A stretch of DNA of 64,000 nt from Parcubacteria group bacterium GW2011_GWA2_43_11 (GCA_000998805.1 LCFC01000002.1:5784-69783); one strand, 5' to 3'; shown: positions 1 to 64,000, counted from the first letter of the stretch. Numbers and translations: made by a program. The notes: generated from the letters alone by a model not told the origin.

Positions 1-310
1 CTGCACGCGAAACTGGACCTCTATACAGGACGACCGCTAGAGTTTCTGAGCCTGCTTTCCCCAGATCTCGAACAAGTTCTTCCTTCCGTACATTATTAAC
101 TGCTTCACTCGCCTCTGGAGCAGTTACTAGTTCCAGCTGATCCTGTACTCGTAAAAGTCGGATACCGCGGGAAGAAAGTGTTGTGCCAAGTTTGACAGCC
201 GCTTCTTCAATCTCTTCAGGAGTCACACCTAGTAGCTTAGCAAGCTTGGTTTTTGTTTCTGACTCTCCTTTATAAAAGAGTACTGCTTCAAGTTTTTGTT
301 CAAGTGCCAT
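1..310 (-). CDS. scpB: Segregation and condensation protein B (ScpB), N-terminal part only; the C-terminus lies beyond the window edge
   Basis: Not in the ORF track because it runs off the edge. Manual translation from the ATG at 310 (minus) gives MALEQKLEAVLFYKGESETKTKLAKLLGVTPEEIEEAAVKLGTTLSSRGIRLLRVQDQLELVTAPE..., a typical ScpB winged-helix N-terminus. It lies directly downstream of scpA. Confidence 0.8.
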   Translation of the reverse strand, partial: MALEQKLEAVLFYKGESETKTKLAKLLGVTPEEIEEAAVKLGTTLSSRGIRLLRVQDQLELVTAPEASEAVNNVRKEELVRDLGKAGSETLAVVLYRGPVSRA

Positions 311-355
311 GGTTGTTTATTGTACAATACAATGAATTAAAAAAAATACTAACAA

Positions 356-1087
356 TCACCCATATCGTGGTACCTGCACCTTGTCGGTATGCATATGAAT
401 ATCTGAAAAAGATTCATGTTGTTCTACACGGATTATTCCTTGATGTACCAATTCTAGCATAGCCAGAAATGAAACAATGACATTAAGCTTGCCCTCAGAT
501 GCTCCTCCAGAAAATTGTCTGAAAGATACTTTCATACCATCGTTTATACGCTTACTCAATCTATCCATCATTTCTTCAAGAGAAACTACTTTCTGTACAA
601 CGGTTTTTGTAAGTGCTGGTTTAAATTTAGGTAAATTTGCAAGAACACCTCCCATTGCCAAAGTAATATTTTCTAAGGTCATGGTTGCATCGGGTGAAAA
701 TTCAACCCTTCTTCTTCGCACGGCATGTCTAGAATACATTGTATGTGTACCATAGAGCTCTACCAGTCCTCTCGATATTTTTTTATACGTGTCAAAGATT
801 TTTAACCTTATTTCCAAGTCTGCAATAGAATCCTGTTCTTCAGGTGTGAATGAAAGTACAGGCAAGAGAGATTTTGATTTGATAAGGAGTAACGTGGCAC
901 CCACCAGAACAAACTGCGCTACTTCAGCCAAGGGTACCTCTGCGAGACGTTCCAAATGTTTTAAGTAATCGTCAGTGACTTCCGCAAGAGAGATATCATT
1001 TATCAAAAGCTTCCGCTTTTCAATAAGCGCGAGCAACATATCCAACGGCCCATCAAAGACTTTTGTTCGTATCTGATACTCTTCCAC
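356..1087 (-). CDS. scpA: Segregation and condensation protein A (ScpA, kleisin)
   Basis: 243-aa ORF. The N-terminal FDGPLDMLLALIEKRKLLINDISLAEVTDDYL is the canonical ScpA motif. The gene is followed by scpB. Confidence 0.9.
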   Translation of the reverse strand: MEEYQIRTKVFDGPLDMLLALIEKRKLLINDISLAEVTDDYLKHLERLAEVPLAEVAQFVLVGATLLLIKSKSLLPVLSFTPEEQDSIADLEIRLKIFDTYKKISRGLVELYGTHTMYSRHAVRRRRVEFSPDATMTLENITLAMGGVLANLPKFKPALTKTVVQKVVSLEEMMDRLSKRINDGMKVSFRQFSGGASEGKLNVIVSFLAMLELVHQGIIRVEQHESFSDIHMHTDKVQVPRYG

Positions 1088-1161
1088 AGGCGTAGTATAT
1101 CATGCATAAACACAAAGGCGTGTAATGTCTATATATGATTTCTGTTGAGAAATTCTAGTTA

Positions 1162-2499
1162 TTATTCCGACAAGAGTGTATCGATACGATTAATCTCACG
1201 AGGGAAAAGTGTTGCTTCTTTCACGTTTTCAAGACCAAGTATCTTCTGTGTAAGTCGTTCTAGTCCCATACCCCATCCGCCATGTGGCGGCATACCACTC
1301 TTGAAAATCTGGAGATAGAAAGAGAAATTTTCTGGAACAAGATTCTTTGCTTTCATTTTTTCTACCAGTTCATCATACTTATGTATACGTTGACCTCCGG
1401 TAGTGATTTCAACTCCTCGGAAGAGAAGGTCGAAGCTCTTGGTATACCCTTTGTCATTTTCATCTTCGTAGGTATAGAATGGTCGCTTGGTAACAGGATA
1501 GTGCGTGATAAAAATGTAGTCACTCTTAAAATGCTCTTGTGCATACTTCGACAACCATCGTTCATGTTCAGGTGCCAAGTCTGGCTCGTTAACGCAGTCT
1601 TCACCTGTTTCCTTTGCGATGAGTGCTAGGGCTTCTCTCAGTTTCATTGAAGGAAAAGAACCTACTGGCAACATTGGGAGCTCAGCTTTAAATATTGCGA
1701 GTTCTGTCTTGCAATTTTTCTCAAGTGCGGTGTAGAGGTGTTGCATAAATTCTTCCTCAAGACGCATGATGTCGGTATGATCTTTGATGAAGCCCATCTC
1801 GACGTCGAGTGAGGTATACTCGTTTATGTGACGACTGGTAGAGTGTAGTTCTGCGCGGAACACGTTCCCGATAGAGAATACTCGCTCAAACACTCCCACC
1901 ATTATCTGTTTATAGAGCTGTGGACTTGTAGCAAGATATGCCCAACGATCTTTAAAGTATTCGACACGAAAAATATTTCCACCACCTTCTGCATCATCTC
2001 CAACTATTTTTGGTGCCTCAAACTCAGTAAAATCTTTGCTGACCAAAAATGAACGGTAGGCTTGTAGTATCTCATGTTGTACCTTAAAAATGGCTCTATT
2101 CCTAGTGTTTCTAAGGGTAAACGGTCGGTTGTCGAGGCTGGTATCAAGGTTGATATCAGCATCTTTCTCGAATGGCAGTTCCCCACCGAGTGAGAGGATT
2201 TCTATATTAAGGAGTTCAAGTTCTATGTCACCGTTTGGTTGTTCTTTGTTTACCATTTTTTCCGGTCGTTTGTTGACCTTCGCTTTCACTGAAACAGAGC
2301 TTTCGGGTTTCAACATTTGTGCGACAATAAGTGCTTCAGTATGATTTGGCAACACAACAGCTTGCACAAAACCCGATCTATCTCGTATGTCTAAAAAAAT
2401 AAGTTTTCCATGATCACGACGGACATCAATCAATCCTTTGACGGTAATTTCTTGGTCCACACTTCCGTGAAGGTCGTCTATTAATGTTCGTTCATTCAT
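1162..2499 (-). CDS. aspS: Aspartyl-tRNA synthetase, archaeal/type-2 (class IIb)
   Basis: 445 aa with SPQLYKQ, FRAELHSTSRHINEYTSLDVEM (motif 2) and GGWGMGLERL (motif 3). The choice of Asp over Asn rests on the SPQLYKQ-type signature only. Confidence 0.85.
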   Translation of the reverse strand: MNERTLIDDLHGSVDQEITVKGLIDVRRDHGKLIFLDIRDRSGFVQAVVLPNHTEALIVAQMLKPESSVSVKAKVNKRPEKMVNKEQPNGDIELELLNIEILSLGGELPFEKDADINLDTSLDNRPFTLRNTRNRAIFKVQHEILQAYRSFLVSKDFTEFEAPKIVGDDAEGGGNIFRVEYFKDRWAYLATSPQLYKQIMVGVFERVFSIGNVFRAELHSTSRHINEYTSLDVEMGFIKDHTDIMRLEEEFMQHLYTALEKNCKTELAIFKAELPMLPVGSFPSMKLREALALIAKETGEDCVNEPDLAPEHERWLSKYAQEHFKSDYIFITHYPVTKRPFYTYEDENDKGYTKSFDLLFRGVEITTGGQRIHKYDELVEKMKAKNLVPENFSFYLQIFKSGMPPHGGWGMGLERLTQKILGLENVKEATLFPREINRIDTLLSE

Positions 2500-2522
2500 A
2501 GGTAAATATTTATCTTTTAAAA

Positions 2523-3506
2523 TTACACCAGTACTCCAATTTTTTTCTTTACGTCTTGCATTTTTGCAGATGCTACAGCATGTGCCTTCTCACGTCCTTG
2601 TTCCAGCACTTTTTCTATCAAACCCTTCTCTTTTGATAGTTCGGAGCGAAGTTCACGCATAGGTGTGACGAACTTCAAGATATTGTCTGCAAGTATCTCC
2701 TTACTCTCCTTGTAACCAATACCTCCCTCTCTGTAGCGTTTCTCAAGGTCAGCAAGCATGTCTTTGCTAAAGTGCTTATGAAGTGCAAAGATATTGCACT
2801 TCTCGGGATCTTTGGACTCTTCAACACCAAGGCTGTCTGTGACAATAGACATAGTGGCTTTTCTAATGACGTCACTGTCAGCAAAAAGCGGAATAGTGTT
2901 GTTGTAACTCTTGCTCATTTTTTGTCCGTCGACACCAGGAATTATCGCAATTTCTTTAGGGATGTAGGGTTCGGGAAGTTTGAACGTAGCACCAAAGAGA
3001 GAGTTAAATTTTTCTGCAGTATCGCGTGCATATTCCACATGCTGCTTTTGGTCGGCACCAACAGGAACGATGTCGGGTTCATAGAGCAATATATCCGCAG
3101 CCATAAGCATTGGGTAATCAAACGTTCCAACGTTTATTTCTTTATTCTTTGCTTGTGCGTCTTTGTAGGCATGAGCACGCATAAGGTACGGCATTGTTGT
3201 AAATGTGTTGAATATCCAGCAAAGCTCAGTGTGTTCAGCAAGGTCTGACTGCTTGAACAAAACTACTTCCTTCGGGTCAAGACCTATGGCTAAATAGTCG
3301 AGTATCAAATCAATAGTGTTTTGCCTCATCTGATTTGCGTCGTGTATACTGTTTAATGCATGATAATCAGCAATAAAAACAAAACTCTCATGTGACTTTG
3401 CAAGGTCAACAAACTGACGCATTGCACCAAGATAATTGCCTAAGTGAGGCCTTCCTGTTGGCTTTACACCAGATAATAGTCTTTTTTTTGTTTCCATACA
3501 GAACAC
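2523..3506 (-). CDS. trpS: Tryptophanyl-tRNA synthetase
   Basis: 327 aa with GVKPTGRPHLGNYLGA (HIGH-type), YPMLMAADILLY, GADQKQH and KMSKS. The ATG at 3497 (METKK) is an alternative start. Confidence 0.93.
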   Translation of the reverse strand: MFCMETKKRLLSGVKPTGRPHLGNYLGAMRQFVDLAKSHESFVFIADYHALNSIHDANQMRQNTIDLILDYLAIGLDPKEVVLFKQSDLAEHTELCWIFNTFTTMPYLMRAHAYKDAQAKNKEINVGTFDYPMLMAADILLYEPDIVPVGADQKQHVEYARDTAEKFNSLFGATFKLPEPYIPKEIAIIPGVDGQKMSKSYNNTIPLFADSDVIRKATMSIVTDSLGVEESKDPEKCNIFALHKHFSKDMLADLEKRYREGGIGYKESKEILADNILKFVTPMRELRSELSKEKGLIEKVLEQGREKAHAVASAKMQDVKKKIGVLV

Positions 3507-3530
3507 TATAGCAAAGCTCAGAGTCCTTTG

Positions 3531-5171
3531 CTAATTATGCTTCTCCTCTTTGGACGGAACAGATTTTTCTTCGCAGACAGGGAGCTCAACAGTAAATGTA
3601 CTACCCTTCCCCACCCCTTCCGACTCAACGTTTATCCAGCCCTCATGCGCCTTCATGATTTCTCTGGCAATGTAGAGCCCCAGACCTGTACCTAGCACAT
3701 TTGCATCATTTGCATTTGATGCACGGTTAAACTTTTGGAACAAGTTTTGAATTTCTTCTGATGCTATTCCTATTCCCGTATCTTTAATTTTAACCAGCAT
3801 TTTATGTTCCGGATCCAAAGTTGTAACTGAAATCATTATTGACCCTGTCTGCGTATACTTAATTGAATTATCAATGAGGTTTGAAAAAATTTGTTTCATT
3901 TTTCCTTCGTCAACTTTCACAAGATAATTTTTTTTATTATCACACGTCATGTGTAGCGAAAGACCTTTTTCTTCCGCTACGACACGAAGTTCCTCGATAA
4001 CTGTTTCAAGTATTTTGCAAATATTTTGCGGAACCATGTTGTATATCATACGACCTTGCTCAATTCGTGTAATATTGAGGAAGTCGTCCACCATGATACC
4101 GATTCGTTGGCCTGATTCAAGAATTCGGTGTATTGGTTCGAATAGAGTCGCAGGCACTTCACCATACGTGCCGTCGCTCACGAGAGAAGCATATCCTTTT
4201 ATTGCAGCTATCGGGCTCCGCAACTGATGTGAGGCTATAGAAACAAAATCGGTTTTTTGTTTGTCGAGTTCACGTAATCGAGCATTTGCATTTGCCAAAT
4301 AGCGCGCAAGTTTTTCTCCTTTTTGCCTGCTCTGAATTTCCTCTCGAACATTTTTTGTGACCAGAAAACCAAGAAAAACAATTACAATAAAAACAAGACC
4401 ATTAACTACTTGCAAAACAGGTGTATCAGCAATAAAAACCTGTATAAAAGACGCAACAACAACAAGTCCTATAAAAACATTCATTGCTACCACTTTTAGC
4501 TCGAACAAGTTGTGTCGAAACATCGCGTACATAAGAATTGTTGTAGCAAAGAAACTTAAAGAATAGGTAACTAAAGAACTATTTACATTATAGGCAGGAA
4601 GAAATCCACTTATTGCAACTAATTCATTTGCAAAGAGAACAAAAAATATGAGTATATGTTGTATTCGTTTTGGATGAGAAGTCTCGTTTCGAAAGAGAGT
4701 AAGGATGTCAAATAATACAATGGTGGAAAAAAAACCAAAATATACTAAATAAACATGATGCAATATCCTAGCCTGAGAATGACAACCATTCGAAAAATGA
4801 TTCAATCCATCAATAAAATATGGTGACCAAACAAAAAACCAAAAAATCACCATCAGAGTGTATGCCAATATCACTAATGATTTTCTCTTCTTATTTTCTG
4901 AATAAATACTAGAAAAATGAAAAATGACTGCAGGCACTGCAATAGCAAAAAAGTAGATAACCCTATCAACCATCACTGCAAATTCTGCATTCTCACAGTT
5001 ATTAATCATGAAAGTAGTTAAAAATAACCACATAGTGAGCGCAAATGTAAACAACGCAAAAAATCTTGCTTGGGGTAACTTCCAACCTCTAAATAAAATT
5101 ACTACTCCAGCGAAGGATGTGAACACTCCTGTGACAAATGGGAACAAATAAGGATAGGTATCAAAAAACAT
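3531..5171 (-). CDS. Membrane sensor histidine kinase (multi-TM N-terminus, HisKA + HATPase_c)
   Basis: 546 aa. The hydrophobic N-terminal half is followed by the H-box FVSIASHQLRSPIAAIKGY, the N-box NLIDNSIKYT, and the G-boxes DTGIGI and GTGLGL. No response regulator is adjacent in the window. Confidence 0.85.
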   Translation of the reverse strand: MFFDTYPYLFPFVTGVFTSFAGVVILFRGWKLPQARFFALFTFALTMWLFLTTFMINNCENAEFAVMVDRVIYFFAIAVPAVIFHFSSIYSENKKRKSLVILAYTLMVIFWFFVWSPYFIDGLNHFSNGCHSQARILHHVYLVYFGFFSTIVLFDILTLFRNETSHPKRIQHILIFFVLFANELVAISGFLPAYNVNSSLVTYSLSFFATTILMYAMFRHNLFELKVVAMNVFIGLVVVASFIQVFIADTPVLQVVNGLVFIVIVFLGFLVTKNVREEIQSRQKGEKLARYLANANARLRELDKQKTDFVSIASHQLRSPIAAIKGYASLVSDGTYGEVPATLFEPIHRILESGQRIGIMVDDFLNITRIEQGRMIYNMVPQNICKILETVIEELRVVAEEKGLSLHMTCDNKKNYLVKVDEGKMKQIFSNLIDNSIKYTQTGSIMISVTTLDPEHKMLVKIKDTGIGIASEEIQNLFQKFNRASNANDANVLGTGLGLYIAREIMKAHEGWINVESEGVGKGSTFTVELPVCEEKSVPSKEEKHN

Positions 5172-5192
5172 ACTCTCTACTTTTTACTTTTT

Positions 5193-6245
5193 TCAGGTAT
5201 GACGTATAGGTGAAAAGTTATAACGATTTGCCAGGGTTTCTGCGTATTTTACTTGCTCCAAGGTTACGTTTCCAACACAAAAATCATCTGGGTAACGTGC
5301 GAGTGAAAGTAATATTGTTTCAGCTAAACAGGAAAAGCTCGTGTTTGTTGGTATTCCGAAATTATATCCAACATGTATATGGTCTGGCAACTTAATAAGA
5401 CCTCCATCAATAAATGTAACATCAGGCCTCTTTATGAGTAAATCTTCAGGAGTATTCTTGGGCTGTGTAATATCATACACAATTGCATTTTTCTTTAATA
5501 AATCTGCCTGAACAACAGTCCCACTTGCACTTGTGGCGATGAGAACTATATCGACTTTAGGTAAAGCCTCTTCCATACTCGTCTCAATTACTCTATGTGA
5601 ATGTGGATGTGGAGTAATTCTTTGTAACAATTTTTGAATATGAGATGGAGTCCGGCCCACAATATACAACGTGCCAAAAGACCCATCTTTGGTTAACAAC
5701 TCCGTAACTGCAGAACCAATTGAGCCTGTGGCACCTATAATTGCTATGTTTGATTCTGAAACAGCAGAATTACGTATTAAATCTTGAATACCTAAATACG
5801 TCATGCTGGTTGTGAGAGCATTTCCATTGGTCACATGTACCCCTTCTACTAAACCACGGACATCTTCACCACCTGAGGTAACAACCGAGGTAAACGATCC
5901 GAGTCCTACATACGTTGCACCTAATTTTTTCGCTTTTTTAATTGCTCGAAACACTTGTTTTTTTGCTTGATTTCTATCACGCAACATTTGTTCCGCAGTA
6001 ATCGGAAGACTAATTATGACCCCTTTTATTTTTTTTCCATTTTCATCAACAGCCCCTCGTACCGTTGCTAAAATTACTGGAGAAATATTTTTAAAGAAAA
6101 ACATGAACAAAACAACAGGAATAATTTTAAAAAAGGGGAATTTTTTATATATATCTTGGATATTTCTTGGATGGACAAGAAAAGCAAAATCATACTCATG
6201 TTTCGCTTTATCAGTTTTATTATGAATAGTATGTTTATTTGACAT
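5193..6245 (-). CDS. NAD(P)-binding oxidoreductase resembling acyl-ACP reductase / shikimate-DH-like enzymes
   Basis: 350 aa with a Rossmann motif IIGATGSIGSAV. The overall layout recalls the cyanobacterial acyl-ACP reductase family. It sits next to a PlsC-like acyltransferase. The function is tentative. Confidence 0.55.
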   Translation of the reverse strand: MSNKHTIHNKTDKAKHEYDFAFLVHPRNIQDIYKKFPFFKIIPVVLFMFFFKNISPVILATVRGAVDENGKKIKGVIISLPITAEQMLRDRNQAKKQVFRAIKKAKKLGATYVGLGSFTSVVTSGGEDVRGLVEGVHVTNGNALTTSMTYLGIQDLIRNSAVSESNIAIIGATGSIGSAVTELLTKDGSFGTLYIVGRTPSHIQKLLQRITPHPHSHRVIETSMEEALPKVDIVLIATSASGTVVQADLLKKNAIVYDITQPKNTPEDLLIKRPDVTFIDGGLIKLPDHIHVGYNFGIPTNTSFSCLAETILLSLARYPDDFCVGNVTLEQVKYAETLANRYNFSPIRHT

Positions 6246-6322
6246 ATGTACCTGTTGTAAAACAGTTTTATTATTTATATTTTACTCTACGAATAGAAAT
6301 GTATTAAACATCTTTTCACCTT

Positions 6323-7042
6323 CTATAGATTTCTAACATTCTTCATGATCTCTTGTGCATACATTTTTAATTCATATTCAGAAAGCTCTTCCATCTCACC
6401 ACGTAATTCCGTATGCGAAATAGGTTTACCAAATATAATAGTAATTTTTCTTTGAAATGAAAAAATTGATTTAAGATTTAAATTTGAAGTACCTGCTATT
6501 CTCACAGGTACAATAATTGCCTTTGTTCTTTTGGCTAGATAAATAAACCCAGGTCGCGCTTCACCTATTTGACCTTTCTGCATACCACCTTCTGGAAAAA
6601 TTAATACAGAGTGATTTTTTTCAAGAATACGTATATGATTTACAAACGCAGTCTCATAATCTCGCAAACCTTTGTATACAGGGTAAGCTCCCATAAGCTG
6701 AAAAAATAACCCACCATATATAAATGACCTAAAACCAAATTTACTCACAGGATAATGTTTAGCGGTCAAAGAAACAAAATATAGGGGAACAAATTTTGAA
6801 GGAAAAGAAAGTGAATATTGAAAAGCATAAGGGTCAATTTCACTTGAGTGATTTGCAGCAAACAATACTCTTCCATTTGGAATGTCTCGTAAATTTTCTT
6901 TTCCCTTCACTTCCATCCTTAGAAAAAAATGTACAAGAAATAACGCAGGAAACCAAAGTATTCCACGAATAATAAGGACTGGTATTTCAAAAATAAACAT
7001 TGGTTTTTTATATAATTCTTTTTCCTCTTTCATACGTATCAA
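6323..7042 (-). CDS. plsC: 1-acyl-sn-glycerol-3-phosphate acyltransferase family protein
   Basis: 239 aa with an N-terminal TM segment, the HX4D-type motif NHSSEIDP, and FPEGG. Confidence 0.8.
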   Translation of the reverse strand: MIRMKEEKELYKKPMFIFEIPVLIIRGILWFPALFLVHFFLRMEVKGKENLRDIPNGRVLFAANHSSEIDPYAFQYSLSFPSKFVPLYFVSLTAKHYPVSKFGFRSFIYGGLFFQLMGAYPVYKGLRDYETAFVNHIRILEKNHSVLIFPEGGMQKGQIGEARPGFIYLAKRTKAIIVPVRIAGTSNLNLKSIFSFQRKITIIFGKPISHTELRGEMEELSEYELKMYAQEIMKNVRNL

Positions 7043-7044
7043 AG

Positions 7045-7788
7045 TTAGAACTTTGGTAGTTTACTTGAAACACTTCCCACTTCTGCCAATTTTCTTTTTG
7101 CAGAATTCAAGTCATTACGTGCATAAAAATTACCATGATGAACAGGGTGTACTCTATTACTCATTTCTAAATGTTTTATTGGACACCAAGAAGATTCTAT
7201 CTGTTCTAAATTATATGCAATTGTTTCGGCAGAAACTTTATAAAATCTAATAAACGAAATAAATGGGGTTGAAAAATGACCAGCGTAGGAGTCATCGATT
7301 AAGCACTTATGAATGCGCATGTAAGATGCTCTATGTAAGCCCAGTAGTTTTATTAATACAGCTGTTGGAATGGAGGTCAGGAGCAAACCAATGAAAAAAA
7401 ACACAGTTTGTGGAATAAGGTACACGCCAATTAACACACTTTTTATCAATGAAACTTTTTTTAACTGTACAACTTGTTCAAGTTCTGCATTCATCAGTAC
7501 AGTAAGACCATTAGCATACTCACAAAATTGACAATTTAATCTATCAATCCAGTGTAGATCACGAATAGCAAACCTATCAAAGATGATATAGTTTTTTGTG
7601 TAGAGTGGTGGTAAACCTAGGAGTGGACGCAAGATACCTTTGTAAAAAAAAATCGTAATACTCATATGTACAAAAATAAAAAAAGGAATAGTGGTATACA
7701 TGAGCAAGGCTCCCAATAATGTCCTAACAATTCCAATTCTTTTTGAATGTATTCTAAAAATAGAAATTGTAACTATTTTTTCAGTCAT
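7045..7788 (-). CDS. Hypothetical multi-pass membrane protein
   Basis: 247-aa ORF with several hydrophobic helices and Cys pairs (CQFCEYANG, SSWCPIKH). It is tightly packed between neighbouring minus-strand genes. No family was recognised. Confidence 0.6.
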   Translation of the reverse strand: MTEKIVTISIFRIHSKRIGIVRTLLGALLMYTTIPFFIFVHMSITIFFYKGILRPLLGLPPLYTKNYIIFDRFAIRDLHWIDRLNCQFCEYANGLTVLMNAELEQVVQLKKVSLIKSVLIGVYLIPQTVFFFIGLLLTSIPTAVLIKLLGLHRASYMRIHKCLIDDSYAGHFSTPFISFIRFYKVSAETIAYNLEQIESSWCPIKHLEMSNRVHPVHHGNFYARNDLNSAKRKLAEVGSVSSKLPKF

Positions 7789-7856
7789 GTAAAAAGTTTT
7801 TGGCTACGAAAACAAGAATCTATCATTCTAGAGTTTTTTAACTATATTTTAAATAC

Positions 7857-8369
7857 CTAACGCCGCACAAACAAAGAAATACTTGCAAGAGGTGCAATGA
7901 GCCACAACCACAGGGCAGTCGATGACTCAAAAAGACTATTAAGTATAGTACTGAAATTATAGAAATTATCAATCTCAACAATATGATATAGGAGAGCAAT
8001 TCCTAAACCGGACGCAGTCACAGAAAGTGAAATTATTTCAACAAAACGCCAAAATGAATGGATCTGGTACGAAGTATCTATGTAATTCTTTATCGTAAAA
8101 ATACTCCCAACAAGGGCAAGTATAAAAAGCATCAAGGGCTCAAACTTCAGTGGTATGGTACCAGTCACGAAAGGTATACCTCCGTAAAATGGGAAAAAAT
8201 GAGTCACGAGCGCAGTCGGATACAAAGACAGAAGCACTACAAGAAGTGTTTTCTTACCATACGTGAGACCAAGTGCGACAAGTAAAATTATCACACCCAA
8301 CACACCAAAAATATCGGCAGATATATTGCTGAGCGAACTAACTACTGAGCCTGTCGTCTCACTGAACAT
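7857..8369 (-). CDS. Hypothetical membrane protein
   Basis: 170-aa ORF that is almost entirely hydrophobic helices, co-oriented with and downstream of dnaJ. Confidence 0.6.
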   Translation of the reverse strand: MFSETTGSVVSSLSNISADIFGVLGVIILLVALGLTYGKKTLLVVLLSLYPTALVTHFFPFYGGIPFVTGTIPLKFEPLMLFILALVGSIFTIKNYIDTSYQIHSFWRFVEIISLSVTASGLGIALLYHIVEIDNFYNFSTILNSLFESSTALWLWLIAPLASISLFVRR

Positions 8370-8374
8370 TGGTT

Positions 8375-9358
8375 TTAAATACCTTCGTCTCGCAACATTT
8401 CTGCAGCTTTTTTTGCAGAACGTGAAAGCTTATTTGGTACTTGGATTTCTATTTTAACGTACAGGTCCCCCCTCGTTTCAATTTTCTGTGAACTTCCGAG
8501 AAGAGTATCAGTGAGCTTGATAGAGAGTGGCATAACGATATCATACCCTTCCTTTTTGAAACGATGGTCTTGCTTGACATGGATTTTCACATAGAGGTCA
8601 CCAGGCACACCCCCCGATACAGCTTCTCCTCCGCCCGTCATACGTATCATCTCTCCATTGTTAATTCCTGAAGGAACTGCAATAGTCATCTCTTCTTCTC
8701 GGCGCATCACTCCCGCACCTTTACAGGTAGGACACTTTTCTTTTGGAATAAAACCTTTTCCAAAACACACTTCGCATTCACGTGTCGAAGAGAAAGCACC
8801 AAACATGGTTTGCTTTGTCTCATGGACCTTTCCTGCACCATTACATCTTTCACAGGTAACTGTATCAGTCCCTACCTTGGCTCCAGACCCTTTACACACT
8901 TCACAGGTACCAGTCTTCATGAGAAGTACGCGACGTTCCACACCAAAGACAGACTCTTTAAACGTCAGTTCAATATCAATTGAGATATCCCTTCCCCTTT
9001 TCCGCTCCGCACTACGCCCCCCACCACCGAAAATGTCTCCGAAAATATCTCCAAAGTCAAACTCAACATGCTGACCTCCTCCGCCAAAGCCTTGTGTAAA
9101 ACCGGAAAAGTCAAAGCCACCTGCACCTTGTCCACCTCCAGCACCGTTAAACGTCCTGCCGTAAGCATCGTACTCTGCGCGTTTTTTGTCGTCACCCAAG
9201 ACACTGTACGCCTCACCTATCTCTTTGAAACGTTTCTCATCGCCACCTTTTTTATCCGGATGGTACTTATGAGCAAGGCCTCGAAAAGCCTTTTTTATCT
9301 CTTCCTTGGAAGCACTTTTATCAACACCAAGAATGCTGTAGTAATCTTTATTGCTCAT
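8375..9358 (-). CDS. dnaJ: Chaperone DnaJ
   Basis: J-domain with HPD (KYHPDKK), a G/F-rich linker, and four CxxCxGxG zinc motifs (CEVCKGSG, CERCNGAG, CEVCFGKG, CPTCKGAG). At 327 aa it is shorter than typical DnaJ, with a compact C-terminal domain. Confidence 0.95.
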   Translation of the reverse strand: MSNKDYYSILGVDKSASKEEIKKAFRGLAHKYHPDKKGGDEKRFKEIGEAYSVLGDDKKRAEYDAYGRTFNGAGGGQGAGGFDFSGFTQGFGGGGQHVEFDFGDIFGDIFGGGGRSAERKRGRDISIDIELTFKESVFGVERRVLLMKTGTCEVCKGSGAKVGTDTVTCERCNGAGKVHETKQTMFGAFSSTRECEVCFGKGFIPKEKCPTCKGAGVMRREEEMTIAVPSGINNGEMIRMTGGGEAVSGGVPGDLYVKIHVKQDHRFKKEGYDIVMPLSIKLTDTLLGSSQKIETRGDLYVKIEIQVPNKLSRSAKKAAEMLRDEGI

Positions 9359-9383
9359 ATCTATGATTTTTATCTGTATGTTT

Positions 9384-9504
9384 AGGACTTACGCAAACGA
9401 GTGCAGTTCTAGGAAAACGAACAAAAAGGAGTGAGTCCCGCCACGGCGGGATGAACGACATTTTGTGAAGTTTGACAACGAAATGCGCCATTTGCGTATG
9501 TCCT
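9384..9504 (+). repeat. R-family element copy R1 (TIR - core hairpin A - TIR), 121 nt
   Basis: AGGACTTACGCAAACG...CATTTGCGTATGTCCT termini. The core is ACAAAAAGGAGTGAGTCCCGCCACGGCGGGATGAACGACATTTTGT. It fills the dnaK-dnaJ spacer and ends 3 nt from the dnaK stop codon. Confidence 0.9.
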
Positions 9505-9507
9505 ATA

Positions 9508-11397
9508 TTATTCTGTTTCAGCATCGCGTACCGTACCCTTATCTTCTTTGTTGGAATCATCATCCTTTTTCTCCGTAGTATCTTTTGAAGCATCGCCTTG
9601 TTTACTTATAGCCTCACCAATTTTAGATACCGATGTCGAAAGCGCGTCGGAAGCATTTCGTATAGCCTGACGATCCGTACCCTCGTTTGTTTTTTTCAAC
9701 GCATCAATTTTTTCTTGAACTTCTTTTTTCAAATCCTCGCCGACTTTATCTCCATACTCCTTGAGCGACTTCTCTGAGGTATATATAAGTTGCTCTGCAA
9801 TGTTTTTGGTCTCAATAAATTCACGTTTTTCTTTATCTTCCTTTTCATGAGTCTCAGCATCGCCTTGCATACTCTTAATATCACTTTCAGAGAGTCCTGA
9901 ACTCGCTTCTATTTTTATCGACTGTTCTTTATTTGAAGCTTTATCCTTAGCGGTCACTTTCAAGATTCCGTTCGCATCTACATCAAAGCTTACCTCAATC
10001 TGAGGCATACCTCTCGGTGCAGGTGGAATGCTGTCAAGAATAAATCGTCCGAGTGATTTGTTGTCTGCTGCCATTGCGCGCTCACCCTGCGTGATGTGAA
10101 TTTCTACCTGTGTTTGGTTATCAGCCGCGGTGGAAAAGGTTTGACTTCTCTGTGTAGGGATGGTCGTGTTGCGCTCTATAAGCTTTGTCGATACACCTCC
10201 CATAGTCTCAATACCAAGGGAGAGTGGAATAACATCAAGAAGGAGAACATCCTTTACATCACCCTGTAGGATACCTGCTTGTATAGCCGCGCCGTTCGCC
10301 ACCACCTCATCCGGGTTGATGGTTTTGTTAGGCTCTTTTCCAAACAATTCTTTTACCACTTTTACGATGGCAGGCATGCGGGTCTGTCCTCCTACGAGAA
10401 TAATCTCATCAATCTCTTCCTTCTTAAACGGAGATGCTTCTATGGCTCGTTTCGTAATAGCGATAGAACGCTGAATGAACTCATCTGCAAGTTCTTCGAG
10501 CTTGGTACGATTCAATTTAAGTAACAAATGCTTTGGTCCGTTTGCGTCAGAGGTGATGAACGGGATGTTGATTTCGGTATCCATAACAGTAGATAGTTCC
10601 ATCTTTGCCTTTTCTGCGGCCTCATCAAGCCTTTGTAGAGCGAGTGGGTCTTTCGTAACATCGATACCCGATTCTTTCTTAAATTCCTCGGCAATCCAAC
10701 GCACTATTTTTTGGTCGATATCTCGACCACCCATGTGCGCATCACCATCGGTACTCTTTACCTCAATAACGTCATCTCCTACTTCAAGTACAGACACGTC
10801 AAACGTACCACCACCGAAGTCAAAGACCACTATTTGTTCGTCTTTTTTCTTGTTGAATCCATATGCCAGAGCCGCCGCTGTAGGCTCGTTGATGATACGT
10901 AGGACTTCTAGGCCTGCTATCTTTCCTGCGTCTTTGGTAGCTTGTCTCTGTGAATCGTTAAAGTATGCAGGAACCGTAATCACCGCTTGGGTGATTTTCT
11001 CACCGAGCTTTCGCTCAGCATCCGCCTTCAGCTTCTGAAGAATCATCGCACTTATCTCCTCAGGTCGATAGTCTTTTTCACCCATCTTTATGAGTACACC
11101 GCCGTTGTCCGCTTTATTTACTTTATAGGCGACTATTTCCTTGTCTTTCTGAACAGCTTCCTCGTCATATGAGTGTCCGATGAATCGCTTGATACCATAT
11201 ATAGTGTTTTCCGGATTGGTAACAGCTTGTCGCTTTGCCACCACACCTACCGCACGTTCCTTCGTTTTTGAAATAGACACGACAGAAGGCGTGGTGCGAT
11301 TCCCTTCTTCATTCTCAATTATTTTTGGTTCACCTCCCTCAATAACAGCCATAGCAGAGTTCGTGGTACCAAGGTCAATTCCTAAAATTTTAGACAT
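9508..11397 (-). CDS. dnaK: Chaperone DnaK (Hsp70)
   Basis: 629 aa with [17 protein letters not shown] and other Hsp70 signatures throughout. Confidence 0.98.
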
Positions 11398-11454
11398 ACT
11401 TCGTGATGGTTACTTCTAATAAAGTCTTTAAAAAATAATGAAAGAGAAATAATA

Positions 11455-12066
11455 TTATTCCTTTTCTTGAATCTGTGCCACGACTACTTTTGCCGGGCGC
11501 ACAAGTTCCTGCTCAATCATATACCCTTTTTGAAGTACTTGTGCAATAGTGTGATCTTCTTTTTCCACACGCGTTGGCACAATACTCATACATTCATGAA
11601 TTAAAGGGTTGAAAGGTTCTCCGACGTCGCCAAATTCTGTACATCCGAGACTGGTGAGTGCTTGGCTCAATTGCCCCGCAATACGCTCGACTCCATTTCG
11701 CCAATTCTCATCCACTTCTTTCCATGAGACGTCTTGCATAGCAGATGCGAAACTATCAACGACAGGTATGACAGATGCAAGGACAGATGCTTTTGCTCGA
11801 CGCTTGTCGCGCACAGCATCCTCGTTGACATTCTTTCTGTAGTTAACAAGATCAGCCTTTGCGCGTTGCCAACCCGCCAGGTTTTCATCACGTTCTTTTT
11901 GTGTCGCGAGTAACTCTTTCCTAAGCTCTTTCAACTTCGCCTTTAGAGCAGAATTACTCACTTCTCCCTCCTCGAGAACTATCTCATTCCCAGAGTCAAT
12001 ATCTATTGAAATCTCCTCATTTTCAGCCCCTTTTTTCATGGTGGTTATTATAACCCTTGGTTTCAA
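11455..12066 (-). CDS. grpE: Nucleotide exchange factor GrpE
   Basis: 203 aa with a coiled-coil N-terminus, RAKADLVNYRKN, and a C-terminal beta domain (GYMIEQELVRPAKV). It lies upstream of dnaK. M10 is a possible alternative start. Confidence 0.9.
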   Translation of the reverse strand: MKPRVIITTMKKGAENEEISIDIDSGNEIVLEEGEVSNSALKAKLKELRKELLATQKERDENLAGWQRAKADLVNYRKNVNEDAVRDKRRAKASVLASVIPVVDSFASAMQDVSWKEVDENWRNGVERIAGQLSQALTSLGCTEFGDVGEPFNPLIHECMSIVPTRVEKEDHTIAQVLQKGYMIEQELVRPAKVVVAQIQEKE

Positions 12067-12083
12067 TATGTCAAATGAATATG

Positions 12084-12112
12084 TTGCATATTAGCGTATT
12101 TAATGGTATAAT
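12084..12112 (+). promoter_or_regulatory. Sigma70-type promoter (TTGCAT - 17 nt - TGgTATAAT) for the 12165 gene
   Basis: -35 TTGCAT at 12084-12089, and an extended -10 TGG-TATAAT with TATAAT at 12107-12112. SD AAGGAGG at 12152-12158 sits 6 nt before the ATG at 12165. Confidence 0.6.
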
Positions 12113-12164
12113 ATTATCTAGTATTTACTAGTTATTTTCTAATAAAAGACCAAGGAGGTGCCCT

Positions 12165-12743
12165 ATGGCACAAACATTCCCGACGCATGCAGTTGTAGGA
12201 GTTACACTTACACAAGCCATGGTTACATTCCATGTTGTGCAAGTCGAAAATGAAACAGTTTGGCTGTATGCTCTCGTAGCTGGGATGCTCGGAGCTATAG
12301 CCCCTGACATGGTAATGGTTCCTGAATTTTTCTGGGACAAGTACGTAAAGAAAATCCAACCCATGACGCAAGAAGGTCCAATCACCATGTTTCTCAAGGA
12401 GGTGTCGCATTCTCTATTCACTTGGTTAATTGCAGGACTTCTCTGGAGTATGTTTTTTCCTGCTGGAGAAATGAAAGTTTTTGGATTTGTTTTCCTTATA
12501 TGCGCACTGTTCGCTGGAGTAGTTCCAGACATCTACACACACACTGACCCGCGGTTCCTAAAAACTGATCCCACTTTCATTTATCCTATTTCTCATATAA
12601 CACGAAAGAGGCTTCGGTATAAAAATCCGAAACGGGAGTACAGAAAGGCTCATGGCGACCTGAGTATGAAGGAGTGGGAGAAAAGTCTGAATTTTTGGAC
12701 TTCTGTAGTGTTCTTTGTGCTCTTCCTTGTCAATCTTATTTGA
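12165..12743 (+). CDS. Membrane protein, possibly DUF457/YdjM-like membrane-bound metal-dependent hydrolase
   Basis: 192-aa ORF with a strong SD and promoter, several TM helices, and His/Asp-containing motifs (PTHAVVG, APDMV, SHSLF). The family assignment is weak. Confidence 0.5.
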   Translation: MAQTFPTHAVVGVTLTQAMVTFHVVQVENETVWLYALVAGMLGAIAPDMVMVPEFFWDKYVKKIQPMTQEGPITMFLKEVSHSLFTWLIAGLLWSMFFPAGEMKVFGFVFLICALFAGVVPDIYTHTDPRFLKTDPTFIYPISHITRKRLRYKNPKREYRKAHGDLSMKEWEKSLNFWTSVVFFVLFLVNLI

Positions 12744-12761
12744 GCACATTTGGGTGGTATT

Positions 12762-12790
12762 AAAACCCTTCGTTCTGAACGAAGGGTTTT
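12762..12790. terminator. Bidirectional hairpin terminator between convergent genes
   Basis: AAAACCCTTCG-TTCTGAA-CGAAGGGTTTT forms an 11-bp stem with A/T runs on both sides. It overlaps the ung stop codon. Confidence 0.6.
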
Positions 12791-13457
12791 ACCATGCAAT
12801 TATTTTTTTACCATTCGCACGCAAGTACTCATTCGCGCGACTAAAATGCTTGCACCCAAAGAAACCATTGTACGCACTGAAGGGTGAAGGGTGTGTGGCT
12901 TCAAGCACAAGGTGTTTTTTTGCATCTATTAGTTCCCTCTTGGCCTTTGCATAGTTACCCCAGAGCATGAAGACGACATGTTCTTTTTCGTTACTTATCT
13001 TTCGTATCACTGAATTAGTAAACTCTTCCCAGCCTTTGTTCTGATGACTACCAGGTTGCCCTGCGCGCACCGTGAGCGTGGCATTGAGAAGTAGTACACC
13101 TTGCTCTGCCCACTTCTCTAGATTGCCCGTAGTTGGTATGGAAATACCTAAGTCTGCGTGTAGTTCTTTGTAGATATTTTGAAGTGACGGTGGCACGGTG
13201 ACACCCTCAGGTACCGAAAAGCAGAGGCCGTGTGCTTGTGCCGTACCGTGGTACGGGTCTTGCCCTAGTATTACAACTTTCACCTTCACAAACGGACACA
13301 AATCAAACGCATTAAAAATATATTTCGGAGGTGGGTAGACTTTCGCTACCTTGTATTCACTTTTCACAAATTCAGAAAGTGTTCTCCACTCAGGACTTTC
13401 AAACCGCTCTTGGAGAGCTATTTTCCACGATTCTTCTATTCGTACTTCATTATTCAT
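12789..13457 (-). CDS. ung: Uracil-DNA glycosylase (family 1)
   Basis: 222 aa with GQDPYHG, the water-activating loop, and HPSPFSA (the HPSPLS-type motif). Confidence 0.95.
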   Translation of the reverse strand: MNNEVRIEESWKIALQERFESPEWRTLSEFVKSEYKVAKVYPPPKYIFNAFDLCPFVKVKVVILGQDPYHGTAQAHGLCFSVPEGVTVPPSLQNIYKELHADLGISIPTTGNLEKWAEQGVLLLNATLTVRAGQPGSHQNKGWEEFTNSVIRKISNEKEHVVFMLWGNYAKAKRELIDAKKHLVLEATHPSPFSAYNGFFGCKHFSRANEYLRANGKKIIAW

Positions 13458-13497
13458 AGTCTAGATTCTTCTATTGAGTAAATTATCTAAACTTAAA

Positions 13498-13815
13498 TTA
13501 AGAATTAGACTCATTGATATTCTTTTTCTTCCAGTTTTTAAGCTCATAATATTGTTCAATTTCACCTGCCTTGTGTGTATACTTATGTGTTGGTGTTATC
13601 TCCTCAAGACCTTCAACTACAAATTGATTATTATCTATTTGTCGTGCATATTTTTCAGACACTTCAACCTCATACACAAACACGGACTCATTAGGGTTAA
13701 ACAATTCAGGATTTTCGAACTCAATAGTTTTATCATCATTAATAAATGTTAGACCATGTGTTCTAACAGCCATTGCCAATGCATACTCGTAATGTGGCGT
13801 TAAATATATTCCCAT
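13498..13815 (-). CDS. Hypothetical protein; possibly the C-terminal part of a frameshifted longer gene starting at 13918
   Basis: 105-aa ORF. An upstream 51-codon ORF (ATG at 13918, MKFYHGSPNAYLSSLKRMQ...) ends in a different frame just where this ORF begins. Confidence 0.5.
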   Translation of the reverse strand: MGIYLTPHYEYALAMAVRTHGLTFINDDKTIEFENPELFNPNESVFVYEVEVSEKYARQIDNNQFVVEGLEEITPTHKYTHKAGEIEQYYELKNWKKKNINESNS

Positions 13816-14187
13816 ACTTTAACTCATCCTCAGGCACTTCTACACTTTCACTTGCCTCTGCTTGCATTCTTTTAAGTGATGATAAATATGCATTTGGCGA
13901 ACCGTGGTAAAATTTCATATTTTTATAGAATATTTATCTGATTCAAATCTTTTTTGCTACTCTACTTTACGTACAATATTGTATATAAAATTATCCTATC
14001 ATAGAATTTCCTCTGACAATCCTTCCATTATATTTAATTATTACTTTATAGTAGTAATTATTTATATACTATAGGTCGTAAGTTTATTTAACATCCAATC
14101 GTGTCGTACGCCGTGGAGAGAGGTGGTTTGAATAAGTCTACAATATTAACTTTTATCAAATATTTCTTATAATGGAGTCTGTACGAA

Positions 14188-14196
14188 TGGTACAAT
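14188..14196 (+). promoter_or_regulatory. Extended -10 element (TGgTACAAT) 7 nt upstream of the ATG; implies a leaderless mRNA
   Basis: TGGTACAAT at 14188-14196 and the ATG at 14204. No SD is present. Confidence 0.45.
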
Positions 14197-14203
14197 ACAA
14201 CAA

Positions 14204-14728
14204 ATGATTGGGCAGAACAATTATGCATTTATTGATAGTCAAAATGTGAATTTAAGCATTCGTCAGCTTGGGTGGCGAATTGACTGGTGCCGTTTTCGTA
14301 TATATTTGAAGGAAAAGTACGGTGTTTCAAAAGCATTTCTTTTTCTTGGTTACGTTAGTAAAAATCAAGATTTGTATACCCGACTTCAAGAAGCAGGCTT
14401 TATTTGTATATTTAAACCAACTTTAGAGTACAAGGATGGGACCACCAAAGGCAACTGTGATGCTGAACTTGTCCTTCAGGTTATGAAGGAGTTTTTAAAT
14501 TTTAACAAAGCAATTATCGTCTCTGGAGATGGTGATTTTTATTGTCTTGCAAAGCATTTACATGAAGAGAATAAACTTGGAATACTTCTCATACCAAATC
14601 GTAAACGTTTCTCCGCACTTTTAAAATGGGATATTTTCCGCAAATATCTGCGATTTATGAATGACCTTGAGAGTAAGCTTGCGTATATAAAGAAAGGGCC
14701 CCGTAAGGACGAAACCTTACAGGGCTGA
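14204..14728 (+). CDS. NYN-domain (LabA/DUF88-like, PIN-fold) putative nuclease
   Basis: 174 aa with an N-terminal YAFIDSQN and a central SGDGDFYCL, typical of NYN/LabA-like domains. Confidence 0.7.
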   Translation: MIGQNNYAFIDSQNVNLSIRQLGWRIDWCRFRIYLKEKYGVSKAFLFLGYVSKNQDLYTRLQEAGFICIFKPTLEYKDGTTKGNCDAELVLQVMKEFLNFNKAIIVSGDGDFYCLAKHLHEENKLGILLIPNRKRFSALLKWDIFRKYLRFMNDLESKLAYIKKGPRKDETLQG

Positions 14729-14849
14729 CTTTCCATTGGTGATGTATATATATTACAGCAACCTATTCTGTAGTCAAACCTTTTAAATTAAGCTATCCAT
14801 TGTGACTTTGTGTAATAGAATTTACATTTATTCGTAGTTCCATTGCACA

Positions 14850-16121
14850 TTATTGAATATTTACACTCAACGCCTCACCCCACCGTGTAGTACGCCGTGG
14901 CGAAAGATACTCTCGCCGAGCGCGCCACGTATCACTCTGCATTTCTACTCCCAACTGTACAATGTCTCCGTGTGTCTGCCGTATGTCATCAAGCACATGC
15001 ATGAGCACACTGTTCGTATTGGTAGGCTCTCCGAAGAGCGTTTCTCGTGGCTGTGCTCCATCGGGTACAATATTTCGCACCAGTACCCCAGCTTTCTTAT
15101 AGGCAACGTTAGGACGATATATTCGCTTCAGAATATCAAGCGCTGTCGCCACTATGAGAAACGTATCATTTGTATAGGTAAGTAATATTTCCACATCGAC
15201 GGACTTACTTTTTTTGCCATTCCCTTCTGGTGAATATATAAAGACACTAACTTCCTTTGCTACGGCAGACTCACTTCGCAGTATTCCTGCTATGGTGCGT
15301 GCATGCCCTGCTACTGCCGTCTCCAGATTACGTAGCGAAGTTACCCTTCTGCTAAAAGACTGCGAGCTAAGGAGTGACTTGCGCAACACTTCATCCTCTC
15401 CTAAATGGAAACAGCAAACCCCTCGAAGTTCTGACACTGTACGCAAACCTACAACGTTTGTTTCTTTCCGTATCCACGCATCATCTTTGTTGCACAAATC
15501 GAGGGCAGAGACAATTCCCTTTCGTGCAAGCTTTTGTGCATACGCCCTCCCAATACCCCACACATCACCCACGGCAATATCTTGTAACGCTTTTTGAATG
15601 TTTGAGTTTTTTATAAGAACATTGCTTCCATTACCCATGTACTGCGGTTTTGCGAAATGTGCCGCGACTTTTGCAAGTGTTTTTGTCTTTGCTATACCTA
15701 CAGACACAGGGACACCCACTTCTTGCAAAACAGTTGCTCGTATATCATTAGCTTTACGTAAAAGAAAAGCCTCTATATCCTCAGAAACAGAAAGTGCTAA
15801 AAATGCTTCATCAATTGAATACACCTCCACAACATCAGAGAAGCGACGTAAGACACTCATTACACGATTAGAAATATCTCTATACAGTTCAAAGTTTGAA
15901 GAAAACAATGCGACCTTATGTTGTTCACAGAGCACTTTAATCTTAAAGTATGGCTCACCCATTTTAATACCGAGCTTTTTTACCTCAAGAGAACGAGAAA
16001 CAATGCATCCATCATTACTAGAAAGTACCGCAACTGGGTGGTGTGCAAGGTCAGGACGAAACAATCGCTCACACGAAACAAAGAAGTTATCGCAGTCTAT
16101 CAAAAAAATATATTCAGTCAT
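14850..16121 (-). CDS. umuC: Y-family translesion DNA polymerase, UmuC-like
   Basis: 423 aa. The N-terminus IFLIDCDNFFVSCERLFRPDLAHHPVAVLSSNDGCIVSRS closely parallels the E. coli UmuC N-terminus, and SIDEAFL is present. A UmuD-like gene lies upstream. Confidence 0.9.
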   Translation of the reverse strand: MTEYIFLIDCDNFFVSCERLFRPDLAHHPVAVLSSNDGCIVSRSLEVKKLGIKMGEPYFKIKVLCEQHKVALFSSNFELYRDISNRVMSVLRRFSDVVEVYSIDEAFLALSVSEDIEAFLLRKANDIRATVLQEVGVPVSVGIAKTKTLAKVAAHFAKPQYMGNGSNVLIKNSNIQKALQDIAVGDVWGIGRAYAQKLARKGIVSALDLCNKDDAWIRKETNVVGLRTVSELRGVCCFHLGEDEVLRKSLLSSQSFSRRVTSLRNLETAVAGHARTIAGILRSESAVAKEVSVFIYSPEGNGKKSKSVDVEILLTYTNDTFLIVATALDILKRIYRPNVAYKKAGVLVRNIVPDGAQPRETLFGEPTNTNSVLMHVLDDIRQTHGDIVQLGVEMQSDTWRARREYLSPRRTTRWGEALSVNIQ

Positions 16122-16137
16122 GTATTATACCTATCAC

Positions 16138-16386
16138 AGGATTACGCAAACGGATACAGTTCGACTTGTCCTCCGTAGCTCCCGGAGGAGCGGAGGAGGA
16201 GGAAAACGAACAAAATGGAGCGCATCCCGCCACAGGCGGGATAGACGACATTTTGTGAAGTTTGACGACGAAATGCAACCTAATTTTTAACGAACGCAGG
16301 GAGTACCTGCGCGTGCGCATGGTTCTTGTGCCCTGTGGGTATAAAAATGGGAACGCTCTTGCGGTACGCCGATTGTATGAGTTCTA
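16138..16386 (+). repeat. R-family element copy R2 (TIR - F - core A - C with an extra 36-nt insert - degenerate TIR), about 249 nt
   Basis: Opens with AGGATTACGCAAACGG and contains ACAAAATGGAGCGCATCCCGCCACAGGCGGGATAGACGACATTTTGTGAAGTTTGACGACG. The right end CGCCGATTGTATGAGTTC is a decayed TIR that abuts the umuD-like stop codon. Confidence 0.85.
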
Positions 16387-16857
16387 TTACATTCTTCTAC
16401 TTACAGCTGATACCACCCCCCAAATACTCACTTCTCCACCATCCTCAAGCACAAGAGCTGTACTTGATTCACTACCGCAGATCAAAAATTTTTGACCCTC
16501 ATGTTCTGTAAAACGACACAGCGCAAACGCACCATCACGAACAGCCAAGACAAGTCGTCCAAGGGTTGGCGTCAAAGCCCTGTCTATAGTAAGCACATCC
16601 CCAGCATGTATGCCTAAAAATGTATTTTCCCCTATATCAAAATTTTCTTTATTACCTTCTACTTCGATAAAAAATGTTGATGCAGGATTGTGCACAAAGA
16701 GTGCATCTAAAGAAAGAGGGTTTGTGTACTCCTCAAAAAGACCCTCTCTTTCATCAAACTCTTTTGACAAACTTCCGCACACACTACATGCGGTGTGTTG
16801 GGTGAGCATTTTCTTCGATATATGCTCCTTATCTCTAATGAAAGGTACTGATTTCAT
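16387..16857 (-). CDS. UmuD-like S24-fold protein lacking the Ser/Lys catalytic dyad
   Basis: 156 aa. The C-terminal two thirds align to UmuD (HNPASTFFIEV..., GDVLTIDRALTPTLGRLVLAVRDGAF..., VSIWGVVSAV). However GDSM is replaced by GNKE, and the VKK lysine by LCR. Confidence 0.7.
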   Translation of the reverse strand: MKSVPFIRDKEHISKKMLTQHTACSVCGSLSKEFDEREGLFEEYTNPLSLDALFVHNPASTFFIEVEGNKENFDIGENTFLGIHAGDVLTIDRALTPTLGRLVLAVRDGAFALCRFTEHEGQKFLICGSESSTALVLEDGGEVSIWGVVSAVSRRM

Positions 16858-17001
16858 ACAAATGCTTTGGAATAGAAATTAAATAATATATTTATAAACT
16901 TTTTAATGATACTGCGTGACTTCACCACAATTCTTTCTTCTGCAAAATTTTATCAAACCAGCGTTAAGCTACGGTGAAGTTATTGGGATTCATAATATAG
17001 G

Positions 17002-17176
17002 AGGATTTACGCAAACGGGTGCAGTTCGACTTGTCCGCCGTAGCTCTCGGAGGAACGAAGGTGGAGGCGTCCAAGCAAAATGGAATGAGTTGTATTAACA
17101 ATACTACAAGAGACATTTTTGACGGGCAACGCCTGCCTGCGCAGACAGGATGAAATTCACCCGTTTTCGTAAGTCG
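17002..17176 (+). repeat. R-family element copy R3 (TIR - F - core B - extra hairpin - TIR), 175 nt
   Basis: AGGATTTACGCAAACGGG...CCCGTTTTCGTAAGTCGT termini. The core is GCAAAATGGAATGAGTTGTATTAACAATACTACAAGAGACATTTTTG. It ends 4 nt from the lexA stop codon. Confidence 0.88.
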
Positions 17177-17180
17177 TGTA

Positions 17181-17750
17181 TTATGCTCCATACGTACGTA
17201 TCACACTCCTAACCACGCCACCTATTTCGAGAGAAAACTGAGGCCACAAGTCGGGATAGTCTTCATTCGCTGCTTCTAGATACTTTTTACCTTTCTTCTC
17301 TCGTAAGTATTTAACTGTCCAATCACCGTCAAGGTTGGCGACGACAATATCACCCACTTTTGCTTGACTTGTACGCTCCACAAGCAAAAGGTCACCTTCG
17401 TAAATACCCGCATCCACCATAGAAAGACCCTTCACCCGCAGAAGATACATTTTTTCTCTTTTTCCCAACAAAAGCTCATCCACCGAAATTCTATCGAGTG
17501 CCATCTCTTCTGCTGGTGAAGGAAACCCCGCTTCTATGAGTCCAAGCAACGGCACTGTCTCTGTAAGTGCAACAGGCACCAATTTCCCTCGTGAATCTCT
17601 TTCTACCACACCAGCATCAACAAGTTTCTCTACCACCTTGGCAACAGCATTTTTGGAAGCAAAACCAAAGAGTGTACACATTTCACTATAGCCAGGCATG
17701 CGTTTATGCTTCTGAAAAAATGTTCTAAGTATCGTTGTGTATTGTTCCAT
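17181..17750 (-). CDS. lexA: LexA repressor
   Basis: N-terminal wHTH, an Ala-Gly cleavage site (IEAGFPSP), the catalytic Ser in KGLSM and Lys in TVKYL. The ATG at 17750 (MEQYTT...) is preferred. The ORF-track start at 17792 is a TTG lying inside repeat R4. Confidence 0.9.
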   Translation of the reverse strand: MEQYTTILRTFFQKHKRMPGYSEMCTLFGFASKNAVAKVVEKLVDAGVVERDSRGKLVPVALTETVPLLGLIEAGFPSPAEEMALDRISVDELLLGKREKMYLLRVKGLSMVDAGIYEGDLLLVERTSQAKVGDIVVANLDGDWTVKYLREKKGKKYLEAANEDYPDLWPQFSLEIGGVVRSVIRTYGA

Positions 17751-17759
17751 ATGTATTTT

Positions 17760-17880
17760 GAGACTTACGTAAACGGCGCATTTATGTGTCAAACTTCACA
17801 AAATGTCGTTCATCCCGCCGTGACGGGACTCACTCCTCTTTGTTCGTTTTCCTAGAACTGCATCCGTTTGCGTAAGCCCT
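17760..17880 (-). repeat. R-family element copy R4 (TIR - core A - TIR), 121 nt; the only copy in inverted orientation
   Basis: The plus strand reads GAGACTTACGTAAACGG CGCATTT...GTCAAACTTCACAAAATGTCGTTCATCCCGCCGTGACGGGACTCACTCC...CCGTTTGCGTAAGCCCT, which is the reverse complement of the R1/R10 layout. Confidence 0.9.
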
Positions 17881-17918
17881 ATCCTATAATTCGTGTTACA
17901 GCAGTCCATACCTACTAC

Positions 17919-18188
17919 TTAAAAAGCAAACTTCCATGTAAACAGTCTCGCCATCACTCCGCGATTAAGACTTTGCCGTACAGGGCTCTTGCCAATGTGC
18001 GATCGGCGTCGTGGCTTCTGTACAGGAGACACAACATCTTCACGAAGATACTGCAGTGTCGCAAGAAGCTCTCTGTGACGACGTGCTTCTTTTTCATACT
18101 GAAGACCTTTGATAATTTTAGTATCTATGCGGTCGTTTAGCTTATCTAATTCTGAATGTATTTTTTGAAATAATGTTGTTTTACTCAT
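17919..18188 (-). CDS. Small hypothetical protein, first gene of the putative SOS operon
   Basis: 89-aa ORF with a coiled-coil-like N-terminus, a basic middle and a hydrophobic tail (GVMARLFTWKFAF). Its ATG lies 26 nt downstream of a LexA-box-containing promoter. Confidence 0.5.
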   Translation of the reverse strand: MSKTTLFQKIHSELDKLNDRIDTKIIKGLQYEKEARRHRELLATLQYLREDVVSPVQKPRRRSHIGKSPVRQSLNRGVMARLFTWKFAF

Positions 18189-18214
18189 ATCCCACGTGTT
18201 ATTTGTATATACGT

Positions 18215-18243
18215 AGTCTAGGTGAACATTCGTTCACCGTCAA
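18215..18243 (-). promoter_or_regulatory. SOS promoter with an embedded LexA (Cheo-type) box
   Basis: The minus strand reads TTGACG-GTGAACGAATGTTCACC-TAGACT, that is -35, a 17-nt spacer and -10. The perfect palindrome GGTGAAC-N4-GTTCACC (18221-18238) occupies the spacer, and GAAC-N4-GTTC is the classical Gram-positive-type LexA operator core. Confidence 0.7.
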
Positions 18244-18336
18244 CTTTTTTGCCTGTGGATAGACTCTTACTGTGACAAAAATACATCCTGTCAACACCAT
18301 GGGTATTGAGAAATACCACTACCGCTATTATAAATA

Positions 18337-18345
18337 TGGTACAGT
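18337..18345 (+). promoter_or_regulatory. Extended -10 element (TGgTACAGT) 6 nt upstream of the ATG; implies a leaderless mRNA
   Basis: TGGTACAGT at 18337-18345 and the ATG at 18352. No SD is present. Confidence 0.45.
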
Positions 18346-18351
18346 CTATAT

Positions 18352-18942
18352 ATGAACAAAATAGGACAAGGTATTCTTATTATTTCCGTGATACTTAACG
18401 TAGTGTTGGTCTATGAACTTTTAGGACGGAATGTTGCACTAGCTCCAGAGGATGAAGTATCTGAAAAAAGTGAATCCGTTACTATCGAGAAGAAGGTTCA
18501 TGAAAGTGGAATCTCGTACCCACTTATGCGCATCGTTGACGGTGACACCATTATTGTCGGGTTTGAGAACGCCACCGAGTATGTTCGACTTATTGGTATA
18601 GACGCACCCGAACCAAACGACCCCGGGGGACCACAGTGCTATGCGCAAGAATCCACCACACACCTTCAAGAGCTTGCCCGCACTGGACTCGTAACACTGT
18701 ACTTTGATGAGTCACAGGGTATGTACGATAGCTACGGAAGACTGCTTGCCTACGTAGAAATGCCAGATGGTACAGATTTGGGAAAACAAATGCTTGCGGA
18801 CGGATACGCACAGGAATTTACCTACCACTCAGCATACGAACGACAAGTCTCCTACATGTCTGCGGAGACTGAGGCACTTGAAAAAGAGCAAGGCTTATGG
18901 GCACCAGATGCTTGTAATATTGCCCCCGCGAATCAACCTTAG
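18352..18942 (+). CDS. Membrane-anchored thermonuclease (SNase-like)
   Basis: 196 aa with an N-terminal TM helix, VDGDTIIV, VRLIGIDAPE and YGRLLAYV. Confidence 0.85.
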   Translation: MNKIGQGILIISVILNVVLVYELLGRNVALAPEDEVSEKSESVTIEKKVHESGISYPLMRIVDGDTIIVGFENATEYVRLIGIDAPEPNDPGGPQCYAQESTTHLQELARTGLVTLYFDESQGMYDSYGRLLAYVEMPDGTDLGKQMLADGYAQEFTYHSAYERQVSYMSAETEALEKEQGLWAPDACNIAPANQP

Positions 18943-18957
18943 GTTTTTTCGCAAATA

Positions 18958-19560
18958 TTATTCCGTGCGATTGAGACTCGTCCATAGACCATTCCACCAA
19001 TCAGAAGGACTTTGAGAGTAAATAGCTTCACTTATTTTCTTTGATGATTTAAATTGCAGTAAGTTGATTTGGGCGTTTCCTTTTCCATCCTTACCTCGTA
19101 ACCATATACTGGCTTCTTTGTTACCTTGCCACTCATACTCACGCAACAGAAGTGCTTGTTCAAGTAAATCTGCATCTTTTGTAATTCGTGCTTCTTTACT
19201 TTCCCTTTTTTCATACTCTTCCTGAAGAGATTTCATTAAGGGGTACGGCACTGCCTCCATCTGATCTTTTATTATCTCTTGCGTATGTACCGTCACATAC
19301 CTCTTGTGTATCCAGTTATGGTCATTGCTCCGTGTCTCACCTAAATCGTGGAAAAGAGCCATCATTACCGTTTTGTACGGGTCAGCTCCCTCTTCCTGCG
19401 CAAGTATCCACGCAATGAGAGCAACACGATATGAATGTGAGGCAATGTTATCTGACATATCATCGGTCAATAAAGTCTGCCGATGCACACGAGCAAGTTT
19501 GCGCATAGTGCCAGCCTCAAAAAGAAAATTAACTATTTTTGTATTTTTTTCGTCAGACAT
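18958..19560 (-). CDS. HD-domain phosphohydrolase (YfbR-like 5'-nucleotidase family)
   Basis: 200 aa with HSYRVALIA and LFHDLGETRSNDHN (the H...HD...D pattern). Confidence 0.75.
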   Translation of the reverse strand: MSDEKNTKIVNFLFEAGTMRKLARVHRQTLLTDDMSDNIASHSYRVALIAWILAQEEGADPYKTVMMALFHDLGETRSNDHNWIHKRYVTVHTQEIIKDQMEAVPYPLMKSLQEEYEKRESKEARITKDADLLEQALLLREYEWQGNKEASIWLRGKDGKGNAQINLLQFKSSKKISEAIYSQSPSDWWNGLWTSLNRTE

Positions 19561-19562
19561 TA

Positions 19563-20402
19563 TTATTCTTCATCTACCAAACCCAAACGATCATCTTCGA
19601 GTTCTATATATCCTGTCGCAGAACTTTCTACGCAGAGTCGCACAAGGTACTGACTACCCGAGAGCGCGTCGGTCGTAAGCCTGTAGTACTCACGAGGTAC
19701 CCGAGCAATACTAAGAGCAAAGTTTTCGGTTTCGTAATCAGAATCAGGAAGCGGTGGTAATCCATCTTTTGGATTAGTTATCAAGAGTGTACTATCTAGT
19801 GAGTATTTCACGCCATATTCTGTTTGAGGGCCATACGCCACAACGAGCCCACTCTCCACATCCATGACTGCATGCTGTTGACAGTTAGAACCACAACCCC
19901 ACTCAGCGACAGTAAATCTTCCAGCAAATGTCGGCCCGCGTTTGAGCGCCTCAGAGAGAGTTCTTTTATGTTCACTTGCCTCCTTGAAAATAGCAAAGTC
20001 CGGCTCTGTAGCATAGGTACCGGTATACACACTGAGCGCACTGTCCGTAGTGCTTGCTAGGCGTTGTTCTTGTCGTTCAATCACGTCCGTACAAGTAATC
20101 GCTTTTGACTGTACAGCCTGTAGCTCATTAGAGCGTTTATATACTCCACCCTGCTCTTTAATCGCACCCCATACCCAAACAACATAGTCTCCTGCGCAAG
20201 TATGTACCAAGCGTCCAAGTGGATACCAACTCACCTCAACACCTTCATGGAGTAGATTTCCTTCGCTGTCGTAGCAACTTGAGGCTACAGGACCAAAAGC
20301 TTCAAATACTTCTTTTGTTATGTTTTCTACTCCTTTTGTATCCATCCATGGAGCCCATAGAGGAACAACAATAAGTAATGCAACAATACCAAAACGAATC
20401 AT
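19563..20402 (-). CDS. Hypothetical exported/anchored protein
   Basis: 279-aa ORF with an N-terminal hydrophobic signal/anchor (MIRFGIVALLIVVPLWAPW). It follows sppA on the minus strand and lies immediately upstream of the HD-domain gene. No family was recognised. Confidence 0.55.
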   Translation of the reverse strand: MIRFGIVALLIVVPLWAPWMDTKGVENITKEVFEAFGPVASSCYDSEGNLLHEGVEVSWYPLGRLVHTCAGDYVVWVWGAIKEQGGVYKRSNELQAVQSKAITCTDVIERQEQRLASTTDSALSVYTGTYATEPDFAIFKEASEHKRTLSEALKRGPTFAGRFTVAEWGCGSNCQQHAVMDVESGLVVAYGPQTEYGVKYSLDSTLLITNPKDGLPPLPDSDYETENFALSIARVPREYYRLTTDALSGSQYLVRLCVESSATGYIELEDDRLGLVDEE

Positions 20403-20555
20403 TGTGGCAGTATACCTTGAGTCGGGTCTTGCGAAAACTTCACGTATCTCAAAATAGTTTTACTATTTTCGTAAAACATACTTCCCAGTAGTTGGACCTA
20501 CCAGAAGCTACCTAGTTTCGTAAGTAATAAACGAATACATCCTTTTACAAAGGTG

Positions 20556-21443
20556 CTAATAGAGAAGGTCTCCTAAGCCACTACCCTGTGCCTCACAAAG
20601 TACCACATCCTCTTCGTTCATTGTAAGTGTTTCTTGCAGGTACGTGATTGCCTCACTAAAACCTCCAAGCACATCGATGAGTTTCAACCGAAGCGCTTCT
20701 TCACCAAAATAAGCGCGCCCATCAGCTAGTGCGGTCAGTTCTTCTTTTTGAAGTCTCGTACGTGAAGTTGAAATACGATCAATCATGTACGCATGCGCAC
20801 TATCTACTTGTGATTGGAAATATTCTTTTTCTTGCTCAGTCAAGATTCGTTCTGGATTTCCTGCATCTTTGTACAATCCACTTGATAGATCAATCCATCG
20901 TGAACCCGTAAGCTCTGTAGAACTTGCCACTTCTAGGTAGGACATGGTGACACCAATAGAGCCAACCGCAGAGACGGGTGATGCGACTATGTAGTCAGCT
21001 CCAGAAATAGCCCAGTACGCGGCACTAGTACCTCTATCTCTTACTACTGCAACAACAGGTTTTTGTATATCCAAAAGTGCAGACATTATTTCATCTCCTG
21101 CGAGTGGTGTCCCGCCGGGAGAATCAACATCAAGTAAAATTGCAACAACATTCTCATCATCTTCAGCATCGGTAATTTTTTTAATAACACTGTCCGCACT
21201 TACAATTACTCCCATTCCAAGTAATTCACCTATTCCATTATCGGTCGAGGTGAGAACACCATGAATAGGTATTCTTGCAATGTTACAGGTCATATCTTCA
21301 TTGTATAGAATGCTTAAAAAACCTATGAAAAGGACAAGTAAAAATCCCCAGAAAAAAAGAGACGGGATTAATACTACAAGCGCATACACCACCTGCCATG
21401 CCCCTCGTTTTTTATTCGTTTGTTCAACATGCATTTCTTCCAT
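20556..21443 (-). CDS. sppA: Signal peptide peptidase SppA (S49, 36K type)
   Basis: 295 aa with an N-terminal TM segment, VDSPGGTPLAGDEI, and SAAYWAISGADYIVASPVSAVGSIGV. Confidence 0.85.
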   Translation of the reverse strand: MEEMHVEQTNKKRGAWQVVYALVVLIPSLFFWGFLLVLFIGFLSILYNEDMTCNIARIPIHGVLTSTDNGIGELLGMGVIVSADSVIKKITDAEDDENVVAILLDVDSPGGTPLAGDEIMSALLDIQKPVVAVVRDRGTSAAYWAISGADYIVASPVSAVGSIGVTMSYLEVASSTELTGSRWIDLSSGLYKDAGNPERILTEQEKEYFQSQVDSAHAYMIDRISTSRTRLQKEELTALADGRAYFGEEALRLKLIDVLGGFSEAITYLQETLTMNEEDVVLCEAQGSGLGDLLY

Positions 21444-21476
21444 AATTTATAGTATACCATCTATACCCATGTTATC

Positions 21477-22508
21477 TTATGAATTTTCCGGGGTATCTTT
21501 CGTTTCCGCACCATATAGTTTTTGTGCTTTTTCCCAAAACTCTGGATGATTTTGGTGTTTTTTCAACCAGTACCACCATTCTGCTCCCCAAAGATACTGT
21601 TTTTCAAAACGTGTTTCTTTTGCGTATGCAATAATTTTCTCAAATTTTTCAATACTCATACGTAAAAATTGGGTTTCAAGATCTGCGTCTACCACAGGCA
21701 CGTTGAGCCAAGGTTCAACAGAAAGTTCAATCAACATAGCTTCCTTTTTTCCAAAAATGATTTCAAGCAACTTCCTTTTAGCTATGTACGCCTCAGGTGG
21801 GAGTATTGACTCAATGGGCCCTGTAGCTTCATTCCAGAGGTATACGTAGACACTCGTACCAAAACTATCTCCTCGTTTGTATGCTCCATACCACATCCCC
21901 AAATTTCCACTATCCGTCACAAGTATTGGGTGTGATGGGTCAAGTTTACGAACAAAAGCTATTTCTTCATCAAGAAAGGCACTGTCTAGTTCCCCACAAT
22001 GTTCTTTTGCAAACACAGTCAAGAATGGTTCATTTTCAATCTGCCAATACACAATTGCAGAACTGTCTTTGTACCGAGTAACTACTTGTTCTAGATATTC
22101 TCGTATAAGATCTTTTTGTTCATCCCATGTTTTCTCTTGTGCCCAAACAGGTACATGACATTCTGGCCAACGAGGAAGACGCCTACCTACAGCAAAAACC
22201 ACATCAGCGCCATGCTCCTCTGCAAGTCGTATTTGGGTATCAAGTTCAGAAAAATTCCACTCTCCTTCTGCGGGTGCAACCATCGTCCAGTGTGCAGCGA
22301 GCCTTAAGTGACGCACCTGAAGGTCATCTAAAATTGCGGTATATACCTCTTCCCACTCTAGGCCGAGTTCACGAGCATAGAGTGTATTAAATGAAACACC
22401 ATACTGAACTTCCTCGGGGTATGCTTCATGTGTAAGTAGGTACCAAACAAGACCTGCCCCAGCAAGAATTATGAAAACAAGCAGTAAAATCCACGCGAGC
22501 ATTTTCAT
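21477..22508 (-). CDS. Membrane-anchored TIM-barrel glycoside hydrolase-like protein (clan GH-A, GH5/GH42-like)
   Basis: 343 aa with an N-terminal TM segment and YWQIENEP, an NEP acid/base-type motif. The family is not resolved. Confidence 0.6.
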   Translation of the reverse strand: MKMLAWILLLVFIILAGAGLVWYLLTHEAYPEEVQYGVSFNTLYARELGLEWEEVYTAILDDLQVRHLRLAAHWTMVAPAEGEWNFSELDTQIRLAEEHGADVVFAVGRRLPRWPECHVPVWAQEKTWDEQKDLIREYLEQVVTRYKDSSAIVYWQIENEPFLTVFAKEHCGELDSAFLDEEIAFVRKLDPSHPILVTDSGNLGMWYGAYKRGDSFGTSVYVYLWNEATGPIESILPPEAYIAKRKLLEIIFGKKEAMLIELSVEPWLNVPVVDADLETQFLRMSIEKFEKIIAYAKETRFEKQYLWGAEWWYWLKKHQNHPEFWEKAQKLYGAETKDTPENS

Positions 22509-22511
22509 ACC

Positions 22512-23489
22512 TTATATAAATAAAAGAAAAAAGCCAAATGCAATGAGTGGAATAGCTATCGCTTTGTGTATCATATCTTGCGTTGTGAGATTCTCACCAA
22601 AATCTCTACTGAGTTTACTTCCAAAAATAACACTGATGATGAGCAAAAAAAGATATTGCAATCCACCCAGTGCCTGCACGAGCGCAACATCCCCAAACTC
22701 AATAGCTTTAAGGATAATAATACTTGCGAAACCTGCGAGCACTTTGTTGCCAAAGACCAACAACCCATCACGTCCTTTTGCACGTGAGGTGCGCGCGGTA
22801 ATTTTGTGCCAGTATTCTGGAATAAGAAGCATAGAAAGTGCAATAAAAACAATACCCAATCTTGTCCAGAGGAACGCATTGTCAAAATTAGTCAGTTCAA
22901 CAAAAGATTTGAACACCACGTAATGCAATCCAAACATGAGAGATGCATGGGTGGTCGAAAACATGACACGCCACGAAAATCGAAATTGAGAGATTAAAAT
23001 TGTTCCAACCATCAACAAGAAAAAACCACCTACAAACTCACGGGGGAGAGGTGTTGCAAGAAACATGTATGAAAAAAGCAACGTGAAAAAAGCGGTAAGT
23101 CCACCTGTCACTGGTACAACGTCAGATGCATCAGACAGACGCAAAGCATCAAAAAACGACATGAGTGCTGAGAAAAAAGTGTACCCTGCAAGTATTGCAA
23201 ATGAAAACGCTATAAGGTCTGGGGGACTCACGTTAATAAACGATGGCATAGAAAGTCCTTCAATAGGTATCGGCAACCAACTAAAAAAGTAGATGAGTAT
23301 CGCACCGGAAGAAAGTACACTCACGTAGAATGCATACACAAAAGGACGGAATACGACGGTTTCTGACGTCACTATGTATTTGTCAAATAGGGCAACAATT
23401 GCATTTAAAAATTGCCCAACAATAGCGAGTGCAAGCCAAAGACTCATACTAATATTGTACCTGAAAAAAACCAATACATTTGTAAACAT
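22512..23489 (-). CDS. EamA/DMT-superfamily membrane protein
   Basis: 325 aa with about 10 TM helices in two similar halves. The start could be the internal Met (MSLWLALAIVGQ). Confidence 0.65.
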   Translation of the reverse strand: MFTNVLVFFRYNISMSLWLALAIVGQFLNAIVALFDKYIVTSETVVFRPFVYAFYVSVLSSGAILIYFFSWLPIPIEGLSMPSFINVSPPDLIAFSFAILAGYTFFSALMSFFDALRLSDASDVVPVTGGLTAFFTLLFSYMFLATPLPREFVGGFFLLMVGTILISQFRFSWRVMFSTTHASLMFGLHYVVFKSFVELTNFDNAFLWTRLGIVFIALSMLLIPEYWHKITARTSRAKGRDGLLVFGNKVLAGFASIIILKAIEFGDVALVQALGGLQYLFLLIISVIFGSKLSRDFGENLTTQDMIHKAIAIPLIAFGFFLLFI

Positions 23490-23495
23490 ATTAAC

Positions 23496-23520
23496 ATGAA
23501 GAAGGTTGAACCTTCTTCAT
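23496..23520. repeat. REP-like palindrome, copy 1
   Basis: ATGAAGAAGGTTGAACCTTCTTCAT. The arms ATGAAGAAGG/CCTTCTTCAT pair perfectly. It lies about 45 nt upstream of the RAYT-like gene. Confidence 0.85.
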
Positions 23521-23565
23521 AGAGCTTTATACTATAAATATATTTTCTATATTTAATTTTTGCTT

Positions 23566-24303
23566 ATGCAACGCGAACCGATTGAGACAGACGGTATTTA
23601 TCACATTTATAATCGTGGTGTTGATAAACGAATTACTTTTGATGATGACGATGAGCATAGATATTTTATTCATTTCTTATACACTCTAAATGATTCGAAA
23701 AACACTTCTACTAATATTAGGAGGGATTTTCTATCAATAACAAGATCTAACAATTATAAAACTGCCACTAATGAAGAAGGTTCAACCTTCTTCATTAGTA
23801 AACCTAAAAGATATAAAAGAGACATGTTGGTCGATATATATGCTTTTGTATTAATGCCAAATCATTACCATCTACTTCTCAAACAAAAAGTAGACAACGG
23901 AGTTTCAAAATTTATGCAGAAGTTAGGTACTGGGTATACCATGATGTTCAATGAAAAACACGAACGTTCAGGTTCCTTGTTTCAGGGTCGATATAAAAGT
24001 AAACACATCTTAAGTGATGAACAGCTGAGATATATCACGCATTACATACATCTTAACCCTCTTGGAAAAAATAACTTATTAAATCTAGAAGAGAGTGTAG
24101 AATATTTAAAAAAATATAAATGGAGTAGCTTCCCTGACTATGTTGAAATTAAGAATTTCCCATCAGTTACTTCTCGAGATTTTATTTTTTCTCTTTTTGA
24201 AGATAAGAATAAATATTTAAAGAGCATCAGTTCAGTACTTGAAAAAAATGACCTTTTGTCACATGTTGATTCAAAAGACTGTATTGATTACAGCGACTCT
24301 TAA
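23566..24303 (+). CDS. REP-associated tyrosine transposase-like protein (RAYT / IS200-like HUH-Y1, COG1943 type)
   Basis: YHIYNRG N-terminal motif, the HUH motif in LMPNHYHLLL, GRYKSK, and a C-terminal Tyr helix YITHYIHLNP. The ATG at 23566 is used because the ORF-track start is a TTG. The gene is flanked by REP-like palindromes. Confidence 0.8.
   Translation: MQREPIETDGIYHIYNRGVDKRITFDDDDEHRYFIHFLYTLNDSKNTSTNIRRDFLSITRSNNYKTATNEEGSTFFISKPKRYKRDMLVDIYAFVLMPNHYHLLLKQKVDNGVSKFMQKLGTGYTMMFNEKHERSGSLFQGRYKSKHILSDEQLRYITHYIHLNPLGKNNLLNLEESVEYLKKYKWSSFPDYVEIKNFPSVTSRDFIFSLFEDKNKYLKSISSVLEKNDLLSHVDSKDCIDYSDS
23771..23795. repeat. REP-like palindrome, copy 2, in-frame inside the RAYT-like CDS
   Basis: ATGAAGAAGGTTCAACCTTCTTCAT. 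It encodes NEEGSTFFI within the linker between the YHIYNRG and HUH motifs. Confidence 0.85.
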
Positions 24304-24307
24304 GATT

Positions 24308-25573
24308 TTAAACAGAAGAGAATGAAGAAGGTTGAACCTTCTTCATGTTTTGGGTGGAATGAGAAAGAATGAGGTCACGGTAGACGAACGCGGAGGGGCG
24401 GATGGTGCGCTCGAGGGTGTCGTAGTTTACCTCTACGAGACCGAACCGTTTGTCAAAACCGTGCGCCCATTCATAGTTATCAAGCAAAGACCAATACATA
24501 AAACCCCGAACATCAGCACCGTTTTTTATTGCTTTACCAATACCACCTACTGTTTTTCTAATATAGTCCGCTCGAAAAGCATCTTTTGCGTCTGCACAAC
24601 CACACTCCTCGACGTACACAGGTTTATTATATCGTTGTACTTCCATTATGGCATCGTAAATACCTTCAGGTCGCAAGTCCCATCCCATATCTGTCTTTGG
24701 ATAGTTCGTTTTGCTACCAAAGTCAGTGTAAAAATAATAATTCAAACCAATACTGTCTGAGTTTTTATATATCTTTTTCAAATACCTATGGGTCATATTC
24801 CACATCTGGAATTTTGCCACAAGTTTATAAAAGGGATTCCCGTGAGCATTAAAATAATGCACTTGAAACACTACGGTTACATGTATATGAGGTGCAATCT
24901 CTTTAATCGCACTATACGCAGTGTTGTGTGCACGCGCCAAAACATTCGCAAGTGTAAAAAATTTAATTATTTCCCCCCAATCTGTAGTCGAGTTCTTACT
25001 CAATTCCTTATCATTTGGTATTCGGGCCAATGCAATCAATGGAAAACGTTGAAACGGAGGGAATGTCCCGCGTACCCACCCGTTTATAACTGTCGAATAC
25101 GGTTCATTCAGTGTTGTGAAGTGTGTAGCCAAGTCTGACAAGCGAGAAACAACATATGCACAATACCGTGCAAATATTTCTGGAAAATCCTTGTGCTCAA
25201 TACCACCTTTCGCATCTAGCCAACTAGGAATCGTCCAATGCCACAATGTCACACTTGGCTCAAGATTTCTTTCTCTTAGCGCTCTCAAAACACTTCTGTA
25301 ATGTTCTATTTCCCTATCATCAAACTTCCCTTCCTCGGGCTCAATGCGTGACCACTCTATAGAAAATCTATGTGCGTTGTGTCCGAGAGACTTTGCAATA
25401 TCAAAATCTTGCTCGTAGCGATTGTAGTGGTCGCACGCCTTCCCACACACAGGCACTTTGCCTTCACGAGCGCTCTTCGCCCAGTCATTGTTTTCAATTC
25501 CTCCTTCTACTTGATAGGCAGATGTAGCTGCGCCCCACAGAAACGTATCTGGAAAGACTTTTTTTTCTTGCAT
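24308..25573 (-). CDS. GH1 beta-glucosidase
   Basis: FLWGAATSAYQVEGG, TLNEP (acid/base) and YVEECG (nucleophile region). The ATG at 25573 (MQEKKVFPDTF) is preferred over the ORF-track start at 25603. The last residues (MKKVQPSSFSSV) are encoded by REP copy 3. Confidence 0.9.
   Translation of the reverse strand: MQEKKVFPDTFLWGAATSAYQVEGGIENNDWAKSAREGKVPVCGKACDHYNRYEQDFDIAKSLGHNAHRFSIEWSRIEPEEGKFDDREIEHYRSVLRALRERNLEPSVTLWHWTIPSWLDAKGGIEHKDFPEIFARYCAYVVSRLSDLATHFTTLNEPYSTVINGWVRGTFPPFQRFPLIALARIPNDKELSKNSTTDWGEIIKFFTLANVLARAHNTAYSAIKEIAPHIHVTVVFQVHYFNAHGNPFYKLVAKFQMWNMTHRYLKKIYKNSDSIGLNYYFYTDFGSKTNYPKTDMGWDLRPEGIYDAIMEVQRYNKPVYVEECGCADAKDAFRADYIRKTVGGIGKAIKNGADVRGFMYWSLLDNYEWAHGFDKRFGLVEVNYDTLERTIRPSAFVYRDLILSHSTQNMKKVQPSSFSSV
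24322..24346. repeat. REP-like palindrome, copy 3 (forms the 3' end of the GH1 CDS)
   Basis: ATGAAGAAGGTTGAACCTTCTTCAT, identical to copy 1. Confidence 0.85.
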
Positions 25574-25595
25574 TGCTAATACGATACCATTAGGT

Positions 25596-25630
25596 ATACA
25601 CACAAAGAAAGAGGCATCCCGAAAGATGCC
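25596..25630 (-). terminator. Candidate rho-independent terminator for the 25750-26148 gene
   Basis: The minus strand reads AGGGGCATC-TTTCGG-GATGCCTCT followed by TTCTTTGTGTG. Confidence 0.45.
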
Positions 25631-25706
25631 CCTTTAAAACAGACCGTCAACCCTTAGGTCAACGTGTCAAACCACACCACTGTGGCTGACAAAAGACAAA
25701 AAGTGT

Positions 25707-25731
25707 ATGAGTAAGGTTGAACCTTCCTCAT
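25707..25731. repeat. REP-like palindrome, copy 4 (variant)
   Basis: ATGAGTAAGGTTGAACCTTCCTCAT. One arm change is compensated (A>G with T>C) and one is not. Confidence 0.75.
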
Positions 25732-25749
25732 GATGCCGAACGAAGGGGG

Positions 25750-26148
25750 TTAGTTGCCGTAGTTGTTGTTGCTGTAGTTGGGGTCGGTGAAAGACGACTT
25801 CCCCCACACCCACTCACCAAATCCTTTGGTGTAACCGCCGGCACCTGAAAATTTCGGCCCTTCAGCTTCCGAGAGGTATCCTCCGACTGACTGAATGTTC
25901 AGTCCATTCGTAGCGTCACCCATCCCAGTCCTGAAATCATACTGGCCACCCGACATAGCTTTTGTCCAGGTGTTCTTGCCTTCTGCCCAGGCTTGACTGC
26001 TACCACCGATGTCCACGAAGAACTGACCCTTGTTGACAATTGTTTGTTGTGGCGGTTGCTGCGGCTGCGAATCTGTCGCAAAACTTGATGCGACCGGGAC
26101 CGCAAGCATGATGGTCATCAGCACTACTCCAATCATCTTTTTTCTCAT
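25750..26148 (-). CDS. Small secreted hypothetical protein
   Basis: 132 aa with a signal peptide (MRKKMIGVVLMTIMLAVPVASSFA). The mature part is rich in Gly and Gln. Confidence 0.6.
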   Translation of the reverse strand: MRKKMIGVVLMTIMLAVPVASSFATDSQPQQPPQQTIVNKGQFFVDIGGSSQAWAEGKNTWTKAMSGGQYDFRTGMGDATNGLNIQSVGGYLSEAEGPKFSGAGGYTKGFGEWVWGKSSFTDPNYSNNNYGN

Positions 26149-26428
26149 TTTTTTACCCCATTTCTGAAATATTTTGCTTGTGACTCTATATGAGCCCAGC
26201 CTTTAATGTACACATCAGGCTTTCGCCTAATGTTTTTACCATTTTCTTCTTGAAAATAAGTAATGGGCTTAGCCCGATGCTTCTTGAAGGGTATCATGTT
26301 TATATGTAAATGTCAAGTGTAACGATTAAAAAAACTTGCTTTTTTATAAGATTTGTGCTATTGTTTTTTCAGGGAGTTTGTGTACCATTACAAACAAATA
26401 TCAAAAATTAAACAGGAAGGAGAAAGGG

Positions 26429-27130
26429 ATGAAAAGTTTGTTCACATGGATGTACATGTTTATCTTTTTGTTGCTTGTACCCCTTGGGGTGCTAGCAACA
26501 AATGAACAGCCGTTTGCGCCACTCGACAGTCGCCCTGCGACAAAAGCGATGGTACAGGAGAGGTATACGGAGATGAAAAAAATGGCTCCTCAAGACCCTC
26601 GAAGAGTTGAGTTCTTCAGACTTAGCCTAGCCTTAACGGGCTTTTCCGAAAACGAACTCGATATTATCGTCAAGAGAGGTGCTTACAGAATTGAGCCCTG
26701 TGGCTCATGCAATCTCAAGACATACGAGATGATACCTGATGGTAAAAGTAAGACTTGGCGGAACGTAACTCCAACGGAGTCGGTGGTATTCATCATTATT
26801 GATGAAAAAAAATCGATACCGTGGTTTTTGCCACGGTGTAATAACCCAGTCGAAGAAGTGAAGCCTAAACCACTTCCACCACCTCCGCAGGCAACAGCTC
26901 CAAAACCAGTACCACCACCAGAACCTACAAAATTCAAACCAGTGGGCTGTATTCAAGGGGCACCTCTTCAGCTACTAGGTTCGAGCACTATCCGGAGTGG
27001 AATTGGTAATTCGCCATGGAGCGGATTTGGAGTTGGAGATGTTTCCCATCACAATAACGTCATATTTTATCCCACGGAATGCATTTCAGAAACAGACTAT
27101 CAAGAAAGAGACAAGGAGGGGAAGAAATGA
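26429..27130 (+). CDS. Secreted hypothetical protein with a proline-rich segment
   Basis: The start was moved to the ATG at 26429 (SD AGGAAGGAGAAAGGG). It has a signal peptide (MKSLFTWMYMFIFLLLVPLGVLA) and the tract PKPLPPPPQATAPKPVPPPEP. Confidence 0.6.
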   Translation: MKSLFTWMYMFIFLLLVPLGVLATNEQPFAPLDSRPATKAMVQERYTEMKKMAPQDPRRVEFFRLSLALTGFSENELDIIVKRGAYRIEPCGSCNLKTYEMIPDGKSKTWRNVTPTESVVFIIIDEKKSIPWFLPRCNNPVEEVKPKPLPPPPQATAPKPVPPPEPTKFKPVGCIQGAPLQLLGSSTIRSGIGNSPWSGFGVGDVSHHNNVIFYPTECISETDYQERDKEGKK

Positions 27131-27663
27131 AAATAGTTAACCTACTCAGTATGCTGGTAATTCTCGTCACGTTGTCTGCGTGCGGAGCTCGTACAAAAGT
27201 GGCGCGTTTAGACCCAGACAAAGTATGTCCTCCAGGAGAGACATGCGTTTCATTTATGAGTTCTGGAATGGACGCGGAGGGTGGCGGTGTACAGAAAACA
27301 ACTGTCCTCTTTGGTGGCACCCAGACAGTACCAGACAAAAACGGACAACCGCAGTCCGTACCGCTTGGAGTAAAAGTTATATCGGCAAGTGCGAACGCTG
27401 ATCGAGTAGACACTATGATACCGTCTTTGGTTGGTGCTGGAGCACAACTCGGCTCAGCTGCCATCCATGCAAATGGAATGGAAAATGCGGCAAAAAGACA
27501 AGCGAACGCGCTAAAGTACGCAGCTGAACATTCAGCCCCAAGTACTGTAATCATTAACGACGGATCCGCAAGCTCGTACTCTGGGGCTACCGCCATAAGC
27601 CAGCAGACCAGTGAGGTGGGTATCGGTATGGAACAAAATACCCATTTCGACCCAAGGAAATAA
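27127..27663 (+). CDS. Putative lipoprotein
   Basis: The ATG at 27127 overlaps the upstream stop (ATGA) and is preceded by SD GGAGGGG. The lipobox LSAC sits in MKIVNLLSMLVILVTLSACG. The opposite-strand ORF 27060-27596 is judged spurious. Confidence 0.65.
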   Translation: MKIVNLLSMLVILVTLSACGARTKVARLDPDKVCPPGETCVSFMSSGMDAEGGGVQKTTVLFGGTQTVPDKNGQPQSVPLGVKVISASANADRVDTMIPSLVGAGAQLGSAAIHANGMENAAKRQANALKYAAEHSAPSTVIINDGSASSYSGATAISQQTSEVGIGMEQNTHFDPRK

Positions 27664-27691
27664 CGAGCTTTTGATATTTGTTTTTACACCC

Positions 27692-27726
27692 AAGGTCGAC
27701 GTTTTTTGTCGACCTTGTTTATTTAT
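27692..27726 (+). terminator. Rho-independent terminator
   Basis: AAGGTCGAC-GTTTTTT-GTCGACCTT followed by GTTTATTTAT. Confidence 0.7.
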
Positions 27727-27744
27727 AAAAAAATATGTACGTGT

Positions 27745-27986
27745 AGGACTTACGCAAACGGATGCGACCTAATTTTTAACGACCGCAGGGAGTATAAAAA
27801 TGGAAATACCCTTTTGGTGTAATTCGAGGCGCACAAACAAAATACTACGAGTCGTATGAATAGTACGGTGAGGAGTATTTTGTGTAGCGCAACGATGAAG
27901 TACGACCAATTTTTCTTACGATCCGCCAGCTGGCGGAGAATTAGAAAAATGAAGTACTCTTGTGGTGCGCCGTTTTCGTAAGTCCT
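27745..27986 (+). repeat. R-family element copy R5 (TIR - C - core B variant - D - TIR), 242 nt
   Basis: AGGACTTACGCAAACGG...CCGTTTTCGTAAGTCCT termini. It contains module C (GCGACCTAATTTTTAACGACCGCAGGGAGTATAAAAATGG) and module D (CGACCAATTTTTCTTACGATCCGCCAGCTGGCGGAGAATTAGAAAAATGAAG). It ends 3 nt from the ddl stop codon. Confidence 0.9.
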
Positions 27987-27989
27987 AGA

Positions 27990-28961
27990 TTATTTTCGGG
28001 CGTAGGCACGCTCCACCAAATGCCCAAGGAAGCTCGGCAACGTCGCACCCACAGCCTCGACGGTCTTAGGGAGAAGTGAGGTGGGAGTAAGCCCTGGGAG
28101 ACTATTCACCTCGAGGAAGTACACCCCGTCTCGTGCAACGATAAAATCACTCCGCGAATAGTCACGAAGTCCAAGAGTTTTGTGTACATGCTTGGCGGCA
28201 TGCAGGAGAGCGTCGGTCGTTTCTCTAGTGAATGGTGCGGGACAAAGCTCACGCGCATTCCCTCCACACTTTTCTTTATAATCAAAAAGACTTGAATCAG
28301 TGGTGACTATTTCTATCGGAGGAAATGCATACAGATCTTCCCCACGAAATCCATCCGCTACAGCAACAGTTGCTTCTCTGCCCACAATGTACTTTTCAAT
28401 GAGGACATACTCGGTGTGCGTAAAGGCAATGGTCAGAGCATAGAGCAACTCATCAAACGAGGTCACGAGAGCAGTAGCTACAGACGAGCCACCGTTTACG
28501 GGCTTAACTATGCAAGGTAATGGAAACGTTTGGAAAAGCATAATGACACTTTGCTTACTCATTTCATCTTTATGCAAAAGTCGATGCGGGGCGTGTTTAA
28601 ATGGTGCATCTTTCAAGTATCCTTTGGTAAGCGCTTTGTTCATAGCAATAGCTGAAGACAAGGACCCGCTCCCTGTATAGCGACACCCATGAGAATCCAG
28701 AAAACGCTGTACCTCACCATCCTCACCATACTTCCCATGAAGTGCATTAAACATGACATCTACTTGATCGAGTACTCTTGTCGCCTCTACAGGCATACCG
28801 CGCATATGCCACTGTCCTGACCTATCTACAAGGATATCTTTGACCTCATACCGATCTTTTGAGAGATTTTGCAATACCGATTGTCCCGTCTTGAGTGAGA
28901 CTTCATATTCGGCAGATGGACCACCGCGTAATACCCCTACACGCATCTTGTACATGTACAC
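27990..28961 (-). CDS. ddl: D-alanine--D-alanine ligase
   Basis: 323 aa with an ATP-grasp fold. Signatures include RVGVLRGGPSAEYEVSL, HGKYGEDG and FLEVNSLPGLT. Alternative Met starts exist at 28955 and 28946. Confidence 0.9.
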   Translation of the reverse strand: MYMYKMRVGVLRGGPSAEYEVSLKTGQSVLQNLSKDRYEVKDILVDRSGQWHMRGMPVEATRVLDQVDVMFNALHGKYGEDGEVQRFLDSHGCRYTGSGSLSSAIAMNKALTKGYLKDAPFKHAPHRLLHKDEMSKQSVIMLFQTFPLPCIVKPVNGGSSVATALVTSFDELLYALTIAFTHTEYVLIEKYIVGREATVAVADGFRGEDLYAFPPIEIVTTDSSLFDYKEKCGGNARELCPAPFTRETTDALLHAAKHVHKTLGLRDYSRSDFIVARDGVYFLEVNSLPGLTPTSLLPKTVEAVGATLPSFLGHLVERAYARK

Positions 28962-28976
28962 TAGTATAGCAGAAGC

Positions 28977-30242
28977 TTAACCAAGAAGATGTTTAGCTCG
29001 CTTTTTTGTGTGGACTGCGAGTGAAAACCTATGTGCCTCTGCATTTGCGAGCAATATGTCACCTTGATACAGCGTCCGAATCTTAATAGGTCCATGGAGC
29101 GAGCGAGGGTTGTGGTGTGCATCCTTCGTCACTGCTATGAGCGGTATCGCGACACCTGCTTCAGCAAGTACTTTCTTTGCGGTATTTAGCTGTGCTATAC
29201 CGCCATCGAGCACAATGATTCTCGGATACTGCCACTCTGGGTGTGCAAGTCTTCTCTCTAGAAGCTCCTTGAGTGCGCCGGTATCGCTTCCCTCTACAGC
29301 AGTACGGATAGTAAAGGTGCGGTACTCTTTCTTTTGTGCCTCACCACCCACTACCGCCACCATAACCCCAACCGTGTTTTTCCCCCCGAGGTGCGCGACG
29401 TCGTACCCTTCTATGCGAATAGCATCGGTAACTCCTTCTCCTCGCTCCTTCCGGATGAGTGACACATCTTCTATATGTTGAAGTGCAAAAAGTTGCTTCT
29501 TTGCGATATGAGCATTCTCAAATTGTTCTTGCTTTGCAAACCGTCGCATGTCTCGTTCTAGTGTTACAACCACAGATTGTAACTTTCCGTCAAAGATAGT
29601 TTTAATATGTCGTATATTCCTCCTGTACATCTCTTTTGTTATCGATGCGTTCGGATACACACCAATTGATTGATTAAAACGGAGTTTGCTGTCATTCTTC
29701 GCCATGAGCTCATCTACTGGACGCTTCGTATCATAGTACGGAAAAATCTTCCGGATTATTTTAAGCGCCTGTTTAAACTGCGTCGCATGTGGAAAGGGAC
29801 CATAGACCAATGGTTCAACTTTTTTTCCTATTCCTGTATTCCGTGCCACGAGCTCGTTGTAGCGCATTGGCAGTTCCTTGCCCCGCACGGTCAACAGCCG
29901 TGGATACGCCTCATGTATCGTGATGATGAGAAAGTTAAAACTCTTGTCATCTTTATCGCGAACGTTAAACGGCGGTTTAAGCTCTTTGATACATTTTGCT
30001 TCCAATATAAGAGCCTCAAGTACCGAATCTGTCTGGCGAAAGTCTACGCGTACTGCCCGCTCTACCATAGCAACCATTTGATTACCACGGGCAGAAGCTA
30101 GTGTCGACGCAAAGTAACTGCGCACCCTGTCTTTGAGAGAGGTCGCTTTCCCGACGTAGAGCACCTCCTGCTTTGGACCTAGGAAAAAGTAGACTCCGGA
30201 TGCATCAGGAAGTTTTTGTATGCTTGAATGATTTAATATCAT
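28977..30242 (-). CDS. uvrC: Excinuclease ABC subunit C, short form lacking the C-terminal (HhH)2 domain
   Basis: 421 aa with a GIY-YIG domain (GVYFFLG...LYVGKATSLKDRVRSYF), a UVR-like helix (FENAHIAKKQLFALQHI) and an RNase H-like endonuclease domain (IEGYDVAHLGG). The ORF ends before any HhH motif. Confidence 0.85.
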   Translation of the reverse strand: MILNHSSIQKLPDASGVYFFLGPKQEVLYVGKATSLKDRVRSYFASTLASARGNQMVAMVERAVRVDFRQTDSVLEALILEAKCIKELKPPFNVRDKDDKSFNFLIITIHEAYPRLLTVRGKELPMRYNELVARNTGIGKKVEPLVYGPFPHATQFKQALKIIRKIFPYYDTKRPVDELMAKNDSKLRFNQSIGVYPNASITKEMYRRNIRHIKTIFDGKLQSVVVTLERDMRRFAKQEQFENAHIAKKQLFALQHIEDVSLIRKERGEGVTDAIRIEGYDVAHLGGKNTVGVMVAVVGGEAQKKEYRTFTIRTAVEGSDTGALKELLERRLAHPEWQYPRIIVLDGGIAQLNTAKKVLAEAGVAIPLIAVTKDAHHNPRSLHGPIKIRTLYQGDILLANAEAHRFSLAVHTKKRAKHLLG

Positions 30243-30252
30243 GATATTGGAT

Positions 30253-30374
30253 GGGACTTATGCAAACGGATGCAGTTCGAGACGCCCTAGCAAAATGGAA
30301 CAAGTTGTATGAACAATACTACGAGAGACATTTTGTGCAGGGCAACGATGAAATGCGCCGTTTGCATAAGTCCC
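30253..30374 (+). repeat. R-family element copy R6 (TIR - core B - TIR), 122 nt, with a perfectly paired, doubly compensated TIR
   Basis: GGGACTTATGCAAACGG...CCGTTTGCATAAGTCCC termini. It fills the uvrA-uvrC spacer, lying 1 nt from the uvrA stop and 10 nt from the uvrC start. Confidence 0.92.
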
Positions 30375-30375
30375 A

Positions 30376-32961
30376 TTAGAGTACCTTTTTGAGATACTTA
30401 CTGGTATGAGAATCTTTACTTCGTGCCACCGTCTCGGGTGTACCCTTTGCTACAATGGTACCGCCTCCTACACCACCCTCAGGTCCTATGTCTATAATCC
30501 AGTCCGCAGACTTTATCACGTCAAGATTATGCTCTATGAGTACCACGGTATTACCTCGTTGTATAAGTGCATTTAGTACATCAAGAAGTTTTTTGACATC
30601 ATCATAGTGCAGACCGATTGTTGGTTCATCCAGAAGATATATTGTTTTTTCTGTGTGTGGTCGATAGAGTTCACTCGCAATCTTCACACGTTGTGCCTCA
30701 CCTCCCGAGAGTGTGTTTGCCGCTTGTCCAAGCTCGAGGTACTCAAGACCGACGTCGCTCAGAGTCTGAAGCCTATCGCTTATCTGCGGAATGTCTTTAA
30801 AAAATTCCAAACCATCCTCTACACTCATGTGCAAAATATCATAAATATTTTTCTTTTTGTACCGAACATCAAGGGTCTCTTTCATAAAACGCTTTCCGTC
30901 ACACACGTCACAAGTGACATACACCGTGGGCAAAAAGTGCATTTCCACCGCTATGGTGCCATTTCCCTGACATGCCTCACAACGTCCACCACCCTTACTT
31001 GTCGACACGTTAAACGAGAACCTCCCAGGCTTCCACCCGCGTGCTCGTGCTTCTTCTGTAGAGGTAAATAAATCTCGAACGTGCGTCCATACTCCCGTGT
31101 ACGTGGCGGGGTTACTCCGTGGAGTTCGTCCAATAGGACTCTGGTCCATAAGTACCACACGGGAGAGGTACTCTGTCCCAGTCAAACTTGAAATGTTATA
31201 CAACTTCGCAGTACGGAACTGTCTCTCGAGTCGTGCCCGTAAGTTTTTAAACAATAGCTCGTACATCAATGTAGACTTGCCAGAACCTGACACCCCCGTA
31301 ATGGCGACAAGTTTTCTGAGTGGAATATCAACATTCATTTCTTTTATGTTGAACGCATTGCCGTTTCGTATCCGAAGCCATCCAGCTTCTTCTTCACGGC
31401 GTTTTTCTGGAACTTCTATCTCTTCTTCCCCACGCAGGTAGGCAAGTGTTCGTGAACCACTCTCATTCTTTTTTGCGGTGAGCAAATCTTCGAGCCAGCC
31501 AGACACCACTACCTTGCCCCCGTGTATGCCTGCCCCTGGCCCTATATCCACGATATAGTCTGCGGAGAAAATAGTATCCTCGTCGTGTTCCACGACAATA
31601 ATCGTATTACCTAAATCACGTAGCGCAGTCAACGTTTTAATGAGCTTATCATTGTCTCTTTGGTGCAGTCCTATGGTCGGTTCATCCAGCACATAGAGAG
31701 CTCCTACCAAGCCTGATCCAAGCTGGCTCGCTAGGCGAATTCTCTGCGCCTCACCACCCGAGAGTGTGTTTGCGCGTCTATCAAGGGTAAGATAATCGAT
31801 GCCTACGTTGAGCATAAACTGCAATCGCGCATGTATCTCACGAAGCACTACAGACGCAATTTCTTTTTCTTTTGGTGTGAGCGTGAGCGTGTTCATAAAT
31901 GTTTGTGCGTCACGTATAGACAGAGAGGTGACGTCTACAATTGTCTTCCTAGTTTTTTTGTCTTTACCGAGAAAGACATGGAGCGCCTCAGGACGAAGTC
32001 GTTTCCCCTCACAGACAGGACAGATGTCATCATGGAAAAAACCGATTGTCCCCAAACCATTACACTCTGGACACGCGCCGTACGGAGAGTTAAATGAGAA
32101 AAGCCTTGGTTCAACTTCTGGAAACGAGGTCCCATCCTTTGGACAAATAAATTTTGAGGAAAGCGTCTGTAGTGTGCCGTCTGGTGCTTCTATTTCTATA
32201 AGCCCTTCTGATTCTCGAAGTGCAAGCTCGATAGCTTCTGCTAAACGCTCCTGTGCATCTTTCTTGGAACCAGTAAACTCCGAGACATAGAGCTCATCAA
32301 CCAACACACTAATGTCATGGCGCTTTTGTTTGCTGAGTACAATCTTTTCCCGTAATGAGTATTCGACGGTATCTATTTTCACTTTTTCGTACCCCTTCCC
32401 AAGCAGGTCATACAAGAGCTGGTAGTATTCACCTTTTCTTCCTACGACGACTGGTGCCCACAGACGCACCTTCCTATCATCGTAAGAAATACCCATTACC
32501 TCTTTATTGTTTTTTTCTCCTGAAATAAGAACACTCTCAAGCACTCTTTTCTGCATCTCTTCGTTTGAAAGCTTATGTATCGGCGTATCACACTTAGGGC
32601 AGTATGCCGTCCCAACACGTGCGTAGAGGATACGCATGTAGTCATACACCTCGGTAATGGTCGCAACGGTGGAACGAGGGTTATTCGATCTGGACTTTTG
32701 ATCTATCGAAATAGCCGGAGAAAGACCAAGTATTTCATCAACGTCAGGCTTTCGCATTTGATTTAGAAACTGTCGAGCATATGCCGAGAGTGATTCGACA
32801 TACCTCCTCTGCCCTTCCGCAAAAATAGTATCAAATGCGAGTGATGATTTTCCAGAACCAGAAAGACCAGTAAAAACCACCAGTTTGTTTCTAGGCATGG
32901 TCACAGAAATGTTCTGTAGATTGTGAGTGCGTGCACCCTTTACGTGTATGATGTCATCCAT
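30376..32961 (-). CDS. uvrA: Excinuclease ABC subunit A
   Basis: Two ABC ATPase modules ([26 protein letters not shown] x2) and zinc-finger Cys clusters. The ATG at 32961 ([15 protein letters not shown]) is preferred. The ORF-track start at 32982 is a TTG. Confidence 0.97.
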
Positions 32962-33081
32962 CCCGTTAGAGACAGGACACAAAGTGTCCGTCGGTTAAAC
33001 TAATAATTCTTTTATAATTCCATGTATTCATAATTACTTTTATTTAAAACGTATTTTTAGATCTGTTGTCTCTAACGGGAT
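32960..33081. repeat. Small inverted-repeat-bounded AT-rich segment at the uvrA 5' end
   Basis: ATCCCGTTAGAGACA (32960-32974) and its reverse complement TGTCTCTAACGGGAT (33067-33081) flank about 90 nt of AT-rich DNA. There is also an inner palindrome GGACAC-AAA-GTGTCC at 32975-32989. Only a single copy is seen. Confidence 0.4.
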
Positions 33082-33097
33082 CCATAAAAAGCCATAT

Positions 33098-33119
33098 ACC
33101 TGTGCAAGGTGGCACAGGT
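33098..33119. other. Perfect 8-bp GC-rich hairpin (ACCTGTGC-AAGGTG-GCACAGGT)
   Basis: On the minus strand it is followed by ATATGGCTTTTTAT. It may be a terminator for transcripts reading through the 33129-33320 element. Confidence 0.4.
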
Positions 33120-33128
33120 TAGGTACTA

Positions 33129-33320
33129 AGAGCCTATCCTAATAACCTCCCTGTCCGTACACATTACAATGTGTGCGGACCTGTCTGCAGCAAGTTTTTT
33201 TGGACTGCGACACACTCGTCTCAGTCTCAATGTACTACAGTAGATTTCGACTTCCGACTCGGTGTCTCGTCTTCAAAAAAACTTGTTTCGACTCGGGAAC
33301 CCGTTATTAGGATAGGCTCT
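33129..33320. ncRNA. 192-nt highly structured element closed by a perfect 18-bp stem (candidate ncRNA such as 6S-like, or a single-copy MITE)
   Basis: AGAGCCTATCCTAATAAC (33129-33146) pairs with GTTATTAGGATAGGCTCT (33303-33320). Nested helices are CAAGTTTTTTTG/CAAAAAAACTTG, GACAC/GTGTC, and the hairpin CCGTACACAT-TACA-ATGTGTGCGG. The strand is undetermined. Confidence 0.4.
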
Positions 33321-33465
33321 AATCATCTTACCATGCAATTATCCACGCACAAGTCAAGTATATTTTGTAATTAACGGTACTATATATTGTGAGCGATACT
33401 GTTTTCAATGTTTAACGATTAGGTTACTTGTATAAAAAAACAGACTACTTCTCAGTAGCCTGTTT

Positions 33466-35532
33466 TTATCCTTGAAATTTCTTTTTCGGTTTTTTATCTT
33501 GTAACTTTTTTAACTCAAGTAACTCGTCTCGAAGTATTGCAGCTGTTTCAAAATCCAAAATCTTAACAGCCTCATTCATTTGTCGTGTTTTTTCTTTTAT
33601 GAGTGCTTTGGGATTTTTCTTGAACAAATCACTGTCAATTTCCAAAAGTGCACCAACTGTTTTTTTATGTTCAGATTGAATCTGTTCAGTAATATCTTTA
33701 ATAGCTTTTACAATTGTTTGTGGAGTAATGTTGTGTTTTTTGTTATACGCCTGTTGCGTTGCCCTCCTCCTATTTGTCTCATCTATTGCGGCCTTCATGG
33801 ACCGAGTTGTTTTGTCTGCGTACAAAATAACGCGACCGTTCACGTTACGTGCAGCTCGTCCGATAGTCTGAATGAGTGAAGTTTCAGAGCGCAAAAAACC
33901 TTCTTTGTCAGCATCGAGAATACCCACCAAAGATACCTCTGGTAAATCAAGTCCTTCCCTGAGCAAGTTGACTCCTACCAGCACATCAAAATCACCCCGT
34001 CGAAACTGAGAGAGTATTTCTATTCGTTCCATAGTTTTGATGTCACTGTGGATGTACGCCGCCTTAATCTTCTTTTCTTTTATGTACTCTGTCAAATCTT
34101 CTGCCATTTTTTTTGTAAGTGTTGTCACCAGTGCTCGTTCCCCATTTTTTGCCACACGCACGACCTCACTCAAAAAGTCCTGCACCTGTCCTTTGTAGGT
34201 ACCACTCGAGATAATAGGTCGTTCAATAAGTTCAGGGTCTAGTAGGCCTGTCGGTCGGATAATCTGCTCAACAATTTGCCCCTGTTTTTTGCTTACTTCA
34301 AGCTCGTACGTACCAGGTGTTGCTGAGGTATAGAGCACCTGCCCGACGCGTTCCGTAAACTCATCAAACCGCAACGGTCTATTGTCGAGTGCAGACGGCA
34401 GGCGAAAGCCGTGCTCAATAAGTGTTTCTTTCCGCGAACGATCTCCTGCATACATGCCCCCTATCTGGGGCACCGTGACATGCGACTCATCTATGATAGT
34501 AAGGAAATCAGGCGATCCATCAGGAAGGTGTGGAAAATACGACAACAGCGTGTGTGCTGGATCACCTTCCTTACGCCCATCAAAGTGTCGTGAGTAATTT
34601 TCTATACCATTGCAGTATCCAATTTCTTTGATGAGCGCAAGGTCATGATTGGTTCTCCGCTTTAAGCGTTCATGTTCTAAGACGCTTCCTTGTTTTTCAA
34701 GCGTTTGCAACCGGTCTCGCAACTCATCCTGAATGTCAGCAATAGCTCTTTTTCGTTCATGTTCTGGCGTAATAAAATGTTTCGCAGGAAAGAGAAAAAA
34801 AGCTGGATGTGTCCTCCGTACCATTCTTGATACAGGATCAAGCTCAGTGATACTCTCTATCGTATTGTCAGAAAAAAGTACTCTATAAATCACTCGCTCA
34901 CTCGTCGGCATGATTTCTACCATGTTTCCACGTGCCCTGAACAAGCCAGGGAAAAGGTCTGCATTCGTACGGCTAAAATGAATGTGTACCAATTCTCGTA
35001 TCAATACTGCACGGGTCAACGTAGCACCCACCTCTAACTTGAGATTAACTTTCTGATACTCTTCGGGACTTCCAAGACCGTAGATGCATGATACGGAAGC
35101 TACCACAATCACATCCCGACGCGACAACAACGCCTGTGTAGAGGCATGTCGCAACCGTTCGATTTCCTCATTAATCATCGCTTCCTTTTCAATATAGGTA
35201 TCACTCACTGGCATATACGCTTCTGGCTGGTAGTAGTCGTAGTACGACACAAAAAAATGAACCGCGTTTTCAGGAAAAAATTCTCGATACTCCTGGGCAA
35301 GTTGTGCTGCGAGTGTTTTGTTGTGCGCTATCACAAGCGTTGGCTTCTGTATTTTCTCTATGATATTTGCCATCGTGAATGTTTTTCCCGTTCCCGTAGC
35401 GCCAAAGAGAACTTGGTGTTGCATACCCTTCTTCACGCCATCAACAAGCGCGGCAATAGCCGCAGGTTGGTCCCCCGCGGGTAAAAACGTAGGTTTCAGT
35501 TTCAATTTCTGATTGTGCATACTTATTGACAT
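33466..35532 (-). CDS. uvrB: Excinuclease ABC subunit B
   Basis: 688 aa with GATGTGKTF, DESH, helicase motifs, and a C-terminal UVR domain (FETAAILRDELLELKK). Confidence 0.97.
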   Translation of the reverse strand: MSISMHNQKLKLKPTFLPAGDQPAAIAALVDGVKKGMQHQVLFGATGTGKTFTMANIIEKIQKPTLVIAHNKTLAAQLAQEYREFFPENAVHFFVSYYDYYQPEAYMPVSDTYIEKEAMINEEIERLRHASTQALLSRRDVIVVASVSCIYGLGSPEEYQKVNLKLEVGATLTRAVLIRELVHIHFSRTNADLFPGLFRARGNMVEIMPTSERVIYRVLFSDNTIESITELDPVSRMVRRTHPAFFLFPAKHFITPEHERKRAIADIQDELRDRLQTLEKQGSVLEHERLKRRTNHDLALIKEIGYCNGIENYSRHFDGRKEGDPAHTLLSYFPHLPDGSPDFLTIIDESHVTVPQIGGMYAGDRSRKETLIEHGFRLPSALDNRPLRFDEFTERVGQVLYTSATPGTYELEVSKKQGQIVEQIIRPTGLLDPELIERPIISSGTYKGQVQDFLSEVVRVAKNGERALVTTLTKKMAEDLTEYIKEKKIKAAYIHSDIKTMERIEILSQFRRGDFDVLVGVNLLREGLDLPEVSLVGILDADKEGFLRSETSLIQTIGRAARNVNGRVILYADKTTRSMKAAIDETNRRRATQQAYNKKHNITPQTIVKAIKDITEQIQSEHKKTVGALLEIDSDLFKKNPKALIKEKTRQMNEAVKILDFETAAILRDELLELKKLQDKKPKKKFQG

Positions 35533-35625
35533 AGAGTGAATACTGTATACTGGTTTTATCCGCTACACAAGTATAGAGCAAATTATATCGACGTCGTCTT
35601 CGACGTAGTCGCCGACGTCGTTTAT

Positions 35626-35640
35626 ACACGATTGTTCACC
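35626..35640 (-). promoter_or_regulatory. Possible degenerate LexA half-site upstream of uvrB
   Basis: The minus strand reads GGTGAAC-AATC-GTGT. The left half is identical to the box at 18221-18238, while the right half matches 2 of 4 positions. It lies about 95 nt upstream of the uvrB ATG. Confidence 0.3.
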
Positions 35641-36849
35641 TTACAAATTAAGCAAGCGTTCTCGTTCTCCTTTCACAAGTTGAATTAAAAAGTAGAGATT
35701 ATGTATGCTTCCTAGTGTGGCACCAAGCATTTCATGAGCACGAAAAAGGTGTGACAAGTATGCGCGAGTATACGTGTGACATACTGGACATCTACACGAA
35801 GAATCAATAGGAGAAAAATCTCTCTCGTACTCGGCCTTGGTAAGTGTCATCTTTTTTCCTTGTGGGCCATAGACCGTACCTGTACGTGCGAGGCGCGTCG
35901 GTTGCACACAATCAAATAAATCAATTCCTTGTTGCACACCCTTCAGTAAATCTTCAGGCTCTCCTATCCCTAAGAGGTGTCGAGGTTTTTCTTCTGGTAG
36001 CTCATCAGTCACCCATCCCACTGCGGTATCTAGGTCAAACTTTTGGTAGCTCCCCCCTATACCAAACCCATCAAACTCCATACCAGCAAGCGTCCGGGCA
36101 CTTTCTCTTCGCAAATCCTCAAATCGCCCTCCTTGTACGATACCGAATATGCCCTGACGTTCCCCTGCTTCTATGTTCTGGCGGTGTGCACGTAGGGATC
36201 GTACCGCCCACCGATGGGTACGATGCATCGCTTCTTGTTGGTATGTGTGGTCAGCTTCCGCTGCAGTACACTCATCAAAAGTAAAAAAAATATCTGCACC
36301 AAGCTCGTGCTGTATTTCAACAGAACGCTCAGGAGTGAAACGATGTAGTGAGCCATCAAGGTGACTCGTGAAGCTCACGCCTTCATCATCTATTTGAGCC
36401 AACTTTCCGTGCTGTGATGCAACCTCTTGGTCAAACACGGTTGCTATTTTTGATTCTGCATCTAGTTCTTCACGGGTGACTTTAGACACTGTCTTTCCAA
36501 ATCCAACACCGAGAGAAAACACCTGAAAGCCACCTGAGTCCGTGAGGAGTGGACCATCCCATCCCATAAATGCATGTAGCCCTCCAGCCGCCTTCACCAC
36601 TGAACTCCCTGGCTGAAGATGCAGGTGGTAGGTATTTGCAATGAGTGTTTGCAAACCGATATCGTGCAATGTGGGCATCGTAACACCTTTTACTGTACCT
36701 TTTGTACCCACAGCGACAAACGCGGGGGTTTTAATATCACCATGAGGCGTATGCAATATCCCAACTCTCGCCTTACTCTGTGTATCTTTTTTTAGTATTT
36801 CAAAAGTGATTGCATTCATACGATACTGATTCTGCGTGTGTAGAAACAC
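35641..36849 (-). CDS. tgt: Queuine tRNA-ribosyltransferase
   Basis: 402 aa with TPAFVAVGT, LLTDSGGFQV, and the zinc site CRCPVC...H. The ATG at 36819 (MNAITFEIL) is an alternative start. Confidence 0.95.
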   Translation of the reverse strand: MFLHTQNQYRMNAITFEILKKDTQSKARVGILHTPHGDIKTPAFVAVGTKGTVKGVTMPTLHDIGLQTLIANTYHLHLQPGSSVVKAAGGLHAFMGWDGPLLTDSGGFQVFSLGVGFGKTVSKVTREELDAESKIATVFDQEVASQHGKLAQIDDEGVSFTSHLDGSLHRFTPERSVEIQHELGADIFFTFDECTAAEADHTYQQEAMHRTHRWAVRSLRAHRQNIEAGERQGIFGIVQGGRFEDLRRESARTLAGMEFDGFGIGGSYQKFDLDTAVGWVTDELPEEKPRHLLGIGEPEDLLKGVQQGIDLFDCVQPTRLARTGTVYGPQGKKMTLTKAEYERDFSPIDSSCRCPVCHTYTRAYLSHLFRAHEMLGATLGSIHNLYFLIQLVKGERERLLNL

Positions 36850-36884
36850 AGCACATTCTAAACTGCTTTGTTTTATAGCTTACT

Positions 36885-37280
36885 CTAGAGTATTGGAGCT
36901 ACACACCCACTGTTCTCAGCAAGGTCAGCAAATGGAACTTCACCTGTAAGTCGTGTTCCATTGCTAAATACCCATGTTGGGTAGCTAGTGACACCTGCTT
37001 CTTTACATACATCTGTTTGCCCACGACTATCTTCCGTAGAACACTCTACATATGGGAGGGCATCTACCGCTTCCTTAAAAGCCGCTTTTTGGTTTCGGCA
37101 ATGACTACACCAAAAAGCTCCATAGAATTTTGCACCACTCTCTTTGAGACATGTTGCAAATTGAGTTAAATCATCTTGCGAAAATTCAGTACGAGGTTCA
37201 GTCTTTTGCAAAAAAAACATTCCTCCTATAACAAGAAAAACTACAGCTAGAGTACTTACTATAATCGTTGTTTTTTTCAT
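36885..37280 (-). CDS. Membrane-anchored thioredoxin-fold protein (CxxC)
   Basis: 131 aa with an N-terminal TM segment and FYGAFWCSHCRNQK (WCSHC active-site-like). It resembles the Trx-like domains associated with VKOR/DsbA systems. Confidence 0.6.
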   Translation of the reverse strand: MKKTTIIVSTLAVVFLVIGGMFFLQKTEPRTEFSQDDLTQFATCLKESGAKFYGAFWCSHCRNQKAAFKEAVDALPYVECSTEDSRGQTDVCKEAGVTSYPTWVFSNGTRLTGEVPFADLAENSGCVAPIL

Positions 37281-37314
37281 ATCTTAATTATATAATTTAT
37301 TTACTCAATAATTA

Positions 37315-37917
37315 TTACTTCATAGTGCCATTAAAGTCCTGCATGGCACGGGCTTGTCCTTCGGAAACCAACACCTCAACTGCTTCCGCCGCATGTGCAA
37401 CCACCTTTTGCATCGCTTCGTCTTCTTTTTTAGTAAGTTTTTTTAAAATGAAGTCATGGACCTCACCTTCACCTTTGGGTTTTTTAAGTTTACCAGTTGG
37501 TGTCGTAGGTACAACCCCTATACGCACACGCATATATGCTTGTGTTTTAAGAGCACGTTCGATACTCAGAACGCCACGGTGGCCACCCGATCCCCGATTA
37601 CACACGATACGCATTGAACCAAGCCCAATATCAATATCATCATGTATTACAATAAGTCGCTCCAGTTGTTTTTTTGTTTTTATAAGCGGGGCTATTGAAC
37701 CCCCTGATCGATTCATATAATTGTCTGGGAGAACAAGTGTAACTTTGCATGCAGACACCATTCCCTGTGAAATCTTTGCACGTAATTTTTTATCATCTCG
37801 CCAGTCACTCGTTTTCCATCGTTCTTGAAGCACCTCTACTACCATGCGTCCAATGTTGTGGCGGGTGTGCGTGTATTCTTCTCCAGGGTTTCCAAGACCA
37901 ACTATAATGCATTCCAT
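37315..37917 (-). CDS. pth: Peptidyl-tRNA hydrolase
   Basis: 200 aa with VGLGNPGEEYTHTRHNIG and GHRGVLSI-type motifs. Confidence 0.93.
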   Translation of the reverse strand: MECIIVGLGNPGEEYTHTRHNIGRMVVEVLQERWKTSDWRDDKKLRAKISQGMVSACKVTLVLPDNYMNRSGGSIAPLIKTKKQLERLIVIHDDIDIGLGSMRIVCNRGSGGHRGVLSIERALKTQAYMRVRIGVVPTTPTGKLKKPKGEGEVHDFILKKLTKKEDEAMQKVVAHAAEAVEVLVSEGQARAMQDFNGTMK

Positions 37918-38054
37918 ACCGCAAGTATAAATGAGATATTACAACTCTCCAAAGTTTGTTACTGATTTACGTACCGCTTTAAATATCGCACACTGTATTT
38001 AGTCCCTGTATTAGTAAAAAATATTTGGTATACTATCTACATACACTTTTTTCT

Positions 38055-38732
38055 ATGGACCCTTTAACTATCAAATCACGTGACACAGTAGCAGATGAAC
38101 GTTTCGTGCGTGAGGATATTGAACCTACCCAAACACACAATCCTGAAAATGACAGTAGCTTTATAGGAGAAATTTTTAAATTCGCCCTACTTGCACTTAT
38201 TATTGTTATTCCATTTCGTCTTTTCATTGCTCAACCCTTCATTGTAAGTGGTGCTTCCATGTCACCTACCTTCGAAACCGGTGAATACATCATTGTCGAT
38301 CAGGTCACCTACCGTCTTCACGAGCCCAAGCGTGGCGATGTGGTTATATTCCGATTTCCTAATGACCCGTCTAAATTTTTTATAAAACGTATCATAGGTC
38401 TACCAGGAGAAGTAGTTACACTTGCAAATGGTGTCACCACAATAGTAGACCCTGAAACCAACAGCGAAACCGTTCTTGATGAAAAGTACCTCATTACAGA
38501 CAAAACGGACGACCACCTTTCTATCACCCTCTCTTCAACCGAGTACTTTGTGATGGGTGATAATCGCAGTGCCAGCTCTGACTCACGGGTCTGGGGACCA
38601 GTTCCCAGTGATAATATTGTTGGACGAGCTTTAGTGCGTCTATTGCCAGTAAATACTTTTTCTGTGTTCCCTGGTGGATATACTTTTACCTCTGAAAACA
38701 CACGCACCAGCACACCAGATGATATTCAATAA
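38055..38732 (+). CDS. lepB: Signal peptidase I
   Basis: SGASMSPTF (catalytic Ser), KRIIGLPGE (Lys box) and GDNRSASSDSR. The ATG at 38055 is used because the ORF-track start at 38025 is a TTG. Confidence 0.9.
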   Translation: MDPLTIKSRDTVADERFVREDIEPTQTHNPENDSSFIGEIFKFALLALIIVIPFRLFIAQPFIVSGASMSPTFETGEYIIVDQVTYRLHEPKRGDVVIFRFPNDPSKFFIKRIIGLPGEVVTLANGVTTIVDPETNSETVLDEKYLITDKTDDHLSITLSSTEYFVMGDNRSASSDSRVWGPVPSDNIVGRALVRLLPVNTFSVFPGGYTFTSENTRTSTPDDIQ

Positions 38733-38738
38733 CTTACT

Positions 38739-39911
38739 ATGAAGATACTACCTTTTAGTACTGAAACTTTCTTCAAAAAGGCAGTTAACGTAGCGGAATG
38801 CTACGGTTTCTCAAATGTTGATGATCTTCGCAAAAAAGCGACCGCAAAAGGTACGACTCTTCTTGGGCTACAAAAACACAAAAGTGAGCACGAAGAATTT
38901 GCCCATCACGTACTCGCAGATGTCTTTAAACACTACTCAAGTTCGTGTGATCTAAAACAAAAAAAGCCTTTAATGTTTTACACACCATCTACCGTCTCAC
39001 CAGCATCGACACCTAGTGTGCGCATCAGTGCCCTTACCTTAAATACTGTTGGTACAAATGATCCGCTTGCTGAAATTGTACTTTTGAAAAGTGCGACAAG
39101 TATTTTACGTGAACTTGGTATAAAGAAATTCAGCTTACGTATTAACAGTATTGGTGACAGCGATTCTTCGGTACGCTTTTTGCGTGAAGCGACGTTACGT
39201 ATACGAAACCGTATGCATGAACTACCTGTCGAACTCTCCAACAGTATGCGCGCAAACCCAGGAGCAGTGTTTGCGCAATTATACAGTGAAAAACACCCTC
39301 TCGCTGAGGAGCTTCCAAGCCCTATTGAGTACCTCACTACCCCAAGTAGAAAGTATTTTAAGGAAGTCTTGGAACTACTTGGAAACGCTGACATACCTTT
39401 TGAACTTTCTGATAAATTATATGCAAATCCAAACATTTACTCTCACACTATTTTTGAAATAGTTGAAATAAACGAAAATGAAGCAATGCCACCTACAGTA
39501 CTCGCACGAGGCGGGAGGTACGATGAGCTTACGCGACCGTATGTACGAGGGACACTACCTTCAACCGGTATAGTGATAGCAATGCGCACCAACGATAAGA
39601 ATTCTAAATTTGGAAGACCTCGACGACGTAAAGCTAATGCATGTTTGGTGCACATTGGAAAAGAAGCTCGCATACGCAGTATTAACATTATAGAAACTTT
39701 TAGAGCACGAAAGATTCCGATTGAACAATGTCTCTATTTTGAACGATTTTCTGAACAAATGGCTTACGCTGAAGCCCAACATACAAAATACATACTCATT
39801 ATTGGGCAACAAGAAGCACGGGACAATGTAGTCTTGATGCGAAATACTAATGATCACTCTCAACAAACAGTGTCAATCGACCGTCTTCCTGAGCTATTAG
39901 GTATGAAATAA
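38739..39911 (+). CDS. Histidyl-tRNA synthetase-like protein with a degenerate class II motif 2
   Basis: 390 aa. RGGRYDEL (HisB-like) and a clear C-terminal HisRS-type anticodon-binding domain are present. The FRYE-PQ-GR motif-2 region is replaced by YTPSTVSPASTPSVR. Confidence 0.6.
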   Translation: MKILPFSTETFFKKAVNVAECYGFSNVDDLRKKATAKGTTLLGLQKHKSEHEEFAHHVLADVFKHYSSSCDLKQKKPLMFYTPSTVSPASTPSVRISALTLNTVGTNDPLAEIVLLKSATSILRELGIKKFSLRINSIGDSDSSVRFLREATLRIRNRMHELPVELSNSMRANPGAVFAQLYSEKHPLAEELPSPIEYLTTPSRKYFKEVLELLGNADIPFELSDKLYANPNIYSHTIFEIVEINENEAMPPTVLARGGRYDELTRPYVRGTLPSTGIVIAMRTNDKNSKFGRPRRRKANACLVHIGKEARIRSINIIETFRARKIPIEQCLYFERFSEQMAYAEAQHTKYILIIGQQEARDNVVLMRNTNDHSQQTVSIDRLPELLGMK

Positions 39912-40084
39912 GCGGTGGCAACTTTGACCTTACGTATAAGATTCAGCTCTACCAAGAGGGGCTTGCCCCGTAGTAGAAATGACGATGCGCTTCGCGCGCT
40001 CGACCCATGGTTGAGCCCCGTACTGAAGCTTTGCTCTAGTACAGGGCGAGCTTCGTCAATTTTCACTACGGGGCTTGCCCGTAA
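39912..40084 (+). repeat. S-family structured element copy S1
   Basis: CCCCGTAGTAGAAATGACG...CGTCAATTTTCACTACGGGG forms a long closing helix. An inner hairpin at 40016-40046 is the reverse complement of module E of R8. The element starts immediately after the upstream stop codon with GCGGTG. Confidence 0.75.
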
Positions 40085-40110
40085 TAACACCCTGTGGTAC
40101 GATGTGCCAC

Positions 40111-40353
40111 ATGATAAACGTAGAAGTTGAGCGACATGGAAACGAGAACGTTGGCGGTTTGATGCGCCGTTTTTCGCGTAAGATGCAGAGCAGTGGCGTG
40201 GTTCGTCGTGTTCGCGGTTTGCGCTATCACCAACGAAATCTTTCAGATTCAAAACAAAAAAAGGAAGCACTTAACCGTCTTGCACGTACTGAAAAATACA
40301 TGGATTTGTTCAAAGAAGGTCGAAAGATGCCTGAAAAAGCAAAGCATCGTTAA
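40111..40353 (+). CDS. rpsU: 30S ribosomal protein S21
   Basis: MINVEVERHGNENVGGLMRRFSRKMQSSGVVRRVRGLRYHQR... The ATG at 40111 is preferred over the ORF-track start at 40075. Confidence 0.9.
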   Translation: MINVEVERHGNENVGGLMRRFSRKMQSSGVVRRVRGLRYHQRNLSDSKQKKEALNRLARTEKYMDLFKEGRKMPEKAKHR

Positions 40354-40364
40354 ACAACAATGAT

Positions 40365-40580
40365 AGGACTTACGCAAACGGATGCGACCTAATTTTCAAG
40401 GAGTGAAACGACTATGAAAATGGAAATGCCCTTGCGGTACAGTTCTAGGAAAGCGAACAAAATGGAGCGAGTCCCGCCACGGGCGGGATGAGAGATATTT
40501 TGTGAAGTTTGACAACGAGAATGCGACCAATTTTTCTTACGACTGTAAGGAGTTAGAAAAATGAAGTGCCCTCGTGGTGT
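40365..40580 (+). repeat. R-family element copy R7 (TIR - C - core A - D), right TIR missing
   Basis: AGGACTTACGCAAACGG, then module C with a covarying stem (AATTTTCA/TATGAAAAT), core A and module D. Homology to R5 stops at ...GTGGTG (40580), inside the ybeY ORF. Confidence 0.85.
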
Positions 40581-40853
40581 ATAGGAGATACTACCGCAAA
40601 AAAATTAAACAAAACGTATAGAAACAAAACTTCGCCTGCAAACATACTCACCTTCCCTCTTGCGAAAAATGAGGCAGAGATTTTTCTCAATGTAGCCGGC
40701 ATCAAAAGAGAAGCCCACCGATTTGATTTCACACCAAGTCAACATGGACGTTTTTTGCTTATCCACGGTTGTTTGCATTTGAAAGGACACACGCACGGGA
40801 GTACAATGGAACAAGCGGAGGAACGAGCACTCAAAAAATTTGCTATCCGCTGA
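40566..40853 (+). CDS. ybeY: Endoribonuclease YbeY, N-terminally short; the 5' end overlaps R7
   Basis: LNKTYRNKTSPANILTFP and the zinc motif HGCLHLKGHTHG are present. At 95 aa from a GTG start, it lacks about 35-40 N-terminal residues compared with typical YbeY. It may be truncated or a pseudogene. Confidence 0.65.
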   Translation: MPSWCIGDTTAKKLNKTYRNKTSPANILTFPLAKNEAEIFLNVAGIKREAHRFDFTPSQHGRFLLIHGCLHLKGHTHGSTMEQAEERALKKFAIR

Positions 40854-40961
40854 TTCAGCCCCTTGCCTTTAGAGAAAACGTACTGTGCTTTAGGAGACAA
40901 GCACCCTACGTGCCTTTTTTTGGTACTCACCCACATATACCATTGTTCAAATCACATAAAC

Positions 40962-42122
40962 ATGGCACAAAAAATAGCAGTTGGCATCGATGTTGGCACG
41001 TATCAAATCAAGGTCGTGGTAGCTTCGCAAGATTCTCGAGAACAACGGGCTAAAATAATAGGCACGGGTTTTGCGCAATCACGCGGCATCAGGCACGGGT
41101 ACGTGGTTAACAGGCAAGATATTGCAAAAATGCTACAACTTGCTGTACGTGAAGCAGAAAAATCCTCAGGAGTTGCCATACGGCGCGCATACTTGTCTGT
41201 CGGAGGTGTCGGTCTCGAAGAATTCCGTTCCCGGGCAGAACTCCTTGTGTCACGCGCAGACAGTGAGGTTACCGAGCTCGATTTAAAAAACATTATCGAA
41301 GAAAGTGAACGTAAAATAAGTTCACGCTTACTCAACAGGAAAGTGATACACGCGATACCCTTAGCTTATCGGCTAGATGGTGAAAGACTCATGGGTTCAC
41401 CAATTGGAATGAAAGGAGTTAAGTTAGAATTGGACGCCTTATTTCTGACAGCTCTTGAGCAACATTTAAATGATTTAATTGCAGCTGTTGAAGACGTGGG
41501 AGTTTCTGTTATTGATGTTATGGCGAGCCCTCTTGCAGGAAGTTTTGTAACCCTTACCAAGGCTCAAAAAATAGCTGGCGTCGTACTTGCAAACATTGGT
41601 GCCGAAACTCTTTCGGTAGCAGTATTTGAAAATGACGTGCCAATTTCGGTAAAAGTCTTCCCAATGGGTTCGACTGACATAACTCACGATATTGCACTAG
41701 GACTTAAGATATCTATAGAAGACGCAGAGCAAGCAAAACGTGGTGCATTAATTAATTCAGTGACTTCAAAAAAACAGCTTGACACTATTATTGCCCATCG
41801 CCTTTCAAACATTTTTGCATTGATTGAAGCCCACCTGAAACGACTTGGGAAAAACGGGTTACTCCCCGCTGGTGTTGTTATTTCTGGTGGGGGTTCCGGA
41901 GTCACTACTATTGAAGACATTGCCCGAGTTGTTTTAAAAATACCTTCCAAAAAAGCGTCACTTATGCTTGAAGGGAAGTCAAAAGTTAAGAACAGTACAT
42001 GGGCGGTCGCTTATGGACTCTGCATATGGGGCCTTACAAACGATATTGAGTCAAGTAGTTTTTCTACCATCAAAGAAAACGCAAGCGGTTTCATTACTTG
42101 GCTCAAACAATTTCTCCCATAA
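40962..42122 (+). CDS. ftsA: Cell division protein FtsA
   Basis: Actin-like ATPase with IAVGIDVGTYQIKVVVA and VVISGGGS. The ATG at 40962 is preferred over the ORF-track start at 40863. Confidence 0.9.
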   Translation: MAQKIAVGIDVGTYQIKVVVASQDSREQRAKIIGTGFAQSRGIRHGYVVNRQDIAKMLQLAVREAEKSSGVAIRRAYLSVGGVGLEEFRSRAELLVSRADSEVTELDLKNIIEESERKISSRLLNRKVIHAIPLAYRLDGERLMGSPIGMKGVKLELDALFLTALEQHLNDLIAAVEDVGVSVIDVMASPLAGSFVTLTKAQKIAGVVLANIGAETLSVAVFENDVPISVKVFPMGSTDITHDIALGLKISIEDAEQAKRGALINSVTSKKQLDTIIAHRLSNIFALIEAHLKRLGKNGLLPAGVVISGGGSGVTTIEDIARVVLKIPSKKASLMLEGKSKVKNSTWAVAYGLCIWGLTNDIESSSFSTIKENASGFITWLKQFLP

Positions 42123-42243
42123 ATCCTTTATTCTAGAGCTATTTTAGGAATATAAAACAAAGCTACAAACGAGACTTTGTGTCAACGGTTTCGCTTTTTT
42201 GTGCTTCTGATATGATGACAGAACTTAACCTAACGCTTGGTTT

Positions 42244-43494
42244 ATGCCACAAGTACAAACAGATATAGAATCATTTGCAAGAATACGAGTAGTAGGAATC
42301 GGTGGTTCAGGCAACAATGCCATAAACCACATGATTAACTCGAACGTAAAAGGAGTTGATTTCATAACTATTAATACAGACGCTCAGGATCTTCAAAATT
42401 CAAAAGCGAAAAAGAAAGTTCATATTGGAAAAAACCTAACACGAGGTCTGGGTGCTGGTGGAAACCCTGACTCAGGGAAACGGGCAGCTGAGGAAACTCA
42501 GGAAGAAATTCTTGAGACTCTTCGTGACTCTGACATGGTGTTTATATCCGGTGGACTTGGAGGTGGTACAGGAACAGGTGCCGCTCCTATCGTCGCACGT
42601 CTAGCAAAGGAGGCTGGCGCGCTTACAGTAGGTATAGTAACAAAACCTTTCTCGTTTGAAGGACAACAGAGAATGCGAGCCGCAGAAGAGGGTCTTGCAG
42701 CACTCAAGGAAGAGGTGGATGCTATCATCGTGATTCCTAATGACCGACTACTTGCTATTGTTGACCGCGATACGAGCGTACTTAATGCATTTGCACTTTG
42801 TGATGATGTACTACGACAAGCAGTCGAGGGTATTTCTGACCTCATCATTACCCCTGGTATTGTTAACGTTGACTTTGCAGATATCAAATCAGTTATGCAA
42901 AATGCCGGCTCGGCACTCATGGGTATTGGACTTGCTTCAGGAGAAAAACGTGCAGAAGAAGCGGCACTAAAAGCTATCAATTCCCCACTACTTGAAGTAT
43001 CTATTTCTGGAGCTCGTGGTGTCCTTTTCGCTATCGCTGGGGGTGAAGATCTAGGAATGCTAGAAATACAAGATGCTGCACGAATAATCACTGAAACTGT
43101 TGATCCAAACGCACGAGTTATCTTCGGAGCATTTCGTGACGACAAACTCAAAAAAGATGAGCTTAAAGTTACTGTTATTGCTACGGGATTTACTGAAGGT
43201 GAAATTACAGAACATGCAAGTTCCCTCTTCTCTATTGGTGGGGGGCTCTCCCAAAAAGAAGAGCTTACACCATCAGCAATACACAACACGATTGCTGATG
43301 TACGTGCAGCAAACAATAATGCAGTTCGGACGACACCGGCGTTTCGACCTAAGCCTGAAATAAAATCAATACAAAAAGAAAGAAAGATTCCCGCGGACAC
43401 AAAAGAGGACTATGTAAAGGATATCAAAGATGATGAAGAAGATGACAACGAATGGGGTATTCCACCTTTTTTACGACGCTCAAAAATAAAATAG
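42244..43494 (+). CDS. ftsZ: Cell division protein FtsZ
   Basis: GIGGSGNNAINHM, the GGGTGTGAAP tubulin signature, and a C-terminal conserved peptide (IPPFLRR). Confidence 0.98.
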   Translation: MPQVQTDIESFARIRVVGIGGSGNNAINHMINSNVKGVDFITINTDAQDLQNSKAKKKVHIGKNLTRGLGAGGNPDSGKRAAEETQEEILETLRDSDMVFISGGLGGGTGTGAAPIVARLAKEAGALTVGIVTKPFSFEGQQRMRAAEEGLAALKEEVDAIIVIPNDRLLAIVDRDTSVLNAFALCDDVLRQAVEGISDLIITPGIVNVDFADIKSVMQNAGSALMGIGLASGEKRAEEAALKAINSPLLEVSISGARGVLFAIAGGEDLGMLEIQDAARIITETVDPNARVIFGAFRDDKLKKDELKVTVIATGFTEGEITEHASSLFSIGGGLSQKEELTPSAIHNTIADVRAANNNAVRTTPAFRPKPEIKSIQKERKIPADTKEDYVKDIKDDEEDDNEWGIPPFLRRSKIK

Positions 43495-43565
43495 AACTTT
43501 TGAATCTACCCCGATAACACTTTACTATTCCGCTCCACTACACATGTCTTCTTGAAAGCATTAAA

Positions 43566-43662
43566 AGTAGTGAGTAAAGAGTAGTGAGCCGGGAGTAAAT
43601 AATTAAAAAGCTCGCCACCGTGGTGGCGTTAACTCTAGGCTCTCGACTCATTACTCACTACT
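43566..43662. repeat. 97-nt nested-helix element carrying three AGTAGTGAG motifs
   Basis: AGTAGTGAGTAA (43566-43577) pairs with TTACTCACTACT (43651-43662). Inner pairs are GAGCC/GGCTC and the palindrome CGCCACC-GT-GGTGGCG. A related string, CTCGGACTCATTACTCA, is found at 55555-55571. Confidence 0.5.
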
Positions 43663-43816
43663 ATACTATCTGAAATAACTGGTTGCGCTCATACTTGAAG
43701 TTGGTTATTAGATAGACTGAGTCCCATAAGTGCTCTTAAGTATATTTCTGGTATAGTATACGAGCGATGAGAAATTATTGCTCGTATCTATTTTTACATA
43801 ATCACCTACTTGTTCT

Positions 43817-44572
43817 ATGAAATTTGATTTAGTTATCATTGGAGGAGGGCCTGCTGCTATAGCAGGAGGAGTGTACGCTGCACGAAAGCGACTCAAAACA
43901 CTTGTTATTGCAAAAGAGTTTGGTGGGCAAAGTATTGTCTCATCGGAAATCTTTAACTGGATAGGAACCCCTTCAATACGAGGTGAAGACTTAGCGAAAT
44001 CTCTTAAAAATCACCTTGAACAATACAAGGGTGAGTATATTACTATTGAGGAAGGGTTACTCGTGACCAAAGTAGCTGGTACACAGGGAGATTTTGCTAT
44101 AACCACCAACACAGAGAAGGTGTTTACATGTTCTATGGTTCTTGTAGCCTCAGGTGCAACCCGTAGAAGACTTAAGGTCTCAGGGACTATGGAATATGAC
44201 CAAAAGGGACTTACCTATTGTGCCACATGTGACGGTCCACTATTTTCCGGAATGGATGTGGTAGTTGTTGGTGGTGGAAATGCCGGTTTTGAATCTGCAT
44301 CCCAACTTCTTGCTTACGCCAAAAGTGTCACACTTCTTGATAATGGTGACATGTTTAAAGCAGAACCAATTACGATTGAGAAGGTACTTTCACGAAAAAA
44401 TATGAAGGCGATACTTCATGCCGAAACAACAGAGATTCTTGGAGACAAGATGGTTACGGGTATTAAATATAAAGATACTAAAACAGGAGAAGAACAGGTA
44501 CTACCTGTACAAGGAATATTTATTGAAATCGGAGTGGTCCCTTACGGAAGTAGATGCAGTGAAAGCACTTGA
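43817..44572 (+). pseudogene. trxB: Thioredoxin-disulfide reductase, C-terminally truncated
   Basis: GGGPAAIAGGVYAARK (FAD), the CATCDG redox centre and VVGGGNAGFESA (NADPH) are present. The ORF stops at 251 aa, just after GIFIEIG, so the final FAD-binding GD motif region (about 60-70 aa) is absent. R8 follows 52 nt later. Confidence 0.6.
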
Positions 44573-44624
44573 AGACATATACGTACACTTCCACAAATAG
44601 ATACTTGAGAAGAGAGATCGTCCA

Positions 44625-44879
44625 AGACCTACGCAAATGGATGCGACCAATTTTTCTTATGATCCGCCAGCGTGCGGAGAGTTAGAAAAATGAAGTACTC
44701 CTGCTCGCCCCGTATACAGCTATGCTGTTGTACTGGGGTGGTGCAATTCAAGGCGCCAGAACAAAATAGAATGAGTTGTATGAGTAATACTACGAGAGAT
44801 ATTTTGCGACGGGCCCTGTACTAGAGCGAAGCTTCAGTACGGGGCGGGCAACGATGAAGTGCGCCGTTTGCGTAGGTCA
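44625..44879 (+). repeat. R-family element copy R8 (TIR - D with nested hairpin - core B with nested hairpin E - TIR), 255 nt
   Basis: AGACCTACGCAAATGG...CCGTTTGCGTAGGTC termini. Nested hairpins lie at 44708-44738 and 44814-44844, the latter flanked by a duplicated CGGG. Confidence 0.9.
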
Positions 44880-44911
44880 TGTTACAGGCGCTGTTGTTGC
44901 AACTCCTTTCT

Positions 44912-45442
44912 TTACTCTTTATGGTTCGGCAAAGTCAGAGCAACACAGTTCCAAAAGCGTACTGAATGATTCATCTCTCTTAGGTGGCAAAGCTCGTGAA
45001 CTAAAAGGTAATCTTGTAAATGACTAGGTAAAAAAATAATCCTATAATCGAAATTCAAATTTCCTTTTTCTGAGCAACTTCCCCATCTGCTTGTATTCAC
45101 ACGTATGGATACACGATGGTACGTGTATCCATACACTCTATTCAGCTCTGTCAATCTAAGTTGCACAAACTTTCGTGCGGCTTCTTTGTGCTTCGTGTAG
45201 TGTTTTTTTCTTACATGAGTAGATACCGCTTGCGGGTACTTTTGGAGCACTGCCAAGAGCCAACTCTTTTTTTCAAGTATAAATTTTTCCGCTCCTCTTA
45301 ATGAAATCCAGTAAGGAACTGTGAGTGTTATTCTCCCCTCCCTCTGCACAGCAAGCGAATAGCTTTTTTGTTTCCTTCTCTTCCGAAGCGTGTACTCAAT
45401 AGTTTGATTGTCGATTACAAAGGTTCGTACTTGTTGCATCAA
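44912..45442 (-). CDS. YgjP-like (DUF45) M48-family metallopeptidase
   Basis: 176 aa with the HExxH motif in LLVHELCHLREMNHS. Confidence 0.75.
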   Translation of the reverse strand: MMQQVRTFVIDNQTIEYTLRKRRKQKSYSLAVQREGRITLTVPYWISLRGAEKFILEKKSWLLAVLQKYPQAVSTHVRKKHYTKHKEAARKFVQLRLTELNRVYGYTYHRVSIRVNTSRWGSCSEKGNLNFDYRIIFLPSHLQDYLLVHELCHLREMNHSVRFWNCVALTLPNHKE

Positions 45443-45525
45443 GTTAGTATACCGCAGAACAGGATATTTTTATGCTGTATATGATACTTGCACATGAATA
45501 TTAAGCTGTATTAATCTATACATAT

Positions 45526-45876
45526 ATGGAAAATCAAATACAAGAGTCAATTGAAACAGAGGCAAAAAAAGAGTTCAGACCCGAAAAAGAAAAGCATGTT
45601 GGTTTGGCAATTATTGCGTATCTTCTCTTTTTCGTACCACTTTTAACAGAAGCAAAAGACGACGTTTTTGTTAAATATCACGTGAAGCAAGGATTCGTTT
45701 TGTTTCTGAGTGCAGTTATAACAAATATTATTTCAATATCACCACTGCCATTTATTGGAATCTTACTTCAGTTCGGTCTGGTTATACTTTTTTTTATAGG
45801 TATCATAAATGTACTTCACGAAAAAAAAGAACCATTGCCATTTATTGGGCAGTTCGCAGACAAATTTACTTTTTAG
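45526..45876 (+). CDS. Small membrane protein, DUF4870-like
   Basis: 116 aa with three TM helices and a VKYHVKQGFVLFL motif typical of that family. Assigned from memory, so confidence is moderate. Confidence 0.55.
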   Translation: MENQIQESIETEAKKEFRPEKEKHVGLAIIAYLLFFVPLLTEAKDDVFVKYHVKQGFVLFLSAVITNIISISPLPFIGILLQFGLVILFFIGIINVLHEKKEPLPFIGQFADKFTF

Positions 45877-45941
45877 TAGTACAACAAAAAGAAAAGGGAC
45901 AACACAAAGTCCCTTTTCTTTTTTCATTTTGTAACGTTTTA

Positions 45942-46943
45942 TTAGTCAGTCCTAAAGTTTCGTACTGATCCAAGTTCAAGTGTTTTGTTATCATCCTCAT
46001 CTTCATACTCGACACCAATTCGGTAATAGTAAACAGTATCACTATCAAGCCCCCGCAACTCACCTATATAGGTACCACTCTTGTCTAAGTCTGAATCAAC
46101 ACGGAATGTAGCAAGATCTTCTCCATCCTCGTCGATATCTCCAAACGTGTCCTCATCATCGACACCATCCACCATATCTTCGTCTTCACCATAAACGAAG
46201 AATACTGTTCCATTCGTAAAGTCATTCATGTCAACACTGCCTCGTATGTTCGCAGAGTCTTCGTCAATACTATTTGCAGTAAGAGTTTTAGCTTCAGGAG
46301 TATATTCTTCTGAATCACTGTCGTCATCATCATCATCATCTTCAGTTAAGAAACTGAGCATTGATCCGTATTCGCGATCGTTACCATTTTCTATCACAGC
46401 TCGAAAGTAATATCGTGTATCAGAATCTAGATTAGAGACTGTTTTAGAGAAATCCTCATCATCGTCTTCATCGATTGTTGTTTTACTGGTTCTCTCACTC
46501 AGGTTAGAAGGACGAGTTCCATACTCAAACCACACAAGAGCATCCTCCTCGTCATTAAGATCAACAGTTCCACGGAGTGTGACACTATCCTCATCTATTC
46601 CAGTTGCAGGACGAGTTGTGACATCAACATCTACTGTAGAGTTTCTTTTTCCTGTTTCTATCCAAGTAATCTTTTTACCATGTTTGTGTATAGACTTATA
46701 CATGTTGTCACGTGCAAAATTGATTGCTTCTTCAATACTCCCAAAAGAATGATTCCCCCACTTATAGAAAAAGTACGGGTTATGCATCCTCCCGTAGAGT
46801 GAATTCCCAGGGTAACCAGAGTAGCTGTATGCCTCTGAGTACGCATACGTTTGTGCTGCGTCGGCTTGTGGAGCTACACTGACTGCTGTAAGTAGTACTA
46901 CAACAGACAAAAATGTGGCCACCAATAATGATTTAGCATTCAT
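45942..46943 (-). CDS. Secreted acidic protein with internally repeated Fn3-like domains
   Basis: 333 aa with a signal peptide (...APQADAAQ). Two or three repeats of the pattern IRGSVD-ND...VFF/WFEYG...LDSDT-YYYR are separated by poly-D/E tracts. Confidence 0.6.
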   Translation of the reverse strand: MNAKSLLVATFLSVVVLLTAVSVAPQADAAQTYAYSEAYSYSGYPGNSLYGRMHNPYFFYKWGNHSFGSIEEAINFARDNMYKSIHKHGKKITWIETGKRNSTVDVDVTTRPATGIDEDSVTLRGTVDLNDEEDALVWFEYGTRPSNLSERTSKTTIDEDDDEDFSKTVSNLDSDTRYYFRAVIENGNDREYGSMLSFLTEDDDDDDDSDSEEYTPEAKTLTANSIDEDSANIRGSVDMNDFTNGTVFFVYGEDEDMVDGVDDEDTFGDIDEDGEDLATFRVDSDLDKSGTYIGELRGLDSDTVYYYRIGVEYEDEDDNKTLELGSVRNFRTD

Positions 46944-47364
46944 AATATATTTATTTTACGTCTAATAACAATTAGGAAGGTGATCCATGTGTGCTGTACT
47001 ACATACAAAGACGTATGTGAGTATGTACCATTACTTCCCTATACCTACTTCTTATGGTGTTATAGTATACCAATTTTCAGATTTGTATAGTCATAGACCA
47101 ATCTGGCTCGTAAAAAGTATATATTTTAAGCAATTTTTTAACTTGACCAGGAATTCTTTTAAAGTCTGTTCTATTCATTCAAAAAAGGATTGTAAAAAAC
47201 ACATACTTTGGAGAAACGCATGTTAAGGAAACCAACCAGGTAATGAGGCAAGGGGTTTCTTTGCCCATTAATAAAGATGTTTTTACATTCAAATTACCCG
47301 CCACGGTGTTAGTGGCGGGGGTTGCTATGTAAAACTTACTGTGGAAACAGGCAGTCCCAAAAAT

Positions 47365-47862
47365 TTACTGCAATAGCGAAGTTTGCGAGTATGAGTTCGT
47401 CGGTGTGCGATGATTGAACTCTACCAATAAACTTTTGATTTCTAAAAAATGTCTGATTGCTTCAGCTTTAGTTAAAACTGTCTGCAAGGGGTCACTTGGT
47501 CGGGCAATTCTGTCTAGAAATTGATGACCAGAGGCAAGTAACACATTTTGAAACTCTGGATGGAGATTAGCTGACCTGAAGGCACAACCAATCAATTCAC
47601 AGAATTCTTCTGAATCTCGACAGTATTCAACTCCTCTCCAATGAAGAACTTGGGTTTTTCTCCATGTTGAGCCGATGTCTCGAATTCGTTCAAGGTCATC
47701 TTCTTCACGAATTTTGCATACATATATTCGCGTTGCTTCTTCCTGAAATTTAACTGCCTGAAAAAAACTTATCAGACAACTACAGTACACCGTATCAAGT
47801 ACAAAGGGATATCGTTTTAGGAGCAAATCGTATGGTGAATCAAACATCCTGTTTTGACACAT
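47365..47862 (-). CDS. Hypothetical protein (ORFan island)
   Basis: 165-aa ORF with a strong SD (GGAGG 7 nt upstream of the ATG). No family is confidently recognised. Confidence 0.55.
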   Translation of the reverse strand: MCQNRMFDSPYDLLLKRYPFVLDTVYCSCLISFFQAVKFQEEATRIYVCKIREEDDLERIRDIGSTWRKTQVLHWRGVEYCRDSEEFCELIGCAFRSANLHPEFQNVLLASGHQFLDRIARPSDPLQTVLTKAEAIRHFLEIKSLLVEFNHRTPTNSYSQTSLLQ

Positions 47863-48269
47863 GGAAGCACCTCCCTAGCTTAATGTTTTGATTTGAAGGT
47901 TGAACTATTTTTTCTATATTGAGAATACTATAAATCAATAGTGATGCAAAGATGGTTAGTCACCTAAAGGTATGCATAAGAGAAATCACCGACTGCAGGC
48001 AGCCGGTGATTCACAACGAGGAAGGAGAGCGCAAGCATGCGCAAAAACATGAATAAAGATCACAGTCCCAAAGATCATCGATAACCGAGGGAACAGACCT
48101 GATTACAAGTATATACAAAACTTTCACTGTGTCAAAAAGTTTTCAACAGGAAGAATAAAGTACATATTATATAATTTTATTGACATTCCTGCAAAAGAAG
48201 GTACAGTACTTTTCAGAAACTGTTAGAAATTGTTCTCAAAAATACTCAAAAATACAACGGAGGTCTGCT

Positions 48270-48713
48270 ATGACAAAAAGAAAGAAAATATCTTTAATTC
48301 TTATCCTTAAGGGTGAATTTACAGATAAATTTGAAAACATTGAGGGATTTGCCAAAGATTTGTACGACTCATTATTACTTACTCTTCAACCTGAAGAGAA
48401 GGAGGCAGTAGAAAATCTTACGGATTTCACGACAAGGTATATTTCGGCCGCAAAAAAATATGTTGCCGAGGAATATACACTTCGATTGAAGAACTTTACT
48501 CACAAAGAATTAGACGCACAGATTGCATACTACGCATCAGGTGCTGATAAGAAAGAGCATTTGATTGCAGAACAACTGCTCAGAATTAATGAGGGTTTTC
48601 GCTTCGAAATATACTCACCGTTCTTCGATACGTCAGCGTTCGCCAGAAGCTGCGGTGGCAGTTGTCAAGGAGATGCTGGTGGTTGCAAATGTAGTGAACA
48701 CAAAAATGAATAG
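48270..48713 (+). CDS. Hypothetical protein with a Cys-rich C-terminus (ORFan island)
   Basis: The ATG at 48270 is preceded by GGAGG (6-nt spacing). 147 aa, with the tail CGGSCQGDAGGCKCSEHKNE. It has its own terminator. Confidence 0.6.
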   Translation: MTKRKKISLILILKGEFTDKFENIEGFAKDLYDSLLLTLQPEEKEAVENLTDFTTRYISAAKKYVAEEYTLRLKNFTHKELDAQIAYYASGADKKEHLIAEQLLRINEGFRFEIYSPFFDTSAFARSCGGSCQGDAGGCKCSEHKNE

Positions 48714-48721
48714 TGGATATT

Positions 48722-48763
48722 ACAGGGCGTCGTGTTTATTTAATTGACGCCCTGTTTTGTTTG
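48722..48763 (+). terminator. Rho-independent terminator
   Basis: ACAGGGCGTC - 14-nt loop - GACGCCCTGT followed by TTTGTTTG. Confidence 0.7.
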
Positions 48764-48870
48764 TCACAACATCACTGTAATCTCAATTTCGTAACTCATT
48801 GACGAAAAAGATATATCAATGTATCTTGTGCCATAGAATAAATCACAACATTCCATTGAGGAGGTGCTTT

Positions 48871-49074
48871 ATGACAAACTTTGATTTGTTGTATCAACCC
48901 TTTAAACAACAGGGAGGGAGGTGTTTTGTATGCGCTCAACCCTTTCGTTTCAAGATCTCAGGATTCCACAACTTAACCAATGCGTGTCACTGCCCCAGCT
49001 GTCAGGAAGAAGAACTTGAGGAAATGGTATTGCTTCTTAATACCGAAGTTGAAGAGGGTGCGTTTCTGCACTAA
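48871..49074 (+). CDS. Small zinc-ribbon-like hypothetical protein (ORFan island)
   Basis: The ATG at 48871 is preceded by GAGGAGG (6-nt spacing). 67 aa, with CFVC...CHCPSC. Confidence 0.55.
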   Translation: MTNFDLLYQPFKQQGGRCFVCAQPFRFKISGFHNLTNACHCPSCQEEELEEMVLLLNTEVEEGAFLH

Positions 49075-49094
49075 CCTCAATGATCTTTCACACG

Positions 49095-49136
49095 ACCGCA
49101 AGCAACTATTCAGTTGCTTGCGGTTGTCGTTTTTTG
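49095..49136 (+). terminator. Rho-independent terminator
   Basis: ACCGCAAGCAACT-ATTC-AGTTGCTTGCGGT followed by TGTCGTTTTTTG. Confidence 0.8.
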
Positions 49137-49248
49137 AGGATAAGTGTACATCTGTAATAACCATGATAATTTTGAAATTAGAAATATATGTGGTATTCTT
49201 GCGTCAGAAATCGATCCATTCTATGTTACCTCAACAAAGGAGATGATC

Positions 49249-49755
49249 ATGAACGACACAACAGAAAGATGTCCCGTTCACCCAAAATATAATCCCTTCG
49301 ATAGAAAAAACAGAGAGCAGTTTAACCACACCTGCAACACATGCGTTTGCTTGTTTTACGCAACCGAGTGTGTTGGGAAATTCTCAGGTGAACATGAGGA
49401 AAATGGTGAGGGAGCCCAAAATGCTCAATATCGCATAGGTCCTTTATCACTCGAACAACTCGGTTGTATACGTTACTCACTCGGTTTTTCCTATTACCAC
49501 GAAGTAATGGAGGGTACTTATCGCACCGACCTCGTCAACAGAATAATTTATGTTGACAGTGATATGTGTTCAAACATACTTAATAAGTGTAGAGAACTTG
49601 GGTGTGTCGTATATAAAAGAGAATGGCCAAATCCCCCTCGAATAGCACTGCGTCATGTTTTGCATGCAGCCAGAGAAGGGTTTTTAGAATTTTGGTCTAC
49701 CCTTCTAAACCCACCCAAACAACCTTTCGTTGAGACCATAGTACGTGGTGAGTAG
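49249..49755 (+). CDS. Hypothetical protein with a Cys-rich N-terminus (ORFan island)
   Basis: The ATG at 49249 lies 6 nt after AAGGAG. 168 aa, with the N-terminus CPVHPKYNPFDRKNREQFNHTCNTCVC. Confidence 0.6.
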   Translation: MNDTTERCPVHPKYNPFDRKNREQFNHTCNTCVCLFYATECVGKFSGEHEENGEGAQNAQYRIGPLSLEQLGCIRYSLGFSYYHEVMEGTYRTDLVNRIIYVDSDMCSNILNKCRELGCVVYKREWPNPPRIALRHVLHAAREGFLEFWSTLLNPPKQPFVETIVRGE

Positions 49756-49788
49756 TACATTTCTCACACACCATCATCTCTCAAGACA

Positions 49789-49824
49789 ACACCCCCGCAC
49801 TGTGGGGTGTTTGTGTTTTTATTT
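49789..49824 (+). terminator. Rho-independent terminator
   Basis: ACACCCC - loop - GGGGTGT followed by TTGTGTTTTTATTT. Confidence 0.7.
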
Positions 49825-49916
49825 AAATCATAAACTTGTAACATCTCCTACACACGTATGGTATAAATGAATTAGAAACTATACTTTAAAACTTTTATTC
49901 GCAAGGAGTTACCGTT

Positions 49917-50249
49917 ATGGAATATGAATTTAGCCCTTTGGCTCCAGGGATTCCTCTTTCTGAAAAGCCTTGTAAAAAAGCACCAGCAAAAGTATGCACA
50001 ATTTGGGATCAAGAGGAGGAAACCTTCTCTGTACACAATGGATGTATATTAGCATTCACGAATCTAGAAAATGCAAATAAGTATCTGCCAATCGCTCTAG
50101 CATACTCACCAGAAATGTGTAAGGTTATCGAGTATGCATGGGCTGATCTTACTGAAGTGATTCAAAACCCTGAATTCACCACAGTCCTTCTCGACTTTGA
50201 TCCAAAAAATAATGAGACTGGTCCGTATGAAGTCTACTTCATTAGATGA
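49917..50249 (+). CDS. Hypothetical protein (ORFan island)
   Basis: 110-aa ORF with AAGGAG 8 nt upstream of the ATG and its own terminator. Confidence 0.6.
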   Translation: MEYEFSPLAPGIPLSEKPCKKAPAKVCTIWDQEEETFSVHNGCILAFTNLENANKYLPIALAYSPEMCKVIEYAWADLTEVIQNPEFTTVLLDFDPKNNETGPYEVYFIR

Positions 50250-50262
50250 TATTTCTCCTTAA

Positions 50263-50296
50263 CCCCCGCAAATCACCTGCGGGGGCGGTTTTTTAT
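50263..50296 (+). terminator. Rho-independent terminator
   Basis: CCCCCGCA-AATCACC-TGCGGGGG followed by CGGTTTTTTAT. Confidence 0.8.
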
Positions 50297-50343
50297 ACTT
50301 ACTATCTAGATAAGCACCAGTACGACTACCACCGAATCTTTCC

Positions 50344-51906
50344 TTAAAATGAATCTCTGCGTATTTCTTTTGCAAATGAAACAAATCCGTCAAAGGAACC
50401 CAGGAGTATTTTAAATGGCGTCTCAAGTACAAAGTCCATAAAGAATACAAAAACATTTATTGATGAGAGTTTCAAAGAGATCCATTTACCAGTTTGCAAA
50501 ATCGGCATGGTAACTAAGTACCAAAATAAACCGGTGGTTGAATCATCTTCTTTACTATACGTCCACTCTCTGGATTTAAAACGTATACGAAAACCAAAAT
50601 AACTTACTATCACCAAAAAGAACAAGAACAAAAGAATACTGGTAATATTAAAGTGTAAATACTGTAGAGCCGTAACAATGATCCCAAAAGAAAATAGACT
50701 TAAAACGACATAAAACAGTATAAATGAAAACTTTTGTGCCCCACTCTTAGAAGTGACGGGTATAAGAACACGTTTTAATTGAGTGGTGTGTAAAAATTTG
50801 TTCATACCTTGGACAAGGTGATCTGTATTTTCACTATCAGGATAGGTAATGATTTTTACCATAAAGAAAAGGAGGATCGGAAAAAACAGTATATTAATAG
50901 TAAGTGGTATGAAGTGGACTTCATTGAGTACAAATATTTCAAACGGTAATTCTATAGCCAGTCCAATACACACTTTCGTAATGAGTACGTATACAATCGC
51001 CTGCAGAGCACTCCTCTGTATTATCGCTTTGTGAGATTGATACACACCCTGGAGTTTTGATCGTATCTTTTCTTCGAACAATGAGTCATTTTTAACTATT
51101 TGAGCCGTATCCATACCATATTGTCGAACAATATCTTGCAACAGTGACGCGTATATGGACTCATTATGTAGCCTACTTTCAATTTTTATATGTATATCAG
51201 AATCTAGTTGCGCATCTATATGTTGCATTTGCCGAGAATAGTTTGATGCTATTCTTTCTGTGTTTTCATCACTATACTCCGCTACAAACCAGTTTGGTTC
51301 CATAGATTTCCAAAGTTCAAAACGAATTTCTTCAGCATTATCGTGTAAAAACATTCGCCGACAAGCTATAAAAACTTGTGTTTCGAACTCTTCATCAGTC
51401 ACAATACCTTCTTCTCGTGGAGCCATATATGAAAGAACCGTTTTATATAACGCAGTAAAGATTTCATTCTTCTGAAATGTTGGAAAAAGAAACTGTTCTA
51501 TCTCCGTAGCTGCATGTGTCCAAAGTGAATGCGAATCAGAGTGTGATAACTTCTGACCAAGAAATCTGTATCTGTTTATTATTGATTGAATGTCGACTGT
51601 TACTGATTCTGGTAGTGTGTTGTTTTGTATATAATCTCCTTGCACCAGTTCCGTCAGAAGTGCCCGAGGAACATTGTTACTTGTTTCAAAAACATCAACT
51701 CGACGGAGTATTCTCTCAATAGCATTTCTTCGTACAGAGTTCTCATCCTGATAATCAAGAGTATACCGAAGTCGTTCGTAGAGAGAACCAGCTCGCTTGG
51801 TAATGGTATTCGTGACAAAAAAAGGTCCCTCTGAATCATGCAACCGTTTGTTTGGAGTGTTGTTGCGGAGGTTGAGTAAAAATTCTTCAAAGTTTTTGGA
51901 AAGCAT
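50344..51906 (-). CDS. Large membrane protein of unknown function (about 300-aa soluble N-terminal domain plus multi-TM C-terminal half)
   Basis: 520-aa ORF with no SD. The hydrophobic helices begin at about residue 300. No family is confidently recognised. Confidence 0.65.
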   Translation of the reverse strand: MLSKNFEEFLLNLRNNTPNKRLHDSEGPFFVTNTITKRAGSLYERLRYTLDYQDENSVRRNAIERILRRVDVFETSNNVPRALLTELVQGDYIQNNTLPESVTVDIQSIINRYRFLGQKLSHSDSHSLWTHAATEIEQFLFPTFQKNEIFTALYKTVLSYMAPREEGIVTDEEFETQVFIACRRMFLHDNAEEIRFELWKSMEPNWFVAEYSDENTERIASNYSRQMQHIDAQLDSDIHIKIESRLHNESIYASLLQDIVRQYGMDTAQIVKNDSLFEEKIRSKLQGVYQSHKAIIQRSALQAIVYVLITKVCIGLAIELPFEIFVLNEVHFIPLTINILFFPILLFFMVKIITYPDSENTDHLVQGMNKFLHTTQLKRVLIPVTSKSGAQKFSFILFYVVLSLFSFGIIVTALQYLHFNITSILLFLFFLVIVSYFGFRIRFKSREWTYSKEDDSTTGLFWYLVTMPILQTGKWISLKLSSINVFVFFMDFVLETPFKILLGSFDGFVSFAKEIRRDSF

Positions 51907-52048
51907 ATATATTTAAAACAAAAAAGTCATACCTTTATGATAGACATAAAGTGTATAACATTTGCATCAAAAAAACTAAATCTTCTCCCTTACCTCAGAA
52001 AAGCGCCAGCAGAGGCGGTTTTGTAGCTAACATACCGAAAGAAAGATT

Positions 52049-52080
52049 AAGACCTTGCACAACTGCAAGGTCTTTTTGTG
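52049..52080. terminator. Bidirectional hairpin terminator
   Basis: AAGACCTTGCA-CAAC-TGCAAGGTCTT with TTTGTG on the plus side and a T-rich run on the minus side. It lies downstream of the 52405-52103 gene. Confidence 0.6.
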
Positions 52081-52102
52081 AAAGTACTGTGACTGCAAAA
52101 TT

Positions 52103-52405
52103 TCAGTCAGATATCTCAGTATCAAAAGTTTTTGCATTCACCAAATATCCTTCCTTGTCGAGAATACGTTCAAATGTATCTTTCACTTCAGGAGGGATGA
52201 TATTACGAAACCTTCCGTGTACAACCTCGGTCACATTGAGGTTTGGGCCATAGCCCTTACTGGCTGAATGTTCTGATTTGCATGTCGTGATAACACAGAA
52301 CTTCATTCCAACAAACGGCACCCCGCCCTGACACTCATTGAAAAATGAGAGTGGCAATTCAACATATTCTTTTCCATTCACGATTAAAAGAACGATTTCA
52401 GGCAT
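52103..52405 (-). CDS. Hypothetical protein (ORFan island)
   Basis: The ATG at 52405 (MPEIVLLIVNGKEY...) lies 5 nt after AAGGAGG. 100 aa. The longer ORF-track version has no RBS. Confidence 0.6.
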   Translation of the reverse strand: MPEIVLLIVNGKEYVELPLSFFNECQGGVPFVGMKFCVITTCKSEHSASKGYGPNLNVTEVVHGRFRNIIPPEVKDTFERILDKEGYLVNAKTFDTEISD

Positions 52406-52431
52406 TACTACCTCCTTACAGAACCTATATA

Positions 52432-52671
52432 TTATTGAGGCGTATAGCCACAAGACTTGCATACCATACTTTTTTCCGTAACAGACACCACCTTCATCTC
52501 TTTTTTGCCACACTTCTCACACACAGCATTTCTTTCGATAATAGCTACCACTTGGGACAAATACCCTTCCGGGTTTTTGTAATGCTTGTGCGCAAATTTT
52601 GGATCAAATAACTCAGAAAATTTTTCATCTTCTTCCCAGTTACCAATACTCACAAGGCACCTCCTTTTCAT
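52432..52671 (-). CDS. Small zinc-ribbon hypothetical protein (ORFan island)
   Basis: CEKCGKK...CKSCG. Candidate starts are the ATG at 52671 and, better supported, the GTG at 52653, which lies 6 nt after AAGGAGG. Confidence 0.55.
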   Translation of the reverse strand: MKRRCLVSIGNWEEDEKFSELFDPKFAHKHYKNPEGYLSQVVAIIERNAVCEKCGKKEMKVVSVTEKSMVCKSCGYTPQ

Positions 52672-53038
52672 TGTTGTTTCAACCCTCAGTAAAATACACG
52701 AGGGCTGTAATTTTGGATTCTTATCCCACGATACCACAGTTAGAAATATTGAAAACTGTAGAGTACGTAAATGGGGATCTCCATTAACATAGTACAAAAG
52801 TTCCTTGAAATTAAAAAACTCTATTACAAAAGGAAAACCAACTGTACACAGTCGTGTTCAATATCTCAACAAAACTAATGATGTATCACGGTAATGTGCA
52901 AACACATGTGGCGGATTTAGAAATGGATATGTGTCTCTCATAAACCAAGGGCTTTTTTATTCCACAAAAATGTAGATATGTTTAAATAACCCTCTGTCTA
53001 ACAAAGACGTCTGTAAAAAGACAATATGTGTTTAGTAC

Positions 53039-53434
53039 TTATTTTTCCGGTTCCATTATGCTGAACACATTTCCTTCAGAATCAAGGCATGAAGCAAAAT
53101 GTCCCACTTTAGCCATGTGCATTTTTGGCATCAAAATTTCACCTCCATGAGCTTCAACTTTTTTCAAAATATCATCAAGTGAGGCAACCTCCACTGTACA
53201 CACAAATCCGTTGACACTTTTGGTACGCTCTTTTGTATCGGTACCCATCTCTTTCCGTAAGCCACCGTTTATTGCTCCTGGGGTTTTGGGGGGTACGGTC
53301 ATAACCATCCAATATTCCATATCCATATCTGGATCTTCCCATTTCTCAAACCTCCAATCAAAAACTTTTGTGTAGAAATCCATAGCTCGTTTAAGATCTA
53401 TGGCAACAATTTCAAAATGAGTAACTTTGTTCAT
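53039..53434 (-). CDS. VOC (glyoxalase/bleomycin-resistance fold) family protein
   Basis: 131 aa with an N-terminal VTHFEIVAIDLKRAMDFYTKVFDW and a C-terminal GHFASCLDSEGNVFSIME. Confidence 0.8.
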   Translation of the reverse strand: MNKVTHFEIVAIDLKRAMDFYTKVFDWRFEKWEDPDMDMEYWMVMTVPPKTPGAINGGLRKEMGTDTKERTKSVNGFVCTVEVASLDDILKKVEAHGGEILMPKMHMAKVGHFASCLDSEGNVFSIMEPEK

Positions 53435-53745
53435 AGTGATTGTATTAGACTTATAAATTATTCCAGTGTATTTTATTTGATCGCCTACAGACAGAATTAT
53501 TTATATTGTAAAACAAAAAGAATGAAAGTTGAGTGAGGGTTTGAATCTAAGTATCCCAATCAATATAGAACAGCACCAAGCGACACTTGATGCTGTACGT
53601 TTTTTATATACATGGATTTCTCGTCAAACGTAAACAAAGGATACAAAATAACCGATTGCAAGCAATCGGTGTTTTGTTACGAGTCTGATTACAAAATATA
53701 AAAGACCTTTATTTTTCAGAATATTCATAGTACAATCGCTTGCAA

Positions 53746-53955
53746 TGGCCCTATCGTCTTCCGCCAGCGGGCGGATCCTCCTGCGGGAGGAAACGGTTAG
53801 GACATCGCCTTCGAGAAGTGAACGGAATGAGATCCATTCCACAAAACCTTTGATGTAATTTAGATCCGCCAGATGGCGGACAAAAAGTATCCAAAAAGTG
53901 TACTGCACCTGTAAGGCGGACGGAGTTTGAAAGAATCGAACGAAATGGTATTATC
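53746..53955 (+). pseudogene. Decayed tandem copy of tRNA-Glu, interrupted by hairpin insertions
   Basis: Positions 1-13 and 14-34 are identical to the downstream tRNA, but they are separated by a 32-nt double-hairpin insert (53759-53790). A 100-nt insert (53812-53911) sits in the anticodon loop. The T arm is disrupted, and the 3' acceptor strand has mutated (TATTATC vs TAGGGTC) so it cannot pair. Confidence 0.7.
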
Positions 53956-53967
53956 ACAGTTGAATAT

Positions 53968-54039
53968 TGGCCCTATCGTCTAACGGTTAGGACATCGCCT
54001 TCTCAAGGCGGTAATCAGAGTTCGATTCTCTGTAGGGTC
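53968..54039 (+). tRNA. tRNA-Glu (anticodon CTC)
   Basis: Manual cloverleaf: acceptor GGCCCTA/TAGGGTC, D stem GTCT/GGAC, anticodon stem TCGCC/GGCGG with loop TTCTCAA, T arm CAGAG-TTCGATT-CTCTG, discriminator A. CCA is not encoded. Confidence 0.9.
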
Positions 54040-54046
54040 ACAAAGG

Positions 54047-54088
54047 TTAGAACAAAACACACTGCGAGCAAGCAGTGTGTTTTGTTCT
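54047..54088. other. Perfect 18-bp hairpin immediately downstream of the tRNA
   Basis: TAGAACAAAACACACTGC-GAGCAA-GCAGTGTGTTTTGTTCTA. It has the same ACAAAA...TTTTGT design as the hairpin at 53643-53677 and the R-family cores. Confidence 0.6.
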
Positions 54089-54351
54089 AGAAAACAAACT
54101 GCTTTGCTTTCGTACCTTTTGTGAGGTCGGAGCATATTTTCTGCTCTTTCCTAGAGCAGAAAATAGCCGAGGCGAGGTGTCGAAGAGCACTTAGTATTTT
54201 AGAAACGAAGTGTCCTAAAATACTTAGGAAAATTATACCAACCACAATTGAGTTAAACCCAATATATCTAATACAAACTTGATTCTTTTTTAAGATTTCA
54301 AATCAAATAACGGATTTCCACTTCATGATTGTTTTTTTCAGATTTTGTACT

Positions 54352-54654
54352 CTAAAAGCCATCTTGAAAACCAATAGGCAAAGAAATAGCAGGAATGTTT
54401 ACAGGTGGTTTAGGAAGTGGACTAGAAGGCGGTATGGGTTTAGGAATTTTAGGAATCGGATTAATGGTAAAGGGATTTCTTAATATATACCAATAGTCAG
54501 CTAATTGGATTAGTTTACCCCTAAAATTACCCCCAATATCCCAAACAATATCACCTTCAACCCAACCTAAATAAAGATTATCACGTGAAAAAACATAATC
54601 GTTTCTGACGAATCCAAGATATTGACCTGTTGACTTAAAAATATATTTTTCCAT
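54352..54654 (-). CDS. Small repeat protein (4-fold beta-flower-like N-terminus, Pro-rich tail)
   Basis: 100 aa with a periodic pattern YIFKSTGQYLGFVRNDYVFSRDNLYLGWVEGDIVWDIGGNFRGKL, then PIPKIPKPIPPSSPLPKPP. Its start lies 2 nt after the protease stop. The family name is from memory. Confidence 0.5.
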   Translation of the reverse strand: MEKYIFKSTGQYLGFVRNDYVFSRDNLYLGWVEGDIVWDIGGNFRGKLIQLADYWYILRNPFTINPIPKIPKPIPPSSPLPKPPVNIPAISLPIGFQDGF

Positions 54655-54656
54655 AA

Positions 54657-55394
54657 TTATTTTTTCTTTCTTTCTTGCTTGACCTTTTGTTCACTTTTAT
54701 TCAATTTTGGTGGTTCAGCGCCATCTTTATAAGAAGGAATGTACGAACATGGGACAGCATAACCCATACCTAACTGAACATTACTAATCAGTGCCTGATG
54801 AAGTTCGACAAGGTCAATACCATGCAAGGATAATGCGCCAATCTGTAAAGCTTCCACTTTTGAAAGTAAGTCAGACCTTTCTCTTCTTTTGGCATTTACA
54901 ACACCAATAACCGCACCATTTGCATCCATCAAAGGGCAACCACTATTGCCTGAATTTACTGTACCGTCAATTAAGTAAGTAACAACACCTGTAGCATCTG
55001 TAATTATTCCAGAAAGAATACCCTGATGGGTTGTTAAGTTAAATAAACTTAATGGGTAACCTGCAAATAGTACAGACACACCTTCTTTAATACTTTTTAT
55101 GTCAACTTTTAATAAAGGGATACTAGTTGGTGCTAAATTTTCATCATACTTAAGCAAGGCTAAATCATGTTCCTCATCTCTTATTGCAACCTTCGCATCA
55201 AAAAATTCGGCAGTATCATCAAGTCTTATCTTTAAACCATCGTTGTTTGCTACAACATGATTACAGGTCACCAAAAGACCTTTTTTCATATAAACAAAAC
55301 CACTACCCTTACTTGTAATATTGCCTTGTGGGTTCACTGTAAGAACCAAGGCAATACTATTTTTTATTTTCTCAACAGTTCCAGAATAGTCCAT
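54657..55394 (-). CDS. Trypsin-like serine protease (S1 family, no PDZ domain)
   Basis: 245 aa with the catalytic triad contexts TCNHVV (His), DLALLK (Asp) and GNSGCPL (Ser). Confidence 0.8.
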   Translation of the reverse strand: MDYSGTVEKIKNSIALVLTVNPQGNITSKGSGFVYMKKGLLVTCNHVVANNDGLKIRLDDTAEFFDAKVAIRDEEHDLALLKYDENLAPTSIPLLKVDIKSIKEGVSVLFAGYPLSLFNLTTHQGILSGIITDATGVVTYLIDGTVNSGNSGCPLMDANGAVIGVVNAKRRERSDLLSKVEALQIGALSLHGIDLVELHQALISNVQLGMGYAVPCSYIPSYKDGAEPPKLNKSEQKVKQERKKK

Positions 55395-55611
55395 AATTTT
55401 ATTCTATGTTACAGGAAAATGCTGATAAAACAAATCCATAGTTTTACAAAATTTTATTGATACATACTCCAAAGCTGAAGGTCATAGTGAATATAATACT
55501 ATCAAGTGGTAATTCCATATTATGTTTCGCTACTCGTTTGTGGTACAGGGTAAACTCGGACTCATTACTCAGAACTAGCTACTCCCTACACCCCACTCCC
55601 TACTCAAGGCT

Positions 55612-56919
55612 CTATTTAATATTCTTCCAGTGCGAATCCTGACGCACGAGAAGATTTATCGCTGAGGGTGATTCAAGCATAATATTCTCAACTATACGTT
55701 CCATACGCATTCCCTGACTTCCCTTCACAAACACCACATCATCTTCAGCAATTATTTCCTGAAGCGTTTTGATTGCTTCTTCACTTGTTTTAAATGCCAT
55801 AACACTGGTACATCGCGCCTTGGTCGCTTGTACAAGTTCAGCAGCTCCTAGCATACGCACACCTACTGCCACGAACACATCTGCCTCTGTTGCTACCAAC
55901 TCACCTATCATCTTGTGCTCCTGAACAGAGAAATCTCCGAGCTCTAGCATGTCACCCAATACTACTATCTTCTTACCTTTTACCTGAAGTGTCGTAAGTG
56001 CTTCGAGTCCTGCTCGTACCGCTACAGGTGAGCTATTGTAGGTATCATCCACAATCGTTGACCCTTTCATGCCCTGAAGAAGTCGCATTCTCCCTGGCGC
56101 TAAAATATGGTTACTCAAATCAAGTGCTGACTTCTCAAAGGCTTTACCCTCAGAAATAATCACCGTCAATGCTGCAAGTAGTGGGTATACATGATGTCTC
56201 CCTAACACACCATCAAGGTTGACTTGAGCTTTTTTTTCTTGAAATTGTGCAGTAAAAGAAATACCCACAGGCTTTCCCTCTTCATACATAATCATGTAGT
56301 CGTACCCACGCACTGTGGCATGCTCAGAAAACCCATACGATAACCTATGCTGCCCCTCACGCACTTCTTCGGAACTCATTTTAGAATCGTCTGCATTTAT
56401 AATAAGCGTCCCCTCAGGCTTGAGGGTGTCTTTAAGTTTGCATTTTTCTTTTCGTACATCTTCCGGTGATGCGAAATACTCTACGTGCACTGGGACATCG
56501 GGAAATTGCGTAAATATAACCACATCAGAATTGAGCCATGACAGTCTCTGAATATCCCCTGGTCTATCTACACCTATTTCCAATACCAGCCAGTCGGGGT
56601 ATGCGTTATGCCTCCACGGTAAAATAAATCCTTCACCAATGTTTTCTATCCAACCCATCATGCTTGACCATGCATTTGGCAGTCCCAACACAGTCAGAGG
56701 AACACCTATTTCACTATTAAAACTTTTTTCACTTTTTCGTGCATGTTCCGTCTGAGAAAGTATCGTATATACCGCGTCTTTCGTCCCTGTCTTGCCCACA
56801 CTTCCCGTCACTGTAATTATCTTCGGCTTAAACTTTCGCACGACCCTTTTTGCTTCCCATATCAGAATTGCGACAATACCTTTTTTAATCGTTTCCTTCA
56901 TACACAAAATGACTTTCAA
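55612..56919 (-). CDS. murF: UDP-N-acetylmuramoyl-tripeptide--D-alanyl-D-alanine ligase
   Basis: 435 aa. It has the Mur ligase P-loop VTGSVGKTGTKD and central and C-terminal Mur ligase domains, in a dcw context. Confidence 0.9.
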   Translation of the reverse strand: MKVILCMKETIKKGIVAILIWEAKRVVRKFKPKIITVTGSVGKTGTKDAVYTILSQTEHARKSEKSFNSEIGVPLTVLGLPNAWSSMMGWIENIGEGFILPWRHNAYPDWLVLEIGVDRPGDIQRLSWLNSDVVIFTQFPDVPVHVEYFASPEDVRKEKCKLKDTLKPEGTLIINADDSKMSSEEVREGQHRLSYGFSEHATVRGYDYMIMYEEGKPVGISFTAQFQEKKAQVNLDGVLGRHHVYPLLAALTVIISEGKAFEKSALDLSNHILAPGRMRLLQGMKGSTIVDDTYNSSPVAVRAGLEALTTLQVKGKKIVVLGDMLELGDFSVQEHKMIGELVATEADVFVAVGVRMLGAAELVQATKARCTSVMAFKTSEEAIKTLQEIIAEDDVVFVKGSQGMRMERIVENIMLESPSAINLLVRQDSHWKNIK

Positions 56920-56947
56920 TTGCTTTTACTGATAAATAATATCTTCT

Positions 56948-57069
56948 AGGACTTACGCAAACGGGTGAAATTCAAGGCGCCCGAACAAAATAGAACGAGT
57001 TGTATGAATAATACTACGAGAGATATTTTGTGACGGGCAACGATGAAGTACACCGTTTCCGTAAGTCCT
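56948..57069 (+). repeat. R-family element copy R9 (TIR - core B - TIR), 122 nt
   Basis: AGGACTTACGCAAACGG...CCGTTTCCGTAAGTCCT termini. The core is ACAAAATAGAACGAGTTGTATGAATAATACTACGAGAGATATTTTGT. It fills the ftsI-murF spacer and ends 3 nt from the ftsI stop. Confidence 0.92.
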
Positions 57070-57072
57070 GGC

Positions 57073-58791
57073 TTATCTATCTGGTGGTATATCATAGTAG
57101 TTAATCAAAAAGTCGACAAGTTCCATAAAAGGCGCGGTTAGAGTTTCAGAGGCGTATCTGGCTCCTTGCGGTTCCAAATGATACAAGAAAATAATAAACC
57201 TTGGTTCATACGCTGGGAAGTACCCAAAGAAAGAATGAAGATATCTGTCATCATAATACCCACGTTCACCATCATGCGCCATCTGTGCTGTACCTGTTTT
57301 AGCTGCTATGGCGTAGTGCTCTTTCGCAACAGTGCCCCCTCGTAGCGCATCATCTACCACATTAACAAGCATTTGTGTTATTTCACGAGACGTATCTTCT
57401 GAAATGACCTGTACATGATCATCCGGAGCTACAGACGCTTCAGCACCGTTTTCATACTGAATGTGTGTAACAAAATGAGGTGTAACCAGATACCCACCAT
57501 TACCAAGGGCGGCAAGCGCTCGCACTGTTGCGATAGGTGTAAGTGCTATACCTTGTCCGAACGCGGCAGTCGCATACTCTACTCTACGGGGACTGTCGAG
57601 ATTGTTAATGAGTCCTCGCGCCTCGAACGGAATATCTATACCGGTCTCTTCACCAAAACCAAACGCTTTCATACGCTCACCGAGCACCTTGCCACCCACC
57701 TTGTCGGCCACAAACGACATACCGAGATTGAGGGATTGATTTAACACCTCCTGCATAGGCACCACACCACGCGCTCCCCCATCGTAGTTGCTAATTTTGT
57801 ACCCATCAACCGTAATGTTTCCCGTATCGTTGTACGTTGTATCTTGAGTGACTGCCCCCTCATCAAGACCTATGGCCATAGCAATAGGTTTAATAATCGA
57901 ACCCATCTCGTACACGTCCTCAACAAACGGATTGCGAAAAACGCGTGCATCTTTTTCCTCAGAGTACAGATTTGAATCAAATGATGGAAGCGCACTCATT
58001 GCATATATTGCTCCTGTCTTGGGGTCCATGATTATACCCGCAAGCTGTTTTGCCCCCCACTCGTCTTGTGTTTTGAGTAATACTCTATCAAGTGCTTGTT
58101 GTACCGCAGGCTCAATACTGGTCACCACACTTCCCACACGCGGGGTCTCTTCAGACGAAAACGCTTCACGCGCATTCGTAAAAATCTCGGCAAAAAAGTT
58201 GACATACAATCTATCCGTTTGTCGTTCAAGTACAGACTCCCAATAGCGCTCAAGTCCATACTGCCCTTTTTGAGTAATGCCGTCTTCGCCAAATCCTACA
58301 AAGCCCAGTACGAGACTCGCCATGGATCCGCCTGGGTAGTACCTCCATTGCTCACGGAAAAGTTGAACGCCTTTCAAATCTTCTTTCTCTATCAGTTCAG
58401 CGGCTTCCGGAGTAACATGTCGAGCCATTTCTTCGTATGGGTCCTCTGTTTTTCCCGCACGCGCAAAAAAAAGCTCTTTATCAATATCCATGTGTTTCCG
58501 CAAGGTATCATACACATGTTGTGCATCCTCTATCTGATTAGGATTTAAAGCCAACATATACCCACTCTTGAGCGAAGCTGCTGCAATACGCTCACCATTT
58601 CGCAAGGTGAAGAAAATTGAACCTCTATCAAAAATATCACGTGAAGAACGTACGTATTGATTGTTAGCTTCAGCTCTATAGCTCTGCCCATGAGCAACCT
58701 GCAATATATATAATCGGACGATGATAATACATGCAAAGATAACAATACCTACAACGAGGATTCGTATGCGAATTAATAGTTGCGTACGCAT
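57073..58791 (-). CDS. ftsI: Penicillin-binding protein (FtsI/PBP2-type transpeptidase)
   Basis: 572 aa with an N-terminal TM segment, SxxK (GSIIKP), KTGTAQ, and dcw cluster position. Confidence 0.9.
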   Translation of the reverse strand: MRTQLLIRIRILVVGIVIFACIIIVRLYILQVAHGQSYRAEANNQYVRSSRDIFDRGSIFFTLRNGERIAAASLKSGYMLALNPNQIEDAQHVYDTLRKHMDIDKELFFARAGKTEDPYEEMARHVTPEAAELIEKEDLKGVQLFREQWRYYPGGSMASLVLGFVGFGEDGITQKGQYGLERYWESVLERQTDRLYVNFFAEIFTNAREAFSSEETPRVGSVVTSIEPAVQQALDRVLLKTQDEWGAKQLAGIIMDPKTGAIYAMSALPSFDSNLYSEEKDARVFRNPFVEDVYEMGSIIKPIAMAIGLDEGAVTQDTTYNDTGNITVDGYKISNYDGGARGVVPMQEVLNQSLNLGMSFVADKVGGKVLGERMKAFGFGEETGIDIPFEARGLINNLDSPRRVEYATAAFGQGIALTPIATVRALAALGNGGYLVTPHFVTHIQYENGAEASVAPDDHVQVISEDTSREITQMLVNVVDDALRGGTVAKEHYAIAAKTGTAQMAHDGERGYYDDRYLHSFFGYFPAYEPRFIIFLYHLEPQGARYASETLTAPFMELVDFLINYYDIPPDR

Positions 58792-58804
58792 AAAATCAAA
58801 CGCC

Positions 58805-59128
58805 TTACTGATTTCTAGTTAATCGATCATGGCCTTCGCGAGCCACAGTGACATAGGACGCGGTAGGCACTTCCACAAGTCCCAAACTAGCTGCTGTATC
58901 TTGAGAAAGTACGCTTGAACCCTCAATGTATGAAGCCTCAAGATTACTTACTCGCGTCTCTGCTTCCTGCACAGAAACAAGCAGTTCTTGTCGTAACACA
59001 ACTTGAATAACCGTCATCGCAATAAAATAAACATAGAGAAGGAGTGCAAGAGCAAGCAAACTCCACTCCAGCCATGAGATACAGGACTCTATCCGCACAT
59101 GAATATTTTTAAATGATACTGTTCCCAT
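58805..59128 (-). CDS. ftsL: FtsL-like small bitopic cell-division protein
   Basis: 107 aa with a single TM segment followed by a coiled-coil-like stretch, positioned between rsmH and ftsI. The call is positional. Confidence 0.55.
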   Translation of the reverse strand: MGTVSFKNIHVRIESCISWLEWSLLALALLLYVYFIAMTVIQVVLRQELLVSVQEAETRVSNLEASYIEGSSVLSQDTAASLGLVEVPTASYVTVAREGHDRLTRNQ

Positions 59129-59173
59129 GATATTTTTTAATAGATAAATATTTATTGATATAACGTCACTTTT

Positions 59174-60097
59174 CTACTCAGCTTTCATAAAACACCGTAA
59201 TTTTGCACTTCGTGACCGGCGATTTTCAATACACTCCTTCCTACTTGGCACTATGGGACGTTTAGTTATTCGTTCCCCTAAGCCCTCTTTCTCCCACTCG
59301 ATAAATGCACGCTTCACAATTCTATCTTCTAAACTGTGAAATGAGATTATCGCAATACGTCCACCGGGAGCCAAAATCTTTAAACTTTTACTGAGAACTT
59401 CCCCGAGTGCGCCAAGTTCGTCATTTACTGCGATACGTATAGCTTGAAAGGTGCGTGTCGCGGGATGTGCACCACTCCTTCGAGGTGTTGCTTGTTCTAC
59501 TATAGCTGCAAGCTCCTTACTGGTTTCAATGCTTTTTGTCTGACGTGCCTCTACGATAGCTCGAGCAATACGTCGTGACCTTTTTTCTTCCCCAAAACCA
59601 AAAATAATGTCGGCAAGTGACTCCTCACTCCATTCATTGACCACATGCCATGCGGTCAAGGTGTGTAGATCTCTAGCATGTGCAAATGTCATCTTGAGCG
59701 GTTCATCCACCATGAAGCTGAAACCTCGTCCACTTTGTGTTTCGAGCTGGTCAGAAGAAAGCCCAAGGTCAAGAAGAATTTTATGCACTTGGTTTATGCC
59801 TGCTTCCTGTATCAACGTGTCCATCGTTCTAAAATTACCCAAGGCAAAGTGCATTCGCTTATCTCTTCCAAGTAGCTTTCGTACCCGTGTGAGCGCAGTA
59901 TCATCTGCATCAATCCCGAGGTACATTCCATTTGGTCCAAGCTTTTCTAGAATGTGTGTAGCATGTCCACCACCACCCAATGTGCCATCCACTACCGTAT
60001 CAGTAGGTTTGACAGCAAGTACAGTAATGACGTTTTGTAAAAGAACAGGTATGTGCACGGTAGTTGCTTGTTGGTTTTTCTTGCTTTGTTTTTCCAT
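59174..60097 (-). CDS. rsmH: 16S rRNA (cytosine1402-N4)-methyltransferase RsmH
   Basis: 307 aa with HIPVLL, DGTLGGGGH, DLGLSS and SFHSLEDR. Confidence 0.95.
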   Translation of the reverse strand: MEKQSKKNQQATTVHIPVLLQNVITVLAVKPTDTVVDGTLGGGGHATHILEKLGPNGMYLGIDADDTALTRVRKLLGRDKRMHFALGNFRTMDTLIQEAGINQVHKILLDLGLSSDQLETQSGRGFSFMVDEPLKMTFAHARDLHTLTAWHVVNEWSEESLADIIFGFGEEKRSRRIARAIVEARQTKSIETSKELAAIVEQATPRRSGAHPATRTFQAIRIAVNDELGALGEVLSKSLKILAPGGRIAIISFHSLEDRIVKRAFIEWEKEGLGERITKRPIVPSRKECIENRRSRSAKLRCFMKAE

Positions 60098-60099
60098 AC

Positions 60100-60534
60100 C
60101 TACAACACACCTATTGCACCCAACGCTTCTGCAACTCTATCAGCCTCCTTCTCAACAGACGTTTGGTAGACATCCCACGCATCCTCACTCCATACCTCAC
60201 AACGATCATGTACCCCTATGAGTACAGCCTTGGTATCTAGTTTTGCATGTGTGGCAAGCTCTGAAGGAATAAGAATTCTTCCTAACTGGTCTATATCCAA
60301 TTCCGCAGCACCTGCAAAGAAGTATCTAGCAAACGCACGTGAATCAGCCTGACCCATTGAGAGTGCTTTAAGTTTCTCGACTATTGAGCGCCATTCTGTC
60401 TGACTAAAGACAAAAAGGCATGAGTCGAGTCCGCGCGTGATGATAACTTTTTTCCCAAGCGCACGACGAAATTTAGCCGGAAGCGCAATCCTTCGCTTCT
60501 CATCTAGAGTATGTCTGTATTCTCCGATGAGCAT
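60100..60534 (-). CDS. mraZ: Transcriptional regulator MraZ
   Basis: 144 aa with duplicated SpoVT/AbrB-like halves carrying the DEKRRIALPAKFR and DQLGRILIP motifs. Confidence 0.95.
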   Translation of the reverse strand: MLIGEYRHTLDEKRRIALPAKFRRALGKKVIITRGLDSCLFVFSQTEWRSIVEKLKALSMGQADSRAFARYFFAGAAELDIDQLGRILIPSELATHAKLDTKAVLIGVHDRCEVWSEDAWDVYQTSVEKEADRVAEALGAIGVL

Positions 60535-60669
60535 GCGAAATGTATTAGCTTATAAACAAGTACTCCTTACTGCAAACTGTTTCTTCCGCACAACGTACTT
60601 TTGAAACGGTATGTAATTTAGAGCGATGTATAAACATATTTTCCGTAAAACAAAGAGATACTATCATTT

Positions 60670-60705
60670 ACCACTTTGTTCCACTTACCTACCACAATAC
60701 ACCAC
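60670..60705 (-). promoter_or_regulatory. Putative MraZ operator: four phased GTGG(T/A) direct repeats
   Basis: The plus strand has ACCAC at 60670, TCCAC at 60680, ACCAC at 60691 and ACCAC at 60701 (10/11/10-bp phasing). They lie 135-170 nt upstream of mraZ. Confidence 0.5.
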
Positions 60706-60798
60706 AATGAGTATTTTGTCTTACCTATTTATCCACAAAAAAACAATACGGAAAGGAAAATTATCCTTGTAATAAAAGACTATTTCAATTACTTACCT

Positions 60799-60919
60799 AG
60801 GACTTTCCCAAACGTCGTACTTCTAGGAAAACGAACAAAATGGAGTGAGTCCCGCCACGGGCGGGATGAACGACATTTTGTGAAGTTTGACAACGAAATG
60901 CGGCGTTTGGGTAAGTCCC
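60799..60919 (+). repeat. R-family element copy R10 (TIR - core A - TIR), 121 nt
   Basis: AGGACTTTCCCAAACG...CGTTTGGGTAAGTCCC termini with a compensated G>C/C>G pair. Core A is identical to R1 apart from one base. It lies in the divergent mraZ / relA spacer. Confidence 0.92.
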
Positions 60920-60960
60920 ATTCTTGCTTGGAAAGAACAAATGTCGCATAGTGTACAAGT

Positions 60961-62526
60961 ATGAGTAAACATGAGGAAAAGGAGATTCAATCAGTTGATG
61001 CCCTCATTAGTGTGATGAACAAACCTACCGAGGCAGATAAAGCCTTGGTACGTAAAGCGTACGCATTTGCAGAACATGCACATAAAGATCACAAACGAAA
61101 TTCCGGTGAGCCATACTTCGACCACCTCTACGCCACAGCAATGGGTCTCGCAGAAATAGACATGGGTGCTGTAACTGTTGCGGCTGGACTGCTCCACGAC
61201 ACAATAGAGGACGTAGGCGTGACCGAAGAACAGTTAGAAGCTGAGTTTGGGAACGAGGTACTTTTTCTTGTAAAGGGGGTTACAAAGCTTGGAGAGCTTA
61301 AATACCGCGGAGCAGCTCGACACATAGAAAGTCTTCGACGCCTCTTTGTTGCAACGAGCAAAGATATTCGAGTACTTTTGATTAAGCTCTTGGACCGCAG
61401 ACACAATATCAGCACACTGGAATTTGTTCCCAAAAACAAACAAGGAAGAATTGCATCTGAAACACTCACTATATATGCACCACTTGCAGATAGATTAGGA
61501 ATGGGTGAGCTCAAGCGTGAGCTTGAAGATCTTTCATTTAAATATGTCTATCCCAAAGAATATGAAAAAATGAATACCATCATGCAGGAGAGCAAGCTCT
61601 TGAAGGAACCCCAACTTGAGATAGTGAGAAACACCCTCAAACGCAACCTCGCGGAGCATGGGGTCAAAGGATTTAGAACTGAATCGCGCGTAAAAGGACT
61701 CTACTCACTGTACAAAAAACTTGAACGTAAGAATGATGATATTGAAAGAATTCATGATCTCCACGCTATTAGAATAATTGTGCACACGGTTGAGGATTGT
61801 TATCGAGCACTCGGCGTAGCCCATACACTATGGCATCCTCTCCCCGGAAAAATAAAAGATTACATCGCATTCCCAAAACCGAACGGCTATCGTTCTATCC
61901 ACACAACCGTGGTTACTAAGGAGGCCGGTCCGGTTGAAATTCAATTTCGTACAGAACAGATGCATCTTGAGGCCCAGTATGGTATTGCTTCCCACCTTAC
62001 CTACAAGGAATCAGGAGAACTGTTAGACCGTGGAGAAAAGAAAAAAAACAACCTCTGGTTTCGACAACTTATTCCATCTCTCCTCCGAACAGCCCCAGCC
62101 TCCCAAAGTAGCGCGACACAACCAAAACCTCCCAAGTGGGTGGATGATCTTGCTACTGCACACAATGTTGATGAACTTCCCAAATCGGAAACATTCCTTC
62201 AAGAAATTAGCGACGATTTTTTCAGTCACAGAATCTTTGTATTTACCCCCAAGGGCGATGTCGTAGACCTTCCTGTAGATTCTACACCAATTGATTTTGC
62301 GTATGCAATACATTCTGAAATAGGCGACCATACAGCAGGGGCCAGTATCAACGGAAAGTTGGTATCATTGGATACTAAACTTAGAAACGGTGAAATTGTA
62401 CAAATAGAAACGAAGAAGAACGCTCGTCCGAGCAAAAAATGGCTCGAGTACGTACGCACAACCATGGCACGAAAGCATATAAATCAAGCGGTAGCAAAAA
62501 ACCAAAAGAAAGACGGTAAGTATTAG
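60961..62526 (+). CDS. Bifunctional (p)ppGpp synthetase/hydrolase (RelA/SpoT homolog), short form without ACT domain
   Basis: 521 aa with a HD hydrolase domain (HDTIEDV), a RelA/SpoT synthetase domain (YRSIHTTV) and a TGS domain (IFVFTPKGDVVDLPVDSTPIDFAYAIHSEIG). Confidence 0.9.
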   Translation: MSKHEEKEIQSVDALISVMNKPTEADKALVRKAYAFAEHAHKDHKRNSGEPYFDHLYATAMGLAEIDMGAVTVAAGLLHDTIEDVGVTEEQLEAEFGNEVLFLVKGVTKLGELKYRGAARHIESLRRLFVATSKDIRVLLIKLLDRRHNISTLEFVPKNKQGRIASETLTIYAPLADRLGMGELKRELEDLSFKYVYPKEYEKMNTIMQESKLLKEPQLEIVRNTLKRNLAEHGVKGFRTESRVKGLYSLYKKLERKNDDIERIHDLHAIRIIVHTVEDCYRALGVAHTLWHPLPGKIKDYIAFPKPNGYRSIHTTVVTKEAGPVEIQFRTEQMHLEAQYGIASHLTYKESGELLDRGEKKKNNLWFRQLIPSLLRTAPASQSSATQPKPPKWVDDLATAHNVDELPKSETFLQEISDDFFSHRIFVFTPKGDVVDLPVDSTPIDFAYAIHSEIGDHTAGASINGKLVSLDTKLRNGEIVQIETKKNARPSKKWLEYVRTTMARKHINQAVAKNQKKDGKY

Positions 62527-62780
62527 CGGTGTTAAAAGTTGAAAGTTGAATGTTAAAAGCCCCGTAGTAGAAATTGACGGTGCACTTCGAGCATCGAGCC
62601 ATAGTGGGCTCGACTTCGTCAAGTTTCACTACAGAGGTCTACCCTGTACCGACTGGTATTGGGGGTAGAAGTACTCGATTTTTTTTATGTTCACAGTACG
62701 TCTTCGGGCTAACAATGCCGTTTGCTCGCTCGCCACTTTTTACCTTATGAACTTTATAACTTTAAAACTTTCAAATTGTC
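62527..62780 (+). repeat. S-family structured element copy S2; fills the whole convergent relA-parB spacer
   Basis: CCCCGTAGTAGAAATTGACGG...CTTCGTCAAGTTTCACTACAG is homologous to S1. A/T-rich imperfect inverted arms (62531-62559 vs 62749-62778) carry AAGTTGAAAGTT/AACTTTCAAATT motifs. An internal T8 run lies at 62676-62683. Confidence 0.7.
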
Positions 62781-64000
62781 CTAAATGCTGAAGTTTCGAA
62801 TAGAGTAGAGGTCAGGGTCTTCTTCTTGCGCCGACTCCACCACTGGTGCAGGTGCTGGTTTTGGCACGAATACATCTAGGATACCGCTCTTCCTAGGTTC
62901 TACGCTCTGCTCAGGTATCGGACGATTTGGAGATGGAACAATATGCCGTTGTACTTCAGGTTGTGTTACAAGTTTTTCTTCAGCCTCAGCAAGAATTTTT
63001 GGAATAAGATTTTCCACAACCGCCTCAGAAGTCTCTCGTTCGAGCACAGTCTCAGAATTAGACTTCGTATTCTTGGAGACATCCTCTCTGTCTGAAAAAA
63101 AGTCTGAAGTGCCATTTAGTATGTCACCTACACTCATACCTGAGGGGGTAAGCTCTCCATCTTCCACAGTAGAAGTATCATACATATCCTCAGTCATTTC
63201 AGCATTTTCACGAACCTCTTGCATTTGCTCGTGGTCATATTTTCTTAAAAGGTCTGAAGTTGGTGCGTTTGGGTTACCGTTAAAAATAGGATTTGTAGCA
63301 TTCTCATATTTTTCAAGTTGCATTGTATTCAAGAGTACGGAAAGATCTTCTGCGGAAAAGAAACTGATAACCAACTTGCCTCCAACTTCACGTTGTTCTA
63401 TTTGAACTCGTGTACCGAGTTTTTCAGTAAGTTTGCGCTCTAGCGCTAGAATTTCAGGATTAATTTTATGTTTTGATGTTACTTTCTCTTGTGCAGAACG
63501 ACGTGCAAGTGCCTCTGATTCACGAACTGTAAGCTTCTTAAGCAAAATCTCTTTTGCCAAGACTCCCTGCTCGTCTGGTTTATCATTAAGCATCAGGAGT
63601 GGACGGGTATGACCTTCCGACATACGCCCTTCCGCTAGGTAGCCGAGAATCGCTTCGGGAAGCAGAAGTAAACGAAGTGTGTTTGAAACATACTCACGAC
63701 TCTTCCCCACCTTCTTCCCAATATCAAGATGCGTAAAACTAAACTCTTTGTGTAGTCTTAAAAATGCTTTCGCTCGATCTACAGGATTGAGGTCTTCGCG
63801 TTGCAAGTTTTCGATAATCGCAAGCTCGAGCTTCATCTGGTCGGTATCTTGCCCACTACGAATAATGACTGGTACTTGCAATAGACCTGCAATCTTGGAA
63901 GCCCGTAGACGCCGTTCTCCGGCAATAAGTTCGTACTCTACAGAAATACCCCCGTCTTCACGAGTGATTTCATTACGAGTTACGGTAAGCGGTTGGAGAA
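62781..64000 (-). CDS. parB: Chromosome partitioning protein ParB, N-terminus beyond the window end, with a long acidic C-terminal extension
   Basis: The frame stays open to position 64000 (LQPLTVTRNEITREDGGISVEYELIAGERRLRASKIAGLLQVPVIIRSG...). It has an HTH region and a dimerisation-like VGGKLVISFFSAEDL, then about 170 extra low-complexity residues. Confidence 0.9.
   Translation of the reverse strand, partial: LQPLTVTRNEITREDGGISVEYELIAGERRLRASKIAGLLQVPVIIRSGQDTDQMKLELAIIENLQREDLNPVDRAKAFLRLHKEFSFTHLDIGKKVGKSREYVSNTLRLLLLPEAILGYLAEGRMSEGHTRPLLMLNDKPDEQGVLAKEILLKKLTVRESEALARRSAQEKVTSKHKINPEILALERKLTEKLGTRVQIEQREVGGKLVISFFSAEDLSVLLNTMQLEKYENATNPIFNGNPNAPTSDLLRKYDHEQMQEVRENAEMTEDMYDTSTVEDGELTPSGMSVGDILNGTSDFFSDREDVSKNTKSNSETVLERETSEAVVENLIPKILAEAEEKLVTQPEVQRHIVPSPNRPIPEQSVEPRKSGILDVFVPKPAPAPVVESAQEEDPDLYSIRNFSI

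Follow-up and report, generated by a model that had tools for sequence, protein, structure and literature searches.

A conserved structured module in an interrupted tRNA-Glu copy of a Parcubacteria genome and at tRNA-Glu genes of related bacteria

Directly upstream of an intact tRNA-Glu(CTC) gene of Parcubacteria group bacterium GW2011_GWA2_43_11 lies a partial copy of the same gene that is broken up by inserted sequence, which raises the question of what these inserts are and how a tRNA gene came to house them. The locus was analysed within a window of 64 kb (LCFC01000002.1:5784-69783; GCA_000998805.1), the whole stretch of DNA considered here, in which the tRNA-Glu(CTC) is the sole tRNA found by ARAGORN. 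The product of the protease gene adjoining the locus is 100% identical to 'Protease Do' of this organism, and contig LCCJ01000003.1 (GCA_000997835.1) as well as groundwater metagenomes contain the same locus. In two same-species contigs (L001 and L002) the tRNA region is identical to that of the window, interrupted copy included. The parts of the locus are as follows:

53634-53680, + strand: older duplicate of the tRNA trailer, with ACAAAGG, a hairpin and a T-run (repeat comparison; terminator-like site at 53651-53670)
53747-53759, + strand: copy of tRNA positions 1-13, i.e. acceptor 5' strand, positions 8-9 and D-stem 5' strand (exact repeat of 53969-53981)
53760-53791, + strand: two tandem GC-clamp mini-hairpins, TCCGCC-AGCG-GGCGGA and TCCTCC-TGCG-GGAGGA, between tRNA positions 13 and 14
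53792-53812, + strand: copy of tRNA positions 14-34, i.e. D loop, D-stem 3' strand, anticodon-stem 5' strand and loop to C34 (exact repeat of 53982-54002)
53802-53927, + strand: module A, a conserved structured module (covariance model R2 from other species)
53920-53968, + strand: stretch 3' of module A, with the T-stem 5' strand remnant GGAGTT, an antisense T arm, a promoter-like site and the 5' leader of the real tRNA
53969-54040, + strand: intact tRNA-Glu(CTC) (Rfam tRNA model, 60.1 bits; 53969-54041 by ARAGORN; CCA not encoded)
54048-54089, + strand: trailer terminator of the tRNA, a perfect 18-bp hairpin (inverted repeat)

The tRNA-derived segments of the upstream copy match the neighbouring gene at 34/34 positions. 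The first, tRNA positions 1-13 with one leader base, is TGGCCCTATCGTCT (53746-53759, identical to 53968-53981), the second is AACGGTTAGGACATCGCCTTC (53792-53812, identical to 53982-54002), and both hairpins of the 32-nt D-arm insert between them are perfect, with 0 such hairpins expected in shuffles. An earlier note on this DNA had described exactly this architecture, two faithful tRNA segments around a 32-nt insert of two hairpins, and was right to do so, although it placed every segment one base too low (the tRNA at 53968-54039 rather than 53969-54040). Its reading of the copy as a pseudogene also stands: ARAGORN made no call on 53747-53966 in default, intron or pseudogene mode, nor after the inserts had been removed in silico, and the Rfam tRNA model had no match in the upstream copy at E≤10. 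The candidate acceptor 3' strand, TATTATC, is unable to pair with GGCCCTA. The interpretation of the upstream copy as a non-functional, interrupted tRNA-Glu is thus supported.

The decayed T loop and acceptor strand that had been proposed for the region beyond the inserts could not be upheld, as 107/1000 shuffles did at least as well as 53920-53968 when aligned with the tRNA's 3' part. This stretch contains AGAATCGAAC (53932-53941), the reverse complement of the T arm, and a promoter-like TTGAAA-16-TGgTATTAT (53927-53954), recognised by consensus match only; the antisense T-arm piece is also present in L027 and L036, at -35 to -37. A duplicated promoter was considered and rejected, the regions upstream of the two copies not being significantly similar (771/1000 shuffles equal or better). 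Farther upstream, 53634-53680 is 74% identical to 54040-54081 in a repeat search, with a local alignment score of 35 against a shuffle maximum of 24 (0/500 shuffles); a duplicated trailer and terminator ~400 nt upstream suggests that an older, fully decayed tRNA-Glu unit may lie ahead of the interrupted copy. At 53675/53676, directly after this upstream terminator hairpin, L001 (4709-4835) and L002 have an additional 122-127-nt AT-rich insert that is missing from the window, a strain polymorphism.

Relatives of the locus were sought in metagenome contigs, the pattern being the stretch of the tRNA from its D arm to its anticodon arm. The scan yielded 120 loci with ~75 different tRNA-Glu(CTC) sequences, evidently from many related uncultured species; its pattern demanded an intact anticodon arm, and genomes whose sole tRNA-Glu carries the module are invisible to it. 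Retrieval by synteny through the flanking protease did not reach beyond the species: a scan of genome contigs returned one unrelated 35% match only, and in the closest relative (L006, 69% identity) the tRNA-Glu is missing from the locus. The gene order PBP, Mur-ligase-family protein, tRNA-Glu on a single strand is kept in ~40/120 loci; in the window (55612-58791) the tRNA block is inverted relative to the PBP and Mur-ligase-family genes, and genes for a trypsin-like protease and a beta-flower protein lie in between.

None of the 120 loci has a second tRNA within 700 nt, and the flanks of 51/122 loci hold pieces of at least 10 nt of their own tRNA. Some 120-230 nt ahead of the gene, other loci repeatedly have a 5' copy that stops at position 33 or 34. 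The breakpoint after position 34 is common to most upstream copies, two of which stop at position 33, and in several species the copy is split by inserts at differing D-arm positions, with GC hairpins after positions 10-12 in L036, L038, L062 and L073/L119. At least 13 other sequence variants likewise have module A after position 34, ahead of their tRNA-Glu(CTC). The locus is no private accident; module A is a recurring element and probably a mobile one.

In the upstream copies, tRNA position 34 is followed by GA(G/A)AGGT(T)GA, a hairpin, (G)CAAGACC and helix P2 with a variable apical hairpin, and P2 by the near-invariant GTGTACTG, a P3 hairpin of the form NNNC-TGTAA-GNNN and tRNA positions 44 to ~57. 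The corresponding parts in the window are:

Boundary after tRNA position 34, + strand: junction of GCCTTC with GAGAAGTGA
53824-53840, + strand: hairpin GGAATG-AGATC-CATTCC
53847-53852, + strand: P2 5' strand, CCTTTG
53856-53889, + strand: P2 apical extension with the GATCCGCCAGATGGCGGA clamp
53892-53898, + strand: P2 3' strand, CAAAAAG
53898-53905, + strand: the conserved GTGTACTG
53906-53918, + strand: P3, CACC-TGTAA-GGCG

Covariance model R2, built from 14 sequences from other loci with the window excluded, gave a single significant match in the 64-kb window (53802-53927, 52.3 bits, E 4e-10); the family is defined by P2, the GUGUACUG junction and P3 with its UGUAA loop, all after tRNA position 34. 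Because a model drawn from other species matches this interval, the AAGGCGG at 53913-53919, at which the tRNA was previously thought to resume, is the loop and 3' strand of P3 and not resumed tRNA; in other species the P3 stem does not match the local tRNA and covaries independently of it. Compensatory changes were found in P2 (CCTGT/ACAGG, CTTGT/ACAAG, CCTTG/CAAGG) and in P3 (CCCC/GGGG, CGTC/GACG, CTTC/GAAG). Across 28 model-aligned copies, in an alignment that was fitted to the model and thereby favours the structure, 95% of the cells of P2 and P3 were paired, compared with 73% in shuffles; 14/16 pairs had double changes, which 0/500 shuffles reached, and slid controls were 37-58% paired. 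In at least 14 sequence variants, the single-stranded GUGUACUG motif and the UGUAA loop are invariant. The copy in the window has a degenerate look. No other upstream copy with both halves of the module scores as low (52 bits, against 87-132 for the others), P3 contains an A.C mismatch, P2 is bulged, a terminator lies upstream and a promoter-like site inside.

At permissive thresholds, Rfam 15 gave no meaningful match in 53400-54400 (E≤10), and seven other loci with the module had no match at all (E≤5); a literature search found no description of module A. T-box, K-turn, hammerhead, group I and tRNA-Tyr-anticodon-mimic readings were considered by eye and set aside for want of support from any tool. 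Scanned against viral contigs, the tRNA pattern gave 0 matches and the module motif 45, all at chance level and all without a P3 hairpin.

In 26/26 tRNA-linked matches the core motif shares the strand of the tRNA, at -53 to -76 (second tandem copies at ~-250) or at +155 to +267; the remaining matches are two stand-alone copies elsewhere and two unrelated ones by chance. Of the stand-alone copies, that of L062 is accompanied by inverted repeats of 10 bp and a direct repeat of 8 bp, and that of L117 has short direct repeats on its flanks. Two module units stand in tandem in L025, L036 and L102. In L118, L123 and L015 the tRNA-like 5' part has decayed and the module still scores 119-129 bits; the conserved entity is the module and not the tRNA copy. 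Upstream copies differ from the adjacent gene only at stem positions where natural alleles vary and never in the invariant D arm (L025, L062, L118), as with GGCCCCA/AGAGCC versus GGCCTTA/ATAGCC in L025. This suggests that upstream copy and adjacent intact tRNA may be of different origins, the differences being mostly C/T at positions 5-6 and a weak discriminator.

Structured elements also follow the tRNA gene. The window contains one that recurs in other species:

54079-54205, + strand: module B, a conserved trailer element of the form ..TTTGTGAGGTCGGAGC-hairpin-GCCGAGGCGAGGTGTCGAAGAGC-hairpin (alignment to other species' downstream regions)

Module B aligned to the regions downstream of tRNA-Glu in L118, L027 and L110 with scores of 38-58, against shuffle maxima of 27-36 (0/500), and its motif type (GACGGAGC...GAGTCGGG..CGCGAG) is nested within module A in L062, L102 and L025. 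In a survey of the first 400 nt after the tRNA, a further type of element was seen that comprises, in this order, a terminator palindrome, an antisense copy of the tRNA 3' end with a hairpin inside it, structured modules and a sense copy of positions ~54-72 (L025, L036, L038, L052, L054, L067, L068, L075, L090, L093, L094, L095, L107, L110 and L111). In some loci it is tandemly repeated, and the downstream modules of L015, L038, L053, L075, L093 and L094 include a GGTACTG and CTGTAAG hairpin of module A type.

The explanation that we tentatively prefer, while putting it a little below an even chance, is that the interrupted copy is a relic, left by a structured element that inserted or integrated into the anticodon loop of tRNA-Glu and was later given GC hairpins. 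Under this explanation, a copy of the tRNA-Glu gene would have received in its anticodon loop, after position 34, the ~100-nt module A, whose family lives specifically at tRNA-Glu(CUC) genes of Parcubacteria/CPR bacteria. The intact tRNA-Glu immediately 3' would either have been carried in by the element or made by duplication and would keep the cell viable, while the disrupted copy would have lost its 3' end and be decaying. The identity of the tRNA segments to their neighbour would then reflect a recent event or gene conversion, and the small GC-clamp hairpins, a pair in the D arm and a third at the tip of a module helix, would be later additions. Arrival would have been by site-specific recombination or homing, with the element now a relic in this genome.

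The boundary of the insert is consistent with such a history. A sharp junction recurs after position 34, followed by GA(G/A)AGGT, in most upstream copies, and the resulting GCC-TTC-GA(G/A)AGGT resembles an anticodon arm, which would give it the attL-type look expected of a recombinase that uses the anticodon stem-loop as a quasi-palindromic site. It may represent an attL-like junction of a serine-recombinase element centred on that stem-loop. In 10 loci (L021, L030, L031, L034, L051, L063, L081, L109, L125 and L129), ORFs for large serine recombinases extend into tRNA-Glu on its antisense strand, their reading frames entering the 3' part of the tRNA; a Resolvase domain was confirmed for the ORF of L051, the locus with the highest-scoring module A. 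Such opposite-strand recombinase genes point to integrative elements that would use CPR tRNA genes and carry replacement tRNA sequence. The link between recombinase and module is circumstantial, because the two occur together in L051 and L125 only (2/10). In the nearest relative, L006, a serine recombinase (7394-9076) abuts tRNA-Met. The coincidence of recombinase stop positions (+14, +37 to +49) with the breakpoints in the window was discarded as evidence, being due to antisense-strand stop codons of the tRNA.

Other genes and segments that may be mobile adjoin tRNA-Glu in some of these genomes. An intact small GIY-YIG ORF lies between a hairpin-interrupted partial copy and the intact tRNA in L073 (9052-9297) and L119 (4231-4476), and in L124 such an ORF (2521-2736) is directly upstream of the tRNA. 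This placement is reminiscent of the free-standing GIY-YIG homing endonucleases of tRNA gene clusters, e.g. SegB of phage T4 (PMC2330249), but the window has no such ORF and the link to module A is positional only. In L107 (1413-8000), 19 nt of the tRNA 3' end recur as a direct repeat 6.5 kb downstream and enclose MazF-like toxin and helicase genes, likely marking a genomic island with no recognisable integrase.

Known att-site scars and CIMEs at tRNA genes resemble the locus in their sharp recurrent boundary within a tRNA, the partial copy beside an intact gene and tandem accretion, and related genomes have both recombinases abutting tRNA-Glu and islands bounded by tRNA 3'-end repeats. They differ in that here the 5' portion (1-34) and a 44-57 fragment are duplicated instead of the usual 3' end, the retained element is ~100-190 nt long with RNA-like covarying helices, and neither a recombinase nor a second att junction accompanies it in the window. 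Some observations count against a relic. The 64-kb window holds no serine recombinase homologue, no transposase and no displaced tRNA 3' half, and a matching attR or distal copy of positions 35-72 was found in no locus. Covariation and strict strand specificity are, moreover, what would be expected of a functional RNA. For the resident-specific T-stem fragment (positions 44-57) 3' of the module, a local tRNA copy that received an insertion is a better fit than a simple att junction.

The main rival takes these RNA-like features at face value. Here module A and the tRNA-like 5' piece would form a functional non-coding RNA, a ~200-nt 5' leader that is co-transcribed with the tRNA and released by RNase P, and which might serve in processing or stability, bind a protein or act as a small ribozyme. 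We regard this as possible, if on the unlikely side. It would account for two strongly covarying helices, for invariant single-stranded motifs and for a module that always lies on the tRNA strand at a fixed distance and persists despite decay of the tRNA-like part. The window has no called terminator-like site between module and tRNA, no obvious promoter was seen by eye between them in most other species, and the lack of a family in Rfam 15 would make this an undescribed class of RNA. The distribution of the module speaks against such a role, as it was found upstream in only ~17/105 loci with enough upstream sequence (~16%) and is missing in organisms with an identical tRNA: L087, L092, L110 and L129 share the tRNA of the window and have no upstream copy, L068 and L022 share it and have a partial copy without the module, and L094, with the same tRNA as the module-bearing L015 and a closely similar downstream element, shows none in 151 nt upstream. 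An internal deletion variant exists in L071, which relative to the otherwise near-identical contigs L017/L086 has lost 62 nt between two CTGTAAGAC repeats. Tandem amplification, stand-alone copies with flanking direct repeats and the state of the window copy, i.e. lowest-scoring, with mismatched helices, behind a terminator and with a promoter-like site before the tRNA, likewise weigh against a leader RNA. Patchiness, deletion, amplification and flanking repeats are at the same time mobile-like traits of a dispensable element, in favour of the relic.

A broader proposal, to which we assign a rather low probability, is that module A is an undescribed functional structured nucleic acid of CPR tRNA-Glu genes, whether a minimal intron-like or self-processing RNA or the folded recognition element of a new mobile element that homes to tRNA anticodon loops. 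Module B, the clamp hairpins and the R family would then belong to one modular system on tRNA scaffolds.

The R family enters the argument through the GC-rich hairpins. It is a mosaic intergenic repeat in which an outer stem of 18 bp, TAGGACTTACGCAAACGG...CCGTTTGCGTAAGTCCTA, encloses hairpin modules that are interchangeable, and at least 10 copies occur in the 64 kb, an unusual number in a CPR genome, streamlined as these are:

9383-9506, 16138-16305, 17002-17131, 17759-17881, 27744-27990: R-family copies
30254-30373, 40364-40579, 44630-44880, 56949-57068, 60798-60921: R-family copies, continued

The longest R element (27725-27995) folds at -95 kcal/mol (z = -7.1, 0/200 shuffles) and has no Rfam match. 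A rival that extends the view of the earlier note, of hairpin modules invading a tandem tRNA-Glu pseudogene at its loops, is that the locus is a private, recent tandem duplicate of tRNA-Glu whose loops are being randomly invaded by the genome's own R-family hairpin modules. The 34/34 identity to the neighbour would suit a recent duplicate, as would the similar leaders just 5' of both copies in several species; the genome is rich in R-family repeats and GC-clamp hairpins, and one clamp hairpin is common to the locus and to the R elements at 27922 and 44660. The core of the GATCCGCCAGATGGCGGA at 53863-53880 matches the TCCGCCAGCTGGCGGA at 27922-27937 with a score of 33, against a shuffle maximum of 26, and this clamp is the variable apical part of P2. 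The claim that the 100-nt insert carries an R-family clamp stands for these ~20 nt, and the insert proved to be a member of the module A family: R similarity ends beyond ~20 nt, the other comparisons of the insert with R elements were at shuffle level, the module A models miss the R elements, and the R outer stem is absent around every insert. The insert is homologous to elements at the equal tRNA position in many species, D-arm GC hairpins occur in other species too, and none of the ~120 related loci has two intact tRNA genes in tandem. Differing tRNAs and flanks also exclude contamination by a single organism as the source of the cross-species matches. A private duplicate is thus largely refuted, and we consider it improbable.

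The suggestion that hairpin modules and tRNA scaffolds are evolutionarily linked fared better in part, as tRNA-Glu loci are indeed embedded in modular structured elements, with a direct R-family relation for the clamp hairpin alone. This hairpin is the sole significant R-family link both to the tRNA locus of the window and to tRNA-Glu loci of other species, where ATCCGCCNGCTGGCGGAGAAT matches at 20/21 positions between 27921-27941 and L090. A common origin of R outer stems and antisense tRNA 3' ends was rejected (median z ~0, the clamp hairpin alone being shared), and a deeper link between R modules and tRNA scaffolds is no more than a lead. Palindromic mobile repeats (Rickettsia palindromic elements, mitochondrial GC clusters and double-hairpin elements, REP/BIME, MITEs) offer a parallel in their short GC-rich hairpins in an AT-rich genome, their modular nested layout, their insertion into loops of RNA genes and, for the R family, many dispersed copies in the genome. 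Unlike these, the inserts in the window lack terminal inverted repeats and target-site duplications (junctions GTCT/TCCGCC...GGAGGA/AACG and CTTC/GAGAAG...CCTGT/AAGG), the host is a dead gene copy, and the large insert is a target-specific conserved module rather than a dispersed repeat.

Lastly, a genuine intron-containing or split tRNA, with the inserts removed or the 5' half joined in trans to a downstream 3' half, possibly as an isoacceptor, is very improbable: the positions of the D-loop and anticodon-loop inserts resemble those of archaeal multi-intron tRNAs (bulge-helix-bulge introns, split tRNAs), the boundary after position 34 is that of the cyanobacterial tRNA-Leu group I intron, the insert is structured with a conserved core and variable peripheral hairpins, and T34 in place of C34 in L027 and L025u1 would give UUC, but a T-stem 3' strand and acceptor 3' strand, and so a 3' exon, were found neither in the window nor in any of the 14 sequence variants, most copies have C34 as in their neighbour, several 5' parts have decayed, the Rfam intron families, group I included, match neither 53400-54400 nor seven other module-bearing loci, a group I core would not fit into 100 nt, there is no splicing endonuclease context, and an uninterrupted gene is always alongside in the loci retrieved, all by a pattern with an intact anticodon arm.

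The pseudogene reading of this locus is right but incomplete, its main content being a conserved, unannotated module tied to CPR tRNA-Glu genes. The CPR, or Patescibacteria, make up a very large and barely characterised share of bacterial diversity, and their rRNA genes have unusual insertions. To these can now be added a CPR tRNA gene that is a recurrent home of modular, structurally conserved elements missing from RNA databases, and for annotation such loci should be read neither as tRNA introns nor as simple pseudogenes. If the module is mobile, it would be a new target-specific element with candidate recombinase and homing-endonuclease partners; if it is instead a functional leader RNA, it would be a new class of RNA tied to the expression of tRNA-Glu.
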